A stretch of 32,000 nucleotides of DNA. Origin: Geotalea uraniireducens Rf4. GTDB taxonomy: Bacteria; Desulfobacterota; Desulfuromonadia; Geobacterales; Geobacteraceae. Each line of letters starts with the position of its first letter. Position 1 is the stretch's first letter. Location of the stretch: assembly GCF_000016745.1 (NCBI RefSeq), contig NC_009483.1, positions 4,860,001 to 4,892,000 of the forward strand, given 5' to 3'. This document shows positions 1-32,000 of this stretch, piece after piece. The notes under the pieces were generated by a model. That model made no database searches, was not told the origin of the DNA, and saw only the letters and a program-made list of their open reading frames with translations. A program made the position numbers and the translations under genes.

Positions 1-131
1 ATGATACCGGCCATCAAGGTAACCGTCGATGTAAGGTCGCGGCTTCGGGGGATGTTCCCCTTCTCCTTGGCATCGGAGATCCGCTTCCCCGTCGGTTGTT
101 CTGTTTTTGAATGTTTGTCCTGTTCAGACAT
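1..131 (-). CDS. flhB: Flagellar export apparatus protein FlhB, first 43 codons only (gene runs off the left edge)
   Basis: Not in the ORF track because it is truncated. The reverse complement of 1-131 starts with ATG at 131-129 and reads MSEQDKHSKTEQPTGKRISDAKEKGNIPRSRDLTSTVTLMAGI, a typical FlhB N-terminus (EKTExPTxKR...KGxxPRSR). It begins about 10 nt after the fliR stop, the expected fliR-flhB order. Confidence 0.8.
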   Translation of the reverse strand, partial: MSEQDKHSKTEQPTGKRISDAKEKGNIPRSRDLTSTVTLMAGI

Positions 132-140
132 GGGGTAGGC

Positions 141-926
141 CTAGGAGAGGAGCTTGAAGAGTGTCTTTATCTGCCCGTCTATGCCGCCGAACGCGTTCTC
201 CAAGGTACGGAGGAAAGTCAAGAGCGACAGTCCGAGGGCCAGAAAACCGATACCGATGTTGAGCGGCATGCTTACCATAAAAATGTTCATCTGCGGGAAT
301 GAGCGGGCCATTATGCCGAGGGCTACACTGGTGGCCAGCAACGCCACCATTATCGGCGCTGATAGTTTTATGGCCAGGATAAAGATCGCCCCGGTAGTAG
401 TAATGATGAATTGCATGAGACCGCCGCTCATATGCCAAGCCCCCACGGGAATAACGCGGTAACTCTCCACGATGGCACGGATGAAAATATGGTGAACCCC
501 CAGGGAGAGGAAAAGAAGCATTGCCAGTATACCTTGCAGCAGGGCCACGGTCGGGACATTTGCCTGGGTGTTCGGGTCGAACAAAGAGGCCATGGATATG
601 CCCATCTGCATGCCGACGATCTGACCGCAGAATTCGACGGCGGCGAATATGGCCTGGGATATGATGCCGATGGTGAGGCCGATCAAGGTTTCGCGGACGA
701 CAAGGAGACTCAGCGAGATGGAATCCGAAGGGAGGGGGGGTATCTGCGTCCTGATCACCGGATAGAGAAGGAGGGCCATCACCATGATGACAGCGGCCTT
801 GACCCGTACCGGCACGGATTTGGAGCCGAACAGGGGAATTGCTGCGAATAGCCCGGCCATCCGCCCCACGACAAGACTGAATAGCGTAAGATCATTGATA
901 GTGGATAAAGGGATGGCGGGGAACAC
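141..926 (-). CDS. fliR: Flagellar type III export gate protein FliR
   Basis: 261-aa polytopic membrane protein directly after fliQ, with a FliR-like profile (GRMAGLFAAIPLFG...VPVRVK). The start is GTG at 926, 2 nt after the fliQ stop. Confidence 0.9.
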   Translation of the reverse strand: MFPAIPLSTINDLTLFSLVVGRMAGLFAAIPLFGSKSVPVRVKAAVIMVMALLLYPVIRTQIPPLPSDSISLSLLVVRETLIGLTIGIISQAIFAAVEFCGQIVGMQMGISMASLFDPNTQANVPTVALLQGILAMLLFLSLGVHHIFIRAIVESYRVIPVGAWHMSGGLMQFIITTTGAIFILAIKLSAPIMVALLATSVALGIMARSFPQMNIFMVSMPLNIGIGFLALGLSLLTFLRTLENAFGGIDGQIKTLFKLLS

Positions 927-928
927 GG

Positions 929-1198
929 TCAGTGCCTCATATTTGCTATCATGCCGTAAATCTCGCGGGTAAAGTCACCCATGTAGCTCATCATCCATGG
1001 GAAGAAGATGACCAGGGCCACCATGACCGCCGCTATCTTGGGGGCAAAGGCGAGGGTCGCCTCATTGATCGAGGTAACCGCCTGGAAGATGCTGATCAGC
1101 AACCCGACGACCAGGCTGAAGATCAGGAGTGGAGCAGACAAAAGGAGCGTCGCCTCAAAACTGCGACGTGCCAGCTGGACAACCAGTTCGGGTGTCAT
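929..1198 (-). CDS. fliQ: Flagellar export gate protein FliQ
   Basis: 89 aa with two TM segments and the FliQ signature IFQAVTSINEATLAFAPKI. ATG start with GGAGG SD (1205-1209). Confidence 0.95.
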   Translation of the reverse strand: MTPELVVQLARRSFEATLLLSAPLLIFSLVVGLLISIFQAVTSINEATLAFAPKIAAVMVALVIFFPWMMSYMGDFTREIYGMIANMRH

Positions 1199-1214
1199 AA
1201 AAAACCTCCGGAAA

Positions 1215-1347
1215 TCAGGTTCGAGGAACGAGGAACGAGGAACGAGGAACGAGGAACGAGGAACGAGGAACGAGGAACGAGGAACGAGGAACGAGGAACG
1301 AGGAACGAGGAACGAGGAACGAGGAACGAGGTTCGAGGTTCGAGGTT
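1215..1347. repeat. Heptanucleotide tandem array: TCAGGTT, (CGAGGAA)x15 perfect, (CGAGGTT)x3 perfect
   Basis: Counted directly. Fifteen uninterrupted CGAGGAA units span 1222-1326, three CGAGGTT units span 1327-1347, and one degenerate unit lies at 1215-1221. The array lies in the 211-bp fliP-fliQ spacer. Confidence 0.95.
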
Positions 1348-1352
1348 ATTTT

Positions 1353-1405
1353 GTCCTTTATCCTCGTTCCTTTATCCTCGTTCCTTTGTTCTCTATCCTC
1401 ATTCC
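1353..1405. repeat. Imperfect 14-nt-period arm complementary to the heptamer array (TTTATCCTCGTTCC x2 plus a decayed copy)
   Basis: CCTCGTTCC (twice) is the exact reverse complement of GGAACGAGG in the array at 1222-1326. The arm begins 5 nt after the fliP stop codon as read on the minus-strand mRNA. Confidence 0.75.
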
Positions 1406-1409
1406 TTTT

Positions 1410-2165
1410 TTATCCAAAACTCTTGACCAGTGAGCCGATGACGAGTCCCCAGCCATCCACCAGGACAAACAGGAGAATCTTAAAGGGGAGTGATATCATG
1501 ACCGGCGGCAGCATCATCATCCCCATGGACATGAGGACCGATGCCACAACCATGTCCAGCACCAGAAAGGGGATGAAAACCAGGAAACCGATCTGGAAGG
1601 CGGTCTTCAGCTCACTGACCATGTATGCCGGAATGAGGGTCAGGGTAGGAATGTCATCGGCGTTTTTCGGACGGGGGAGTTTCGAAAGGCTTAAGAACAG
1701 GGCAAGGTCTTTTTCCCTTACCTGCGAAAGCATGAATTTCCTGACCGGCGCAACAGCTCTTTTGAAAGCTTCTTCCTGGCTGATGGTCTGCGCCTTATAG
1801 GGCTGTAGAGCCTGGGTGTTGATCTGTTGCCATACGGGAGCCATGATGAAAAAGGTCAAAAACAGCGACAGACCGATGATGATCTGATTCGAAGGCGCCT
1901 GCTGCGTACCAATGGCATTTCTTAAAAATGACAGGACCACGACGATGCGCGTGAACGACGTGGTCATCATCAAGAGCCCGGGAGCGAGCGACAGAACCGT
2001 CATCAGGAAGAATATCTGGAGAACCACCGCCACATCGGCAGGCTTGGACACTTTGCCCATGCCGACGCTGACTGTTGGAAGCGCCAGTGGCTCGGCAAAA
2101 GCCGAGGCTGCGGTCAGCATGCACAACAGGATCAAGGCTGTTTTAAAGAGGGTCCCATATTTCAC
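1410..2165 (-). CDS. fliP: Flagellar export gate protein FliP
   Basis: 251 aa with a signal peptide (LLCMLTAASAFA) and canonical FliP blocks (TSFTRIVVVLSFLRNAIGTQQAPSNQ; GFLVFIPFLVLDMVVASVLMSMGMMMLPP). GTGA overlap with the fliO stop. Confidence 0.95.
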   Translation of the reverse strand: MKYGTLFKTALILLCMLTAASAFAEPLALPTVSVGMGKVSKPADVAVVLQIFFLMTVLSLAPGLLMMTTSFTRIVVVLSFLRNAIGTQQAPSNQIIIGLSLFLTFFIMAPVWQQINTQALQPYKAQTISQEEAFKRAVAPVRKFMLSQVREKDLALFLSLSKLPRPKNADDIPTLTLIPAYMVSELKTAFQIGFLVFIPFLVLDMVVASVLMSMGMMMLPPVMISLPFKILLFVLVDGWGLVIGSLVKSFG

Positions 2166-2650
2166 AGCGCTTCACCATGTTTCTTCTGTAACGGCACATA
2201 GCGCATCAACCGGGACGGTACCCCTGCCGTCAGAGCCGCAAGCCTGTCACGGAGCTGTGCGGAGACTTGCGATGCACTGGTCCGTTCTTCGACCACCTCG
2301 ATCTCTTCCAGCATGTCTATCTGCTTGACAAGTTGCAGTCCGTCGCCACTGTTGCTCAACAACAGATATTCTCCTGACACTTCCACGAGCAGGAGCGATT
2401 TTTTCGGAGCCAGGAAACGGGTTTCGACCACCCTGATATAGCGGGATACCCCTCTCACTGTCGGCGTAATTTTAAGCCAGCGACAGGATATGTAATATAC
2501 TACGAAGATAACGCCGATCACGAGCGCCAGCGATGCCAGCATTTGGAAAAAGCCGGCTGCCAGGCTGAAATCGGCGTTTCCCCCCGTATCCGCGGCAATA
2601 GCGGATACGGGGGTCAGCAATACCCCGCATATGGATCCACTTCGTCTCAT
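2162..2650 (-). CDS. fliO: FliO/FliZ-like flagellar biosynthesis protein (single TM)
   Basis: 162 aa with one TM (LASLALVIGVIFVVYYI), located between fliN and fliP with ATGA/GTGA overlaps on both sides. The call rests on position and topology; this family is weakly conserved. Confidence 0.7.
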   Translation of the reverse strand: MRRSGSICGVLLTPVSAIAADTGGNADFSLAAGFFQMLASLALVIGVIFVVYYISCRWLKITPTVRGVSRYIRVVETRFLAPKKSLLLVEVSGEYLLLSNSGDGLQLVKQIDMLEEIEVVEERTSASQVSAQLRDRLAALTAGVPSRLMRYVPLQKKHGEAL

Positions 2651-2958
2651 AGCACCTTTTCCACCCGTTCATTGGGGCTGACGATATCGACAAGCCTGAT
2701 GCCGAATTTATCATTGATCACGACAGCTTCGCCGCGGGCCACCAGTTTGGAATTGACGAATACGTCGAGCGGCTCGCCGGCAAGCTTGGACAGTTCCACC
2801 ACCGCCCCCTGGTTCAGCTGCAAAATGTCCTTCACCAATAGCTTGGTGCGCCCCAGCTCAACCGTCAGCTGTAACGGAATATCGAGAATGAACTCCAGGT
2901 TTTTCACTTCCAGGCTGTTGTTATTGAGTTCGTCGCTGTCTATTTTTTCATTCACCAC
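2647..2958 (-). CDS. fliN: Flagellar motor switch protein FliN (SpoA domain)
   Basis: 103 aa with the motif LDIPLQLTVELGRTKLLVKDILQLNQGAVVELSKLAGEPLDVFVNSKLVARGEAVV. GTG start overlapping the fliM end. Confidence 0.9.
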   Translation of the reverse strand: MVNEKIDSDELNNNSLEVKNLEFILDIPLQLTVELGRTKLLVKDILQLNQGAVVELSKLAGEPLDVFVNSKLVARGEAVVINDKFGIRLVDIVSPNERVEKVL

Positions 2959-3934
2959 TCGCTCCCCCCTGCAGAATTCGGCTTATTTTCACCGCCTTGT
3001 TGCCGTCCCGCACACCCGGTATCCCTGTGAACTTGTTGACCCCTCCTACTTTTACCAGCAATTCACTCCGGCCACGGTTGTTCAGCATGATGGTGTCTCC
3101 TGGAGCAAGGTTCAGAAGTTCATCAAGGGTTATCACCGAATTGCCCATTTCAACCGATATTTCCAGCGGCGCCTCCGCCAGTTCCTCGGACAGCCGGTAG
3201 GACCATTGGGGATCGACGGCCATCATGTCGACCTGCATGCCGCTCTTGAGTTTGTCACGCACCGGTTCGATGGTCATGTAGGGAACGGCAAGGATCATCG
3301 TTCCGACAGTTTCCTCGATCTGGATCTTCAGCGACATGGTCACCACCTGGTATTCCGAGGGGACGATGTTCACGAGCCGTGGGTTCATCTCCATGCGCAG
3401 CAGATTCATTTTGACCGCCAAAAGCGGCGCCCACGCCTTTTCCATGTCCACTAGTGCATCCTTGACGATCTTTTCCATCAGCCGCAATTCGATGGGGGTG
3501 AACAACCGGTTGTTGCTCGGTATGCTGGGAGCACCGGTGCCGCCGAGGATGCTGTCAACGATGGTAAAGACAAGGGTGTTGTCCATGGCTACAAGAGCCG
3601 CCCCCTTCAAGGGCTCGATCTTGTAGATGGCCATGCATACGGGTGAAGGGAGTATCTGGAGGAAGTCATCAAACTTGTAAGTGCGCGCCCCGTCTTTTTT
3701 GATATCCACCATCTTACCGAGGCGGTTCGACATGGTAACCCTGTTGTAGCGGATGAACCCGTCATAAATAATATCCAGATTAGGCACAAAGCCCTTGTGC
3801 GCATCTGAATTGAAGAGATCATAGGCGCTCGCCTGCCCGGCAACCTTTGCCAACTCTTTGTCCGGTTCGATGCTCCCGTCAAAAACCGCGCTCAACAGTG
3901 CCTCTATCTCGTCTTTGGTGAGGATCTTTTCCAT
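2948..3934 (-). CDS. fliM: Flagellar motor switch protein FliM
   Basis: N-terminal CheY-binding-like MEKILTKDEIEALLSAV and a C-terminal SpoA-like domain (ISVEMGNSVITLDELLNLAPGDTIML). The ORF track starts at GTG 3943. I prefer ATG 3934, which follows AAGGGTGG. Confidence 0.9.
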   Translation of the reverse strand: MEKILTKDEIEALLSAVFDGSIEPDKELAKVAGQASAYDLFNSDAHKGFVPNLDIIYDGFIRYNRVTMSNRLGKMVDIKKDGARTYKFDDFLQILPSPVCMAIYKIEPLKGAALVAMDNTLVFTIVDSILGGTGAPSIPSNNRLFTPIELRLMEKIVKDALVDMEKAWAPLLAVKMNLLRMEMNPRLVNIVPSEYQVVTMSLKIQIEETVGTMILAVPYMTIEPVRDKLKSGMQVDMMAVDPQWSYRLSEELAEAPLEISVEMGNSVITLDELLNLAPGDTIMLNNRGRSELLVKVGGVNKFTGIPGVRDGNKAVKISRILQGGASGE

Positions 3935-3945
3935 CGTAGCCACCC

Positions 3946-4446
3946 TTACTGCACCACGAAATCGGTAAAGTAAACCTTCGTTACCCTGCCGACAGAAAGA
4001 ATTTTGCCGGTTGTGGCCAGGATCTCGTCCCGCAACTGATTCTTGCCCTGAAGGTCCTGGACCTCCCGCATGGTCTTGGTGGTCAGAAGCACCAGAATGG
4101 CATCGCGCAACGCCGATTGACGGGCGTCGATTTCCGGTTTGACCTCAGGCCCGGCCATCTCGAATTCTACTTTTATCTTCAAGTAGCGAATTTCCTGGCC
4201 ATCATAGATATTGACGATAAACGGGTCCAGCGGATAGACAGTGGAACTTGTCCCCTTCTCTCCACCTTCCCCCTTTTTCTCAGACTTTGCTTCAGGGGCT
4301 TTTGCTACTTTCTCGGCTTTACCGTCTTTGCTCATCAGTAAGACGGCAACGGCTATCACCACAACGGCCAGGATTACGCCCCCCACGATTATGATAAGTT
4401 TGTTCTTGTCATTATGGGTATTCTCGTCCTTGACTTGCTCAGCCAT
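3946..4446 (-). CDS. fliL: Flagellar basal-body-associated protein FliL
   Basis: 166 aa with an N-terminal TM (LIIIVGGVILAVVVIAVAVLL) and a FliL core (PLDPFIVNI...YLKIKVEFE...LRDAILVLL...KVYFTDFVVQ). SD is AAGGAGA. Confidence 0.9.
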   Translation of the reverse strand: MAEQVKDENTHNDKNKLIIIVGGVILAVVVIAVAVLLMSKDGKAEKVAKAPEAKSEKKGEGGEKGTSSTVYPLDPFIVNIYDGQEIRYLKIKVEFEMAGPEVKPEIDARQSALRDAILVLLTTKTMREVQDLQGKNQLRDEILATTGKILSVGRVTKVYFTDFVVQ

Positions 4447-4503
4447 CCCTGTATCTCCTTTTCTCCAGTAATATCAGCCTGTTTTCTTCAGCATCCACTA
4501 TAC

Positions 4504-4519
4504 TGCAACCGCAATGCCA
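4504..4519 (-). promoter_or_regulatory. Putative sigma-54 (-24/-12) promoter for fliLMNOPQR-flhB
   Basis: The minus strand reads TGGCAT-TGCGG-TTGCA against the consensus TGGCAC-N5-TTGCW, with correct GG-N10-GC spacing. It lies about 58 nt upstream of the fliL ATG in a 300-bp non-coding gap. Confidence 0.55.
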
Positions 4520-4697
4520 GCAGAGGCTGTCATAATTTTGTTTTTTGCAAAAAGGGTGTGCTTGACCGCAAGCGGCAGGATAGACAAGCTTTGGCAGGGA
4601 TGATCCATATCTGCGATGCGCTGAAATTGTGAAAAGGAGGAAAGATTGGATGAAGATTTTGAAGAAGGCCAGTCAAGGTTTTGACGCAGTTACTGCA

Positions 4698-4738
4698 AGT
4701 GGGAAGGTCGGGGCTTTATTGGCGCCGGCCTTCCCACT
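4698..4738 (-). terminator. Strong stem-loop immediately after the flgE stop (possible attenuator or 3' stabiliser; no U-tract)
   Basis: AGTGGGAAGG...CCTTCCCACT forms a 10-bp perfect stem, extended by 3 bp after one mismatch, with a 12-nt loop. It begins 10 nt after the flgE TAG. No poly-U follows, so it is not a classical intrinsic terminator. Confidence 0.4.
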
Positions 4739-4748
4739 CTCCGTCGTC

Positions 4749-5633
4749 CTAGCGTTTCAGGCTCAGTATTTCCTGGGTCATTTCATCTGCAGTGGTGATG
4801 GTCTTTGAGTTTGCCGAATAGGCTCGCTGGGTGATGATCATCTTGACGAACTGGCTTGCCATGTCCACGTTGCTCTGTTCCAGGGAGTTGGAGAGGATCT
4901 TCTCACTGGTTCCGTTCGGCTGGTTTCCTGCCAGGGAAAATGCGGCAGCAGAAACCCCTGATGACGCAGTCGGCGTGTACAGCGACCCACCCGCTTTTTC
5001 AAGGCCGGTTACATCGGCAGCACTCACCACCGCCAGCCTCTGGACGGTTGCCGCATTGGCCGGTGTTGTCGCAACACCCACCCCCCCGCTGGCATTGTAG
5101 TAGTTCGTGGTGATACCATCCTGGGCAAGATAGGTGATGAGCCCGTTCGGCTCTATCTTCACGATCTTCGCGAAATCCGTGGCGGGGGCTGCGCCTGTAT
5201 TTGAAAACTGGATCGGATTCCCGGCGGTGTCCAGCACCTGGTAGCCATCTGGATTTACCATGGTCAGTGTCTTATCCACGTGGAAGGCGCCCGCCCGGCT
5301 CAGGAGGGCGGCATTCTGGGCAGCCACCGGCGCTGCGGTGGTCGGCGGTTTCAGGGCAAAAAAGCTGTTTCCCTGGATGCCCAGGTCGGTCACATTTTCC
5401 GTATTCTCATAAGACGACGAACCGAAAATATTTTCAACCTTCTGCATCTGCACCCCGCGGCCGACTTGCGAATCATTGCCGATATTAGCGGAAAGCATGT
5501 CCGAGAAGAGCGTCCTTCCGTATTTGAAACCGATGGTATTGACGTTGGATATGTTGTTGCCGATGACGTTCATGGCCTCACCGTTGTTCAAAAGGCCGCT
5601 CACGCCGGTAAACATTGCACCTGTAATACTCAT
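4749..5633 (-). CDS. flgE: Flagellar hook protein FlgE (short, Bacillus-like length)
   Basis: N-terminus MSITGAMFTGVSGLLNNGEAMNVIGNNISNVNTIGFK and C-terminus LEQSNVDMASQFVKMIITQRAYSANSK are the conserved rod/hook terminal segments. Its position after flgD supports the call. SD is AAGGAGG. Confidence 0.85.
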   Translation of the reverse strand: MSITGAMFTGVSGLLNNGEAMNVIGNNISNVNTIGFKYGRTLFSDMLSANIGNDSQVGRGVQMQKVENIFGSSSYENTENVTDLGIQGNSFFALKPPTTAAPVAAQNAALLSRAGAFHVDKTLTMVNPDGYQVLDTAGNPIQFSNTGAAPATDFAKIVKIEPNGLITYLAQDGITTNYYNASGGVGVATTPANAATVQRLAVVSAADVTGLEKAGGSLYTPTASSGVSAAAFSLAGNQPNGTSEKILSNSLEQSNVDMASQFVKMIITQRAYSANSKTITTADEMTQEILSLKR

Positions 5634-5723
5634 TTGTTGCCTCCTTGTTCTGCCTGTTTGTTGTCGAACACCTCTGTCGGTCGGTGTTCGCGGGCTTCCT
5701 CCGGGAGGTCCAGCCCTTTAAAA

Positions 5724-5769
5724 GTTCGAGGTTTGAGGTTCGAAGTTCGAAGTTCGAGGTTCGAGGTTT
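5724..5769. repeat. Heptanucleotide tandem array GTTCGAG GTTTGAG GTTCGAA GTTCGAA GTTCGAG GTTCGAG GTTT
   Basis: Read directly: 6.5 units of period 7. The unit GTTCGAG/CGAGGTT is the same as in the 1327-1347 segment of the fliP-fliQ array. Confidence 0.9.
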
Positions 5770-5781
5770 AATTGCTTTTGA

Positions 5782-5812
5782 CATCGAACATCGAACATGG
5801 AACGTCGAACAG
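5782..5812. repeat. Period-7 arm CATCGAA CATCGAA CATGGAA CGTCGAA, partly complementary to the 5724-5769 array
   Basis: TCGAAC in this arm is complementary to GTTCGA in the array. The arm sits 2 nt from the stop codon (5815-5817) of the upstream gene. Confidence 0.7.
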
Positions 5813-5814
5813 CT

Positions 5815-6204
5815 TCATTTTAGAAATACGGCGGAGTCGATGTTGGTAAAGACGTTCCCCTGCATGTGGGCCCGGTCCATGGCCGTAACCACTGTCCGGT
5901 TTTTGACACTCACCACAAAGGCTGCATCACCCAGCATGACCAGAGACTCCTTGCCCCCCTTTTGCGCGACACTGTCGACCGCCCCCGCGAGCTTTTTCAT
6001 GTCCGTTTCACTCAAGCTGATCCCCCGCGCTTTCAATCTCTCCTGAGCGTGTTGCGAAAATTTTACGGCCTGGTTCGGCAGTTTTGCTTCAAGAATCCTG
6101 GCAAAGGGTGAATCAGAACCGGCCGGCTTTTCCTGTGACGGCTTTATCGGAGTCTGACGGGTAGGCGCCTGGATCGGCTGCGGGAAAAATATGTTGTCAA
6201 CCAC
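5815..6204 (-). CDS. Small 'flagellar operon protein' (TIGR02530-like) found between flgD and flgE
   Basis: 129 aa, with FSQHAQERLKARGISLSETDMKKLAGAVD...VVSVKNRTVVTAMD resembling the conserved flgD-flgE-linked family of Firmicutes and Thermotogae. The family assignment is from memory. The start (GTG 6204) is uncertain. Confidence 0.6.
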   Translation of the reverse strand: MVDNIFFPQPIQAPTRQTPIKPSQEKPAGSDSPFARILEAKLPNQAVKFSQHAQERLKARGISLSETDMKKLAGAVDSVAQKGGKESLVMLGDAAFVVSVKNRTVVTAMDRAHMQGNVFTNIDSAVFLK

Positions 6205-6870
6205 TCACACCACCCCCTTCACGCTGAGGATGTTGGCAATCGGGACCTGCAATGCACCTATGGTCAGGCTTGGACTGGCCCCTTCCATATTGACCCCGTC
6301 GACCTTCCCTTTGATCAACGGCGTGCCGGCAAAGGTGGTGCCGTCAACATTGCCGCCGGTTACGGCAACGTTGTAAGTTCCGGCCGGTAATTGCCGACCT
6401 ATGCTGTCGGTGCCGTCCCAGGCAATAGAGCCGTCTCCCGCCGCTGTCCGGCCCTGGGTCAGGGTTTTGACCGTTGCGCCGCTTGCATCCGTGATCGAAA
6501 GCGTTACCGTTTGTGCAGCTGAAGGCAACCTGTAATTGATGACCGCTGGGCGGCCGGCCTGAAGACTGACCTGCGCCCCGGGCGCAACGACCTCCTTGCC
6601 GATGAACGATACGGCAGACAGTGTCGTCGTGTTGTTTGCCTGATTCAGCATGTCTTGCAGGTTGGAATTGGTATTATACGCCTGTTCCACCTGGGTAAGC
6701 TGGGCCAGCTGCGAAATAAACTGGGAGCTGTCCTGGGGATTCATCGGGTCCTGGTTTTGCAACTGGGTCACGAACAGCTTGAGAAAGTCATCCTTGTTCA
6801 TGCCGGTTGCCTTTTTCATTGCAGCCGCAGCCGCAGTGGAATCATTCGAAGCTGAAACTGAGTTAATCAT
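6205..6870 (-). CDS. flgD: Flagellar hook assembly/capping protein FlgD
   Basis: FLKLFVTQLQNQDPMNPQDSSQFISQLAQLTQVEQ is the FlgD signature. I place the start at ATG 6870, 8 nt after AGGAGG. The ORF-track GTG at 6879 lies inside that SD. Confidence 0.9.
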   Translation of the reverse strand: MINSVSASNDSTAAAAAMKKATGMNKDDFLKLFVTQLQNQDPMNPQDSSQFISQLAQLTQVEQAYNTNSNLQDMLNQANNTTTLSAVSFIGKEVVAPGAQVSLQAGRPAVINYRLPSAAQTVTLSITDASGATVKTLTQGRTAAGDGSIAWDGTDSIGRQLPAGTYNVAVTGGNVDGTTFAGTPLIKGKVDGVNMEGASPSLTIGALQVPIANILSVKGVV

Positions 6871-6888
6871 AACTATCACCTCCTTTTT

Positions 6889-8703
6889 TTAAAATCTCAC
6901 ATCCACTAACGAATTATTGCCTGTAGTCAGATAACTGACTCGCTGTTCCGCTCCATCATCGGTCGGTCCCGCCACGTTGGTAAAGTTTTTATGAGACTGA
7001 TTCCGGGGCACCCATTTTTCATCCCCGAACGACTGGTTGAAACCATGCCCGACGCCGGTCTGGACATCGAATTTGTCCATGGTCAGATTCTGCTTCAACA
7101 AGGTCTCCTTGAGGCTGTCCAGGTTACCCATGAGGGCATCTTTCACCATCCGGTTTTCCGCCACGATTTCAACTTTTAGCCGCTGATCCACCATGCTGAC
7201 GTTGATTTTCAGCTCCCCCAGTTCAGCCGGCTTTAGGGAAATGGTAATCTGGTTGCGTCCCTTTGCATCGTGGGTAGCCATACCGTCTTTTACCTGGGCA
7301 AGGATGCTTTCCGACAACGCAGTTTTTGTCCCTTCCGTTTTTGGCTGAGGCTCGGGGACGGAAAAGTTCTTCGGAACATCGGTAACTGCTCCGTTATGAA
7401 GGGTCCCCGGCATTTTTTCATTCATGCCGGATCTGCTGCTGTTCTCCCCGTCAAAAAACTCTTTACGGGAAGACGGTTCCTGAAAAACGACTTCTACCTT
7501 GGCAGTGTCAGGCGTCGTGGCAATGGAGTCCGCACTTTTCGCCTCGGACGATTCAGCTACCCCGTGCAGATGCTGGTTGGTCTCGTAACGCACCTGGTGG
7601 ACGGCTTTTTCCTGGGCCGACTTTGCGATGACAACGGGATCAGACGGGGACTGTGCTGGCGATTGCTGCTGGTTGGTCTCGGGCTGCGTCGTCACCAAAG
7701 GTTCGGTAATTACCGGTATTTGAACTTCACCGGCATTGTTCCCGGAACCTTGAAGAGCGGAAGCTGCTTGCGCCGGAGTTGCTGTCAGTGGCGGTTGTGA
7801 AGGGACAGTTTGTCCGGCTGCATTGACATTAACCTGTTGCGGAGAGGAGGTTTCGGGAGCTTTTGCAACAAATTGAACCGTTTCCGGAAAAACCGTATGG
7901 CTACTTGATTGGGGAAGCGGTTTTGCATCGCCGGCTACGGGTTCGCCAGGCTGGGCAGCTGCATTTTCGGCCTTCGACATAATGGCAGCTGTAACGTCTG
8001 GTTTTGCCGGGGGATGAAAGGTGTCCGGTAATTCATGGTTGTCTGCCCGCGGAGGCAGCTTCGGAGCAACCATGACCGGTTGGGCAGCAGAGGCAGGCTG
8101 CTCAGCTGCCGGCGCGGGATTTGACTGCTGTAGCACGATATCGACGGGCGACGCATCCTTGCTTGCCATTGACGGTTGCGGAATTAACGGTGTCGGTTTT
8201 GCAGCAGGAAGGACACTGTCAGGCAACACCACCTCTTCTTCGGTTTTAACAACGCCGCCTTGCTGTTGAGCAACCGTTGCCGCGGGATTAAGCCCTTCTG
8301 CAACAGCCGTCGTTCCCACCGATTCCGTTTGTGCAGCCATATCCTGCATCTGGCTTGGCAGGATTGACGCCATGGCCATCGGCATCCCATTGGCCGCAAT
8401 CATCATGGGTAAAGGGAGTTCATTGGTTGCGGATGATGATTCTTCCGTCTCCGATTCCTTTTTCCCGGGCTTCACAGCAACTGTCGCCTCTTCCGGTACT
8501 GCCGGCATACCGCTTTTGCCGACAAGCTCCTCCATCGCCATGCCCGGTGGGGATGACGACGCCATCTCCCGCAACAGTGCGGCAAATGCGCTGCTGCCTG
8601 ATGGAGTCCGCACCGGGACATGCCCCGTTTTGTCAGAAGTCATCAGGCCTGCACCGGGAAGCGCGGGGGGGAGCGACTGCGGAATGATTTGCATTATTTC
8701 CAT
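6889..8703 (-). CDS. fliK: Flagellar hook-length control protein FliK
   Basis: Long Pro/Ala/Gln-rich low-complexity body plus a C-terminal Flg_hook-type domain (ITISLKPAELGELKINVSMVDQRLKVEIVAENRMVKDAL). I set the start at ATG 8703 after AAGGAGGTG. Confidence 0.8.
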   Translation of the reverse strand: MEIMQIIPQSLPPALPGAGLMTSDKTGHVPVRTPSGSSAFAALLREMASSSPPGMAMEELVGKSGMPAVPEEATVAVKPGKKESETEESSSATNELPLPMMIAANGMPMAMASILPSQMQDMAAQTESVGTTAVAEGLNPAATVAQQQGGVVKTEEEVVLPDSVLPAAKPTPLIPQPSMASKDASPVDIVLQQSNPAPAAEQPASAAQPVMVAPKLPPRADNHELPDTFHPPAKPDVTAAIMSKAENAAAQPGEPVAGDAKPLPQSSSHTVFPETVQFVAKAPETSSPQQVNVNAAGQTVPSQPPLTATPAQAASALQGSGNNAGEVQIPVITEPLVTTQPETNQQQSPAQSPSDPVVIAKSAQEKAVHQVRYETNQHLHGVAESSEAKSADSIATTPDTAKVEVVFQEPSSRKEFFDGENSSRSGMNEKMPGTLHNGAVTDVPKNFSVPEPQPKTEGTKTALSESILAQVKDGMATHDAKGRNQITISLKPAELGELKINVSMVDQRLKVEIVAENRMVKDALMGNLDSLKETLLKQNLTMDKFDVQTGVGHGFNQSFGDEKWVPRNQSHKNFTNVAGPTDDGAEQRVSYLTTGNNSLVDVRF

Positions 8704-8804
8704 TGTTTTCACCTCCTTTCTCTGTGGGATGGGTCGAGGTTATAATCCCCCGACATAACTCTATGAGCGGCACCCGACTGCCGGAGTGCGCGGTTTATCC
8801 TTCA

Positions 8805-9350
8805 TTACCTGGCGACGATGTTCTCCCTGGTCCACGTCAGAACCCGCGGCTGGTTGAGATAGGGGATGAGTTTCACGACCGTTTTCTGGTCCATCCGGTC
8901 GAGCATCTCGATGACCAGGGATTCGTCCAGTTTGTCCAGCAGTTTCCCCGCCTCTTCAGGTCTGAGCGACTTGTATATCTTCAGCATCTTCTTGAAACGC
9001 TCGCTCTCCTCTTTTTTCTTGGCCTGCACGGAGGCGTCCATCGCCTTCCTGGCAGCGTTCAACCCGTTTATCCGGCTCTCCAGGCTGGCGGACATTTTAT
9101 TAAGTTCCTCTTCCTTGACCTTTAAGGCGGCTTCTTTCTCCATCAATTGCTGCCTTTTCGTCTCCAGCGCCGCAGCCTCATCACTTTCGGGCCTGGACGG
9201 AGATACGGCACGCACGGCGCCCCGTTCCGCGGTTTTGGAGGCAGTTTGACTTGCAGCCTGAGCGCCCCTGCGCACAGAGGAAAAATCCATGTCAGACAGC
9301 CAGAGCAACATAATAATCGTCAGGGAAATCAGAAATATAAACTTTTTCAT
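8805..9350 (-). CDS. MotE/YlxF-like flagellar protein (signal anchor, coiled coil, MgtE_N-like C-terminus)
   Basis: 181 aa with an N-terminal hydrophobic anchor, a Lys/Glu coiled coil, and FKKMLKIYKSLRPEEAGKLLDKLDESLVIEMLDRMDQKTVVKLI. It occupies the ylxF slot between fliJ and fliK, with an ATGA overlap with fliJ. Confidence 0.55.
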   Translation of the reverse strand: MKKFIFLISLTIIMLLWLSDMDFSSVRRGAQAASQTASKTAERGAVRAVSPSRPESDEAAALETKRQQLMEKEAALKVKEEELNKMSASLESRINGLNAARKAMDASVQAKKKEESERFKKMLKIYKSLRPEEAGKLLDKLDESLVIEMLDRMDQKTVVKLIPYLNQPRVLTWTRENIVAR

Positions 9351-9793
9351 CTTTTGCCATGCCCGGTCTTCTGAATGGATATCTCGTCAAGAAAATGCCT
9401 CTCCTTTTCCGCAATACCCTGGTTATACGCCCGGATTTTACGATCCTTGAAAGCTTCCAGCACTTTCTTGTCCTTGGCTGCATCGAGAAGGGTTTCTCTC
9501 TTTTCTGTCATTTTTCTTTCAAGGGAAATTACCGCCTGACGATGCTCCCGAATGTCCACTGTTTTTTTCCGGCTGAAATCGGCATAAAGCAGTAATTCAG
9601 CCGCGGATATGCCGTCTTTCTGCTTGTCGGCGAATTCGTGAATAAGATGGCTCATGGCCTCTTCTTCCTTCATCAGCTGCTCGTTGGCACCCTCGAATTC
9701 CTGTTTTGCAGTGGCGAAATCAATCTTCCGCATCTTCTCCACTTCCATGCGGAAGTTGAGGACCTGATCAAGTTCAAACCCCTTTTTTGCCAT
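9347..9793 (-). CDS. fliJ: Flagellar export chaperone FliJ
   Basis: 148-aa charged coiled-coil protein (LDQVLNFRMEVEKMRKIDFATAKQEF...) directly after fliI. Start is ATG 9793 after GAGGTG; the ORF track uses TTG 9805. Confidence 0.7.
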   Translation of the reverse strand: MAKKGFELDQVLNFRMEVEKMRKIDFATAKQEFEGANEQLMKEEEAMSHLIHEFADKQKDGISAAELLLYADFSRKKTVDIREHRQAVISLERKMTEKRETLLDAAKDKKVLEAFKDRKIRAYNQGIAEKERHFLDEISIQKTGHGKR

Positions 9794-9872
9794 GACGCAC
9801 CTCAATAGCTACTCAATCTGTTTCACAACGTCGCGGATTGAAACGACCTTCTCCTGAACTGCCGCCAGCCCC

Positions 9873-11204
9873 TCACAACGCCATGGAAGCATCGAAAATC
9901 TCTGCCAATGAGGCCACGGCGGCGTCCACCTCCACGCCGTCGTTGACATCCTGCTTCAGATAGGAATTCATATGCTCTATCTTGGCAATGGCGTAATCGA
10001 TCTTCGGATTGCTCCCCGGCTTATAGGCACCGATATTTATCAGGTCTTCGGCCTGGCGATAGGTTGCAAGCACCCCTTTGAACCCGCCTGCCAGTTTCTG
10101 GTGCTCCCTGGAAGTGACATCCATCATAACCCGGCTGGCGCTATTGAGAACATCTATGGGAGGATAGATGTTTCTGGCTGCCAACTCCCGGGACAGTATG
10201 ATGTGCCCGTCGAGAATGCTGCGCATGGCATCGGAAACCGGTTCGTTAAAATCATCCCCTTCAACAAGTACCGTGTAGAGCCCGGTAATACTCCCGCCGT
10301 GAAAATTTCCCGCCCGCTCCAGCAATTTGGGAAGAGCGGCGAAGACCGACGGCGTATACCCCTTCGTGGTCGGCGGCTCACCTATTGCCAGCCCCACCTC
10401 CCGCATGGCCATGGCAAAGCGGGTGGCGGAATCCATCATCAGCAGCACCTTTTTCCCCTGTGCCTGAAAATACTCGGCAATGGTAGTGGCGATATACGCT
10501 CCGCGCATCCGTACCAGCGGCGGCTGGTCCGAGGTAGCCACCACCACCACCGACTTCTTCAGACCTTCCTCCTGCAAATCCTTTTCGATAAACTCCCGGA
10601 GTTCCCTCCCGCGCTCACCGATGAGTGCGATCACATTGACATCCGCCTCGGTATAGCGGGCAATCATGCCGAGCAGGGTCGATTTGCCGACCCCCGATCC
10701 GGCCATTATCCCCACACGCTGTCCCTCGCCACAGGTCAGAAGGCCGTTTATGGCCCTGATGCCGAGATCGAGCGGTTCGCGGATCGGACGACGCTTCATG
10801 GGGTTTACCGGCATGGCGTAGATGGGATATTCTTCGCCGGTAATAATCGCCCCCCGGTCATCAATCGGCGACCCGAGCCCGTCTATGACACGCCCCAGGA
10901 GAGCCGGTCCTACGCCTAGCGAGGCTTTTTCCCGTCGCACCGATATCAGGCTGCCCAACCCCACACCACGCAACTCTCCCAATGGCATCAGAAGGGTCTT
11001 GTTGTCGCGGAAACCAACCACCTCGGCAGGGATCGGATCGCTCCCATGGGAATTAATCTCACAGAGCGTCCCGACAGCGGTTTCCGGGCAAAATCCTTCG
11101 ATAACGAGCCCCACCACCTGCGTCACCTTGCCGTGAAGCCTTATCGGCTTCACCGCTTCGACGGCGTGCATAAAACGGCTTAAATCAATCTTGCTGAGAG
11201 ACAT
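9873..11204 (-). CDS. fliI: Flagellum-specific ATPase FliI
   Basis: Walker A GSGVGKST, Walker B KVLLMMDS, and F1/T3SS ATPase blocks (PPTTKGYTPSVFAALPKLLERAG). Start is ATG 11204; the ORF track uses TTG 11219. Confidence 0.95.
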   Translation of the reverse strand: MSLSKIDLSRFMHAVEAVKPIRLHGKVTQVVGLVIEGFCPETAVGTLCEINSHGSDPIPAEVVGFRDNKTLLMPLGELRGVGLGSLISVRREKASLGVGPALLGRVIDGLGSPIDDRGAIITGEEYPIYAMPVNPMKRRPIREPLDLGIRAINGLLTCGEGQRVGIMAGSGVGKSTLLGMIARYTEADVNVIALIGERGRELREFIEKDLQEEGLKKSVVVVATSDQPPLVRMRGAYIATTIAEYFQAQGKKVLLMMDSATRFAMAMREVGLAIGEPPTTKGYTPSVFAALPKLLERAGNFHGGSITGLYTVLVEGDDFNEPVSDAMRSILDGHIILSRELAARNIYPPIDVLNSASRVMMDVTSREHQKLAGGFKGVLATYRQAEDLINIGAYKPGSNPKIDYAIAKIEHMNSYLKQDVNDGVEVDAAVASLAEIFDASMAL

Positions 11205-11994
11205 CTCTGTAATCCTCAATCACCGTTTTCTCCGGGGAATCGATGAGAAAGCTGCGTTCCTCCGTGAAGCGCCGGAAAATCTCGTCAATCTGAGCATCAA
11301 TCCTTGCGTCTATCGCCCCCATTGACGTATCGACCAGACAACCGCCGCTGGGAATGTTTTCATCCGCTTTGAGCGTCATCCGTCGTTTCTCGTTTGCGCC
11401 GGGAGAAAACTGCTTGTTGTCGGCGACTATCTCGTAATCGGCCGGATTCAGCCTGACGACGACTTCATCACCGTCGGAAACGTTGCTCACCGCCTCTTTT
11501 ACGATGCTTACCAGTATCCTCCGGTCAATGGATATCTCCTGAAGAATGATCTTTCTTGCTATCATAACGGCAAGAGTGAGCAGATCTTCTTCACTTTCCT
11601 GCATGACTTTCTGCCGTAGGCCGCCCGTGCTGAGCAGGGCTTTTGCCAGGGCCTCGCTCACCTTGGACAGAGACTCTTCGGCCTGGCGACTTCCTTCGCG
11701 AACCCCTTCATTAAAAGCCGCCTGCACTTTCCTCGCTGCCTCTTCCTCGGAAATCCCGGGAATAATTTCTTCCTCTGCCGCCTCTACCGGCGCTGCATCC
11801 GCCTCGGAGTCATCTTCCCCGACGCGTATTGCATCCTGCTCTCTGCATCTGCCGAGGAGGATCGGGACAAAGTTGTCGCCGGCCTCGCAACTCACAGCTT
11901 CAAAGTCCTCTTTCTCCGTCAACTCCTGGAAGTTGAAGCAAACAAAGCCTTCCTCTTCAGAGCGATTCAACTTGATAATATTAGACGAGGACAT
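11185..11994 (-). CDS. fliH: Flagellar assembly protein FliH
   Basis: Acidic N-terminus followed by a FliH/ATPase-E-like region (EEDLLTLAVMIARKIILQEISIDRRILVSIVKEAV), located between fliG and fliI. Start is ATG 11994, overlapping the fliG end. Confidence 0.8.
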   Translation of the reverse strand: MSSSNIIKLNRSEEEGFVCFNFQELTEKEDFEAVSCEAGDNFVPILLGRCREQDAIRVGEDDSEADAAPVEAAEEEIIPGISEEEAARKVQAAFNEGVREGSRQAEESLSKVSEALAKALLSTGGLRQKVMQESEEDLLTLAVMIARKIILQEISIDRRILVSIVKEAVSNVSDGDEVVVRLNPADYEIVADNKQFSPGANEKRRMTLKADENIPSGGCLVDTSMGAIDARIDAQIDEIFRRFTEERSFLIDSPEKTVIEDYRDVSQQD

Positions 11995-12973
11995 CGTCAC
12001 CCCCGCGGCCTGCAATAACCACCTTTCCTTCCTCTTCCATTTTCCTCACGACTTTTATGATCTCGGACTGGGCCTTTTCCACGTCCGAAAGCCGTACCGG
12101 CCCCAATACCTCCAGGTCCTCCCGGATCATATCCGCTGCACGGGAGGAGATATTGCGGAAGATCTTATCCTTCACATCGTCCGGTGAAGTCTTCATGGCC
12201 AGGGTCAGGGTATCGTTGCTCACCTCGCGCATGATCGACTGAATAGCCCGATCATCCAGCTTGAAGATATCTTCAAAGGTAAAGAGATGTTTGCGGATTA
12301 CCTCCGCCAGAGGCTGATTGAGGACATCGAGTCGATCGAGGATCTTCTTCTCTCTGCTCCGGTCAAGGTAGCCAAACATATCCACCACCTTTTCCACGCC
12401 CCCCACCTTGAACCTCTGGATTCCGCCAAGGGACGTCAATTCCTTGCGTATGACCTCGTCGATTTCGGCAATAATTTCCGGTGAAACCTGGTCAACCTCG
12501 GCAATACGTATCACTACGTCGGCCTGAAGCTCTTGGGGGAGAAGCCCGATTATTTCACTGGTCTGTTTCGGCTTCAGCTTGGCAAGTATGACTGCAATGG
12601 TCTGGGGGTGTTCTTGGGAAAAAAAGTTGGCGATGGTTTTTGAATCCATGCTGGCAAGGACATCCACCATATCCCCGATGCTGGAGGTACGCAGTTCCTG
12701 GAGAAGGCTTTGCGCTTTTTGCACGCCGAGAGCCTTTTCCAGGATCTTCTTGACAAACTCTTCTCCCTGGGAAAAAAACCCGGATTCCGGGTTGGTAATG
12801 TCGGTAAACTCGCTAACCACGGCTTGGATCTCTTCACGCGAAACATGACCCAGCCGCGCCATGCTCTGGCTGATTTTTTTTATATCGACATCGTCCATAT
12901 GTTCAAATACCTTGCTCGTCGCTTCAGGCCCAAGGTATATGAGCAGTATCGCCGCCTTATCGGCTCCGGTCAT
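11981..12973 (-). CDS. fliG: Flagellar motor switch protein FliG
   Basis: LTGADKAAILLIYLGPEATSKVFEHMDDVDIKKIS at the N-terminus and a C-terminal torque-helix region (RAADMIREDLEVLGPVRLSDVEKAQSEII). Confidence 0.95.
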   Translation of the reverse strand: MTGADKAAILLIYLGPEATSKVFEHMDDVDIKKISQSMARLGHVSREEIQAVVSEFTDITNPESGFFSQGEEFVKKILEKALGVQKAQSLLQELRTSSIGDMVDVLASMDSKTIANFFSQEHPQTIAVILAKLKPKQTSEIIGLLPQELQADVVIRIAEVDQVSPEIIAEIDEVIRKELTSLGGIQRFKVGGVEKVVDMFGYLDRSREKKILDRLDVLNQPLAEVIRKHLFTFEDIFKLDDRAIQSIMREVSNDTLTLAMKTSPDDVKDKIFRNISSRAADMIREDLEVLGPVRLSDVEKAQSEIIKVVRKMEEEGKVVIAGRGGDDVLV

Positions 12974-12993
12974 GTAACACCTCTAACAACTGT

Positions 12994-14571
12994 TTAATCT
13001 TTGTGAGACAACCAGTTTTGCAGGATTTGCGCTACCTGATAAGGGTCCTGCTTGACCTTTTCAATCAATTCCAATTGGTTGAGACTCTGCATCTCCAGTT
13101 GCTGTTTATGCACTTCGGCCAGCTGCATCGCCGCATCATCTTCGGGCAGCGGCTGGAAAGTAGAAGCGGCCTTGTGCGGTTTCAACGTTTTCAACAGCGG
13201 CCGGATTACGAGGAAAAGAAGGGCGAAAAAGCCTAAGGCAATCAACAGGTTTTTCAAGAGCGCCTGCATTATCGGCGCATTCCACCATTTATCCTGATCG
13301 CTTGCCCCGCCGTCGTCGGTTTCCTGGAAGGGGATATTGGCAACCGTTACCTGATCGCCACGCTCTGCATTAAACCCGACTGCGCTTTTGACGAGGGCTT
13401 CGATTTTCTGCAGCTCATCGGGAGTGCGCGGCTGATATTTGGCCTTGGCCGTTGCGCCTTCTTTGGCGCTTGCCGGCGCCACATACTTGCCGTCAACAAG
13501 AATTGCTACGGATACCTTGTTCATGCTCCCGACCGGTTCGATAATCCGGGCAGTCGAGCGGCTCACCTCGTAATTGAGGGTTTCATCGCTCTTTGACCCC
13601 CCGCCGGAAGTGACTCCTGCAGGAGCGGCCTTCGCCATGTTAGACTGCACGCCGGGAACACCTGCGGCAACGGTGGACGCCCCCCCCTTTTCCTCGCTGC
13701 GCTGCTCGCTGCGTACAGCGGCGGATTCGGGGTCGTATCTCTCTTCATATTTTTCTACCTGCTTAAAATCGAACGTTGCTGAAACGCGCGCCACCGACTT
13801 GCCTGTCCCCACAACCTTGTCCAAGAGTGTCTGCAGCCGATCTTCAAGGTTCTTTTCATAAGTTCTCTGGGTTTCCTGCATGGTGCTGGTCATCTTGCTC
13901 GTAAGGTCCGAAGCGCCTACTTTACTCAGCATTTTCCCGCGACTGTCAAGAACTGTCACGTTTTCAGGGTCCATCCCCTCGATGGAAGAAGCCACCAGGT
14001 GCACAACACCCTGCACTTCGTTTTCGCGAAGCGTGTGGTTCGACTTCATCTTCAGCACAACAGAAGCGGTCGTTGGCTTTTCATTGTCCTTGAACAGGGA
14101 TTTTTCTGCTATCGCCAGGTGAACCCGGGCCTGTTCCACACCGGCAAGCTGAGCGATGGTGCGTGACAACTCTCCCTGCAAAGCGCGTTGATAGTTAAGC
14201 TTCTGGACGAACTCCGTCATGCCGAAATTTTTCCGGTCGAATATCTCAAATCCTACCCCGCCCCCTTGGGGAAGCCCTTCGCTCGCCAGCGAGAGCCGCA
14301 AATCATAAACCTTGTCGGATGGGACAAGAATTGCTTTGCCATCAGCGGCGATCTGATATGGGACTTTCTGGTCCTTGAGTTTTTTGACGATCTCACCGGC
14401 ATCTTCGGTAGTCAGGTTGGCGAACAAAGGACGATAATCGGTCTTGTTGGCGACTACGATCAGAGCCGCAAAGGCCACGAGAGAAGCTACAGCAACCCCT
14501 GCCACAATCAGGCGTTTGGCTGGGGGGAGCGTAAGAAACGGTTCAAGCAGTTTTTTAAAACCTTCCTGCAT
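12994..14571 (-). CDS. fliF: Flagellar MS-ring protein FliF
   Basis: 525 aa with N- and C-terminal TM segments and the YscJ/FliF block (VPYQIAADGKAILVPSDKVYDLRLSLASEGLP). Confidence 0.95.
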   Translation of the reverse strand: MQEGFKKLLEPFLTLPPAKRLIVAGVAVASLVAFAALIVVANKTDYRPLFANLTTEDAGEIVKKLKDQKVPYQIAADGKAILVPSDKVYDLRLSLASEGLPQGGGVGFEIFDRKNFGMTEFVQKLNYQRALQGELSRTIAQLAGVEQARVHLAIAEKSLFKDNEKPTTASVVLKMKSNHTLRENEVQGVVHLVASSIEGMDPENVTVLDSRGKMLSKVGASDLTSKMTSTMQETQRTYEKNLEDRLQTLLDKVVGTGKSVARVSATFDFKQVEKYEERYDPESAAVRSEQRSEEKGGASTVAAGVPGVQSNMAKAAPAGVTSGGGSKSDETLNYEVSRSTARIIEPVGSMNKVSVAILVDGKYVAPASAKEGATAKAKYQPRTPDELQKIEALVKSAVGFNAERGDQVTVANIPFQETDDGGASDQDKWWNAPIMQALLKNLLIALGFFALLFLVIRPLLKTLKPHKAASTFQPLPEDDAAMQLAEVHKQQLEMQSLNQLELIEKVKQDPYQVAQILQNWLSHKD

Positions 14572-14634
14572 GCAAACTCCGTATCAATCTACAAATCCGT
14601 TCTGTTGGTGGAATGTATTTCCCATGGGAACCGC

Positions 14635-14943
14635 TTATACCGGCATCCGCATAACCTCTTGATACGCCTCAACCGCCTTGTTGCGCACCTGGCTGAGAAA
14701 CTGGAAGGAAATGCTCGCCTTTTCCACGGCGAGCATAACCTCATGGAGCCCCTTGGATTCCCCGACGGCAAGACTCTGAATCGACTTGTCCGCCGTTACC
14801 TGCATTTCGTTTACCTTGCCGACCATTTCACCCAGATATTTGCTGAAATCTTCGGCCGGTGCAGCAACCTTGGTCTCTTTGGCAATGGGTGAGGGAAATG
14901 CACGTTCGACCCCAACCCCACTTTCAATCCCCTTTATTACCAT
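14635..14943 (-). CDS. fliE: Flagellar hook-basal body protein FliE
   Basis: 102 aa with C-terminus LHEVMLAVEKASISFQFLSQVRNKAVEAYQEVMRMPV. SD is AGGAGG. Confidence 0.85.
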   Translation of the reverse strand: MVIKGIESGVGVERAFPSPIAKETKVAAPAEDFSKYLGEMVGKVNEMQVTADKSIQSLAVGESKGLHEVMLAVEKASISFQFLSQVRNKAVEAYQEVMRMPV

Positions 14944-15001
14944 CTGCTCCTCCTGAAAAACTTGCTGTACATTTAACGCTTCCGAGCGCTTTCAGCGTGA
15001 T

Positions 15002-15442
15002 TTATCGTCCAAGTTCAAGGGTTTTCATCGCCATGCTCTTTGCCGCCTGAGCCGCCGTAACATTAGCCTCATAGGTTCGTGTGGCAGCAATCATATCCGC
15101 CATTTCCTCAACGACATTTACATTAGGCAGCGCCACATACCCTTGCTGGTTTGCATCGGGATGGGTCGGGTCATACTGCAATCGCGGCGGGTTCTGGTCT
15201 TCATTGATCTGCACTACGCCGACCTGTTGCGGCACCCCCCTGTTACCGGTTTTGCTGAAGACGGAACTGAAGGATTCGGCCACGGGCCGCGCAGAAAATA
15301 CCGCATCCTTGCGCCGGTACGGCCCGCCTTCAGCAGTCCTCGTCGAATTGGCATTGGCCAGGTTGCTGGAAATCAGGTTCATCCTGGTCCTCTCGGCAGT
15401 CAACGCAGAGGAACTGATATCCATTGACGTAAAGAAGTCCAT
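15002..15442 (-). CDS. flgC: Flagellar basal-body rod protein FlgC
   Basis: MDFFTSMDISSSALTAERTRMNLISSNLANANSTRT at the N-terminus and EEMADMIAATRTYEANV near the C-terminus. Confidence 0.95.
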   Translation of the reverse strand: MDFFTSMDISSSALTAERTRMNLISSNLANANSTRTAEGGPYRRKDAVFSARPVAESFSSVFSKTGNRGVPQQVGVVQINEDQNPPRLQYDPTHPDANQQGYVALPNVNVVEEMADMIAATRTYEANVTAAQAAKSMAMKTLELGR

Positions 15443-15865
15443 TTAGTTTCCTCCCCTTATGGCAGTTTTTATCCCGTCGAACTTTTTCCCCAAAAGCTGC
15501 ACTGTTGCGTTATACATGATCTGGTTTTCCACCATTCGCCCCATTTCATTCTCCAATTCGACCTTATTGCCGTCAACGCCGGGCGAACTCGCCGGTGTTT
15601 CGATCACACTTCCCCTGACACCGTCAATTGTCGTGCTCCCTCCGCGAAGAGGGATATGTCGCGGATTGGTAATCGATCCTTTATTTTTCCCTTTCCCTTT
15701 GAGCGCTTCTTTCAGCTCACCCTCAAAGGAAAGCTCGGTGGGCGTATAGCCGGGAGTTTCAGCATTGGCAAGGTTCGCCGAAATATGGCTATGGTTTCTG
15801 GCCCTCAGGTCAAGACTCTTGCTCAAGACATTAACTGTTACTCCAAAAATTCCATCAACCGGCAT
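15443..15865 (-). CDS. flgB: Flagellar basal-body rod protein FlgB
   Basis: LDLRARNHSHISANLANAETPGY and VELENEMGRMVENQIMYNA. Start is ATG 15865 after AAGGAGGTG; the ORF track uses TTG 15898. Confidence 0.9.
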   Translation of the reverse strand: MPVDGIFGVTVNVLSKSLDLRARNHSHISANLANAETPGYTPTELSFEGELKEALKGKGKNKGSITNPRHIPLRGGSTTIDGVRGSVIETPASSPGVDGNKVELENEMGRMVENQIMYNATVQLLGKKFDGIKTAIRGGN

Positions 15866-15995
15866 ATACACCTCCTTACCCATCTCGTATACTAGCAAAA
15901 CCCATACCAGTAAATTTCATCCGTCATTACAGATAGTTATACCCCGCAAGGCAGTTTGTCGCATTAATTTGGCCCTTCGTTTCCGAACAAAGTCA

Positions 15996-18149
15996 TTATT
16001 TTGACAACCCTGAAGCACGCCCTCCGTTATTCTCCTGCCACTCCTGGTCACTGATGGCCTGTTGAGCCATTTTGCGCCAGACAGGATCGCTACCTTCCTT
16101 TACAATTCGATCCCACAGGACCTTGGCTTCTTTGTAATTCTTCTGGTGCAGATTCAGTTCACCCATCGTATAAAGAAACTGATCCCGCATCTCATTACCG
16201 GCAGTTTCAAGCCCGGTGCGATAGGCAACCATGGCTCCCCGGTAGTCCCCGACTTTTTTTCTGCCTGAGCCGACGGTAAAATATGCGTCACCGGCCAGTG
16301 GCGATGACATCCCGGCCTGCCGTAACCCATCAACATACCTGGTCAGGGTCATGTCAGCCCTTTTATAATCCCGCGAGGTTGCAAGCGCTTTCCCCAGGTA
16401 ATAATAGCTATTCAGAAATTCTGCCTTCACTCCCGGCTTGAAAAGCCAGGAAAGTTCGGCAACAACACCGGACATATCCTTTTTAAAAAAACTGATTTCT
16501 CCCAGATGCTCAAGCACATGGTGAGTATCTGGATGACGGGGGAACCTGATCAGGAAACTCCGGGCAGTCGCTTCGGCCTGGGGAATATCGTCCAGCGTCA
16601 CGGCGTTGTCGATAATCCGCCCATACATGAACGGGGCAGCGGACGCCGCCCATTCCCGCTCGGCAAGATAGTGTAACAACTCCAGCTCCGCGACAGGCTT
16701 GTGAATATCTGCAAATCCCTCTGACAGCCGGCGGATAAATTGATCGTCGGTAAAACATCGGGACAGATAATCGCGGTTTTGTTGCGCCAGCTTGACAACC
16801 CCCTCATAATCCTTTGCCGCATACCGTTCGCGGTAGACCTGCAAGAGCAGATCTTCGCGAATGCCCCGGGCAATAGCGACAAATATTCCCTGTGGATATA
16901 GCTTTTCATATTGACATATGGCGGCTAAAGCCGTTTCACTCTGACCATACAGCGATTCGAGGAACGCTGCCTTGAAATGGGCATCATCCCTGAGAAAGAC
17001 GTCACCCGAGGATTTGTAGATATCCTGATATATCCTCATCAAGGATTGATAATCTTCAAAGCCAACGAAAAATACCCGCCTGTCGGCCAGTTTCAATGCG
17101 GCGTGGTTGGCCGCCTTGCTTCCGGCAAAATTTTCCGCCACGGTCTTGTATATGGTAACGGCTTCCTTTTCCCTGCCGTTACGGGCCAGGATGTCGGCAA
17201 GGCGATCCAGTAGCATCGGTGCATAGGTTTTATCTGCCAACTGTGCAATCAAGCGAACCAGCAGCCGTCTGCCATCTGCCAGATTTCCCATGCGTGCAAT
17301 GCTGTCCGCGTAGTAAAAGGTTGCTGCGGGATTCAACGACAGATACTCAGGCCAGAGCCGCTCTCCTTCGCGAAAAGCCTTTAATGCCGGCTCATACCTT
17401 TCCAATAGATAGAGGGCCTCACCCTGGCGATAGGAAGCAAGCGCCCGCATCGGCGTATCCTTGTTGAGGAAATAGCTAAAAACCTCTACGGCCTCGGCAG
17501 CCTTTTCAGTGTAGAGAAAGCCTTCCCCTTTTTGAAAGAGGAGTACGTCTTCTCCGGCAATCACCTTCTGAAGCTGACGGCTATCAGTCGGGATAAATGG
17601 AATTTCGGCGCGCAACGGCGGATCAAACTCCCTGATCAGTTTCTCAGTCCCGCTCAATATCCGCTCCCGGCCAGGGACGATAGCAGGGGCATCCTGTTGC
17701 CCGGGAAAGGAGCCGACATCGACAGTCAGGACATTTTCCGCCTGGTCGAGGATTCGCACCCCCGTTATCGTGTTTTTCGCCGCGATGGCCACGTGTACAT
17801 CATTGCCGCGCTGGGAAAAAGCAACCCCCCCGATATGGGTGTCCGAATAGGAGTTGAACCTCCTGAAGCGTGGCGAGTCGGCACTCTTTAAGGTGAGTCG
17901 GATTTGATTCGGCAGTTGCGTCAGTGAATACGTGAAAAGGTTATCAAGCTTGAAGATAATGCGGGTGTAGCTCCCATGCCGATTGATTTCCACCCCCTGC
18001 AAACGGGTGAGGCCCTGCGCCATCGCTTCAGGAGCGACCATCAGGCACAAAACAAACCAACCCGCCCAAACTACGCGTAGTCTGGTGCGTTTCGACATAC
18101 GATCAAACCGGGTTGCTGCGGCTGTAATTAATAAGTCTGGAGATTCCAT
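15996..18149 (-). CDS. Secreted AMIN-like domain plus multi-TPR protein, first gene of the flgB transcription unit
   Basis: Signal-like segment RLRVVWAGWFVLCLMVAPEAMA, then a beta-rich AMIN-like segment (LQGVEINRHGSYTRIIFKLDN...IRLTLKS...VLTVDVG), then about 500 aa of TPR-like helical repeats (many A-x-x-x-Y/F-x-x-A/G patterns). The start is 18149 or ATG 18098. Domain calls are by eye. Confidence 0.65.
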   Translation of the reverse strand: MESPDLLITAAATRFDRMSKRTRLRVVWAGWFVLCLMVAPEAMAQGLTRLQGVEINRHGSYTRIIFKLDNLFTYSLTQLPNQIRLTLKSADSPRFRRFNSYSDTHIGGVAFSQRGNDVHVAIAAKNTITGVRILDQAENVLTVDVGSFPGQQDAPAIVPGRERILSGTEKLIREFDPPLRAEIPFIPTDSRQLQKVIAGEDVLLFQKGEGFLYTEKAAEAVEVFSYFLNKDTPMRALASYRQGEALYLLERYEPALKAFREGERLWPEYLSLNPAATFYYADSIARMGNLADGRRLLVRLIAQLADKTYAPMLLDRLADILARNGREKEAVTIYKTVAENFAGSKAANHAALKLADRRVFFVGFEDYQSLMRIYQDIYKSSGDVFLRDDAHFKAAFLESLYGQSETALAAICQYEKLYPQGIFVAIARGIREDLLLQVYRERYAAKDYEGVVKLAQQNRDYLSRCFTDDQFIRRLSEGFADIHKPVAELELLHYLAEREWAASAAPFMYGRIIDNAVTLDDIPQAEATARSFLIRFPRHPDTHHVLEHLGEISFFKKDMSGVVAELSWLFKPGVKAEFLNSYYYLGKALATSRDYKRADMTLTRYVDGLRQAGMSSPLAGDAYFTVGSGRKKVGDYRGAMVAYRTGLETAGNEMRDQFLYTMGELNLHQKNYKEAKVLWDRIVKEGSDPVWRKMAQQAISDQEWQENNGGRASGLSK

Positions 18150-18259
18150 ATTTAGTGGTCTTGATGCAAATTCGAGTAATTCTTCCCGTCAAAGAAAAGT
18201 TATTGGATCGATGAATGTTGACAGATTATTGGCCGGCATCCGTTTCACAGCTTTGTAAG

Positions 18260-18273
18260 GCAAAAGACGTGCC
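18260..18273 (-). promoter_or_regulatory. Putative sigma-54 (-24/-12) promoter for the AMIN/TPR-flgBC-fliEFGHIJ... operon
   Basis: The minus strand reads GGCACG-TCTT-TTGC against the consensus TGGCACG-N4-TTGCW, with correct GG-N10-GC spacing. It lies about 110 nt upstream of the ATG at 18149 in a 228-bp intergenic region. Confidence 0.6.
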
Positions 18274-18377
18274 GTTGAACGCAGTGCGTTAGAACGCACT
18301 CTGTCAAGGATTAAGAGAAACAGGGGGATTTGGGGAGGTCAAAAAAATGGTGACGGGCAAGGATTTATTGACGCCGG

Positions 18378-19412
18378 TTAAGCAGCATGGAGGAATCTTT
18401 TTACCTTTGCCATTAATTCTTCGGCGTCAATGGGTTTCATGATTATATCACTTGCCCCGTATTTAAGGGCCTTGAGTACGCTCGTGCGGGTCCATTCACC
18501 GGCACACATGATAATGGGAAGGGGCGCCTTTTTACTTTGTGCGTTTATTCTGTTACAGACAGCAAGGTCCCGTTCTCCCGTTTCAGCAACTTCGATTACC
18601 GCGACCTTAACCTCGGCATCGTTAAGCAGGTCATTAATATCCGCGCCTATAGGCGCATCAACAAGTTGCAAGCCTATGGAGGCGAGGCAATCTTTGACCA
18701 TCTGCCTCTCGTGCGAATCCTCGCTGAGGATGAGGATTGTCTCCGGTCGGGAGCCGGCTTTGGCCGCGTTGGCGGGATTTTCCCCCCCGTCATCGGCCGT
18801 TTCGGTCGTGGGCGCAGACTCAACCTGCTGCTCTTGCTGGGGATCAAAGAGATTGGCCAGGGCCAGCGGGACCATGATGTCGACAGAATGCATCTCCTGC
18901 CCCTCTGTCTCCAGAGGCGCGCGAAACATCAGGTAATCACCTTCGGGCAAGGGCTCTTCATTGGTGAGCTGATCAATTTCAGGGATAAACTTTTGCGGGG
19001 GGAGGAGTTTCAGGTGGACCTTATTAGGCAAGTTTGGCTGAAACACCGAATTGAACGAGCCGATGATCTGGTTGGCAATTTCTCCGAAGGCATCTATATC
19101 GTCATCGCCCATAATGCACAACCGTCTCTTTTCGGCAATCCTGGCAGGTGGGATACCGAGAAGAATACTGCTCATAACTATGGTGTCACCGAGGGAAAAG
19201 AGGAGATAAAACCGCCCCGGATACTCCTCTCTGGATTCGACGCCGACCACAAAAATCGCATCGTCCATATCGGTAAAGTAGCTCTGGCGATTGGTGTTCA
19301 GAAGCTCTGAGCCATTTACCGCAAGCGTCTGCCCCAATAGCATGCTGCTCTCTTCGCCGGCCTGTTTCAGTGCAGCATCGAGCATCTTTTTCAGTTCTTT
19401 GAACTCTGCCAT
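18378..19412 (-). CDS. CheX/CheC-like phosphatase domain fused to an atypical receiver domain (Glu at the phospho-acceptor position)
   Basis: The N-terminal half carries the CheC/CheX/FliY active-site motif D-x3-E-x2-N (DAFGEIAN) followed by Pro about 23 residues later. The C-terminal 120 aa aligns by eye to the adjacent CheY (ILILSED.., ..VAVIEV.., IIMCAGE, MKP). Confidence 0.7.
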   Translation of the reverse strand: MAEFKELKKMLDAALKQAGEESSMLLGQTLAVNGSELLNTNRQSYFTDMDDAIFVVGVESREEYPGRFYLLFSLGDTIVMSSILLGIPPARIAEKRRLCIMGDDDIDAFGEIANQIIGSFNSVFQPNLPNKVHLKLLPPQKFIPEIDQLTNEEPLPEGDYLMFRAPLETEGQEMHSVDIMVPLALANLFDPQQEQQVESAPTTETADDGGENPANAAKAGSRPETILILSEDSHERQMVKDCLASIGLQLVDAPIGADINDLLNDAEVKVAVIEVAETGERDLAVCNRINAQSKKAPLPIIMCAGEWTRTSVLKALKYGASDIIMKPIDAEELMAKVKRFLHAA

Positions 19413-19426
19413 ATCCAGCTCCGTTA

Positions 19427-19933
19427 CTACATCTCTTTTCTTAATTTAAGTCCTACGAGAAACCTTTCACCTTCATTGGTAAAAGGAATTATCACGCAAT
19501 TACTGTCGGACATGGAGTTGACCGTGTATTCTTCGCCCGAGATGACTGTCGGTATGGAAAGGTTTATATCAAGCCCTCCCTTTGAGAGAATCTGCTTGAC
19601 GTATCCGCCTAACATATTGGCAATCTCACCCAAAGCGTCGTTGACGTCTTCACCGACCTCATCCACCTCCATGCCGAGCATGTTGGAGGTAATTCGTAAG
19701 GCGAATGACCTGGGACAATGAATGGAGAGGATGCCGGTATAGGTCCCTGCGAGTCCGACCATGCCGGTAACGCTGCAATGAAACGTGGTGACCGGTTCAC
19801 GTAACGGATAGGAGTCTTCCAGGTCAAGCATCACCATCGTATTGAATACTTCCTTTGTGGCATGGATTACATAACCTGCCAGATCTTCTTCCTGCATATG
19901 GACGGATTCAGAAACAGCTAAATTCAAAGTCAT
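19427..19933 (-). CDS. cheX: CheY-P phosphatase CheX
   Basis: About 168 aa with the single D-x3-E-x2-N motif (DALGEIAN), Pro 22 residues downstream, and CheX-like size. The start overlaps the cheY stop (TGATG). Confidence 0.75.
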   Translation of the reverse strand: MTLNLAVSESVHMQEEDLAGYVIHATKEVFNTMVMLDLEDSYPLREPVTTFHCSVTGMVGLAGTYTGILSIHCPRSFALRITSNMLGMEVDEVGEDVNDALGEIANMLGGYVKQILSKGGLDINLSIPTVISGEEYTVNSMSDSNCVIIPFTNEGERFLVGLKLRKEM

Positions 19934-20295
19934 CACAGCATCCCTCCCAATTTTTCATTAAGCTGCTCAGGAGTGAACGGCTTTTTAATGCTGTCGCTGG
20001 CCCCATTGGTCATGGCCTCTTTCAGAACATCCTCGCCCCCTTCGGTGGTTATCATCACGATCGGCATCGTCTTGCCACTGGCCCGCACCTGTTTGATGAA
20101 TTCCAGTCCGTCCATGTTCGGCATATTGATGTCGGAAAGGATGAGGCCCACTGTTTTTTCCCCGAGAACACTGAGTCCTTCGATCCCGTCACCAGCCTCA
20201 TAGATATCATCCAGGACCAGTCCCGCCTGCCGCAATGATCGGGAAATAATTTTTCTCATGGTAGATGAATCATCGACAATTAACACGTTTGCCAT
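19933..20295 (-). CDS. cheY: Chemotaxis response regulator CheY (stand-alone receiver)
   Basis: 120 aa with VLIVDDS, LILSDINMPNMDG, VMITTEG and KKPF, so all canonical receiver residues are present. SD is AAGGAGGG. Confidence 0.9.
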   Translation of the reverse strand: MANVLIVDDSSTMRKIISRSLRQAGLVLDDIYEAGDGIEGLSVLGEKTVGLILSDINMPNMDGLEFIKQVRASGKTMPIVMITTEGGEDVLKEAMTNGASDSIKKPFTPEQLNEKLGGML

Positions 20296-20450
20296 TTTGC
20301 ACCCTCCTTATTTTTCTTTCGCACAATGAGTGTCATTTTTTTGAAAGCCGCCATCAACCCGGCCTTCATGCTCCAGGCTCTCTTCCCCATTTACCCCGGT
20401 TCAATCTGCCATAGATATCCCCTGATCGGCTTATTCATCAGATGTATATT

Positions 20451-20477
20451 TAATCGGTCGGCCAAGAGAAAACTTTA
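20451..20477 (-). promoter_or_regulatory. Putative sigma-28 (FliA) promoter upstream of cheY-cheX-cheX/REC
   Basis: The minus strand reads TAAAGTTT-N11-ACCGATTA against the consensus TAAAGTTT-N11-GCCGATAA. The -35 matches 8 of 8 and the -10 matches 6 of 8, with correct spacing. It lies about 155 nt upstream of the cheY ATG. Confidence 0.5.
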
Positions 20478-20526
20478 GGGTGCATGGCACGTCAGAAGAA
20501 ACCTTGAAAAAAAGTGGAGGATTCTG

Positions 20527-21606
20527 TCAATGACAGGCTCCCAGAGGAATGATGACCGAAAAGCAGCTGCCTTCGCCCTCCACACTTTCAACTTCGATCG
20601 TACCGCTGTGAGCTTCCACAATAGCTTTACTGATGGTCAGGCCAAGGCCGGTCCCTTTGAAGCCGGTAGCGGCAGAGGATCGAAAATACTTGTTAAAGAT
20701 CCGCGGCACATCTTTCTGCGGGATCCCGATCCCGGTATCTTTAACGGAAACAAAAACCTTATCCTCCCGCACTTCAGCAGTCACCGTGACTGAGCCGCGG
20801 CGAGGGGTAAACTTCAACGCATTGCCGATAAGGTTGGCAAAGACCCGTGAAAGCTGCTTGCCATCGACCTTGAGAGGAGGAATCCCCTCACTGATGTTAC
20901 AGGTAAGATTCGAACCGCGCGCCTGGGCTTCACGTAATCCGTCACAGCAGCACCCATCAAGCAGTGCGCCGATATCACAGACGGCACAATTAATCTGCAG
21001 GAGACCCACCTCCAGCCGGTAAGCGTCCAAGACGTCCTCTATCATGGCAAGAAGCTTTAGAGCGCTCCTGTCCATCTCCTTCAGACAAGGCTGAAGCGAA
21101 ATGTCGATCTTTTGCGGCATTTCCCCCTTCAGCGTCTGGACGTATCCCATCAAAACCGTCAATGGAGACTTGAGATCGTGGGTCATCATGGCAACTATCT
21201 CTTCGCGCTGCCTCTTTTCTTTCTTATCTTCGGTAACATCGCGCAACTCGAACATCTCTCCCAGTATTTCGCCGTCAGGAGCATATAATTCGGATGATTT
21301 GACGGTGATTACCGCACCGTCAATGCTCATCTCAACAGGAGTCTCGCTGCAATCTTCACTCAGAACCTTGTAAATAGCGGTGCGCAGCGGCAGCATATCA
21401 ACCCTTTTGCCCAGTACGGAACTGCCGGAGGCTTGCAGTATTGCCTCGGCCTTGCGGTTGATGAGTGTAAGTCGTCCGCTGGTCTCGACAAAGATCACGC
21501 CTATGCCTACGCTGTCCATAAGCATGCCGACAATAGCAGACCTATTGGAAAGAGAAAGAGCGTCCTCTTTTGGAGATCCCGTATGTGTCAATCCGCTTTT
21601 TTCCAT
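20527..21606 (-). CDS. Cytoplasmic PAS-domain sensor histidine kinase
   Basis: H-box MTHDLKSPLTVLMGY, N-box RVFANLIGNALKFT, G1 VKDTGIGIP, G2 GTGLGLTISK. The N-terminus is PAS-like (VGIGVIFVETSGRLTLINRKAEAIL). No TM segments. Confidence 0.85.
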   Translation of the reverse strand: MEKSGLTHTGSPKEDALSLSNRSAIVGMLMDSVGIGVIFVETSGRLTLINRKAEAILQASGSSVLGKRVDMLPLRTAIYKVLSEDCSETPVEMSIDGAVITVKSSELYAPDGEILGEMFELRDVTEDKKEKRQREEIVAMMTHDLKSPLTVLMGYVQTLKGEMPQKIDISLQPCLKEMDRSALKLLAMIEDVLDAYRLEVGLLQINCAVCDIGALLDGCCCDGLREAQARGSNLTCNISEGIPPLKVDGKQLSRVFANLIGNALKFTPRRGSVTVTAEVREDKVFVSVKDTGIGIPQKDVPRIFNKYFRSSAATGFKGTGLGLTISKAIVEAHSGTIEVESVEGEGSCFSVIIPLGACH

Positions 21607-21614
21607 AATGACTC

Positions 21615-21641
21615 TTATCGGTTATTGCCAGAAGATCTTTA
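21615..21641 (-). promoter_or_regulatory. Putative sigma-28 (FliA) promoter immediately upstream of the PAS histidine kinase
   Basis: The minus strand reads TAAA-N15-ACCGATAA against the consensus TAAA-N15-GCCGATAA, with a 7 of 8 match in the -10 and exact spacing. The -10 ends only 8 nt before the ATG at 21606. Confidence 0.45.
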
Positions 21642-21882
21642 GAATTAATTTATCCCCGAGCAGCTCCTTTCCCCTCCATAAAGCCAGTCTGTAGCTTATC
21701 TTGGAGCGCCCGGGCATGTGTTCGATCACTAATTCCACCGACATGACTATGAAAGCCTTTCATTTCTATTGGTTTCAGGCCCGAAAGATGGGCGACCCTT
21801 GCTTCGGCATATTTGATTGACACCCTTTCTGGGCCGTGATAGGTATGGAGAAACAGCTAGATAGCGCAACCCCAGAGGTTTT

Positions 21883-23586
21883 ATGTTCTTCAGAAAATAC
21901 CTTTCCTCATTACGGAGCACCTATTTTTTCATGCTCTGTTTCGGCCTTTTGATGGGTGGATTGTTCCCCTTTTATTCCTACATTTTTTTCGGCAGCAAGG
22001 CATTTACCTTCCTTTACGTCATCGGCTGCCTCACCGCCGGGGTGCTGGTAGGCACATTCTGCCATTACATCATCAAACAGGTGATGAAGATCTATCTGGA
22101 ACGCCAATGGCTGGTGCTGAGCCGTATTGCAGGCGAAGAAGAGACGCGGGCCCTTGCCAAGGGTGAAGACGAACTCAAGCTTCTTCTTGAATGCTACGAC
22201 CTCCTGATGGGGAAGGTCCTGGCAATGGTCGGCAACGTTACCGCCCTTATCCGGGATATAGGCGCGTTCCATCGGCAGATCGGGGAACAGTCGAAAGAGA
22301 TCGTCCAGGGGAGCGAAAAGCAGTCCGACAAGGAAAAGGAGACGTTGCAGGCCGTCCAGGAGATGAACGGTTTCTTCAACGATCTTTTGAAGGAGATTGA
22401 GGATATTTCGCACAGGACCGATGAACGGGCGTCCATAACTGCGGAAATGAGCGCCACCACCGACACCATCGCTGAAAATATAAAGGACTATTCCTCATCA
22501 GTGCTTGAAACGTCTGCATCCATAGAAGAAATGGCCCTCAGCATCAAGGAGACCACCAGCAACATCGAGGCGTTGGCGGTTTCCACGGAACAGACGTCCG
22601 GTTCAATCAATCAGATAAATACCGTCACGACGGATATGCGCGACAATGCCCAAAAGACCAGTGAATGCTCCGAAAATGTGCGGAAGAAGGCCCAGGAAGG
22701 GATGCGTTCAATGACGGCCACGCTCAAGTCCATGCAGGAAATCGAAAAGAGCAACGCCGAGTCCTTTGCCGCCATAAACCGGCTGGCCGTCCATTCAGCC
22801 CGGGTCGGAGAGTTTCTGAACGTAATCAAGGATGTGGTTGAACAGACGAACCTCCTCTCCCTGAACGCCTCCATAATCGCAGCCCAGGCTGGGGAGCGAG
22901 GCAAGGCATTTACCGTTGTTGCCGAAGAGGTGCGCTCCCTCGCCCACAGGACAGCCTTATCCGCCAAGGAGATCGAAGATCTGGTCAAGAACATACAGAA
23001 AGAAACGGCGGACGTGCAGCGAACGGTTGCACAAGGGAAAGACCGGATCAAGGAAGGGGTAAAAATTTCGGCATTGGCCAGCAATGCGCTGGAGAAGATC
23101 GAGGAAAGCGCTGCGGAGGCATCGCAAATGGTGCAAAAAATCGCTGCCGCAACGGTTGAGCAGGCGTCCTCAAGCAGGCTCATCACCGATGAGGCGGAAA
23201 AGAATTTCCACCGGGTAAAGCAGGTCACCAAGGCCATTCAGGAGCAGGAGCGAGGAATAAGCCATATTGTAAAGGCCTTGGAACATATGCGTTCCCTTTC
23301 CCAGCTTATTACCAACTCGACTCAGGAACAGGCGCGCGGCAACCGTCTCTACCTGAAGAGCATAATGGAGGATAATGACAAGGTGAAGGAACTGAAGGAT
23401 ACGGCCATTCAGCAGATAATGATGGGAGACGTTCTCGTGAACTACGTCAGGGAAGCGGGATCTCTCATTGAAGCAAACGCCGGAGAAGCCAGGCAGATGA
23501 TGGATCAGATCGACAAGATCACCACAATGACCGAAGATCTATGCAAGGAACTGGCGCCGTTCACTTCCCGGCCAGCAATACAGTGA
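21883..23586 (+). CDS. Methyl-accepting chemotaxis protein with two closely spaced TM helices and no periplasmic sensor domain
   Basis: Signalling hairpin EQTNLLSLNASIIAAQAGERGKAFTVVAEEVRSLAHRTA. The N-terminal TM pair (FFMLCFGLLMGGLFPFYSYIFF / FLYVIGCLTAGVLVGTFCHYII) is separated by only about 6 residues. Confidence 0.9.
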   Translation: MFFRKYLSSLRSTYFFMLCFGLLMGGLFPFYSYIFFGSKAFTFLYVIGCLTAGVLVGTFCHYIIKQVMKIYLERQWLVLSRIAGEEETRALAKGEDELKLLLECYDLLMGKVLAMVGNVTALIRDIGAFHRQIGEQSKEIVQGSEKQSDKEKETLQAVQEMNGFFNDLLKEIEDISHRTDERASITAEMSATTDTIAENIKDYSSSVLETSASIEEMALSIKETTSNIEALAVSTEQTSGSINQINTVTTDMRDNAQKTSECSENVRKKAQEGMRSMTATLKSMQEIEKSNAESFAAINRLAVHSARVGEFLNVIKDVVEQTNLLSLNASIIAAQAGERGKAFTVVAEEVRSLAHRTALSAKEIEDLVKNIQKETADVQRTVAQGKDRIKEGVKISALASNALEKIEESAAEASQMVQKIAAATVEQASSSRLITDEAEKNFHRVKQVTKAIQEQERGISHIVKALEHMRSLSQLITNSTQEQARGNRLYLKSIMEDNDKVKELKDTAIQQIMMGDVLVNYVREAGSLIEANAGEARQMMDQIDKITTMTEDLCKELAPFTSRPAIQ

Positions 23587-23902
23587 CCAGTTCGGCCATC
23601 ATCTCATTCTTCAACGAATAGCAGACCCTTACCCCATCCCGTTTGGCATCCAGTATGCCGTTTTTCTTCATTACCTTCAGATGTTGCGAAACTATAGCCT
23701 GCGGCAACCGGAGACACTCCCAGATCTCCTTTACGCAGGCACATTTCCCGGCGAGTCCGGCCACGATCTTCAGCCGCACCGGATGGCCGAGCGTCCTGAG
23801 CAGCAGCGCCTTTTCCTCCAGATCCATTTCCGGTCGCCCTATGCCGTTAGCCGTCATCGAAAACTCACCGTGTAGTTTGAAATCCGCATGGTCGTTACTC
23901 AT
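23561..23902 (-). CDS. ArsR/SmtB-family transcriptional regulator with a CxC motif
   Basis: wHTH core LGHPVRLKIVAGLAGKCACVKEIWECLRLPQAIVSQHLKVMKKNGIL. ATGA overlap with the rhodanese gene. The 3' end overlaps the convergent MCP gene by 26 nt. Confidence 0.85.
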   Translation of the reverse strand: MSNDHADFKLHGEFSMTANGIGRPEMDLEEKALLLRTLGHPVRLKIVAGLAGKCACVKEIWECLRLPQAIVSQHLKVMKKNGILDAKRDGVRVCYSLKNEMMAELVTVLLAGK

Positions 23903-24276
23903 CGATCGATCGGCAAGTGGTTTCTATACCAGCCGACAATACCGTCGCTCACGTTGTAAACCTCGCCGTAACCCTTGCCTGCCAAAAAACCGGCCACGAG
24001 ATTGGAACGGGAACCGACAGCGCAGTAAACCACAATCGTCCTGTTTTTGGGAACTTCGCCCAGACGGCGCTCTATTTCGTTGAGAGGGATCAGCACCGCC
24101 CCTTTCAAATGCGCCTGCCGGTACTCGTCCGGTGTACGTACATCGAGCAGGAAGGCGTTTTTGTTCTTCGCCAGCAGTGCGCGCGCCTGCAAGGAACTTA
24201 TGTTCCTCTGCCCTGCGGCAATTGCCAATGATGCAGCGGTCAGAATGATTGCACTAATTAAACCCGTTTTCTTCAT
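23899..24276 (-). CDS. Secreted single-domain rhodanese (sulfurtransferase)
   Basis: Signal peptide MKKTGLISAIILTAASLAIAAG, the rhodanese fold motif LLDVRTPDEY, and the active-site loop VVYCAVGSRS. Confidence 0.85.
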   Translation of the reverse strand: MKKTGLISAIILTAASLAIAAGQRNISSLQARALLAKNKNAFLLDVRTPDEYRQAHLKGAVLIPLNEIERRLGEVPKNRTIVVYCAVGSRSNLVAGFLAGKGYGEVYNVSDGIVGWYRNHLPIDR

Positions 24277-24312
24277 GTGGCTTTCTCCCCTCGTAATACT
24301 TTTGCCACACCC

Positions 24313-25143
24313 TCATACTTCCAGTGTGTATCCCACCTGAGCCGGGTGATAATGTCCCGGGAACTCCTTCGCCAGCCTGGCCGACGCGGCAAAACCGGTG
24401 CAATGGCTGCCGCAGATTTTCTGAACACCGGAAACGCGCAGGGCCTTGATCGTTTCAGCCAGTTGCGCCTGCGAACAAAAACCGAGATGGCTTCCGCCGA
24501 TCACGGCATAGAGTTCGGTTATTCCCGTTTTTTCCCTTGCCAGTTCAATGGTGTTGATGATCCCGGCATGACAGCAGCCGAGGAGCAGCACCAGCCCCCT
24601 CGCTGTCCGCAGTATCAGTGATTGATCGTCGGGCAGGTGATCCGGTGAACAGCCCGCATCGTCACAAAAAAGGCCGGTGTCTCCCTGCTCGTAGGGTGTC
24701 GTTCTCGGCACTTCGCCGGTCAGAAAGATATCCGGCTCTATTTCGCGGAAAACCTCGCTGAGATTGAACGCAGCCCCCTGGCCACGCAGAAACTCCTCCC
24801 CATACGGGATGCCGATCGACTGGCTCTTCTCCCGGTCCCGTACCGCATAGCGACGGGCAAAAACACCCGGATGGGCATAAACCTCCTTGCCGCCGCAGCT
24901 CTGCAGCAAAGGCCACAAGCCGCCGGTATGGTCGTAATGGCCGTGGGAAAGAACGACTTTGCCGACTTTACGCAGGTCCCGGTTCATGCGCTGGGCGTTG
25001 TGCAGAAGCGTATTACCCTGACCTGTATCAAAGAGCACGGCGTCGCCTTCATGCTCCACCAGCGCGGCAAACCCATGCTCGCCGAGGGTTCCGGAGATCG
25101 GCCCTACGCTGTTATCGCAAAGGACGGTAATGCGGAATTTCAT
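24313..25143 (-). CDS. MBL-fold metallo-hydrolase (COG1237-like)
   Basis: HxHxDH motif ([10 protein letters not shown]) and an N-terminus [12 protein letters not shown] typical of this subfamily. I place the start at ATG 25143, an ATGA overlap with the upstream gene's stop. The ORF-track start at 25209 is unlikely. Confidence 0.8.
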
Positions 25144-25352
25144 TTGCAATCGCACCCTTTCGGAAACTTCGGCACACCCGCCTTCTCCAGAATGGTCATC
25201 ATCGGGCACCAGTTGGTGAAGCCCGACTGAAACAGGTTCAGCCCGACGAAAGCGGTAAACCAGAGCCAGTTGATGTTGTGGAAATGGGCCAGGGTAACCG
25301 ACAACAAAATAAAAAACCCGGCGATGATCCTCAGCATTCTGTCAATGTACAT
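25140..25352 (-). CDS. DUF2892 (YgaP C-terminal-like) small membrane protein
   Basis: 70 aa with two TM helices and the motif [16 protein letters not shown], characteristic of DUF2892. SD is AAGGAGA. Confidence 0.7.
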
Positions 25353-25426
25353 CTTATTTCTCCTTTGTTTGTTGTTGACGACACCTCTTCCGGCGAAAAC
25401 GGCTGTTCACCCTATCAAGGCGGCTC

Positions 25427-25849
25427 CTAAGACAGCAACTCCGCCACCTTCCCCGCCACATTGCCGGTGAGGATTGCGCATCCCCCTTTGCCGTTTTGCG
25501 TGATGATCTTGCAGCAGGTGGCGCCGTACTGCTCCTTGAACCACTTGTGCAGTTCGCGGGTGAGGGCCATCACTCGCTTTTTGTCGTCTTGCAGGACGAG
25601 CCCAATGGCGATGGTTCCGCCGGCAACCGCACCGCAGAGGCAGCCGGAGCCTGACCCGCCGCCGAAACCGGCGGCCAGCCGGACCACCTCATCGGCGACC
25701 GTCGGTGCGAAATTGTTCTTTACTGCGGCCAGGACCGCCTCGGCACAGTGCATTTTGCCGGAACGATACAGACCTTCTGCCTCGGCAGCCACCTTTCCAA
25801 CCATCCCCTCGACCGCCACCTCATCTGTTTTCGACTTTGACCAGAACAT
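25427..25849 (-). CDS. C_GCAxxG_C_C family putative redox-active protein
   Basis: Family cysteines are present: MHCAEAV, GSGCLCGAVAGG (the GCAxxG-type motif) and ATCCKII. Start is ATG 25849 after GGAGG; the ORF track uses TTG 25906. Confidence 0.75.
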   Translation of the reverse strand: MFWSKSKTDEVAVEGMVGKVAAEAEGLYRSGKMHCAEAVLAAVKNNFAPTVADEVVRLAAGFGGGSGSGCLCGAVAGGTIAIGLVLQDDKKRVMALTRELHKWFKEQYGATCCKIITQNGKGGCAILTGNVAGKVAELLS

Positions 25850-25913
25850 CAAACCTCCAGAAACTTGCGAATATTGTTTATTTTGCTTTGTATTTCTCCG
25901 GGACAACCCCGCG

Positions 25914-28900
25914 TCACCCCTCGTTACTCACCGTCTGTCTCCTCTCCTTCCACGACTGCACCATATAGTAGAGGATCGGTATGGTGATCCTGGAGAGGGT
26001 CGTCGATGCTATTTCTCCGCACATCATGGCCAGCGCCAGCCCCTGGAATATGGGATCGAAGACGATGACGAAACTCCCCACCACTACCGCTGCTGCGGTC
26101 AGGAGCATGGGACGGAAGCGGACCGCCCCCGCGTCGATGATCGCTTCGTCGAGAGGCATCCCCTCCCGCCTCCTCAGTTCGGCGAAATCGATGAGGATGA
26201 TGGAGTTCCTGACGATGATCCCTGCCAGGGCAATGAAGCCGATCATGCTGGTGGCGGTAAAGAACGCACCCATCAGCGCATGTCCCGGCAGGATGCCGAT
26301 CAGGGTGAGCGGAATGGGGGCCATGATCACGAGTGGTGTCGTGAAATCCCGGAACCAGGCCACCACGAGCACGTAAATGATGATCATGACAGCGCCGAAG
26401 GCGAGCCCCAGGTCGCGAAATACCTCGTAGGTGATGTGCCATTCGCCGTCCCACTTGAGCCCCGGCCGCTCCTCGCTCCAGGGCTGGCTGGCAGCCCGTT
26501 GCTCGATCTTGTAGCCGCCGGCAAGCGGTATCTTGTCGATCTCCTTCTGCATCTTGAGGATAGCGTAGACAGGCGCCTCCACCACCCCGGCCACGTCGCC
26601 GGTGACGTACACCACGCTCTTCAGGTTCTTCCGGTAGAGGGTTTTCTCTTCATCAGCCCGGCTCACCCGGACGAGCTGGGACAACGGCACATTCCCCCTG
26701 GGTCCCGGCACGTAGATGGATGAAAGCGAGCTTACGGAGCTTCGCTGGTCGATGGGGAGCCGCAGGTTGATGGCGACCGGCTCCTTCTCCTTCGGCAGAT
26801 GGAGCATACCCGCATCCATGCCCCCCAAGGCCATCTGCAAGGTTTTCACCACATCCTCGCCGGCAATTCCGGAAAGCGCCGCCTTTTCCTTATCCACTTC
26901 AAAGGTGTATTTCGCCTGGTTGTCCTCGACATACCAGTCCGTGTCGACCACGCCGGCGGTCTTTTTGAAGATCTCCTTCACCTGGGCCGCGATCTTAAGC
27001 CTCGTCTCCTGGTCAGGTCCGTAGATCTCCGCCACGAGCGTGGAAAGTACCGGTGGCCCCGGCGGGATCTCCGCCACCTTGATCCGCGCGGCATAACGGT
27101 CGGCAACTGATTTTAGCACCGGCCTGATCCTTTTGGCAATATCGTGCGACTGATCGCTCCGCTCCGTCTTGTTCACGAAATTCACCTGGATATCGGCCAC
27201 GTTGGGGCCTTTGCGCAAGTAGTAGTGGCGCACCAGCCCGTTGAAATTAAAGGGGGAACTCACCCCCACATAGGTCTGGAAATCTGTCACCTCCGGCACC
27301 TTGCGTAGCGCATCCCCCATTTCTGCGGTCATTCGGGCGGTTTCCTCCAGTGTCGTGCCATCCGGCGCATCGACGATCACCTGGAGCTCGTTCTTGTTGT
27401 CGAAGGGGAGCATCTTGACCGTCACCAGCTTGAAGTAGATGAGCGAGCAGGAGATGAGGAGCAGGGCGACTACCCCGGCGAGGAAACCGTAGCGGATCGG
27501 CTTCCTGTGCAGCAACGCCCCCATAATCTTGCGGTAAAAGGCCGTAAGCCGCGACTCTTCCGCCTCCCTTTCGGAGCCGAAGTGTGATTCACCCTTCATG
27601 AAACGGTATGCGAAATAGGGGGTGACGATAAAGGCGATCAGGAGCGAAAAAATCATGGCCAAGCTTGCACCGACCGGAATCGGCCGCATGTAGGGCCCCA
27701 TCAGACCGCCGACGAAACCCATCGGCAGGATCGAGGCTATGACGGCAAAGGTGGCCAGCACCGTCGGATTGCCGATCTCATCCACTGCCCTGATAGCGGC
27801 TTCCAGGGGGGCAAGCCTGGTAGTGGTAAAGTAGCGGTGAATATTTTCGACAACGACGATGGCATCGTCCACCAGGATGCCGATGGAGAAAATCAGGGCA
27901 AAGAGAGTGATGCGATTGAGGGTATAACCGATCTGATTAAAGATCAGCATGGTCAGAGCCAATGTCACGGGTATGGCGATTGCCGCCACCGCGCCGGCCC
28001 GCCACCCCATGAATACGGCAATCAGGATGGTTACCGAGATCGCCGCAAGGAACATGTGAAAGAGGAGCTCATTGTTTTTCTCCTTGGCCGTTTCTCCGTA
28101 ATTGCGGGTTACGGTAACCTGAACATCGGAAGGGATCAGCTTCCCCTTGAGAAACTCCGCGCGCTTCAACATGTCTTCGGCCACCCAAGTAGCGTTTGCC
28201 CCCTTGCGCTTGGCCACGGAAATGGTCACCGCTGGAAAGCTGGCCGCGTTATTGCCCTTTATCCCTTTTTTCGCTGCCGCAGGGCCCATGCCGAAGAAGA
28301 CGTAATCCTTCGCCTCCTCAGGGCCGTCCTGCACTATTGCCACTTCCTCCAGATAAACCGGCCGGCCGTCATGGACAGCGACCACGATCCGTTTTACCGC
28401 CTCTGCATCATCGAGAAACGTTCCCGTTTGCACCAGGTACTCCCTGTTGCTGCTGGCAAAAGCACCTGACGCGAGCGCGACATTTCCCTTTTGCAGGGCG
28501 CCCATGATCTGCAGCGGTGACAGGCTGTAGGCCGCCATCTTGCCCGCATCGAGCCGAACCTTTACCTGTCGGGTGAGACCACCCTTTATCTCGCTTTCTG
28601 CCACATCGTCGCTTTTCTTCAGCTCGTCACACAGTTCGCTAGCCACACGTCGCAAGGCGTAATGGTCGTAATGTTCCGACCAGAGGGTCAGGGTAAGAAT
28701 CGGCACATCATCTATCGACTTGGGGACCACGAGCGGCTCGCCGCTCCCGGGAGGAAGAATGCCGCGGTTGCTCATCACCTTGTTGTAGAGCTTGACCAGC
28801 GATTCTTCCATGTTCTGACCGACCAGGAAGCGCACGGTAACAATCCCCATGCCAGGTCGGCTGGCGGAATATATGTACTCAACCCCCTTGATCTCCCACA

Positions 28901-29129
28901 TCTTTTTCTCAAAGGGTTTGACGATCCGCTCCTCCACTTCCTTCGGGGTTGAACCCGGCAGCGGCAGATAGATGTCGATCATCGGCACGACTATTTGCGG
29001 TTCTTCCTCACGCGGCGTCACCAAAACTGCATAAACGCCGAGCAGGAGCGAGGCCGCGACAATCAATGGGGTAAGCTTCGAGTTGATGAAGGCTCGGGCG
29101 ATCCCACCGGCAAAACCCAACTTATTCAT
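25914..29129 (-). CDS. RND efflux transporter permease (HAE-type TM4 motif)
   Basis: 1071 aa with 12-TM RND architecture. TM4 reads [14 protein letters not shown], the hydrophobe/amphiphile type rather than the heavy-metal type DFGxxxDGAxxxxEN. Confidence 0.95.
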
Positions 29130-29226
29130 GTCAATCTCCGTGGAATTTCAACTCTTGATTCAACAAACAATAAATCATAAAGGAGCGGTTATCGTGCTCA
29201 ACGGGCAAGCAGCGCATCTGCCGATG

Positions 29227-30342
29227 CTATTCGGCCTTTGCGCCATCGACAGCCTTCTCCACTCCGGCGGTTACGACCAGTTCACCTGCTGACAGACCGG
29301 AGAGGATTTCCACCTTGTCAGCAACGCCTTTGCCGGTTTTTACCAAACGCATTCCCACTCTGTGCTCCTTGTCCACCACCCAGACAAGCGTAAGCGCACC
29401 CCTTTCGACGACGGCGCTTTTAGGTATCAGCACCCCTTTCCTTTTGCCGGTAGCGAACAGTGCCCGGCCGTAAACACCGGAACGTAAACCTTTCGCAGCA
29501 AGGTCAATCTTTGCGATAAAGGTCCTGCTCATCGGGTCAACGGTCGGAACCACCTCGACCACTCTCCCGCTTGTTTCTGCATCGCTCCCCTCTATTGCAA
29601 CACGGACCGCATCGCCTATTTTCACCCTTCCCAGCATTGTTTCAGGCACGGCGACATCCAGCCTGTAATTGCCCTCTTCTTCTACGGTTATCAGCGGCAT
29701 GCCGGGCAGTACGGTCATGCCGACGTCTACGGCCTTTGCAGTGACTATGCCGGCTATCGGCGCCGCGATCTTGGCATATCCGGCCACGGCATCTGCCGCT
29801 TTGGCATTTCCACGTGCCTGTGCCAGCCGCGCCTCTGCGCGGGCCAGCCCTTGTGCGGCCAGCTCCTTCTCCGTTTGCCTGCCGTCGAATTCCTGCCTGG
29901 TCACTGCCTGCTCGTCATAGAGCTTATGGAATCTGTCAAATGTTGTATCTGCAAGTTTTTTGCGCGCGAGAGCCTCATCAATACCACGCCTTGCTTCTTC
30001 CACAGCAGCGGATGCCGCTTCTGCCGCGGCCGAGCTTTCATTGGCTTCAAGTGTTATCAGATGCTTCCCTCTGGCAACCCGGTCCCCTTCCTTTGCCGAA
30101 ATGGTTCTAACGATGCCGGAGATGCGGGCGGCAATAAGTGCGGTATTTTTCGACTTGACAGTACCCACCGCTTCAAGGAGTTCGGGTATATCGCTCTCTG
30201 TGACTTTCTCCGTGGAAAGTCCCTTTACATGGGGCACGTCCTGTGGGATTGCCCCCTCCTTCATCTTTTCACTGCATCCGGGAAGGACGGAGAGTGTTGC
30301 GATAAACATCAGGCAGGCTACGACCGCCCCAATCCTTTTCAT
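29227..30342 (-). CDS. RND efflux periplasmic adaptor (membrane fusion protein), lipoprotein
   Basis: Lipobox LPGC, a coiled-coil hairpin (ARRGIDEALARKKLADTTFDRF...AQGLARAEARLAQARG) and beta-barrel segments. ATGA overlap with the upstream OMF gene. Confidence 0.9.
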   Translation of the reverse strand: MKRIGAVVACLMFIATLSVLPGCSEKMKEGAIPQDVPHVKGLSTEKVTESDIPELLEAVGTVKSKNTALIAARISGIVRTISAKEGDRVARGKHLITLEANESSAAAEAASAAVEEARRGIDEALARKKLADTTFDRFHKLYDEQAVTRQEFDGRQTEKELAAQGLARAEARLAQARGNAKAADAVAGYAKIAAPIAGIVTAKAVDVGMTVLPGMPLITVEEEGNYRLDVAVPETMLGRVKIGDAVRVAIEGSDAETSGRVVEVVPTVDPMSRTFIAKIDLAAKGLRSGVYGRALFATGKRKGVLIPKSAVVERGALTLVWVVDKEHRVGMRLVKTGKGVADKVEILSGLSAGELVVTAGVEKAVDGAKAE

Positions 30343-31679
30343 TTCATGACCTCCTGCAAAAATGTCCCTGCGGCCAGATATATATCTGCAGCAGAGAGTG
30401 CGAGCTGGTTTTCCGTATCGATTACATTTGCCCTCGCCCTGTTCAGGGCTGTCTGCGCATCCAGCAGCTCGGACATTGTTGCCAGAGAGTTCTGAAAACG
30501 CTTCTCCAACAGGCGTACGCTTTCATCAGCATCCACAGACGAGTTACGGGCTACTTCCAATTTTTTCAGAGCCTCCTGATAGCGGAGAAAGCTTTCCATG
30601 ACCTGCAAATCAACTTCCTGCCTATAATCATCTACATACTCTGCTGCAGCCTTTTCCAGCGCCACGTTTTTCTTTACTTCATTGCGTCTCCTCATCCCGT
30701 CAAACAATTCCCAACGAAGTGTTGCACCGACAAACCAGGAATCATTATCATTACCAAACGGGACGTCCCGATCATTGAGCTGATATGAAGCGTCTGCATA
30801 AATCGTCGGCAGATATGCGCTACGCGCCATTTTCACCCCCAATGCCGCTTTGTCCACATCCTTTTCCATCGTCTTCATGTCTATGCGATTTTGCAGTGCA
30901 AGTTTTTTGAGATCGTCAATACCCATTACCGGATGCATTACGTCAATGCCATCGCTTATATCGAGCAGCTCCCCGGCATTGCCGGCTGTGGCCCTTGTAA
31001 GCTTCATTTTAGCCAGAAGAAGGTTGTTATTTGCGGTTATATTCTGTTGTTCGACCTCAGAAACAAAGGTCCGGGCTCTCAATTCGTCAGATTTCAACCC
31101 CGCACCAGCTTCGCTTCTGACAACGGCTAGCCTCTGATGCTCCCTCGCATCGATCAATGCTTGTTCTGTTGCTTTCAGGTAAGCCCTGGCCCGACGTATT
31201 TCAAGATATGCTGAATATACTTTTGCGGCAACCTCCTGGCGACGGCCTTCCAACAAAAGGTCACGCTTTTTTTCCTCGTTTTTCACCATTTCAACACCCT
31301 GGCCAATGGAAAGATCAAACAGAGGTTGTTCGAGTATGAGCTTTGTGCTGAAATCGTTAGATGCCTTGGGATGATTGAGGTTTGAGATCTCAAAATCGCT
31401 TGCACCAAACCGTCCCTGATCAAGTTTCATCATGAATACCCTGGTCGGAGCGTTTGATGCAACCACACCTTCCTCCATGAGGATGCGCGGCAGATAGCGG
31501 CTCTTCTTAATCGATTCCTCGCTTGTGGCAGCCGTTCTTTCAAATCCGGCAGCTTTTATCAGATGATGTCTCTCCAGGGCTAGGCTTATTGCCTCCCGCA
31601 GAGTAACATTAGCGTTTCCGGCATAGGCGGAAACCGGTAATGCAAGAATCACAGCCATGCTAATTATTATTTTTCTCAC
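30339..31679 (-). CDS. TolC-family outer membrane efflux protein
   Basis: Two OEP-type helical repeats. The best start is GTG 31679 (SD GGAG, 7-nt spacing), which gives the signal peptide (M)RKIIISMAVILALPVSAYA. The ORF-track ATG at 31715 has no SD. Confidence 0.85.
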   Translation of the reverse strand: MRKIIISMAVILALPVSAYAGNANVTLREAISLALERHHLIKAAGFERTAATSEESIKKSRYLPRILMEEGVVASNAPTRVFMMKLDQGRFGASDFEISNLNHPKASNDFSTKLILEQPLFDLSIGQGVEMVKNEEKKRDLLLEGRRQEVAAKVYSAYLEIRRARAYLKATEQALIDAREHQRLAVVRSEAGAGLKSDELRARTFVSEVEQQNITANNNLLLAKMKLTRATAGNAGELLDISDGIDVMHPVMGIDDLKKLALQNRIDMKTMEKDVDKAALGVKMARSAYLPTIYADASYQLNDRDVPFGNDNDSWFVGATLRWELFDGMRRRNEVKKNVALEKAAAEYVDDYRQEVDLQVMESFLRYQEALKKLEVARNSSVDADESVRLLEKRFQNSLATMSELLDAQTALNRARANVIDTENQLALSAADIYLAAGTFLQEVMK

Positions 31680-31731
31680 TGATTCACTCCATTGATCGCT
31701 TTCAAACACAGCCATTTCTTATATATGGATT

Positions 31732-31760
31732 TTTATATATATTCTTCATCATATTGTCAA
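31732..31760 (-). promoter_or_regulatory. Putative sigma-70 promoter of the efflux operon
   Basis: The minus strand reads TTGACA-N17-TATAAA in an AT-rich leader region. The predicted start near 31725 leaves about a 45-nt leader to GTG 31679. Confidence 0.45.
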
Positions 31761-31797
31761 GCTAATTATAGCTCACTTGGCCACTAATTCATTTTCT

Positions 31798-31814
31798 TTA
31801 ATATTGAATATTAA
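31798..31814. promoter_or_regulatory. Perfect 17-bp palindrome TTAATATT-G-AATATTAA (candidate operator)
   Basis: Read directly. It is centred about 50 bp upstream of the putative -35 of the efflux operon. Its function is unknown. Confidence 0.35.
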
Positions 31815-31946
31815 TTGCAATAAAACGATGCACAATCATCATAATCTGACGACTTGCATCATCAGGTAATAGTCAAATATGCAGGTCCTTCATCATCCTG
31901 TTCACGGAACGATATACATTTGTCTGTAATTGGAGTGCTGGACAAT

Positions 31947-31982
31947 AAAAAAAAGTCCCCCTGAATTCACAGGGGGACTTTT
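31947..31982 (-). terminator. Intrinsic terminator for a minus-strand gene lying beyond the right edge; potentially bidirectional
   Basis: 9-bp GC-rich stem GTCCCCCTG / CAGGGGGAC with a 6-nt loop. It is flanked by A8 on the plus strand (U8 after the hairpin on the minus strand) and by TTTT on the other side. Confidence 0.75.
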
Positions 31983-32000
31983 ATATTCAATGTATGAAAA

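Follow-up and report, generated by a model that had tools for sequence, protein, structure and literature searches.

Why are two neighbouring genes of the flagellar export gate separated by a perfect heptanucleotide array, and does this array matter to the genes around it? The question is raised by the fliP-fliQ spacer of Geotalea uraniireducens Rf4, which was studied in a window of 32,000 nucleotides (contig NC_009483.1, positions 4,860,001 to 4,892,000 of the forward strand; the coordinates below are those of the window). A preliminary description of this DNA had regarded the array as a possible copy-number-tunable RNA structure or, more speculatively, as the template of a CsrA-titrating small RNA. 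The comparison with relatives that is presented here leads to another reading. The array is probably a strain-variable heptanucleotide simple-sequence repeat ('long SSR') in a repeat-prone non-coding spacer inside a flagellar operon that is predicted to be driven by sigma54.

The fliP-fliQ spacer and its operon

The following features were used.

929-1198, minus strand: fliQ, 89 aa, Bac_export_3 (open reading frame and Pfam label)
1199-1409, minus strand: fliP-fliQ spacer, 211 nt, non-coding, from the fliP stop codon to the fliQ start codon (open reading frames, Pfam labels of orthologues and a 60-locus spacer baseline)
1205-1209, minus strand: fliQ Shine-Dalgarno sequence (SD), GGAGG on the mRNA, where it follows the array after 12 nt
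1222-1326, minus strand: array that reads (UUCCUCG)15 on the mRNA and (CGAGGAA)15 on the plus strand; its unit is exactly complementary to the core of the 5' arm
1327-1347, minus strand: (AACCUCG)3 on the mRNA, the unit common to all element-bearing relatives and the second array
1348-1353, minus strand: A-rich loop between the arms, AAAAU on the mRNA
1354-1406, minus strand: arm on the 5' side in the mRNA, built of GGAACGAGGAUAAA units with a 14-nt period, of which two copies are perfect and two decayed
1410-2165, minus strand: fliP, 251 aa, product with 100% identity to Rf4 FliP (open reading frame and protein comparison)
4504-4519, minus strand: sigma54-type -24/-12 promoter TGGCATTGCGGTTGCA, a perfect motif upstream of fliL (consensus match only)
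5724-5811, minus strand: second element of the AACCTCG unit family, between a PF12611 gene and flgE (TRF and motif search)

The sigma54-type motif upstream of fliL is also present in G. daltonii and G. toluenoxydans. Judged from this consensus match, it would place the spacer approximately 3.1 kb inside a fliL-fliMNOP-fliQR-flhB transcription unit. The spacer is transcribed as part of the operon mRNA. By their open reading frame coordinates, the genes at the remaining junctions between fliL and fliR either overlap or have 2 nt between them, in agreement with the earlier statement that all other junctions of the block are abutting or overlapping.

When the sequence was read unit by unit, 15 perfect CGAGGAA units were found on the plus strand at 1222-1326, adjoined by 3 perfect CGAGGTT units at 1327-1347, as originally described. 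TRF reported the same array with a period of 7, 15.7 copies and 100% matches. The arm opposite the array consists of a perfect 14-nt-period repeat with the unit TCCTTTATCCTCGT (2.4 copies, 1354-1387) that degenerates toward 1406. The existence of this arm and its exact complementarity to the array had been claimed before and both stand; the start given for it, 1353, is off by a few bases at most. The arm core CCTCGTTCC occurs twice in the 32 kb, both times within the 14-nt-period arm, and its complement GGAACGAGG occurs 15 times, 15 of 15 inside the array. This complementarity is well beyond chance. On the mRNA the fliP stop is followed by (GGAAYGAGGAUARA) x4, the A-rich loop, (AACCUCG)3, (UUCCUCG)15, 12 nt, the SD GGAGG and AUG, so that the fliQ SD does lie as close to the array as had been noted. 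The G+C content of 1201-1400 is 0.51, and that of the window 0.53. On the plus strand, open reading frames at 932-1426 and 1008-1433 cross the array; they are purely mechanical and run antisense to fliQ. A 14-codon sense open reading frame in the 5' arm is not conserved among relatives.

A perfect array might have been created or inflated during assembly. Logan unitigs from an independent run (L128 and L130, run SRR9436595) reproduce both array junctions, with 31 nt or more of pure repeat at either end, before they break off within it. As both junctions are recovered independently, the array is not invented by the assembly. The short-read unitigs cannot span it and the exact count of 15 units comes from the window sequence alone, which leaves some room for inflation; homologous arrays are present, however, in many independent assemblies, the complete genome of G. 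daltonii included. An artefact is almost certainly not the explanation.

Spacer length and content in other bacteria

The unusual length that had been attributed to the spacer was confirmed. In 60 diverse fliP-fliQ loci, obtained by a metagenome search with FliP and consisting mostly of distant relatives with few close alleles, the median spacer length is 15 nt and no spacer exceeds 167 nt, which makes the 211 nt found here the longest. Among the Geobacteraceae examined, long repeat-filled fliP-fliQ spacers are the rule. The spacer of G. daltonii FRC-32 measures 212 nt and contains (GGTGATT)n together with 21-nt repeats and, after these, (AACYTYG)9. That of G. toluenoxydans measures 79 nt, that of Geomonas paludis 129 nt with 9-nt GGTGGACCC repeats, and that of L136 114 nt with (CCTCAA)5. 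A metagenome-assembled genome with 95% FliP identity (L233) has a spacer of 164 nt with (GGAACGAGGATAAA)4 and mixed AACCTCG/TTCCTCG units. In G. daltonii, G. toluenoxydans and Geomonas the same spacer is filled with other short repeats, and the arms are not complementary. The fliQ SD reads GGAG in these three and in L136. It is GGAGG in all alleles of the Rf4 group (L121-L125 and L233), including the one that is free of the element.

Alleles of the spacer in close relatives

Six spacer alleles, ranging from 17 to 211 nt, were found among contigs with an identical FliQ protein. The polymorphism in copy number and length that had been predicted for the array is therefore real, at least among relatives.

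17 nt, without the element: L124
63 nt, minimal hairpin GGAACGAGGATAAAGGCC-AAAATA-(AACCTCG)2AACCTG: L121 and L129
80 nt: L123
101 nt: L125
142 nt, (AACCTAG)10: L122, L126 and L127
211 nt, (TTCCTCG)15: the window

Between the window and L122 the identity is 99.2-99.3% in both fliP and fliQ-fliR, whereas their arrays are entirely different. L123 and L125 share 99.3% identity, and both of their arms differ by whole units; in L123 matched changes are seen on the two arms, GGATCGAGG and CCTCGATCC. The element-free L124 is 90-95% identical to the other alleles. In the close relatives that carry the element, AAAATA occupies the position of the loop. The 10-copy AACCTAG allele is identical in two independent assemblies (L122 and L126), which argues against extremely fast turnover. 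Turnover of the array appears to be fast on an evolutionary scale and not from sample to sample.

The units differ in their ability to pair. UUCCUCG complements the 5' arm exactly and AACCUCG leaves A-A mismatches with it, whereas AACCUAG, the unit of the L122 allele, is unable to form this pairing and contains less C. The number of UUCCUCG units is 1 in L125, 3 in L233 and 15 in the window. From their distribution, AACCUCG appears to be the older unit and UUCCUCG a derived one that was expanded in the Rf4 lineage. The units expanded at this one site differ (TTCCTCG, AACCTAG, AACYTYG and GGTGATT). No constraint on a 'GAAC' core is claimed, as the variants in a tabulation of all variant units trace to about 10 distinct mutational events over most positions. 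Since the L122 unit does not pair with the 5' arm and G. daltonii has arms that are not complementary, the zipper hairpin is a property of the window allele and not a conserved feature. The idea of a conserved functional element is not upheld by these alleles: unit, length and arm complementarity all vary, the (AACCTAG)10 array of L122 is unpairable, and L124 lacks the element.

The empty site in L124 would be compatible with a small mobile element that was inserted in the operon, either a MITE such as Chunjie or a REP-like palindrome. The inverted arms and the size of about 190 nt, which is within the 178-235 bp range given for Chunjie, would fit, and Chunjie is known inside an operon in Rf4 according to the descriptions in PMC3184786 and PMC10969869. 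However, the filled site (GGATAA/AAAAGG...CCTGATT/TCCGGAGG) and the empty site (GGATAA/TA/TCCGGAGG) show no target-site duplication, and with a G+C content of 51%, where the window has 53%, the element is not rich in A+T. Its arms are variable arrays instead of fixed 21-bp terminal repeats, the 3' unit is all that the orthologous arrays of other species have in common with it, and a second full copy is absent from the 32-kb window. Identity with Chunjie, compared by its description only, was rejected on the missing target duplication and the base composition, and insertion of a mobile element in general has a very slim chance of being the right explanation.

Predicted folding, SD accessibility and CsrA

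The spacer is predicted to fold more strongly than its shuffled versions on both strands (z about -5.3 and -5.2), and the register-degenerate hairpin that had been proposed is indeed a possible structure for the window allele according to the predicted folding. Such a structure could act in cis and be tuned by copy number. The stem-loop together with the C-rich tract would then serve as an intercistronic stabiliser or processing site, or as a Rho-loading (rut-like) site that lowers fliQ-fliR-flhB relative to fliP, and slippage would provide a heritable rheostat. Apart from the strongly predicted structure, several observations are in line with this. The spacer is an untranslated part of the operon and is polymorphic in length, and its C-rich, G-poor untranslated tract extends over 126 nt (43% C, 14% G). 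At both window loci, as in every Geotalea species compared, the sense strand carries a pyrimidine-rich array shortly before the SD of the next gene. SSRs in 5' untranslated regions that tune expression have a precedent in the UspA2 AGAT repeats, as summarized in PMC4679880.

The cost of opening the fliQ SD was calculated with a constrained partition function. It is 4.65 kcal/mol in the window and 4.83 kcal/mol in the element-free allele, and it varies from 3.2 to 5.4 kcal/mol in the other alleles of the Rf4 group with no trend with length. Occlusion of the SD is not supported by these costs, and sequestration of the SD by the array was rejected, as the opening energy is independent of the presence or length of the element. 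The proposal that the array sets fliQ expression through its structure thus finds no support in the modelled SD opening. Against regulation in cis stand also L124, which has an identical FliQ and no element, the sister strain that has AACCUAG instead, unpaired with the 5' arm and poorer in C, and the non-complementary arms of G. daltonii. The FliP5:FliQ4:FliR1 stoichiometry of the export gate does not obviously call for lower expression of fliQ than of fliP. A cis-acting RNA element is therefore considered possible yet doubtful, and the comparative evidence gives the regulatory reading as a whole no support.

The array could also be a platform for protein binding, either as a plus-strand RNA that titrates CsrA or as a row of sites on the DNA to which a nucleoid or global regulator would bind. 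The plus strand does carry 15 evenly spaced GGA motifs, and the architecture resembles that of the paired tandem-repeat 'global regulator sites' (PMC2700814). In the L122 allele, however, the array reads CTAGGTT on the plus strand and the GGA motifs are gone from this 99.3%-identical sister, as they are from the element-free L124. A scan of 800-1700 for sigma70-type promoters and intrinsic terminators revealed none on either strand. Rfam gave no match at the gathering score in the whole window, and a permissive search of 1100-1500 returned only sub-threshold, chance-level matches to eukaryotic miRNA hairpins and nothing CsrB- or RsmZ-like. Neither csrA nor fliW was present among the 20 window open reading frames scanned with Pfam and the Pfam labels of the fliL-flhB and flgD/flgE genes. 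The consensus units are, moreover, unlike the G. metallireducens classes. The suggestion of a CsrA-titrating RNA is not supported by these results, and a binding platform of either kind is very unlikely.

A second array and occurrences elsewhere

Only two period-7 arrays were detected by TRF in the window, one in the fliP-fliQ spacer and the other at 5724-5811. On the mRNA the latter reads (GUUCGAY)4, an A-rich loop and (AACYUCG)6. In L135 it is short by one unit on each arm. At the same site L133 and G. daltonii have only (AACATAG)2-3 without a 5' arm, G. toluenoxydans has 10 mixed units and Geomonas has none. Further away, an uncultured Geobacter (L055) carries (GGAACGA)4 and an imperfect complementary arm between convergent non-flagellar genes.

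Among the matches listed, (CGAGGAA)4 was present at more than 120 genome loci in many phyla, and 60 of 141 arrays had at least two TTCCTCG-like units within 160 nt. One Gemmatimonadales metagenome-assembled genome contains at least 12 loci with exactly four units per arm flanking a variable centre; where the flanking open reading frame could be called, these pairs often begin about 5 nt past the stop codon. In viral contigs (CGAGGAA)4 was found at 4 loci, against 8 and 3 for two composition-matched shuffled heptamers. The genomes with CGAGGAA arrays contain many other heptamer units, some of them also as inverted pairs, and period 7 accounts for 295 of 714 TRF rows. A cross-phylum family specific to CGAGGAA was rejected, since viral contigs contain the control heptamers at a similar frequency and other period-7 units are abundant in the genomes that carry it. 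In 603 kb of unrelated flagellar loci only 5 period-7 arrays were found. Indiscriminate scattering of the array had been named beforehand as an argument for a generic REP-like element. It applies in part: the unit family recurs at 5724-5811, between unrelated genes in L055 and at the loci in other phyla, and within the window it is confined to two sites.

Origin and significance of the array

A path by which the long SSR in the spacer may have arisen can be proposed from the allele states. As the comparison of alleles shows, the starting point in the species group is a small imperfect hairpin that consists of GGAACGAGGAUAAAGG, an A-rich loop and AACCUCG AACCUCG AACCUG, and different strains have amplified different units. 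In the Rf4 lineage one unit of the 3' arm may have become UUCCUCG and so come to match the 5' arm exactly, probably through a template switch inside the hairpin (quasipalindrome correction). Slippage during replication could then have amplified UUCCUCG to 15 copies, and the 14-nt unit of the 5' arm was presumably duplicated too. The mRNA of the window allele is predicted to form a register-degenerate stem-loop that leaves about 70 nt of C/U-rich single strand before an independent fliQ SD.

As the array, its unit, its length and the complementarity of its arms are not conserved and one close relative has no element, it is most likely a nearly neutral product of the tendency of this lineage to make intergenic repeats. 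Any effect on the expression of fliQ, fliR and flhB would be incidental and modest. Two observations speak against neutrality. AACNTNG-type arrays persist at two orthologous intercistronic sites in all Geotalea genomes examined, which could reflect selection, and long repeat-filled spacers occur across the Geobacteraceae where most other bacteria have about 15 nt. It could be argued that AACNUNG/UUCCUCG pyrimidine arrays are selected upstream of fliQ and flgE in Geotalea as slippage-tuned attenuators, as a Rho-loading site or a platform for an RNA-binding protein, and that the hairpins past stop codons in other phyla are the same device. This proposal is rather improbable. If it were true, repeat number would set the output of export-gate and hook genes, a contingency-like rheostat in a free-living subsurface bacterium. 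Evidence that the number of repeats tunes the output of flagellar genes would give the locus far greater importance.

On the preferred reading of a strain-variable long SSR, the locus offers a natural series of heptamer repeat turnover inside an essential operon, in which less than 1% of flanking divergence goes together with completely different arrays and one relative lacks the element. The allele states suggest a path of growth in which a hairpin arm is 'corrected' to its partner and slippage then amplifies the corrected unit. The spacer is a tractable locus at which to ask two old questions, why bacterial long SSRs are predominantly built of 7-nt units and why these are so often inverted pairs. 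It is also a possible marker for strain typing of Geotalea populations at uranium-bioremediation sites.

Comparison with known systems

Heptanucleotide units are the commonest class of long SSR in SSR-rich prokaryotes (Mrazek, Guo and Shah 2007, as reported in PMC4679880). The fliP-fliQ array shares with the long SSRs, as they are characterized there, the perfect head-to-tail 7-nt units, the non-coding position, the length variation between strains and the presumed slippage. It consists of tandem units in the 5-11-nt range beyond chance, is polymorphic in close relatives and has no fixed unit sequence, as expected of this class. In contrast to them, it has a complementary arm and lies between two cistrons of a conserved operon. 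Neither this locus nor its unit is described in the 2007 survey as far as that is rendered in PMC4679880.

Repeats of this kind have been reported from close relatives. G. bemidjiensis has direct repeats of 6-42 nt throughout its intergenic regions (PMC2996986), and G. metallireducens has paired tandem 7-9-nt repeats on opposite strands, among them five MTYCTGA heptamers between proB and proA (PMC2700814). The paired sites of G. metallireducens (classes 1-3) belong to the same bacterial family, consist of two 7-9-nt sets on opposite strands at variable distance and can sit within an operon (PMC2700814). The intergenic location and the two opposed sets are found at fliP-fliQ as well, whereas the consensus and the copy number are different. 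The G. metallireducens sites have a fixed 3-5 copies of GTTGCTYN, TCTCCGTS(Y) or MTYCTGA and were read as sites for an IHF/HU-type regulator (PMC2700814); the fliP-fliQ locus has TTCCTCG, AACCTCG and GGAACGAGGATAAA in 3-15 copies with strong strain variation.

The TAACTGA heptamers of Beggiatoaceae, Cyanobacteria and Bacteroidetes, for which a putative post-transcriptional role was proposed, likewise form arrays just upstream of start codons, and their unit is scattered over distant phyla (PMC4679880). They differ in the unit and in being direct only (one indirect case in 170; PMC4679880), whereas the array studied here has a complementary arm. The UspA2 AGAT repeats of Moraxella are similar in being an SSR that is transcribed upstream of a start codon in a strain-dependent copy number, going by the account in PMC4679880. 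Unlike UspA2, FliQ belongs to the core of the flagellar export gate and is no surface antigen, and the modelled accessibility of its SD is unaffected by the array. The array has neither of the placements of phase-variable repeats, a coding frame or a promoter spacer, as it follows the fliP stop, ends 12 nt before the fliQ SD and lies about 3.1 kb from the promoter. The attributes of CsrB/RsmZ-type RNAs, a promoter and terminator of their own (scan of 800-1700), conserved GGA motifs and an Rfam family match, were not found either.

Chunjie, a MITE of Rf4 (Chen et al. 2008), is A+T-rich with 9-bp direct repeats in the descriptions given by PMC3184786 and PMC10969869. It resembles the present element in its host genome and in being a hairpin-forming insert of about 200 nt that is tolerated inside an operon (the same descriptions). 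The present element, by contrast, has no 9-bp target duplication, no A+T-richness and apparently no fixed terminal repeats, in a comparison made by description only. REP/BIME elements are palindromes of 20-40 bp with a fixed sequence, present in hundreds of copies and associated with RAYT transposases, for instance in the his transport and malEFG operons of enterobacteria. They too are extragenic or intercistronic hairpins that could protect upstream mRNA, whereas the fliP-fliQ element is an array of 7-nt units of variable number, with two related elements in 32 kb.

On the comparative evidence taken together, the array is dispensable and its unit and length are interchangeable. It is one of the known class of heptanucleotide repeats that is common in Geobacteraceae.

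A second heptamer element and the flgE leader

The main element in the fliP-fliQ spacer is not the only heptamer array in the window. Upstream of flgE a second one and the flgE leader adjoin each other:

5724-5811, read on the minus-strand mRNA: second heptamer hairpin element, with the PF12611 'Flagellar_put' gene on one side and flgE on the other
5634-5720, minus strand: flgE leader, 3' of this second array

On the mRNA the second element reads (GUUCGAY)4, an A-rich loop and then (AACYUCG)6. Its unit is that of the three CGAGGTT units of the main element, and the number of units differs between relatives. The leader is kept from Geotalea through Geomonas (L231, L233, L235, L237 and L133). 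Two hairpins are predicted in it, GGGCUGG..CCUCC..GGAGG..GCCC and GAACACC..GGUGUUC, in which a few pairs are altered on both sides while the pairing is retained. A search of Rfam gave no match for 5634-5720. The flgE leader is a candidate cis-regulatory leader.

Flanks of flgE and fliL

Two features lie between flgE and fliL:

4698-4738: 17-nt inverted repeat AGTGGGAAGGTCGGGGC / GCGCCGGCCTTCCCACT, directly downstream of flgE
4504-4519, minus strand: perfect sigma54-type -24/-12 motif TGGCATTGCGGTTGCA, upstream of fliL

The inverted repeat is likely to form a stem-loop between flgE and the fliL promoter region. The sigma54-type motif TGGCATTGCGGTTGCA was found at the equivalent place in G. daltonii and G. 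toluenoxydans.

Other repeats and spacers in relatives

In a related Geobacteraceae population a perfect (ACAAGTCAG)15 nonamer array occupies the end of a contig (L136, 1-136). A relative whose FliP is 76% identical has a fliP-fliQ spacer of 71 nt (L137, 1922-1994). Heptamers are absent from this spacer; instead it contains a small stem, rich in G+C, with a T-run after it, which resembles a weak terminator or attenuator.

Heptamer arrays in unrelated bacteria

Long hairpins were observed in intergenic DNA of Pseudoxanthomonas, Arenimonas and Luteimonas (L031, L042 and L056), with stems of the form (CGAGGAA)3-4 CGAGTG ... CACTCG (TTCCTCG)n around a G+C-rich centre. Very long degenerate arrays of AACGATG-like heptamers, with up to 43 copies, extend over about 2.5 kb in a Bacteroidaceae MAG (L028, 1337-3829). 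Two flagellar loci of unrelated bacteria also contain heptamers. One has two adjoining, non-complementary arrays, GTAATCA and CCTGATG (L205, 1538-1605). The other has arrays of GCGAATA / ATTCGCT (L213, 1893-1973), which are arranged as an inverted pair and have a unit unrelated to CGAGGAA.

In the Gemmatimonadales MAG STL-GEM5, at least nine loci (at least 11 pairs) among the matches listed, namely L002, L026, L036, L047, L052, L073, L076, L077 and L109, have arms of exactly four units each, (TTCCTCG)4 on the left and (CGAGGAA)4 on the right, around a centre that varies from 42 to 82 nt; in two more (L051 and L080) the left arm has three units. If an ORF could be called beside a pair, the pair often begins about 5 nt past the stop codon of that ORF. 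Other heptamers also occur in this MAG as inverted pairs (GCTGTTA / AGCTAAC). The copy count of the STL-GEM5 arrays is fixed at four, whereas that of the Geotalea arrays is variable.

Follow-up and report, generated by a model that had tools for sequence, protein, structure and literature searches.

A heptanucleotide array before the hook gene of Geotalea uraniireducens: probably one copy of a dispersed repeat family, beside a candidate flgE leader RNA

Why should a flagellar operon carry, between one gene and the next, a tandem array of seven-nucleotide units together with an imperfect complement of itself? Such an array lies upstream of a flgE-like gene in the stretch of DNA analysed here (the window, 32,000 nucleotides from Geotalea uraniireducens Rf4), and a sister array separates fliP from fliQ. 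The first-pass annotation took the two as independent occurrences of a single design, a functional element family placed at junctions of the flagellar operon where stoichiometry changes sharply.

On the mRNA (the minus strand), the stop codon of the upstream gene (5817-5815) is followed by four GUUCGAN units, a 12-nt AU-rich loop, and about 6.5 copies of NNUCGAAC (Table 1). The letters first reported for array, gap, and complementary arm (5724-5812) are borne out by the sequence. The stop codon is also where it was placed, TCA at 5815-5817 of the plus strand being the TGA of the minus-strand ORF 5815-6204, and the unit CGAGGTT is indeed identical to positions 1327-1347 of the fliP-fliQ array. 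An 8-bp hairpin described between array and gene was likewise found (CGAACACC/GGTGTTCG, at 5665-5672 and 5683-5690). The identification of flgD as the gene directly upstream of the array was wrong, however, since a 129-aa PF12611 gene sits between flgD and the FlgE-like gene.

Table 1. Features of the flgE junction and of the sister locus (window coordinates)
Feature	Position	Strand	Sequence or basis
flgD	6205-6879		upstream of PF12611 gene
Upstream gene, 129-aa PF12611 "putative flagellar" protein	5815-6204	-	ORF list; Pfam PF12611, E = 3.9e-14; TGA = 5817-5815
5' arm of mRNA, GT-rich, ~4 units	5782-5812	-	GUUCGAC GUUCCAU GUUCGAU GUUCGAU GU; few nt past stop codon; inverted-repeat arm; plus strand CATCGAA CATCGAA CATGGAA CGTCGAA CAG
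AU-rich inter-arm loop UCAAAAGCAAUU	5770-5781	-	sequence; left unpaired in MFE structure; plus strand AATTGCTTTTGA
3' arm of mRNA AAACCUCGAACCUCGAACUUCGAACUUCGAACCUCAAACCUCGAAC	5724-5769	-	AC-rich NNUCGAAC array, ~6.5 units; plus strand GTTCGAG GTTTGAG GTTCGAA GTTCGAA GTTCGAG GTTCGAG GTTT
UUUU tract between array and conserved leader	5720-5723	-	sequence
flgE leader, model R1, two hairpins, 58 nt	5662-5719	-	P1 + P2; alignment of 25 loci
Leader P1	5716-5692	-	GGGCUGGACCUCCCGGAGGAAGCCC
Leader P2	5690-5665	-	CGAACACC-GACCGACAGA-GGUGUUCG; the 8-bp hairpin of the first-pass annotation
flgE Shine-Dalgarno AAGGAGG	5640-5646	-	sequence; ATG at 5633-5631; GGAG invariant in leader alignment
flgE-like short hook protein gene, 294 aa	4749-5633	-	Pfam Flg_bb_rod, LlgE_F_G_D1, Flg_bbr_C
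Sister locus, fliP-fliQ spacer	1222-1406	-	purine-rich GAGGA-type arm, then CCUCGAA x3, then UUCCUCG x16; TRF 1222-1345 and 1350-1406

TRF finds in each window arm what defines the class, a 7-nt unit repeated in tandem at least three to four times: the 3' arm is called at 5724-5768 (period 7, 6.4 copies, 89% matches, score 69) and the 5' arm at 5781-5811 (period 7, 4.4 copies, score 48). The arms make up a 30-nt inverted repeat, 80-83% complementary, that can pair, as had been claimed, in several registers (at least three, with loops of 13, 20, and 27 nt). The 187-nt intergenic RNA before flgE is predicted to fold at -57.2 kcal/mol (z = -3.2, with none of 200 shuffles as good), and the flgE spacer by itself at -27.8 kcal/mol (z = -4.2). 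The TRF calls, the shuffles, and a genome-wide excess of period 7 rule out chance as the origin of the arrays.

How unusual is such an array in this genome? Period-7 arrays of at least four copies number 242, in 180 loci, as against 21 arrays of period 6 and 5 of period 8, and the commonest unit, AACCTCG (29 arrays), is that of the window's 3' arm. Given this excess, 32 kb is expected to hold 1.12 heptamer loci and would hold two or more with a probability of 0.31, so two arrays in one operon are no independent coincidence. The argument from two occurrences to an element family thus survives in part: the family is real and its layout recurs (a stop codon leads to a GT-rich arm, and after a short loop an AC-rich arm precedes the next gene), but the occurrences are not independent. 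The proposed placement at stoichiometry-changing junctions of the flagellar operon finds no support, as the operon carries the expected number from among the 180 loci, and flagellum-specific enrichment is ruled out by the same expectation.

The arrays have nonetheless a characteristic address. They are mostly non-coding (76% of arrays versus 16% of the genome), and the enrichment at intra-operon junctions that the first-pass annotation had suggested looking for is evident in co-directional spacers, which, according to gene calls from a crude ORF model made for the analysis, hold 109 of the 136 intergenic loci (62% expected by length, p = 8e-6), while divergent spacers are depleted (8 of 136, 24% expected, p = 5e-8). 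Arrays begin a median of 7 nt past a stop codon, and for about half of them (120, versus 2 in the null) a complementary arm lies no more than 120 nt away. Where a locus has two arrays, G-rich precedes C-rich in 23 cases versus 1 the other way, and the 5' arm is the GT-rich one at 39 loci versus 8. The order of paired arms was rejected, on grounds of logic, as a sign of the direction of transcription: an inverted repeat reads alike on both strands, and so the polarity of X-loop-rc(X) shows only the type of palindrome. Only single arms are informative in this respect, and in these the sense strand carries the G-rich sequence in 44 cases versus 13 (median 5 nt from the stop), a bias that is inseparable from a leading-strand bias (42 versus 15). 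The same positional rules are common to many unrelated unit types, such as GGTCGGN, GAGGAAC, CTGGGAA, and GTGAGAA.

What, then, do relatives preserve? Every Geotalea sequence has an NNNGAAC array of 3-9 units at the flgE position, and such arrays recur at this site in several other genera and in other families. A complete lack of conservation, which the first-pass annotation had named as fatal to its proposal, is therefore not what is seen, because the array stands at its position throughout the genus. The paired-arm layout fared differently: it is missing in three of the four congeneric sequences, which retain the AC-rich array but not the hairpin, and in a nearly identical contig, L104. No 5' arm is seen in L104, L001, L002, or L049, and predicted spacer stability falls from the window's value to -12.3 kcal/mol in L017 and to -8.1, -5.8, and 0 in congeners. 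Many related flgE spacers have a GT- or purine-rich array and, after it, an AC-rich array unable to pair with it. Among about 90 loci of the order, the commonest flgE spacer is one of 10-25 nt, and about two thirds carry no array at all.

Two relatives are particularly instructive. The metagenome contig L104 (found by searching with the leader pattern; an upstream-flank pattern gave no matches) matches the window genome at 99.4-99.5% identity along about 8 kb, in which nothing but the two flagellar arrays interrupts the alignment. At flgE, its 25-nt spacer, the counterpart of 5733-5827, holds three NTAGAAC units; at fliP-fliQ, its long array consists of CCTAGAA repeated about ten times and has lost complementarity to the GAGGA-type arm. 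Both flagellar arrays thus differ in unit type (TCG-type in the window genome, TAG-type in L104), and the final codons of the PF12611 gene differ as well (AVII* in L104, AVFLK* in the window). L017, in contrast, is only about 80% identical across the locus, yet it has the same block, with its 5' arm shortened to two units. These comparisons show that the block changes both by slippage-type gain and loss of units (indels of 7 and 22 nt in L017) and by substitution of entire blocks or unit types in strains that are otherwise nearly identical. A block shared with the more distant relative but absent from the nearer one points to recombination or mobility besides slippage.

These comparisons bear on the possibility that the array works as an intercistronic RNA hairpin, similar to REP/BIME elements or to intervening sequences. 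RNase III would cleave the stem, or the stem would block 3' exonucleases, so that the stability and translation of flgE would be uncoupled from those of the upstream genes and the stoichiometry of the hook set thereby, with array length as the means of tuning. The significantly stable fold would fit, as would the family's residence in transcribed co-directional spacers and its avoidance of divergent (promoter) spacers. The stem begins a few nucleotides past the stop, where a terminating ribosome would melt it, and a cleaved flgE mRNA would start just upstream of a two-hairpin leader. Also, the same arms enclose PF05635 genes, linking the family to the intervening sequences of 23S rRNA. But the stem is absent from the three congeners and from the 99.5%-identical contig, and in the latter the partner arms at fliP-fliQ are mismatched too. 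Genome-wide, no sense-strand G·U bias was found in the arms, mismatches of G·U type being not in excess over those of A·C type (62 versus 52), nor was any locus-specific complementarity (0.87 within loci versus 0.86 between loci, p = 0.24). Together with the many related spacers whose two arrays do not pair, these results make a dedicated hairpin unlikely. Since the unit switch in L104 breaks the stem, G·U bias is lacking, and complementarity is not specific to the locus, the observations argue that pairing is not what selection maintains; the polarity of composition, GT-rich after the stop and AC-rich before the start, is more general.

The conserved signal at the flgE junction is instead the adjacent small RNA-like structure. 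In the alignment of the 58-nt leader, 95% of cells are paired, versus 41-54% when the alignment is slid; eight pairs have changed on both sides, none of 500 shuffles reaches this level, and RNAalifold reproduces the structure. Searching its own genome with model R1 gives a single match (78 bits), and the leader is found upstream of flgE in 78 of the 101 genomes of the order, with a FlgE-like ORF always downstream where inspected. No Rfam family matched either the arrays or the leader, the latter at E <= 10 (the only two hits, to microRNA models at E = 0.85 and 7.5, are far below gathering scores), and a literature search for a Geobacter flgE leader motif found nothing. A consensus scan of the spacer (for terminators, the minus strand of 5300-6300) gave no intrinsic terminator or sigma-70 promoter, and no match to sigma-54 or sigma-28 was seen by eye in the leader. 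Judged by its covariation, the leader is a well-supported, apparently uncatalogued candidate for a cis-regulatory RNA. Its conservation across this order of metal-reducing bacteria could open the post-transcriptional control of hook synthesis to testing. The genome also has a csrA-fliW pair, at G000 4754101-4754753.

Two simpler roles for the array in relation to its neighbors were considered and set aside. An intrinsic terminator is ruled out by the long mismatched stem, the loop of at least 13 nt, and the mere UUUU after the array, a tract found also in L017, L002, L049, L001, L079, L095, and L096. Masking of the flgE Shine-Dalgarno by CCUC units was rejected as a conserved mechanism, as the MFE structure shows only a 4-bp long-range helix; the TAGAAC units of relatives lack CCUC.

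The feature is thus probably a non-coding member of a family of heptanucleotide arrays dispersed through the genome (heptameric long simple-sequence repeats, resembling STRRs) rather than a conserved regulator devoted to the stoichiometry of the hook. At most it would be a passive, strain-specific modifier, and the candidate for a conserved regulator would be the leader at 5662-5719. The arrays have the marks of an STRR-like class: dispersed related copies, an excess of period 7, co-oriented intergenic placement, a G-rich sense strand near the stop, and polymorphism in unit number. Such a family would fill the intercistronic and 3'-proximal spacers of a Geotalea (Geobacter) uraniireducens-type genome with modules consisting of a GT-rich array (here of GTTCNNN type) directly past a stop, a short loop, and an AC-rich NNNGAAC array before the next gene. 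In Rf4, the arms of the flagellar mRNA would pair, a few nucleotides past the stop, as an imperfect stem about 28 bp long (-28 kcal/mol). Standing between flgE and the cistrons before it, this stem could serve as a 3'-end barrier or be processed as a double strand, and the hairpin may be tolerated because the spacer is permissive. Complete neutrality is another matter, as the position of the arrays next to stop codons, their scarcity in divergent spacers, and the polarity from GT to AC hint at selection or at a directed mechanism.

Perhaps the arrays act as DNA. GTTC words, phased at 7 bp and convergent on the two strands, might bind a nucleoid-associated or other DNA-binding protein, or the arms might form a cruciform or other non-B DNA that affects the local chromosome. 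The units do keep a four-nucleotide core (GTTC/GAAC) beside three variable positions, though a phase of 7 bp places successive sites on different faces of B-DNA, and many unrelated unit types obey the same positional rules, which argues against any one sequence-specific binder. Arrays phased on GAAC are abundant in 47 of the 101 genomes of the order (in most genomes a control with the pattern reversed gives close to none), they are strand-symmetric (the GT-rich arm is 5' on either strand), complementarity is a property of the family and not of each locus, and the signature of a sense-strand RNA is not seen. All of this would suit a DNA element, and binding by IHF or HU has been proposed for related repeats of G. 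metallireducens (PMC2700814). No candidate protein is known here, however, depletion from divergent promoter regions would be odd for a regulator of transcription, and copy number and unit type vary between strains. Action at the level of DNA therefore seems quite improbable.

The PF05635 genes raise a different prospect. At G000 3775230-3775535, the units GTTCGAA GTTCGAC GTTCGAA precede a PF05635 gene, and TTCGAAC CTCGAAC CTCGAAC ATCGAAC follow it. Both arm types bracket four of the six genes of this four-helix-bundle family in the genome. The window arms are of the same types (GTTCGAN and NTCGAAC), with a loop of 12-13 nt and no gene between them, and the window copy may thus be a gene-less form, derived from a cassette by loss of the gene, or else an array of the sort that on occasion captures one. 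The family is named after ORFs in the intervening sequences of 23S rRNA, which RNase III excises at a long stem. Conceivably, an undescribed cassette system exists in which the heptamer arms do the work, their GUUC/GAAC units recognized or made by a trans-acting factor such as Avd-like PF05635 proteins, and the unit switches and discordant blocks reflect an active templated or recombinational mechanism. The change of unit type at both flagellar arrays and the discordance between the phylogeny of the block and that of its flanks fit this idea, which we nevertheless regard as a long shot. If it were true, gene-less hairpins would be exchangeable modules for intercistronic processing or insulation, the one in the window would immediately precede an uncatalogued flgE leader RNA conserved across the order, and block swaps between strains would tune the output of hook protein. 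As to the order at large, tight coupling of GAAC arrays to PF05635 was not seen (47 versus 72 of the 101 genomes).

Any usefulness might lie in the AC-rich array itself, as an NNNGAAC tract, unstructured and poor in G, on which ribosomes stand by or Rho loads (rut-like); the 5' arm would be an optional mask that ribosomes open as they terminate at the neighboring stop. The tract could indeed be useful, given its persistence beside the leader throughout the genus, with or without a 5' arm, and its recurrence in other families; it is predicted to be unstructured (MFE 0 to -8), and across the genome the side toward the downstream start is taken by C/A-rich arms and that toward the stop by G-rich ones, the arm rule also reported by Rehm et al. 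(PMC4692102). That specific role is very improbable all the same, for most flgE spacers in the order do without an array, the array lies about 75-85 nt from the Shine-Dalgarno with a structured leader between, and the sense bias of single arms is confounded with the leading strand.

If the array is a member of a dispersed repeat family, as we favor, how does that family compare with systems already described? The intervening sequences of 23S rRNA form a long stem from the two ends of the insert and may carry a small four-helix-bundle gene of PF05635. As in those that bear ORFs (S23p/PF05635), heptamer arms enclose PF05635 genes, here within ordinary operons, but the window copy is found in the spacer of an mRNA instead of in rRNA, and has no gene. 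REP/BIME elements, associated with RAYT (Y1) proteins in enterobacteria and pseudomonads, are short palindromes present by the hundreds in transcribed spacers, often near stops. Their RNA hairpins stabilize upstream mRNA, and they vary between strains, each REP being a single imperfect palindrome of roughly 20-40 nt. Heptamer arrays share with them the transcribed spacers near stops, the variability between strains, and the capacity to form RNA hairpins; they differ in consisting of tandem 7-nt units of variable copy number. A link to RAYT/REP was ruled out, as all 14 PF01797 (Y1_Tnp) matches in the genome lie more than 2.5 kb from the nearest heptamer locus. Another motif, GGGGTCAG/CTGACCCC, flanks several of the longer Y1_Tnp proteins (about 315-340 aa).

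The STRR heptanucleotides of heterocystous cyanobacteria such as Calothrix PCC 7601 come closer, with about 100 or more dispersed intergenic tandem arrays and several unit families per genome. The present arrays are like them in all of this (heptanucleotide units in tandem, many dispersed copies, several unit families), albeit in another phylum. The unit GGGACTG of L025 is even a rotation of the complement of STRR1, which we take to be CCCCAGT. To our knowledge, descriptions of STRRs do not include rules of stop-codon placement and arm polarity or a link with cargo genes.

Tandem heptanucleotides are also known outside the cyanobacteria. The TAACTGA direct repeats of marine Beggiatoaceae, for which a regulatory role has been proposed, are abundant and intergenic and follow orientation rules with respect to neighboring genes (MacGregor 2015; PMC4679880). 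Strong orientation rules are thus shared with the window family. However, TAACTGA repeats lie mainly just upstream of starts, in one orientation, with a single unit, and almost never as inverted pairs (PMC4679880). Rehm et al. (2015; PMC4692102), who cite the STRR repeats, described heptamers in Xanthomonas and Nostoc (GGGAATC/GGGGAYT) as dispersed intergenic tandem units that favor the gaps between co-oriented ORFs and are found less often than expected where ORFs diverge and within coding sequence. Near a stop (at most 50 bp away, or overlapping it) the sense strand is their G-rich one, the complementary strand appears near the next start, and some convergent inverted pairs are able to form stem-loops (PMC4692102). 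The window family obeys the same positional rules. It differs in that its units (GTTCGAN/NNTCGAAC) lack G-tracts and cannot form the G-quadruplexes central to that work, about half of the arrays are paired where inverted pairs are rare in Xanthomonas and Nostoc, and the Geotalea genome uses many unit families at once.

The nearest precedent comes from the same bacterial family. Aklujkar et al. (2009; PMC2700814) reported paired heptanucleotide sites in G. metallireducens, one of them between proB and proA. These sites, known from sequence only, consist of tandem heptanucleotides, two sites on opposite strands at a variable distance, in intergenic regions including those inside operons, and were read by the authors as binding sites for IHF/HU (PMC2700814). 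The opposite-strand tandem heptanucleotides of the window lie in spacers of the same kind, but their unit sequences are different, and arrays phased on GAAC were not found in the eight sampled genomes of that genus. The copy-number turnover, adjacency to stop codons, and cargo genes noted here are not reported in PMC2700814. The class of repeat is therefore already known from cyanobacteria, Xanthomonas, and Geobacter, and the window locus is another copy of it, one that adds evidence on selection for the stem, the discordant inheritance of the block, and a candidate regulatory leader RNA.

Read along the mRNA, the flgE spacer opens with the UGA stop codon (5817-5815) of the upstream gene, followed by AGCU and a GT-rich arm, GUUCGAC GUUCCAU GUUCGAU GUUCGAU GU. 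The loop UCAAAAGCAAUU comes next, then the AC-rich array AAACCUCGAACCUCGAACUUCGAACUUCGAACCUCAAACCUCGAAC and UUUUAAA, and finally the 58-nt two-hairpin segment, AAGGAGG, and AUG. Both arrays have a period of 7 by TRF, and over 30 nt the arms can pair in three or more registers with 80-83% complementarity. All that the first-pass annotation said of the sequence of these arrays is correct, as judged from the sequence itself and from TRF, inverted-repeat, and fold checks; the gene upstream, which it took to be flgD, is a 129-aa PF12611 gene.

Features of the flgE locus and of related loci elsewhere in the genome (window coordinates, or G000:C1 for the genome's single contig)
Feature	Coordinates	Strand	Remark
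fliK	6889-8712	minus
flgD	6205-6879	minus
PF12611 'putative flagellar' gene	5815-6204	minus	129 aa
Spacer	5634-5814		181 nt, between PF12611 gene and FlgE-like gene
GT-rich 5' arm	5782-5812
AC-rich 3' arm	5724-5769
Two-hairpin leader	5662-5719	minus	58 nt, directly upstream of flgE Shine-Dalgarno
FlgE-like gene	4749-5633	minus	294 aa
fliL, fliM, fliO, fliP, fliQ, fliR		minus	downstream of FlgE-like gene
PF05635 genes with bracketing heptamer arrays	G000:C1 3775230-3775535, 4470923-4471231, 1969421-1969735, 4467622-4467933		23S rRNA IVS / Avd-like four-helix-bundle; wedged amid ordinary genes
Y1 transposase genes (examples)	G000:C1 1123525-1124490, 945580-946524, 3503223-3504173, 4259729-4260679

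The genome (one contig of 5,136,364 bp, 54% G+C) carries 242 period-7 arrays with at least four copies, whereas the same whole-genome TRF run finds 21 arrays of period 6, 5 of period 8, and 25 of period 9. The commonest unit, AACCTCG (that is, CGAGGTT), accounts for 29 arrays. By crude gene calls, made with a codon-usage ORF model that recovers the window's genes, 76% of the arrays are mostly noncoding, as compared with 16% of the genome. Merging reduces the arrays to 180 loci, and of the 136 that are intergenic, 109 have co-directional neighbors, 19 convergent ones, and 8 divergent ones. Spacer length would predict 62%, 14%, and 24%, so there is an excess of co-directional sites (p = 8e-6) and a deficit of divergent ones (p = 5e-8). 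Within co-directional spacers, the median distance is 7 nt from the upstream stop to the array and 38 nt from the array to the next start. A complementary arm lies no more than 120 nt away for about half of all arrays (120, versus 2 in a random-flank control), and in transcript orientation a layout recurs: stop codon, GT- or G-rich array (GTTCNNN, GAGGANN, GGTCGGN, GTGAGNA, or CTGGGAA), short A/T-rich loop, AC-rich complement, Shine-Dalgarno, ATG. The flgE locus fits it exactly. The element family proposed in the first-pass annotation is thus real, and its place is indeed at intra-operon junctions. The proposed tie to the flagellar operon and its stoichiometry was wrong: with 1.12 loci expected per 32 kb (180 in 5.14 Mb) and a probability of 0.31 of finding two or more, the presence of two arrays in that operon is of no particular significance.

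Where two arrays are called at a locus, the G-rich one precedes the C-rich one in 23 cases versus 1, and a GT-rich 5' arm is found at 39 loci versus 8. Since an inverted repeat of the form X-loop-rc(X) is the same on both strands, however, "GT-rich arm first" describes a type of palindrome, not a direction of transcription, and only single arms are informative as to the latter. Among these, which lie a median of 5 nt past the stop, the sense strand is the G-rich one in 44 cases versus 13 (p = 5e-5), a bias confounded with that toward the leading strand (42 versus 15); the 12 head-on cases (7 versus 5) do not separate the two biases. Nor is there a sign of selection on the stem. With 62 paired loci set in the direction of transcription, 62 mismatches are of the G·U type in the sense RNA and 52 would be so only in the antisense RNA, no excess, and at 22 paired loci of the GAAC type, the arms are as complementary within a locus (0.87) as between loci (0.86, p = 0.24). 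Judging from these comparisons, then, the capacity of the arms to pair comes from their shared GTTC/GAAC core and not from upkeep of the stem locus by locus.

An orthologous set of about 90 flgE-upstream spacers was drawn from the order, the closest named relatives at this locus being Geotalea sp. SG265 and G. toluenoxydans. Most commonly, just 10-25 nt separate the PF12611 stop from the conserved leader. Period-7 arrays, built of many different units, occur in about 25 of the spacers, and complementary arms in few: the window, the relatives' loci L004 and L034/L056, and partly L017 and L025. Several others (L032, L059, and L062) have a GT- or purine-rich array and then an AC-rich array unable to pair. 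An NNNGAAC array of 3 to 9 units adjoins the leader in all the Geotalea sequences, and within the genus the 5' arm is present only in the window and in L017, where it is cut to two units. Predicted spacer stability falls from -27.8 kcal/mol in the window, where the intergenic RNA fold beats 200 of 200 shuffles, to -12.3 in L017 and -8.1, -5.8, and 0 in other congeners. One could imagine so stable a hairpin acting as an RNase III site or a barrier to exonuclease, a role that seems unlikely for a structure that few relatives share.

The paired-arm layout, which the spacer comparison suggested at the outset might have found conserved, is missing even from L104, a metagenome contig (Ga0074193_1001391) that matches about 8 kb of the window at 99.4-99.5% identity. 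The only two breaks in their BLAST alignment are at the two heptamer arrays. At the flgE spacer, window positions 5733-5827 give way to 25 nt, TAG ACAAC GTAGAAC ATAGAAC ATAGAAC, with no 5' arm. In the fliP-fliQ spacer (L104 6680-6830, window 1199-1412), the long array consists of about 10 copies of CCTAGAA as against 16 of UUCCUCG (TTCCTCG), and because the GAGGA-type 5' arm is unchanged, the arms no longer pair and the hairpin is lost. That both flagellar arrays are of the TCG type here and of the TAG type in L104 hints at concerted switching of unit type. The array block has also rewritten the C-terminus of the upstream PF12611 protein, since its last codons differ between sequences otherwise 99.5% identical: it ends …SAVFLK* in the window (5818-5832) and in L017, …SAVII* in L104 (2326-2347), and AVIF* or similar in congeners. 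L017, only about 80% identical to the window across the locus, is 90-98% identical over 5430-6030 and has the same block as the window, joined at the same points, apart from 22-nt and 7-nt indels. The block is therefore inherited discordantly with its flanks, a pattern of sequence identity that indicates recombination or block replacement besides unit slippage.

Similar arms are found around genes. Six genes in this genome score above the PF05635 family cut-off, and four of them lie between a GT-rich and an AC-rich array. At 3775230-3775535, the gene is preceded by TAA AACC GTTCGAA GTTCGAC GTTCGAA and followed by TTCGAAC CTCGAAC CTCGAAC ATCGAAC and the next gene's Shine-Dalgarno. The flgE spacer has arms of these types (GTTCGAN / NTCGAAC), and by that likeness the flgE element would be a gene-less form of the PF05635-bearing module. 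Of 101 genomes of the order, 47 have GAAC-phased arrays (a reversed-pattern control being near zero in most), including all sampled genomes of four genera but 0 of 8 of the genus presumed to include G. metallireducens. PF05635 occurs in 72 of the 101, so the association is local, with no tight coupling. Another PF05635 gene (G000:C1 991300-992150) has arrays of period 9, not 7, TTATGAGTT/ACATGAGTT upstream and CCCATAGAA downstream, which are not mutually complementary. In L030, from one genome of the order, a whole 138-aa ORF with a GxxExxY motif (GFLEKVY; 1042-1458) has been inserted at precisely this site, after the PF12611 stop codon and before the flgE leader, with phased CGTGTAnATTCGTG motifs following the ORF; the spacer that hosts heptamer arrays in other genomes is there a site for a gene cassette.

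The flgE-spacer repeat is probably, then, a slippage-prone, recombining, and largely passenger module in gene-less form, whose RNA hairpin of -28 kcal/mol is incidental to this strain, and the better candidate for regulation is the conserved leader adjoining it. The further 8-bp hairpin noted in the first-pass annotation is real, though it does not stand alone but forms half of this two-hairpin element. P1 reads GGGCUGG-ACCUCC-nn-GAGG-AAGCCC, and P2 has a stem of 7-8 bp and a conserved loop, GACCGAnnGA. When 25 loci are aligned, 95% of cells pair, as compared with 41-54% with the partners slid. Both partners have changed in eight pairs, six of these belonging to P2, which has eight in all; 0 of 500 shuffles reach such covariation, and RNAalifold independently gives the same structure. 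A covariance model of the leader (R1) has a single match in its own genome, at 78 bits. Within the order it matches 78 of 101 genomes, once or twice in each; elsewhere in the phylum, a sample of about 135 genomes yields one strong and two marginal matches. All matches inspected, among them second copies ahead of flgE paralogues, stand immediately 5' of a FlgE-like ORF. With no Rfam match at E <= 10 and no description found in the literature searched, 5662-5719 is a candidate for a new cis-acting flgE leader RNA. Its unpaired positions include invariant GGA motifs, and a csrA-fliW pair is present in the genome, from which one might conjecture that CsrA binds it. Before the second flgE paralogue of L028 (G084:C119, about 2598-2612), TGCAAATTTTGCATC, resembling a sigma-54 -12 region, lies immediately upstream of the leader, suggesting that a transcript may have the leader at its extreme 5' end.

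As to known classes, the flgE-spacer locus lacks the features of an intrinsic terminator and of any Rfam family. A relationship to REP/RAYT elements is also unsupported: no heptamer locus lies within 2.5 kb of any of the genome's 14 Y1-transposase (RAYT/IS200-type) matches. The longer of these, about eight or nine Y1 transposase (PF01797) genes, are of roughly 315-340 aa, and several of them have a different motif on their flanks, with GGGGTCAG repeated upstream and CTGACCCC downstream. This is a repeat system in its own right, possibly RAYT-like, and has no relation to the heptamer arrays. Closer parallels exist. Heptamers of Xanthomonas and Nostoc follow like rules of placement, favoring spacers with co-oriented ORFs over divergent ones and having the G-rich strand as the sense strand near the stop codon (Rehm et al. 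2015, PMC4692102). Paired tandem heptanucleotide and octanucleotide sites on opposite strands, one of them between proB and proA, were described in G. metallireducens, with a guess that they bind IHF/HU (Aklujkar et al. 2009, PMC2700814). TAACTGA repeats have also been described (MacGregor 2015, PMC4679880), and according to earlier work summarized there, in many genomes the long simple-sequence repeat found most often is the heptanucleotide, possibly owing to polymerase slippage. In every descriptive feature compared, the flgE-spacer locus agrees with this class of heptameric long simple-sequence repeats, to which heptamers of Xanthomonas and Nostoc also belong (Rehm et al. 2015, PMC4692102).
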